In this document: piece after piece, positions 1 through 11,652 of the stretch
How the letters are laid out: every line of letters begins with the position of its first letter
Position numbering within the stretch: the first letter of the stretch is position 1
Source of the DNA: Candidatus Hydrogenedentota bacterium
GTDB lineage: Bacteria; Hydrogenedentota; Hydrogenedentia; Hydrogenedentales; GCA-2746185
Length of the DNA stretch: 11,652 bases
Direction: 5' to 3'
Assembly: GCA_046583315.1 (NCBI GenBank)
Contig: JAYGCN010000290.1
Location: 1 to 11,652 of the forward strand
Notes under the pieces: generated by a model
The model's input: the letters and a program-made list of their open reading frames with translations, nothing else
Databases searched by the model: none
Told to the model about the DNA's origin: nothing
Position numbers and translations under genes: made by a program

Positions 1-348
1 CCCATGGAAGATGGACAACCCAAAGTCATCATTGAAGACGAGGTGCTCGAGAACCCCGTCGAAGCCGATTACGCCTCCCAGGGTCGCGGACAACAGTTCT
101 ATATGCGCTTTTGCATCACCTGCCACGGCAAAGACGGTAAAGGGGATACAGAAATGCGCGAATTCCTCGATACTGCCCCCAGCGACCTCACCGATTCCAA
201 TTGGTTGTATGGCAACCGCGACGGTGATATATTCAAAATAATCAAAGAAGGTACCGAAAACGAAATGGAAGCCTTTGAGGATCGACTCGTTGACGAACGA
301 ATCTGGCACGTCGTCAACTACGTCCGCACACTGGCCAAGAAAAATTGA
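1..348 (+). CDS. c-type monoheme cytochrome domain (class I, cbb3-III/c6-like); probably 5'-truncated by the window edge
   Basis: CITCH heme motif at 112-126, preceded by NPV..D..S..RG...Y. Typical APSDLT..W.YG..DG.IF..I..G and candidate axial Met (EMEAF), then a C-terminal [11 protein letters not shown] helix. The frame is open from base 1 with no signal peptide visible, so the true start is likely upstream. Ends in TGA TGA. Confidence 0.9.
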
Positions 349-379
349 TGAACACAAAGTTGTCCACCCGGAGAAGATT

Positions 380-2347
380 ATGAGCGAGAAAGCAGAGACC
401 AAAACCAAATCTACCGAAGAACCCGTCAACGCGAGTCGACGCACCTTCATGAAATCAGCCGCAGCGGGCGCGGGAGCCGTGAGTGCCGCAATGGCCGCGC
501 AACATGCTGAAGCCTCCACTCCAGACGACTACACGAATATCGCCGCGCCCACCGAATTCTTTGACGGCGTCGAAGACCACGCCGAAACCCCCTTCCAATT
601 CCCGGCCAGGGGCGCCGACATCTTCGCGAAGGCTTGTAAAGACGAAGGCCTGGCCGCGCTCTTCTGCTGCCCCGGCAACTATTCAATTCTCTCCGCACTC
701 GCCAACCAGGGCATTCCAACCTACGGCGGTCGCCAGGAAGGCCAGATGACTTCTGCGGCCGATGCCTTCATTCGCGTGACCGGTGAAGTTGCTGCCGCCT
801 CAGGAACAGAAGGCCCGGGATTCACCAACATGATCTGCGCCATCGCTGCAGCCCACGCCTGCCACACACCCCTGCTCGTGCTTGCCAGCAACATGTCCCT
901 GCGCGGAGACGATACCCAGCGCGGAATCCAGCGCGGATACCAGCAGCCCACTACCGAAGGCATCAAAAAATATGGGAAACGTATCGTCAGCAAGGAACGC
1001 GTTCACGAATACGCGGGTTATGCATTCCGCCAACTGAAGTCCGGCGTACCGGGCCCCGTGCATCTGGATTTCGTATCGGAGGCCGCTGGTCGGGCGTCCA
1101 CCATTGAAAGTCCGCTAGACCTCGATGCCTATTACGACAAAACCAAGTACCGTACCGAGGCCAAGGCCTATCCCGATCCCAAAGACATTGACAAAGCCAT
1201 CGACATGATCAAAAAGGCCAAGCGCCCCATGATTGTCGCCAGCATGGGTGTCTTCTACAGCAAGGCCTGGGATGAATTACGCGCCTTCGCTGAGAAAACC
1301 GATATACCGGTGGTGGAATCCGGTCCGACACGTGGTCACTTCTCCGATGGCCACCGCCTCTCCGCGAGCACCTCGCCGAGCGCCATCTACAGCGTCGACC
1401 TCGCCATTCTTATCGGTCAATATTGCATGCCCACCATCGGCGAATACCCCTTCGACATCGATTGCAAATATATCCGCATCGATAAAAGCGCCGAAGACAT
1501 CGGACGTAACCTGCCCATCGATCTGGGTATCATTGCAGACGAACGGGCAGCCCTCGACGAGCTCGCCGCCAAAGCACCTGCCATGAAACACGACAGCTGG
1601 GTAGCCGAAGTCGCCGCTGCCCGCGTCGAGTTTGAAAAAGAAAATGATGCACACTACAAAACAGGATTGGGGTACACCGACGCGGTACACCCCGCAGTCA
1701 TGTCCACCGAACTCTCCAAATTCCTGTACCGCTCCGATATTCCCAAAGAACAGACCACCGTCGCCTCAGGCGGATTCGGAATTGGCCGTTATATGCGACG
1801 TCGCCTGCGCGCATACCGACCCGGTCAAATCAGTAACGGTGCCTATCAATACGGCTCCATCGGCCCGGATGTGGGATACACCTTCGGCGTGGGCGTGGCT
1901 GTGAAACGTGGCATCGGTGCACAAAAAGCCTATCAAGGCGGACCCGTCATCGGTATCACCGGGGATGCTGGCTTCGGCTATTCCGGTATGGAAATCGATA
2001 CGCTGTGCAAATACAAAATTCCCGCCATCATCATCGTGTACAACAACAACGCCTGGGGGACCTGGTCCGGATACAGCAAAATGAAACGCGTTGCGCACGT
2101 CCACCTCTTCCAGGAAAACCTGCGCTACGACCTCATGGCCAAAGCGCTCGGCGGGAATGGAGAATACGTCACCAAACCCGAAGACTTTACCCCCGCACTC
2201 GAACGCGCCTGGAAAGTCGCCGTGGACGACAGCATGCCCACCGTCATCAACTGCCAGGCCAAAAAAGAATTCTGGTCCGGCGGTAAAGACTGGGCACCCG
2301 GCATGCTCGGCAAAGTTGAACCGGGCTGCATGTCCTACAGCCACTAG
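380..2347 (+). CDS. Thiamine diphosphate-dependent enzyme (acetolactate synthase superfamily, closest in motif to oxalyl-CoA decarboxylase/2-hydroxyacyl-CoA lyase) with a Tat signal peptide
   Basis: GGAGA RBS before ATG 380. Catalytic Glu in GGRQEG, GPGFTN, PGPVHLD, AKRPMI, and ThDP/Mg motif [30 protein letters not shown]-terminal SRRTFMK followed by an Ala-rich h-region and an AEA cleavage site. Confidence 0.9.
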
Positions 2348-2373
2348 TATTTGCCAAACCGTTATTAACATTT

Positions 2374-2408
2374 CAGACGGTCGCACTCACGCGGCCGTCT
2401 GTTTTTTT
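2374..2408 (+). terminator. Rho-independent terminator
   Basis: 11-bp stem CAGACGGTCGC/GCGGCCGTCTG (one G-U), 6-nt loop, then T7, just after the ThDP gene stop. Confidence 0.85.
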
Positions 2409-2422
2409 CAAGGAACGCCTCC

Positions 2423-2896
2423 ATGGCCGAATCACATCTCGCTACCGTTCGAAAAAAATTGCAGAACTACGCCGACCGCGGAGTCTTTCGCGCCTACGCC
2501 GAAGTAAAACGATCCCCTTCCAAAACTGAGTTTCAATTCGTCTGGCTCGAGGACGCCCGCTTCAACCTCATCGTCGATCATGAAAAAGGCACCATGCAAC
2601 TCAAGAATCTTTTGCCCGATGTCACCTCGCATGATTTTCTCGATTCCGATCTGCGCGACTTCATCAAATCACGAAGCGATAAATCATTGCCAGCGCACCG
2701 TCGTCTCGATCCCAAGCGCGGCACACTGGCCTACACCAACAGAAAATCGGCGGTATCCCTTACCCTGACCGTGCACAAGAACCAATACGCCTACGCCACA
2801 ACCAAAATACTCAACATCACAAACGAACTTTTCGCCCATCTACACTTGCACCACCCCCCCTATCTTTGGGCCAATTTCGATGTTCCGGAAGAATAA
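2423..2896 (+). CDS. Hypothetical cytoplasmic protein, 157 aa
   Basis: AAGGA RBS at about 2410-2414, host-like codon usage, globular alpha/beta-looking sequence; no motif recognised. Confidence 0.8.
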   Translation: MAESHLATVRKKLQNYADRGVFRAYAEVKRSPSKTEFQFVWLEDARFNLIVDHEKGTMQLKNLLPDVTSHDFLDSDLRDFIKSRSDKSLPAHRRLDPKRGTLAYTNRKSAVSLTLTVHKNQYAYATTKILNITNELFAHLHLHHPPYLWANFDVPEE

Positions 2897-3114
2897 TTCG
2901 CATTTTTCGCTATTTGGAGTCATGAAAATACTCACTGTTACCTAAATTAAGTAGAAGATAATTAACCGTTTATGTATCCTTAACACCGTATCGATTAAGG
3001 CACAATAGGCGAAAAATGGTGTTAAGTCTTGAGTGGCTTTCGTTACTATCGAAAGCACCGTTCGGTGAAACCTACAGTACGATGAAAACGAGCCTACTTT
3101 CAGGAGAACCAACT

Positions 3115-4431
3115 ATGCGTTATTGGCTGCGACCCCTTCACTTGGGAACCGCCCTCATCACCGGCATCGCGATGTCCTCGTCCGCATTTGCTGCCGGCGG
3201 TCAGGTCACTTTCACCAAAGACGTGCTCCCGATTTTCCAGGAGAACTGTCAGGAATGCCACCGCGCATCCGGGCTGAATCTCTCTGGCATGGTCGCACCC
3301 ATGTCTCTCACCAGCTACCAGGAAGCACGCCCATGGGCGAAATCGATCGCAAAGGTCGTCAGTGAAAAATCCATGCCCCCCTGGTTCGCTTCCGAAGGAG
3401 ACCACGGGAAATTTGAACTGGAACGTGGACTCAGCGACGAAGAAATCGCGACCATCGTGAAATGGGCGCAGACCGGTGCCAAACGCGGCAATCCAAAAGA
3501 CGCTCCTGCACCAAAAGTTTTCGCATCGGCCGAAGGTTGGACACTGGGTGATCCCGACATCGTTGTAACGCTGGACGAACCTTTCTGGGTCGGTGACGAG
3601 ATTGAAGATCTACAACCCCGCTTTGACACCTATCTGACGACCGACCAACTCGACGAAGACAAATGGATCAAATGGGTGGAGTTCCGACCCGGCTCAACGA
3701 TCGTTCACCACGGTGGCGCGCGCGTGCAGCCAGTTGACGAAAACAAAGAATCAATTATCGATCCCGTCAGCGGCGGAAAAATTATCGGTACCGCTCTCGG
3801 CGATGGTCCAGACCAATGGCCCGAAGGCTACGGAAAACTTGTGCGCAAGGGTTCCAAAGTCACATTCGGCATCCACTACAACAAAGAACCCGGTCCCGGC
3901 ACAGGCGTATACGACCAGTCCTCCATCGCCATCAAATGGCACACCGAACCGGTCAAACACGTCGTACGCTCCGCTGGCATCAGTTCACGCGGCTGGGAAA
4001 TCCCGCCACAACACGACTATTGGGAAGTCGGCGCTGCCCGCACTTTCAACGAAGACTCGGTCATCCTCAACATGATGCCTCACATGCACTGGCGCGGCCG
4101 ATCGGCGCGTTACGTCTTAATCACCCCCGATGGCGAGCGCGAAACTCTGCTGGATGTCCCGAATTACGACTTCAGCTGGCAAATGACCTACTCATACAAG
4201 GAGCCCAAGTTCGTTCCCGCAGGTTCACGCCTTGAGGTAACAATGGCCTTCAATAACTCCTCGGACAACGAATGGGTACCCAATCCCGACCGTGCGGTGG
4301 GTTGGGGCAGCATGACCAAAGACGAAATGAACATTGGCTGGACCGAATACGCCAATGCAGAACCAATTGATGATATCGAAAACTACGACTTCGGTGACGT
4401 GGGAACCGGTGTCGAAGACATTGACGAATAA
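3115..4431 (+). CDS. Secreted cytochrome c / copper type II (PHM/DBH-like) monooxygenase fusion, paralogue 1 (438 aa)
   Basis: AGGAG RBS before ATG 3115; Sec signal ending AFA. CQECH at 3247-3261 and MPPW. CuH-like ligands HH (3706-3711) and H (IHY, 3874); CuM-like ligands HMH (4081-4089) and EM (Met at 4327). YDFSWQ..Y motif. Confidence 0.85.
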   Translation: MRYWLRPLHLGTALITGIAMSSSAFAAGGQVTFTKDVLPIFQENCQECHRASGLNLSGMVAPMSLTSYQEARPWAKSIAKVVSEKSMPPWFASEGDHGKFELERGLSDEEIATIVKWAQTGAKRGNPKDAPAPKVFASAEGWTLGDPDIVVTLDEPFWVGDEIEDLQPRFDTYLTTDQLDEDKWIKWVEFRPGSTIVHHGGARVQPVDENKESIIDPVSGGKIIGTALGDGPDQWPEGYGKLVRKGSKVTFGIHYNKEPGPGTGVYDQSSIAIKWHTEPVKHVVRSAGISSRGWEIPPQHDYWEVGAARTFNEDSVILNMMPHMHWRGRSARYVLITPDGERETLLDVPNYDFSWQMTYSYKEPKFVPAGSRLEVTMAFNNSSDNEWVPNPDRAVGWGSMTKDEMNIGWTEYANAEPIDDIENYDFGDVGTGVEDIDE

Positions 4432-4450
4432 ACAGCAGGAGAGCCTTAAT

Positions 4451-5734
4451 ATGTTGAAGAAGTGGATGACAGGAGTCGCAGCACTGGCAACCGTTTGCGC
4501 AGCAGGCACTACAGCAAACGCGGCGGAAAGAGAACGTATCACATTCAGTAAAGACGTGATGCCTATTATCCAGGAGAATTGCGTGCGCTGCCACCGTTCC
4601 GGCGGAGATAACATTTCCGGTATGGTTGCGCCCATGTCCCTGATGACCTACCAGGAAGTACGCCCCTGGGCCAAATCCATTGCCAAAGCCGTCGCCACCA
4701 AAAAGATGCCCCCCTGGTTCGCTACCGAAGCATCGCACGGTGTCTTCTCCAACGAACGCGGCCTGACCCCCGAAGAAATCGAAACCATCGTCTCATGGGT
4801 ACAAAGCGGCGTGGTACGAGGCAATCCCTCCGACATGCCCGAACCCGTCACCTTCGAATCTGACGGTGGCTGGCTCACCGGTGTACCCGATCTGATCGTC
4901 CGCATGCCGGAAGCCTACTTTGTCGAAGACGACGTTGAAGATCTCTACCAAAGTTTTACCACCGCCCCCATCTCACGTGACCTGATACCAAAGAATACCT
5001 GGCTCAAAGCGATTGAATGGCGTGGCGACTCCGAAGTCGTGCATCACATCGTAGGATCCGCAGCCGTCGAGGGTGAAATGAATGAAAACGGCCTTCCAAA
5101 GCGCTACAGCCTCGGCTCCATCGCTCCCGGCGAAGAAGGCACCTTGTTCCCCGAAGGCCACGGCATTATGCTGCCCGTCGATTCCAAAATCCACTTCAAT
5201 ATGCACTACCACAAAGAAGCTGGCCCCGGCACCGGAAGAATGGACCAGTCCATGGTCGGATTCCAATTCTGGGACGAAGAAAAAGATCCCGAAATCATCC
5301 ATCCCGTAAGCCGCAACGGCATCTCGCACCGCTGGTTCGAAATTCCACCCGGAGTACCCTCCTGGGAAGTCGGCGCGTCCAAAACGTTCACCGTAGACAC
5401 GAACATCATGTCGTTGCACCCGCACATGCACCTGCGCGGTAAAGACGCCAAGTACATCGCCTACTACCCAGACGGCACCCAGGAAACACTGGTCACCGTA
5501 CCCAACTTCGACTTCAACTGGCAGCTGGACTACTTCTACGCAGAACCCAAACAAGTACCTGCTGGTACGCGCGTGGAATTCACTGTGCATTACGACAATT
5601 CCGCCGACAACGAGTACAACCCCGACCACACCATTCCCATGAGCTGGGGCGGTCCGACCACCTCCGAAATGATGATCGGATACATTTCCTACACCAATAC
5701 CGAGCCGGTATCCACGAAAGATTCAACCGACTAG
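4451..5734 (+). CDS. Secreted cytochrome c / copper type II (PHM/DBH-like) monooxygenase fusion, paralogue 2 (427 aa)
   Basis: AGGAGAG RBS before ATG 4451; Sec signal ending ANA. CVRCH at 4580-4594 and MPPW. HH (5042-5047), H (MHY, 5204), HMH (5423-5431), EM (Met at 5669), FDFNWQ..Y. Colinear with paralogue 1. Confidence 0.85.
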   Translation: MLKKWMTGVAALATVCAAGTTANAAERERITFSKDVMPIIQENCVRCHRSGGDNISGMVAPMSLMTYQEVRPWAKSIAKAVATKKMPPWFATEASHGVFSNERGLTPEEIETIVSWVQSGVVRGNPSDMPEPVTFESDGGWLTGVPDLIVRMPEAYFVEDDVEDLYQSFTTAPISRDLIPKNTWLKAIEWRGDSEVVHHIVGSAAVEGEMNENGLPKRYSLGSIAPGEEGTLFPEGHGIMLPVDSKIHFNMHYHKEAGPGTGRMDQSMVGFQFWDEEKDPEIIHPVSRNGISHRWFEIPPGVPSWEVGASKTFTVDTNIMSLHPHMHLRGKDAKYIAYYPDGTQETLVTVPNFDFNWQLDYFYAEPKQVPAGTRVEFTVHYDNSADNEYNPDHTIPMSWGGPTTSEMMIGYISYTNTEPVSTKDSTD

Positions 5735-5769
5735 AAGGCTCAGCCTAAAACGAAAGAGGTAACGTAAGA

Positions 5770-6432
5770 ATGAGTGACATCGTACGAAAAATTCTGACCG
5801 CATCAATATGTCTTGCAATGGCATTCACATGCGCACTGAGTACCCCTGCCTTCGCACAAGAAGGTGAAGACGACCCGAAGGAATCCGAAGCAACGTCCAC
5901 CGAGGGTGAAGATGAGGCAGGCGACGAGGACGCAGCCCTGGCTGCAGCACGCCGTCGCTACGGACCCAATAAATCCACGGCCACCATCGACGAGAAGGAA
6001 ATCTTCCTCATCGGTAGCAGACTGCCCATCGAAGAAGACCCGGATTACCCCAACGTGGACGCAATCAAAGACGGTCAGTTTCTGGTAACCACCCTTGGAC
6101 AAGCCATCAAACTCTCCACCCAATTCGATCTCAAATTCGGCGACACCCTAATCAAGAATGCCAATTTCGCGCCCGATTATCCCGGCGTCTACAGCGTATG
6201 GCTCAAGAAAAATGGTAGCGGCTGGATCATGGTATTCAACGAGAAACCCGATGTTTGGGGCACCATGCACAAAGACGAATTCGATGTCGGTCAGGCCAAC
6301 GCAACCTACACCAAACTCGACGAGCCAAAAGAAGGCCTCAAGTTTGATGTGAAGGCAGAAGGCGGTTCAGGCTCAGTGACCATCGCCTGGGGCGAACACC
6401 AGTGGAGTTCAGCCTTCACAATCCAACCCTAG
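5770..6432 (+). CDS. Secreted protein with acidic linker and DUF2911-like beta domain
   Basis: GAGGT RBS; signal peptide ending AFA; Glu/Asp-rich linker. The C-terminal GVYSVW...W.MVFN.....WGT.H....DV...E.L......G...IAWG pattern resembles DUF2911. Confidence 0.7.
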   Translation: MSDIVRKILTASICLAMAFTCALSTPAFAQEGEDDPKESEATSTEGEDEAGDEDAALAAARRRYGPNKSTATIDEKEIFLIGSRLPIEEDPDYPNVDAIKDGQFLVTTLGQAIKLSTQFDLKFGDTLIKNANFAPDYPGVYSVWLKKNGSGWIMVFNEKPDVWGTMHKDEFDVGQANATYTKLDEPKEGLKFDVKAEGGSGSVTIAWGEHQWSSAFTIQP

Positions 6433-6461
6433 CATGACGTGAACCAACATAAGCGATTCAA

Positions 6462-6497
6462 AAGCGGGGCTATCGACGATGGCCCCGCTTCTTTTAT
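6462..6497 (+). terminator. Rho-independent terminator closing the 3115-6432 three-gene unit
   Basis: 13-bp stem AAGCGGGGCTATC/GATGGCCCCGCTT (one G-U), GAC loop, followed by CTTTTAT. Confidence 0.8.
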
Positions 6498-6534
6498 AGG
6501 TTTCGAGATTTCATTCACGAAAAGGACTAGCTTC

Positions 6535-8553
6535 ATGAGCCCAAGTTCCACCAAACGTTCTCTTTATTGGCTAATGGGATTACTCATCGTCTGTGTACTC
6601 CCCCCCGCATCCGCACAAACCACCAACGGCGAATGGCGCTCCTACGGCGGCGACCTGGCCAGCTCCAAATATTCACCGCTCGATCAAATCAACGCCGACA
6701 ACTTCAGCAATCTCGAAATCGCCTTCCGATGGAAATCCGTCGATGCCTTCCTGAACAAAACCGTAGCCGGCGGCGAATGGACGAGCAGCTCCACCAACAT
6801 CTTTGCCGAACTCCAAAAAGAAAATCCCGATCGTTGGCGCGGTGAACGCGAACCCCGTCTCGCCAGTCTCAAAGCCACGCCCCTCATGGTCGACGGCATC
6901 CTCTACATGGTCACCGCGCTCTACCAGGCCGCGGCCATCGACGCCCGCACCGGCGAAACCCTCTGGGTCTACAATCCCAAAAGCTACGAAGCCGGCACCC
7001 CCACCATGTCCATCTACTGGCAACACCGCGGCCCCGCCTACTGGACCGATGGCCTCGAATCCCGAATCCTCTGGGGCACCGGCGATGGGTATCTCTACTC
7101 CGTCGACGCCAAAACAGGCCACCCCAACGCTGACTTCGGCGAAAACGGTCGCGTCGACCTCACCAAAACAATCCCACGTGCCCAACGCGGCGGAAAAGAC
7201 TACCTCAACGCGCTCCTTTACTCCTGCGCATCGCCTCCTCTTGTTATCGGCGACGTCATCGTCACCGGTGCCTCCATTGCCGATCGCCGAGTCGTCAAAG
7301 AATCCCCTCCCGGATGGGTCCGCGGCTGGAACGTGAAAACAGGCGAACTCAAATGGACCTTCAAGACCGTGCCCGAAGGCGAAGAGCTCGGCGCGGACAC
7401 TTGGGAAAATGATTCCTGGAAATACTCCGGCGGTGCGAACGTCTGGACACAGATGAGTGCCGACCCCGAACTGGGTTACGTCTACTTACCCACCGGCACC
7501 GGCACAAACGACTTCTACGGCGGCGATCGACTCGGCGACAACCTTTTCGCTGAATCCCTCATCTGCGTGGATGCTGAAACCGGCGCGCGCATCTGGCATT
7601 TCCAGATGATTCACCACGGCGTATGGGATTACGACAATCCCGCCGCGCCCAACCTGCTCGACATCACCGTCGACGGAAAAGTCATTAAAGCCGTCGCGCA
7701 AATCACCAAACAAGGATACGTCTACGCCTTCAACCGTGAAACCGGCGAACCCATCTGGCCCATCGAAGAAACACCCGTCGACACCAATACCGACATGCCC
7801 GGCGAACGCCTCTCCCCCACGCAACCCATCCCCACCAAACCCGCGCCCTTCGAATACCAGGGTGCCAGCGAAGACGACCTGATCGATTTCACACCCGAAA
7901 TAAAAGAAGCCGCGCTCAAAGAATTGGCCCAATACAAAATCGGCCCACTCTTTACACCACCCGGCAAAAAAGGCACCATCATGCGACCCGGACTCGGAGG
8001 TGGCGCGAACTGGACCGGCGCGGCAGTGGACCCCGAAACCGGAATGTTGTACATCCCCTCACGCAGCGGACACTCCGTCGTACACTTCTACACCCCCGGC
8101 GACGACCTCGGCGGCAATCTCAAATACACCCACGGCGCACGCGGTGGACGCGGTGCAGGCCCCTTCCAGTTGCCCCTCTTCAAGCCCCCCTACTCCCGCA
8201 TGACCGCCATCGACATGAACACCGGCGACCACGCCTGGATGGTCCCCACCGGAGCCGGTAACCACGTGCGCGATCATGAAAAACTCAAAGACCTCAACTT
8301 ACCCCCCGTGGGCGGCGATGCACGCACCGGCCCCCTGCTCACCAAAACCTTACTCATCTACGGAGAAAGCCCCCGAGACGGCTCCCACGCCCTCGTAGCC
8401 CTCGACAAAACCAACGGATACATCCTCGGTCGAGTCTCCATCCCCGGCCGCCCAATAGGCACCCCCATGACCTACCAACTCGATGAAAAACAATATATAG
8501 CCGTAACCGTATCAGCCAGCCCGCCGGAGTTAGTTACCCTCGCCCTGCCCTAA
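6535..8553 (+). CDS. Soluble periplasmic PQQ-dependent dehydrogenase (quinoprotein glucose dehydrogenase-like beta-propeller)
   Basis: AAGGA RBS before ATG 6535; Sec signal ending ASA. Motifs EWRSYGGD...KYSPLDQIN..N, ATPLMVDG.LY, AIDARTGETLW, GGANVW..MSAD, WHFQ..HHGVWDYDNPAAP, GGGANW.GAAVDP and GTPMTY....QYIAV. No gcd-type N-terminal membrane anchor, no CxxCH and no vicinal Cys-Cys. Confidence 0.92.
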   Translation: MSPSSTKRSLYWLMGLLIVCVLPPASAQTTNGEWRSYGGDLASSKYSPLDQINADNFSNLEIAFRWKSVDAFLNKTVAGGEWTSSSTNIFAELQKENPDRWRGEREPRLASLKATPLMVDGILYMVTALYQAAAIDARTGETLWVYNPKSYEAGTPTMSIYWQHRGPAYWTDGLESRILWGTGDGYLYSVDAKTGHPNADFGENGRVDLTKTIPRAQRGGKDYLNALLYSCASPPLVIGDVIVTGASIADRRVVKESPPGWVRGWNVKTGELKWTFKTVPEGEELGADTWENDSWKYSGGANVWTQMSADPELGYVYLPTGTGTNDFYGGDRLGDNLFAESLICVDAETGARIWHFQMIHHGVWDYDNPAAPNLLDITVDGKVIKAVAQITKQGYVYAFNRETGEPIWPIEETPVDTNTDMPGERLSPTQPIPTKPAPFEYQGASEDDLIDFTPEIKEAALKELAQYKIGPLFTPPGKKGTIMRPGLGGGANWTGAAVDPETGMLYIPSRSGHSVVHFYTPGDDLGGNLKYTHGARGGRGAGPFQLPLFKPPYSRMTAIDMNTGDHAWMVPTGAGNHVRDHEKLKDLNLPPVGGDARTGPLLTKTLLIYGESPRDGSHALVALDKTNGYILGRVSIPGRPIGTPMTYQLDEKQYIAVTVSASPPELVTLALP

Positions 8554-9162
8554 TTGGGATTCCTTAACATCGAAATGGTTTCCGAAAAAGTTGCCTTCAA
8601 TGTCGTAGAAATTACCGATGTATTCATTGTCTTCATCAAAATGGTCTTCCGGAACGATGAAAATAACGGCTTCCTCGTCCATATACCTTCGATCCTCATC
8701 AAACAGTTCGGGGCTCTCCGTACGCATTTCGTCCAAAAACTTTTGCGTGACGAGATGCACCTGTGGCCCGGCGTTTAGACGTTGAATTCGACCAGGCAAC
8801 GTTAGCTCGAGGCACGGTAGCCCAATAATAACAAACCCCGCTAAAGGCTGAAACAATATTCCTGTTTCCCCGTCACGAAAAAGCACATCCATCGCCGCAG
8901 AGCCAAGATAGAGTCAATAGAAGATAGAAATAGTCCCGGTAACGAGCTTCGGTGCCCATTGATACTTGCCTGGAAAGGTAATCCCAAGGACGCACACAAA
9001 ACAAAACAATCCTAGTGTGAACATTATTCCGAACTGAGCAAGCGTGAAATCATCAAAGTAGAACGGGAGTACGAAAAATCCAATTCCGGAAATTAGAAAA
9101 ACCGGGACAAGAACGATGAGCACAAATGGTGTTCGCGAGAAAAAAACTTTTGCGAAATTCAC
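8530..9162 (-). pseudogene. Membrane protein gene (about 4 TM helices plus acidic tail) interrupted by one in-frame TGA at 8916-8914
   Basis: ORFs 9162-8914 and 8892-8530 are in the same frame. The AGAGGA RBS precedes only GTG 9162. Reading through gives ...LVTGTISIFY*LYLGSAAMDVLF..., so the stop falls inside a hydrophobic helix. Overlaps the 3' end of the PQQ gene by 24 bp; AT-richer than its neighbours. Confidence 0.65.
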
Positions 9163-9430
9163 GCCGATTCCTCTTTGCCCTGCTACCCAGTTATCTCAGT
9201 ACTAGGTTAGCAAATCACGCAAAGTAAGGCCAACTTGTTCCCAATGAAATCAATACAGGAATCCGTGAGATATGTCGAGCGAAGGAAATATGGCGATAGC
9301 TCAATTGGCTCCAAATCATCATCTTATTCGCCCGAAAAAAATATATAGCGGTAACCGCCAGCGCATCACCCCCAGAATTGGTAGTTTTGGCCTTACCGTG
9401 ACTACTCGATCCGCGGCAATGCCTCAATAA

Positions 9431-9519
9431 ACACTACATAATGTGGCTTATCGTAACCCATACCACACTTAAATCTAAATATGGTTAACAAAAGTCTTGA
9501 CATCCACTACATATTGTGT
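9431..9519. promoter_or_regulatory. Three NrdR boxes (9431-9446, 9472-9487, 9504-9519)
   Basis: Against consensus acaCwAtATaTwGtgt: ACACTACATAATGTGG matches 13/16, AATCTAAATATGGTTA 10/16 with the C-A-AT-T-G core intact, and CCACTACATATTGTGT 14/16. Start-to-start spacings are 41 and 32 bp. Confidence 0.75.
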
Positions 9520-9525
9520 TACATT
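9497..9525 (+). promoter_or_regulatory. sigma70-type promoter
   Basis: TTGACA (9497-9502), 17-bp spacer, TACATT (9520-9525), with extended -10 TG at 9517-9518; predicted start near G9532. Confidence 0.8.
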
Positions 9526-9531
9526 GGTCTC

Positions 9532-9763
9532 GGTGTTGGGAAACACGTAGTTACCGGGGCATTACATTCTCACTTCCCAGAGAGAATGTTCCACAGCCTA
9601 GCCCGGAAGGTCACTACACCCAGAACCGACCGGATTCGTTTACCGCAGCCCAAGCAATCCGGAGGAATCGGTTCTACCCGCAGTTGCAATAGTAGCTCGG
9701 TTTGTTACCCTACACTCCCTGCTTTTGGCGGCGAGTTCCTAGAACTCGCCGCCCTTCCTTTGT
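9532..9763 (+). ncRNA. Candidate structured non-coding RNA of unrecognised family
   Basis: Bounded by a promoter and a terminator. The 5' end (9532-9554) pairs with 9692-9716 (about 20 bp with mismatches and bulges). Internal hairpins at 9564-9589 (8 bp) and 9622-9675 (8+7 bp). No convincing RBS-led ORF is contained within it. Confidence 0.6.
9727..9763 (+). terminator. Rho-independent terminator
   Basis: Perfect 12-bp stem GGCGGCGAGTTC/GAACTCGCCGCC, CTA loop, then pyrimidine tail CTTCCTTTGT (imperfect U-tract). Confidence 0.75.
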
Positions 9764-9805
9764 CCTCCCGGACGGTATGAATTTGGGTATTTTTTGGCCT
9801 CCTCA

Positions 9806-9892
9806 ATCTGGGTTAATCCGTGTTCATCTGTGGTTAAAAAAAGGCAGTTTTCAGTTTCTTCCTCTGCGCCTTTGCGTCTTTACGTTAAAAAA
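9806..9892. repeat. Two short triplet tandem repeats (10-mer x3 and 8-mer x3)
   Basis: ATCTGGGTTA-ATCCGTGTTC-ATCTGTGGTT (9806-9835) and CTCTGCGC-CTTTGCGT-CTTTACGT (9862-9885), each ending in GTTAAAAAA. Confidence 0.7.
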
Positions 9893-9965
9893 GCGATTTT
9901 CGGTTCCCCTGTAATTTCTCCTGTTACCTTGCTAAACTGAACCAAAACGCAAGGACAAATGCACG

Positions 9966-10916
9966 ATGTTCAAAATTCATCCAGTAGTTATATCCATCCT
10001 ACTATTCACCCTCCCACTCACGACTTGGGCGGATTTCACCATCCAAGACGCCAACGGAAAAGTCCACGTCCTTGAGAACAACAAACCAGTGTTCACCTAC
10101 AACTACGATCGCGTTGATCCGCCGGAGTCGCTCGGGCCGGACGCGGACGCGTATTGGCGGTCGAGTTATCTTTACCCGGTTTACGACACGCACGGCGTGA
10201 ACATCACGGATGATTTTCCTTCGGACCATTATCATCATCGCGGGATTTTCTGGAGTTGGCCGGAGTGCCGGGTCGGGGATCGCACGATGGATGTGTGGAC
10301 CTTGAAGGGTGTGCGCCAGGTCTTCGAGAAATGGAACGTCCTGAAGATTGAAAACAACCGTGCGACGCTCTCCGTGCAAAACGTCTGGCGCTTCGACGAC
10401 GACCCAACACCCGTCGTGCGCGAAAACGTGACCATCGTCACCCATGCCGCAGTCGAAGACACCCGCGCGATCGACTTCATTCTGCAATTCAAGAACATCA
10501 CAAAAGAAATCGTCACCTTCCAGGGCGCGACCGACAAAGGTTACGGCGGCTTCAAATTCCGACTCGACGCCACCCAAAAACCATTCACCTTCAACACCGA
10601 CGACGGCCTTCAAAAGCGCGACACCTGGCACGCGGACTCCCCCTGGGTCGACACGCTCTGGACGAATTCCGAATCGAAAAAGATTCAAGGCGTCGCCATC
10701 TTTCAACACCCGGACAACCCCGACTATCCTCACGACGGCTGGATGATCAGGCACTACGGCATCATCGGTCCCGCCTGGCCACATGAAGGCTCCCACAAAT
10801 TACAACCCGACGAATCACTCACCCTGAAATACCGACTGCTCATTCACGACGGGGACACACGTTCCGCGGGAATTGGGCAGGCCTTCGACACCTATGAAAA
10901 ATCCGCCCGCAACTAG
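9966..10916 (+). CDS. Secreted PF14100 'PmoA-like'/DUF6807 family protein, function unknown (not particulate methane monooxygenase)
   Basis: AAGGA RBS; Sec signal ending TWA. Motifs PVFTYNY, RSSYLYPV...G..ITDDFPSDHYHHRGIFWSW, KGYGGF..R, GVAIFQHPDNP, W..R.YG and L.LKYRLLIHDG. Confidence 0.8.
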   Translation: MFKIHPVVISILLFTLPLTTWADFTIQDANGKVHVLENNKPVFTYNYDRVDPPESLGPDADAYWRSSYLYPVYDTHGVNITDDFPSDHYHHRGIFWSWPECRVGDRTMDVWTLKGVRQVFEKWNVLKIENNRATLSVQNVWRFDDDPTPVVRENVTIVTHAAVEDTRAIDFILQFKNITKEIVTFQGATDKGYGGFKFRLDATQKPFTFNTDDGLQKRDTWHADSPWVDTLWTNSESKKIQGVAIFQHPDNPDYPHDGWMIRHYGIIGPAWPHEGSHKLQPDESLTLKYRLLIHDGDTRSAGIGQAFDTYEKSARN

Positions 10917-11050
10917 ATTGCCTCGATTAGTGCCGGAATCCAGCCCTTTCGTTAATTTCAGCCCTAACTTCCATCAACCACCGAAATTCTTTTATAATCA
11001 ACTTTTTTAGTATTAACAAAACCTATTATATGTATCAGAATTTTCAACAG

Positions 11051-11099
11051 TCGTTAAATAGTTAACCTTTTCTATTGACATGTGTTTACATATTAACTA
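11051..11099. promoter_or_regulatory. Two Rex-like operator palindromes (11051-11068, 11082-11099)
   Basis: TCGTTAA-ATAG-TTAACCT and GTGTTTA-CATA-TTAACTA each match 11/14 positions of TTGTTAA-N4-TTAACAA. They are 31 bp apart, and the second lies in the promoter spacer. Confidence 0.5.
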
Positions 11100-11103
11100 A
11101 AAT
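11075..11103 (+). promoter_or_regulatory. sigma70-type promoter of pntA
   Basis: TTGACA (11075-11080), 17-bp spacer, TAAAAT (11098-11103). Confidence 0.8.
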
Positions 11104-11200
11104 GCCGATTCTCTTTTCCAAGATGCCGTGATACCCTACCATTTGTCGTTCGGGTACAGCACCCGAATCGACCCTGAGCAACGCCCAGAAGGGAACGTCC

Positions 11201-11652
11201 ATGCGAATATTTGTACCAAAAGAAACTCACCCCGGTGAAAGCCGTGTGTCCTTGATTCCTCAAGACGCCAAAAAACTGGTGGGATTCGGCGCGGAGGTCA
11301 TCATCGAGTCAGGAATGGGTCTGCCCTCCCGTCATGAAGACGCCGCCTACGAAGAAGCCGGCGCTACGGTCTCCTCGGATCGTGGCACGGAACTTGAGCA
11401 AGCCGACATCGTGCTTCGACTTCGCAAACCGTCTATCGCCGAAGTAAAACTCCTTAAAGCCAACAGCATTCACGTGAGTTTTCTCGATCCCTTTAACGAA
11501 CGCGAATTGATCGATGCTTTCCTTGAGCAAAAAGTAAACGCCATCAGCATGGAGATGATTCCGCGTACAACACTCGCCCAGAAAATGGACGCGTTGAGTT
11601 CGCAGGCCAACCTTGCGGGTTACACCGCCGTCATGCTCGGTGCCGAACGTCT
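11201..11652 (+). CDS. pntA: NAD(P) transhydrogenase subunit alpha (domain I), 3'-truncated by the window edge; missing from the ORF track
   Basis: Own translation: MRIFVPKETHPGESRVSLIPQDAKKLV..G.EVIIESGMG...AYEEAGA...ADIVLRLRKP...AISMEMIPRTTLAQKMDALSSQANLAGYTAVMLGA. The PR...AQ.MDALSSQANLAGY motif is diagnostic of PntA rather than alanine dehydrogenase. AAGGGA RBS. Confidence 0.95.
   Translation, partial: MRIFVPKETHPGESRVSLIPQDAKKLVGFGAEVIIESGMGLPSRHEDAAYEEAGATVSSDRGTELEQADIVLRLRKPSIAEVKLLKANSIHVSFLDPFNERELIDAFLEQKVNAISMEMIPRTTLAQKMDALSSQANLAGYTAVMLGAER

Follow-up and report, generated by a model that had tools for sequence, protein, structure and literature searches.

A core structured RNA of the main order of Candidatus Hydrogenedentota with NrdR-type boxes at its promoter

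Metabolite-sensing repressors often act with an RNA arm, as Fur does with RyhB, a small RNA that requires Hfq, and sponges of the CsrB/RsmZ type repeat a GGA motif in their loops. 6C RNA of Actinobacteria is described as a clade-wide RNA of bacteria without Hfq that pairs chaperone-independently by repeated C-rich loops and represses dnaB, a replication gene (PMC6486639). CcnA of Caulobacter, about 182 nt long and encoded at the origin, is described as controlled by CtrA, a cell-cycle regulator whose box lies in the CcnA promoter, and as pairing by a C-rich loop with G-rich leaders (PMC8959179). NrdR recognizes a 16-bp box with conserved positions C4, A6, A8, T9, T11 and G13 (PMC13584703) and requires two such boxes a whole number of helical turns apart (PMC12051234); dATP/ATP-loaded NrdR binds DNA, whereas ATP-loaded NrdR does not (PMC9110341). 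In the accessible parts of these three papers, box pairs lie 31-32 or 41-42 bp apart and overlap promoters, and the genes named as controlled are reductase operons and nrdR.

The RNA described here belongs to an apparently new structured family, without an Rfam match, probably of the regulator-controlled bacterial small RNA type, and it resembles each of these systems in part. Like 6C RNA it is clade-wide and displays repeated C-rich loops, and Hfq was not found in 5/5 genomes tested, two of them single-contig; but it has no sequence or Rfam match to 6C RNA, its loops read CCGCAGCCCA and contain no run of six C, where 6C RNA has two stem-loops with six conserved C, its body is multibranched and closed, and its promoter is of NrdR type. 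It shares with CcnA a similar length, a regulator's box in the promoter and C-rich loops, but CcnA is alphaproteobacterial and not homologous, and the predicted regulator here is a nucleotide sensor rather than CtrA. In the window its boxes match those of the published NrdR regulon in length, conserved positions, spacing and overlap with the promoter, but here they precede an RNA gene and, by motif, mraZ. Size, paired ends, single copy and apparent abundance recall 6S RNA, from which it differs by a branched fold, the lack of a match to the 6S model and a separate 6S gene in the genome. It repeats one motif in its loops as CsrB does, but hardly displays the GGA repeat, and RyhB differs in its need for Hfq.

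The RNA gene lies in an 11,652-nt stretch of Candidatus Hydrogenedentota DNA, here called the window, which is the whole of contig C307 of genome G000, in an intergenic stretch ahead of a DUF6807 gene (9966-10916); pntA, which starts at 11201, is preceded by a near-consensus promoter of its own (11075-11103) and flanks the RNA in 16/69 loci. Elsewhere in the window are two tandem paralogous proteins (3016-5734) that carry a cytochrome c motif and weakly match a Cu type II monooxygenase C-terminal domain, and a 120-aa acidic ORF on the minus strand (8530-8892), convergent with a PQQ dehydrogenase and without Pfam or NCBIfam match. The TTGACA-17-TACATT promoter proposed by the first-pass annotation is in place (Table 1), and an extended -10 TG (9517-9518) is also present. 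By itself such a match is not above chance, since shuffles yield 6.9 promoter-like sites and the window only five; the distance from the -10 hexamer to the first helix is nearly fixed across 29 loci.

Table 1. Promoter, NrdR-type boxes and RNA elements, with positions in the window
Feature	Position	Strand	Remarks
Distal NrdR-type box	9431-9446	.	16.3 bits on the matrix; spacing 41 bp to the middle and 73 bp to the promoter box
Middle NrdR-type box	9472-9487	.	Six conserved positions met, low matrix score; 32 bp from the promoter box
-35 hexamer TTGACA	9497-9502	+	Same place in 29/30 loci examined; the 30th is cut by a contig end
Promoter NrdR-type box	9504-9519	.	Occupies the -35/-10 spacer; right end is the extended -10 TG (9517-9518)
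-10 hexamer TACATT	9520-9525	+	Predicted start C9531/G9532, from the promoter
RNA body	9532-9722	+	Four-way junction closed by P1; RNA contigs including loose ends span about 9540-9720
P2 arm	9547-9617	+	Lacking in short forms; CCACAGCCUA at 9591-9600, next to hairpin 9564-9589, is an unpaired copy of the motif
P3 arm	9622-9675	+	Loop motif CCGCAGCCCA at 9643-9652 is the most conserved element
P4 hairpin	9678-9700	+	UUGCGCC in 47/55 homologues; UUGCAAU in this lineage
CACWCCCYGC	9713-9722	+	P1 end and C-rich linker; CCYGC ahead of the hairpin in 50/55
3' hairpin, probably terminator	9727-9761	+	12-bp hairpin 9727-9753; loop CCCAA in 37/55

The transcript folds into a branched body. Folding z-scores were -5.80 with the 3' hairpin and -3.32 without it, and 0/200 shuffles were equally stable in either case. 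Three helices drawn in the first-pass annotation were recovered, namely the closing helix P1 (9532-9545/9703-9716, pair probabilities 0.91-1.0), the hairpin at 9564-9589 and the long hairpin at 9622-9675. Its extension of the closing helix (9546-9554/9692-9699) fell away, with a pair probability of at most 0.0009, as did a possible pairing of 9555-9558 with 9677-9680 (0.0) and a CC-GGAA-GG tetraloop at 9603-9610 (0.0015), which relatives' transcripts break by changes at G9605, G9606 and G9609. The extension is replaced by P2 (9547-9560/9601-9617) and P4, which form in 27/28 long-form homologues against 0/28 for the extension, the 28 being those of the 55 extracted RNAs that are long and carry two motif copies, each folded singly; P2 was tested by folding each sequence because it aligns poorly. 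The 12-bp hairpin of the proposed terminator stands, but the U run does not follow it directly, since a C-rich CUUCC intervenes. A tail of this CYUCC type, anti-Shine-Dalgarno-like, follows the 3' hairpin in 47/55 RNAs and 0/44 ordinary GC-rich U-tailed hairpins of the genome, two counts made with different filters.

The conserved letters of the RNA are unpaired and C-rich. The heptamer YAGCCYW occurs 91 times in the 55 RNAs, mostly unpaired, against 0.18 times per RNA in shuffles, and the YAGCCCA/CCCAAG motif is found in a terminal loop, an internal loop and the junction, in some RNAs also in the loop of the 3' hairpin, and its copy number varies (counts from 55 of 70 loci, one of the 55 wrongly truncated). 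Long forms measure about 190-210 nt before the hairpin and contain P2; short forms, of about 130-150 nt, lack it. A pseudoknot between P3 and P4 (CGCAG with UUGCG) was rejected: 96.8% of its cells are paired but invariant, with no covariation, and it is broken in two lineages.

How widespread is the RNA? A covariance model of its 3' half only, built from 25 of 30 fetched loci, matches 118/135 Ca. Hydrogenedentota genomes, a count that includes the training genomes, and 79/86 high-quality ones, nearly always in single copy; six genomes have a weak second match, and the two weakest best matches have E values of 0.001-0.006. When five genomes missed by the model were re-examined, two proved to hold copies cut by contig ends and three, including both genomes outside the order (G041 and G042, without a match to either model), showed none. 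BLAST gave a match in 5/40 relatives. A two-motif pattern occurred once each in 47/135 genomes, against 2/135 for the reversed control, and a promoter-plus-start pattern had 35 matches in 185,579 genomes, 33 of them with the RNA, one cut short and one unrelated, a non-homologous Clostridia record. A record titled archaeal holds a typical copy at a contig end and is probably misbinned; viral contigs gave 0 matches to one strict pattern. These genome counts show spread, not significance, because kin are not independent. The covariation to which the first-pass annotation had looked is present in the homologues: in a 25-sequence alignment two-sided changes are seen at 18 of the 33 named pairs, a number reached by 0/500 shuffles, paired cells make up 87.9% against 36-45% in slid controls, and P1 has such changes at 5/11 pairs among 20 long forms. 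The family is a core, single-copy RNA of the main order of Ca. Hydrogenedentota, restricted to that one order among the genomes searched.

The locus does not code for a conserved protein. Protein-like conservation of the 9586-9780 frame, which the first-pass annotation had raised as the counter-case, is not seen among homologues; in a same-genus homologue both this frame and 9481-9780 contain stops and lack a matching start, and translation of ten homologues revealed no frame that stays open in all of them. Rfam assigned the locus to no family, yielding only weak terminator-type matches at gathering and E-value thresholds. SRP RNA, tmRNA and RNase P RNA were each found elsewhere in the genome, ARAGORN reported 0 tRNAs in the window, and a bacterial Y RNA was discarded, since TROVE/Ro60 was not found in any of five genomes tested or among the neighbours identified. 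As proposed, the RNA gene stands alone: its neighbours vary in kind and strand, and no ORF is kept. Neighbours of 69/70 loci fall into many clusters, of which the commonest, pntA (16 loci), lies upstream and divergent in 13/16. The claim that no NrdR-controlled non-coding RNA is known holds in the literature examined: papers, mostly open-access ones, on NrdR with non-coding RNA, small RNA or motifs and on RNA motifs of the phylum contain no NrdR-controlled RNA gene and no member of this family, nor does the literature on NrdR control of mraZ.

Environmental RNA contains the transcript. Parts of 9400-9800 occur, mostly as small shares, in 24 RNA runs from 20 studies, and in 4/4 of the metatranscriptomes among them that were aligned to 8300-11300 (4 studies) contigs cover only the RNA body. 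These contigs, which give no strand, level or exact ends, are 159-174 nt long, lie at 9540-9710, 9582-9696, 9547-9710 and 9547-9701 and are 90-99% identical to the window; one further piece, of 33 nt at 9806-9838, fits by chance. Because the runs were found using this stretch, the lack of contigs on either side does not show that the flanks are silent. Contigs of two studies stop at 9710 and none reaches the 3' hairpin, a weak hint that the mature RNA measures about 190 nt and that the tail may be absent from the stable form. Together, these data show a non-coding, structured RNA that does not depend on the genes around it and is found in RNA from the environment.

The NrdR boxes said to cover the promoter are borne out as three 16-mers, 41 and 32 bp apart (Table 1). 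We scored sites with a matrix trained only on 53 RNA-promoter boxes, taking at least 12 bits as a strong upstream site. The promoter box is the second-best matrix site in the genome (22.9 bits) and one of only two perfect matches to the NrdR-box consensus in the 4.65-Mb genome. It sits at one fixed position between -35 and -10 in 29/29 promoters, all of which keep C4, A6, A8, T11 and G13, with T9 kept in 26/29; on a larger set of 58 promoters located among 69 loci, all six conserved NrdR positions are kept in 51, and of the other seven two have an intact box that the automatic placement had missed. One genome offers a natural control: G016 (L110) has lost the promoter box, yet keeps the RNA and nrdR. 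The distal box recurs at -94 to -98 in 27/58 homologous promoters, and the middle box has the same offset in a relative (G001). Upstream boxes number 79 in the 58 promoters against 5.3 in shuffles, and 24/58 have a phased pair somewhere upstream against 0.3 in shuffles. The promoter box itself has a correctly spaced partner in only 7/58 promoters and none in 51/58; the commoner layout is a 41-42-bp pair at about -55/-96, slightly off whole helical turns, which the promoter box may contact by looping.

The same motif recurs at genes of nucleotide metabolism and division. Matrix sites lie upstream of thyX-nrdJ in 14/20 cases (0.12 expected), of nrdR in 21/25 (0.1 expected) and of mraZ in 17/28 (0.25 expected, with 12 phased pairs), against 0/29 for dnaA; strong sites at the first three are often paired, 30-32 or 40-42 bp apart. 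An upstream box is present at 2/5 class I nrdAB loci, and the other three (L042, L043, L044) have a cobalamin riboswitch and no box. Because the motif is shared with thyX-nrdJ, nrdR and mraZ, and because nrdR (126/135 genomes) and a B12-dependent reductase (40/41) are widespread, we take it to be the NrdR box of this phylum.

Several sites deserve separate mention. mraZ is the first gene of the division cluster, and its NrdR-type boxes can be seen at G000:C114:9456-9503 (L208) and in L203-L232. The long AT-rich region before thyX-nrdJ (G000:C350:500-1200, L047) contains several NrdR-type boxes, along with two 9-mers that resemble the DnaA-box consensus. In L297 (G059) and L299 (G044) the same promoter and box precede a fliQ-like gene, recognized by eye, with a second box-like site just downstream; fliQ of G000 is without this layout. 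In the two genomes outside the order (L294:1501-1800 in G041; L295 in G042) a small Lys/Ala-rich histone-H1-like ORF is under a promoter of the same layout, and in G041 a helix of about 22 bp joins the two ends of the transcript around the ORF; the corresponding gene of G000, at C66, has no box.

What might this RNA do? Our best reading, to which we give a probability of roughly 0.4, is an RNA repressed by NrdR whose C-rich loops base-pair without the help of Hfq. Its transcriptional part is likely, judging from the boxes: dATP/ATP-loaded NrdR would repress the sigma-70 promoter, and at low dATP the promoter would open together with thyX-nrdJ, nrdR and the mraZ division cluster, a derepression predicted from the published mechanism of NrdR. 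For the part played by the RNA itself we see even odds, by analogy with the pairing RNAs above. P1 would protect the ends, and the arms would present single-stranded, C-rich segments (two copies of YAGCCCA, the loop of P4, the linker, the loop of the 3' hairpin and the CYUCC tail) that would pair in trans, unaided by Hfq, with the G-rich leaders or ribosome-binding sites of a number of mRNAs. In this way NrdR, a repressor that acts on DNA, would also act rapidly after transcription and with the opposite sign, much as RyhB does for Fur. We place base pairing first, with protein binding close behind, because several C-rich single strands in genomes without detected Hfq resemble 6C RNA and CcnA.

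Several observations count against this reading: phased partners of the promoter box are scarce, G016 keeps the RNA without the box, the RNA contigs end short of the 3' hairpin, and a long closing helix with a repeated invariant motif would suit a protein-bound RNA just as well. No target emerged, moreover, from a search of six genes, part of the rRNA and a single sequence pattern. Loop seeds on the start regions of nrdR, thyX and pntA were unremarkable; an excess at nrdJ (6/26 for two seeds) looks like its strong Shine-Dalgarno sequence, and one at mraZ was gone in shuffles that keep its GTGG repeats. Codons after a conserved Trp of dnaA can pair with the P4 and hairpin loops, ranking in the best 5% in 6/29 cases; for this region, chosen post hoc, comparison with synonymously shuffled versions of 30 genes gave P = 0.014 and 0.004. 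We rejected dnaA nonetheless: a genome-matched check failed, A/T-rich 5' codons confound the comparison, the complement is missing from five genomes whose RNA has the consensus P4 loop, and the best match falls where the RNA lacks that loop. Perfect loop complements before a Shine-Dalgarno site gave scattered unrelated matches in 30/135 genomes. As a separate observation, many genomes contain a further DnaA-like match, which lies in a far longer frame of 600-1200 aa, and full-length dnaA is present more than once in G014 and G012.

These results bear on a second, tentative reading that we take seriously, in which the RNA is equally under NrdR but the repeated YAGCCCA/CCCAAG is a protein site, making it a sponge or scaffold for a replication or division protein. 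That one motif should recur in variable copy number in terminal loop, internal loop, junction and sometimes the 3' hairpin loop suits such a site, as do the long end-closing helix, the discrete 159-174-nt contigs and the empty mRNA searches; a candidate partner would be an order-wide, degenerate NrdD-like ATP-cone protein encoded behind nrdR, which scores 61.9 bits against the NrdD cut-off of 326 and was found in 116/135 genomes. However, this protein is also encoded by the two genomes outside the order, in which no copy of the RNA was detected, the other C-rich stretches are unlike the motif in sequence, and no partner was identified among the candidates examined: CsrA, although encoded in 5/5 genomes, is excluded, with the CsrB/RsmZ-type sponge, by only three unpaired GGA in 55 RNAs, and Ro60/TROVE was not found in any of five genomes. 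The NrdD-like protein directly behind nrdR (C172:15684-16133) in G000 (C172:16153-18423, L009) has no C-terminal radical motif by eye and is possibly a nucleotide-sensing pseudo-enzyme.

It is unlikely that the palindrome is no working NrdR operator here, being instead the site of a different factor or a single box retained in part because it serves as the extended -10. The scarcity of phased partners (7/58), the off-turn upstream positions near -55 and -96, the overlap of its TGTG end with the extended -10 and its presence before mraZ and fliQ, wider than the published NrdR regulon, speak for this; but C4, A6, A8 and T11 lie outside the extended -10 and are invariant in 29/29, ahead of thyX-nrdJ and nrdR the motif is paired at spacings of 30-32 and 40-42 bp, upstream boxes and phased pairs far exceed shuffles, and spacings of 32 and 41 bp are both present in the window.

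It is improbable that the RNA is a second, polymerase-binding RNA of the 6S kind. Length, paired ends and apparent abundance are similar, and short forms look like a closed bubble from which one long arm extends, but long forms are four-way junctions instead of a single irregular hairpin with a central bubble, and P3 is short for a promoter mimic by the dimensions of 6S RNA. RF00013, as the first-pass annotation had suspected, gives no match at E up to 10, and this genome encodes a separate 6S RNA, as do 34/41 genomes, never at this locus. Slighter still are the chances of a ribosome-associated RNA or mimic of the 16S 3' end: a GC hairpin and CYUCC tail in 47/55 RNAs do look like the genome's own 16S end, but the RNA contigs are without the tail, 16S, 6S, SRP and tmRNA contain no match of note, and the loop complement, present in the A-loop of other bacteria, is absent from the 23S A-loop helix in 57/57 copies listed for the phylum, the source genome's 23S not being assembled there. 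Finally, a riboswitch, leader or small-protein mRNA is largely refuted: the P3-loop CGCAG could pair with the P4-loop UUGCG and pntA is a neighbour in 16/69 loci, but the RNA has no fixed place upstream of a conserved gene family, downstream genes differ and often lie on the opposite strand, pntA is mostly upstream and divergent, the loop-loop pairs lack covariation and are broken both in the window and in family f13, where the two motifs are nevertheless kept, and no open frame runs across the ten homologues translated.

Returning to the NrdR-repressed pairing RNA, the distribution of boxes suggests that NrdR in this phylum also covers the division operon. Tentatively, NrdR may be a cell-cycle regulator here, acting on the reductase, thymidylate synthase, the mraZ cluster and some flagellar promoters, with the apparently abundant RNA as its effector arm, passing nucleotide status through its modular YAGCCCA architecture to translation or a protein partner. 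If so, the status of the dNTP pool would be signalled after transcription through an RNA. No RNA arm of NrdR, a widespread dATP/ATP sensor, is described in the literature examined, and an RNA kept almost throughout an order, with NrdR-type boxes at its promoter, makes it possible to ask in concrete terms whether dNTP supply is signalled after transcription. As its hosts are mostly uncultured, the RNA can also serve as a marker of this uncultured phylum in metatranscriptomes.
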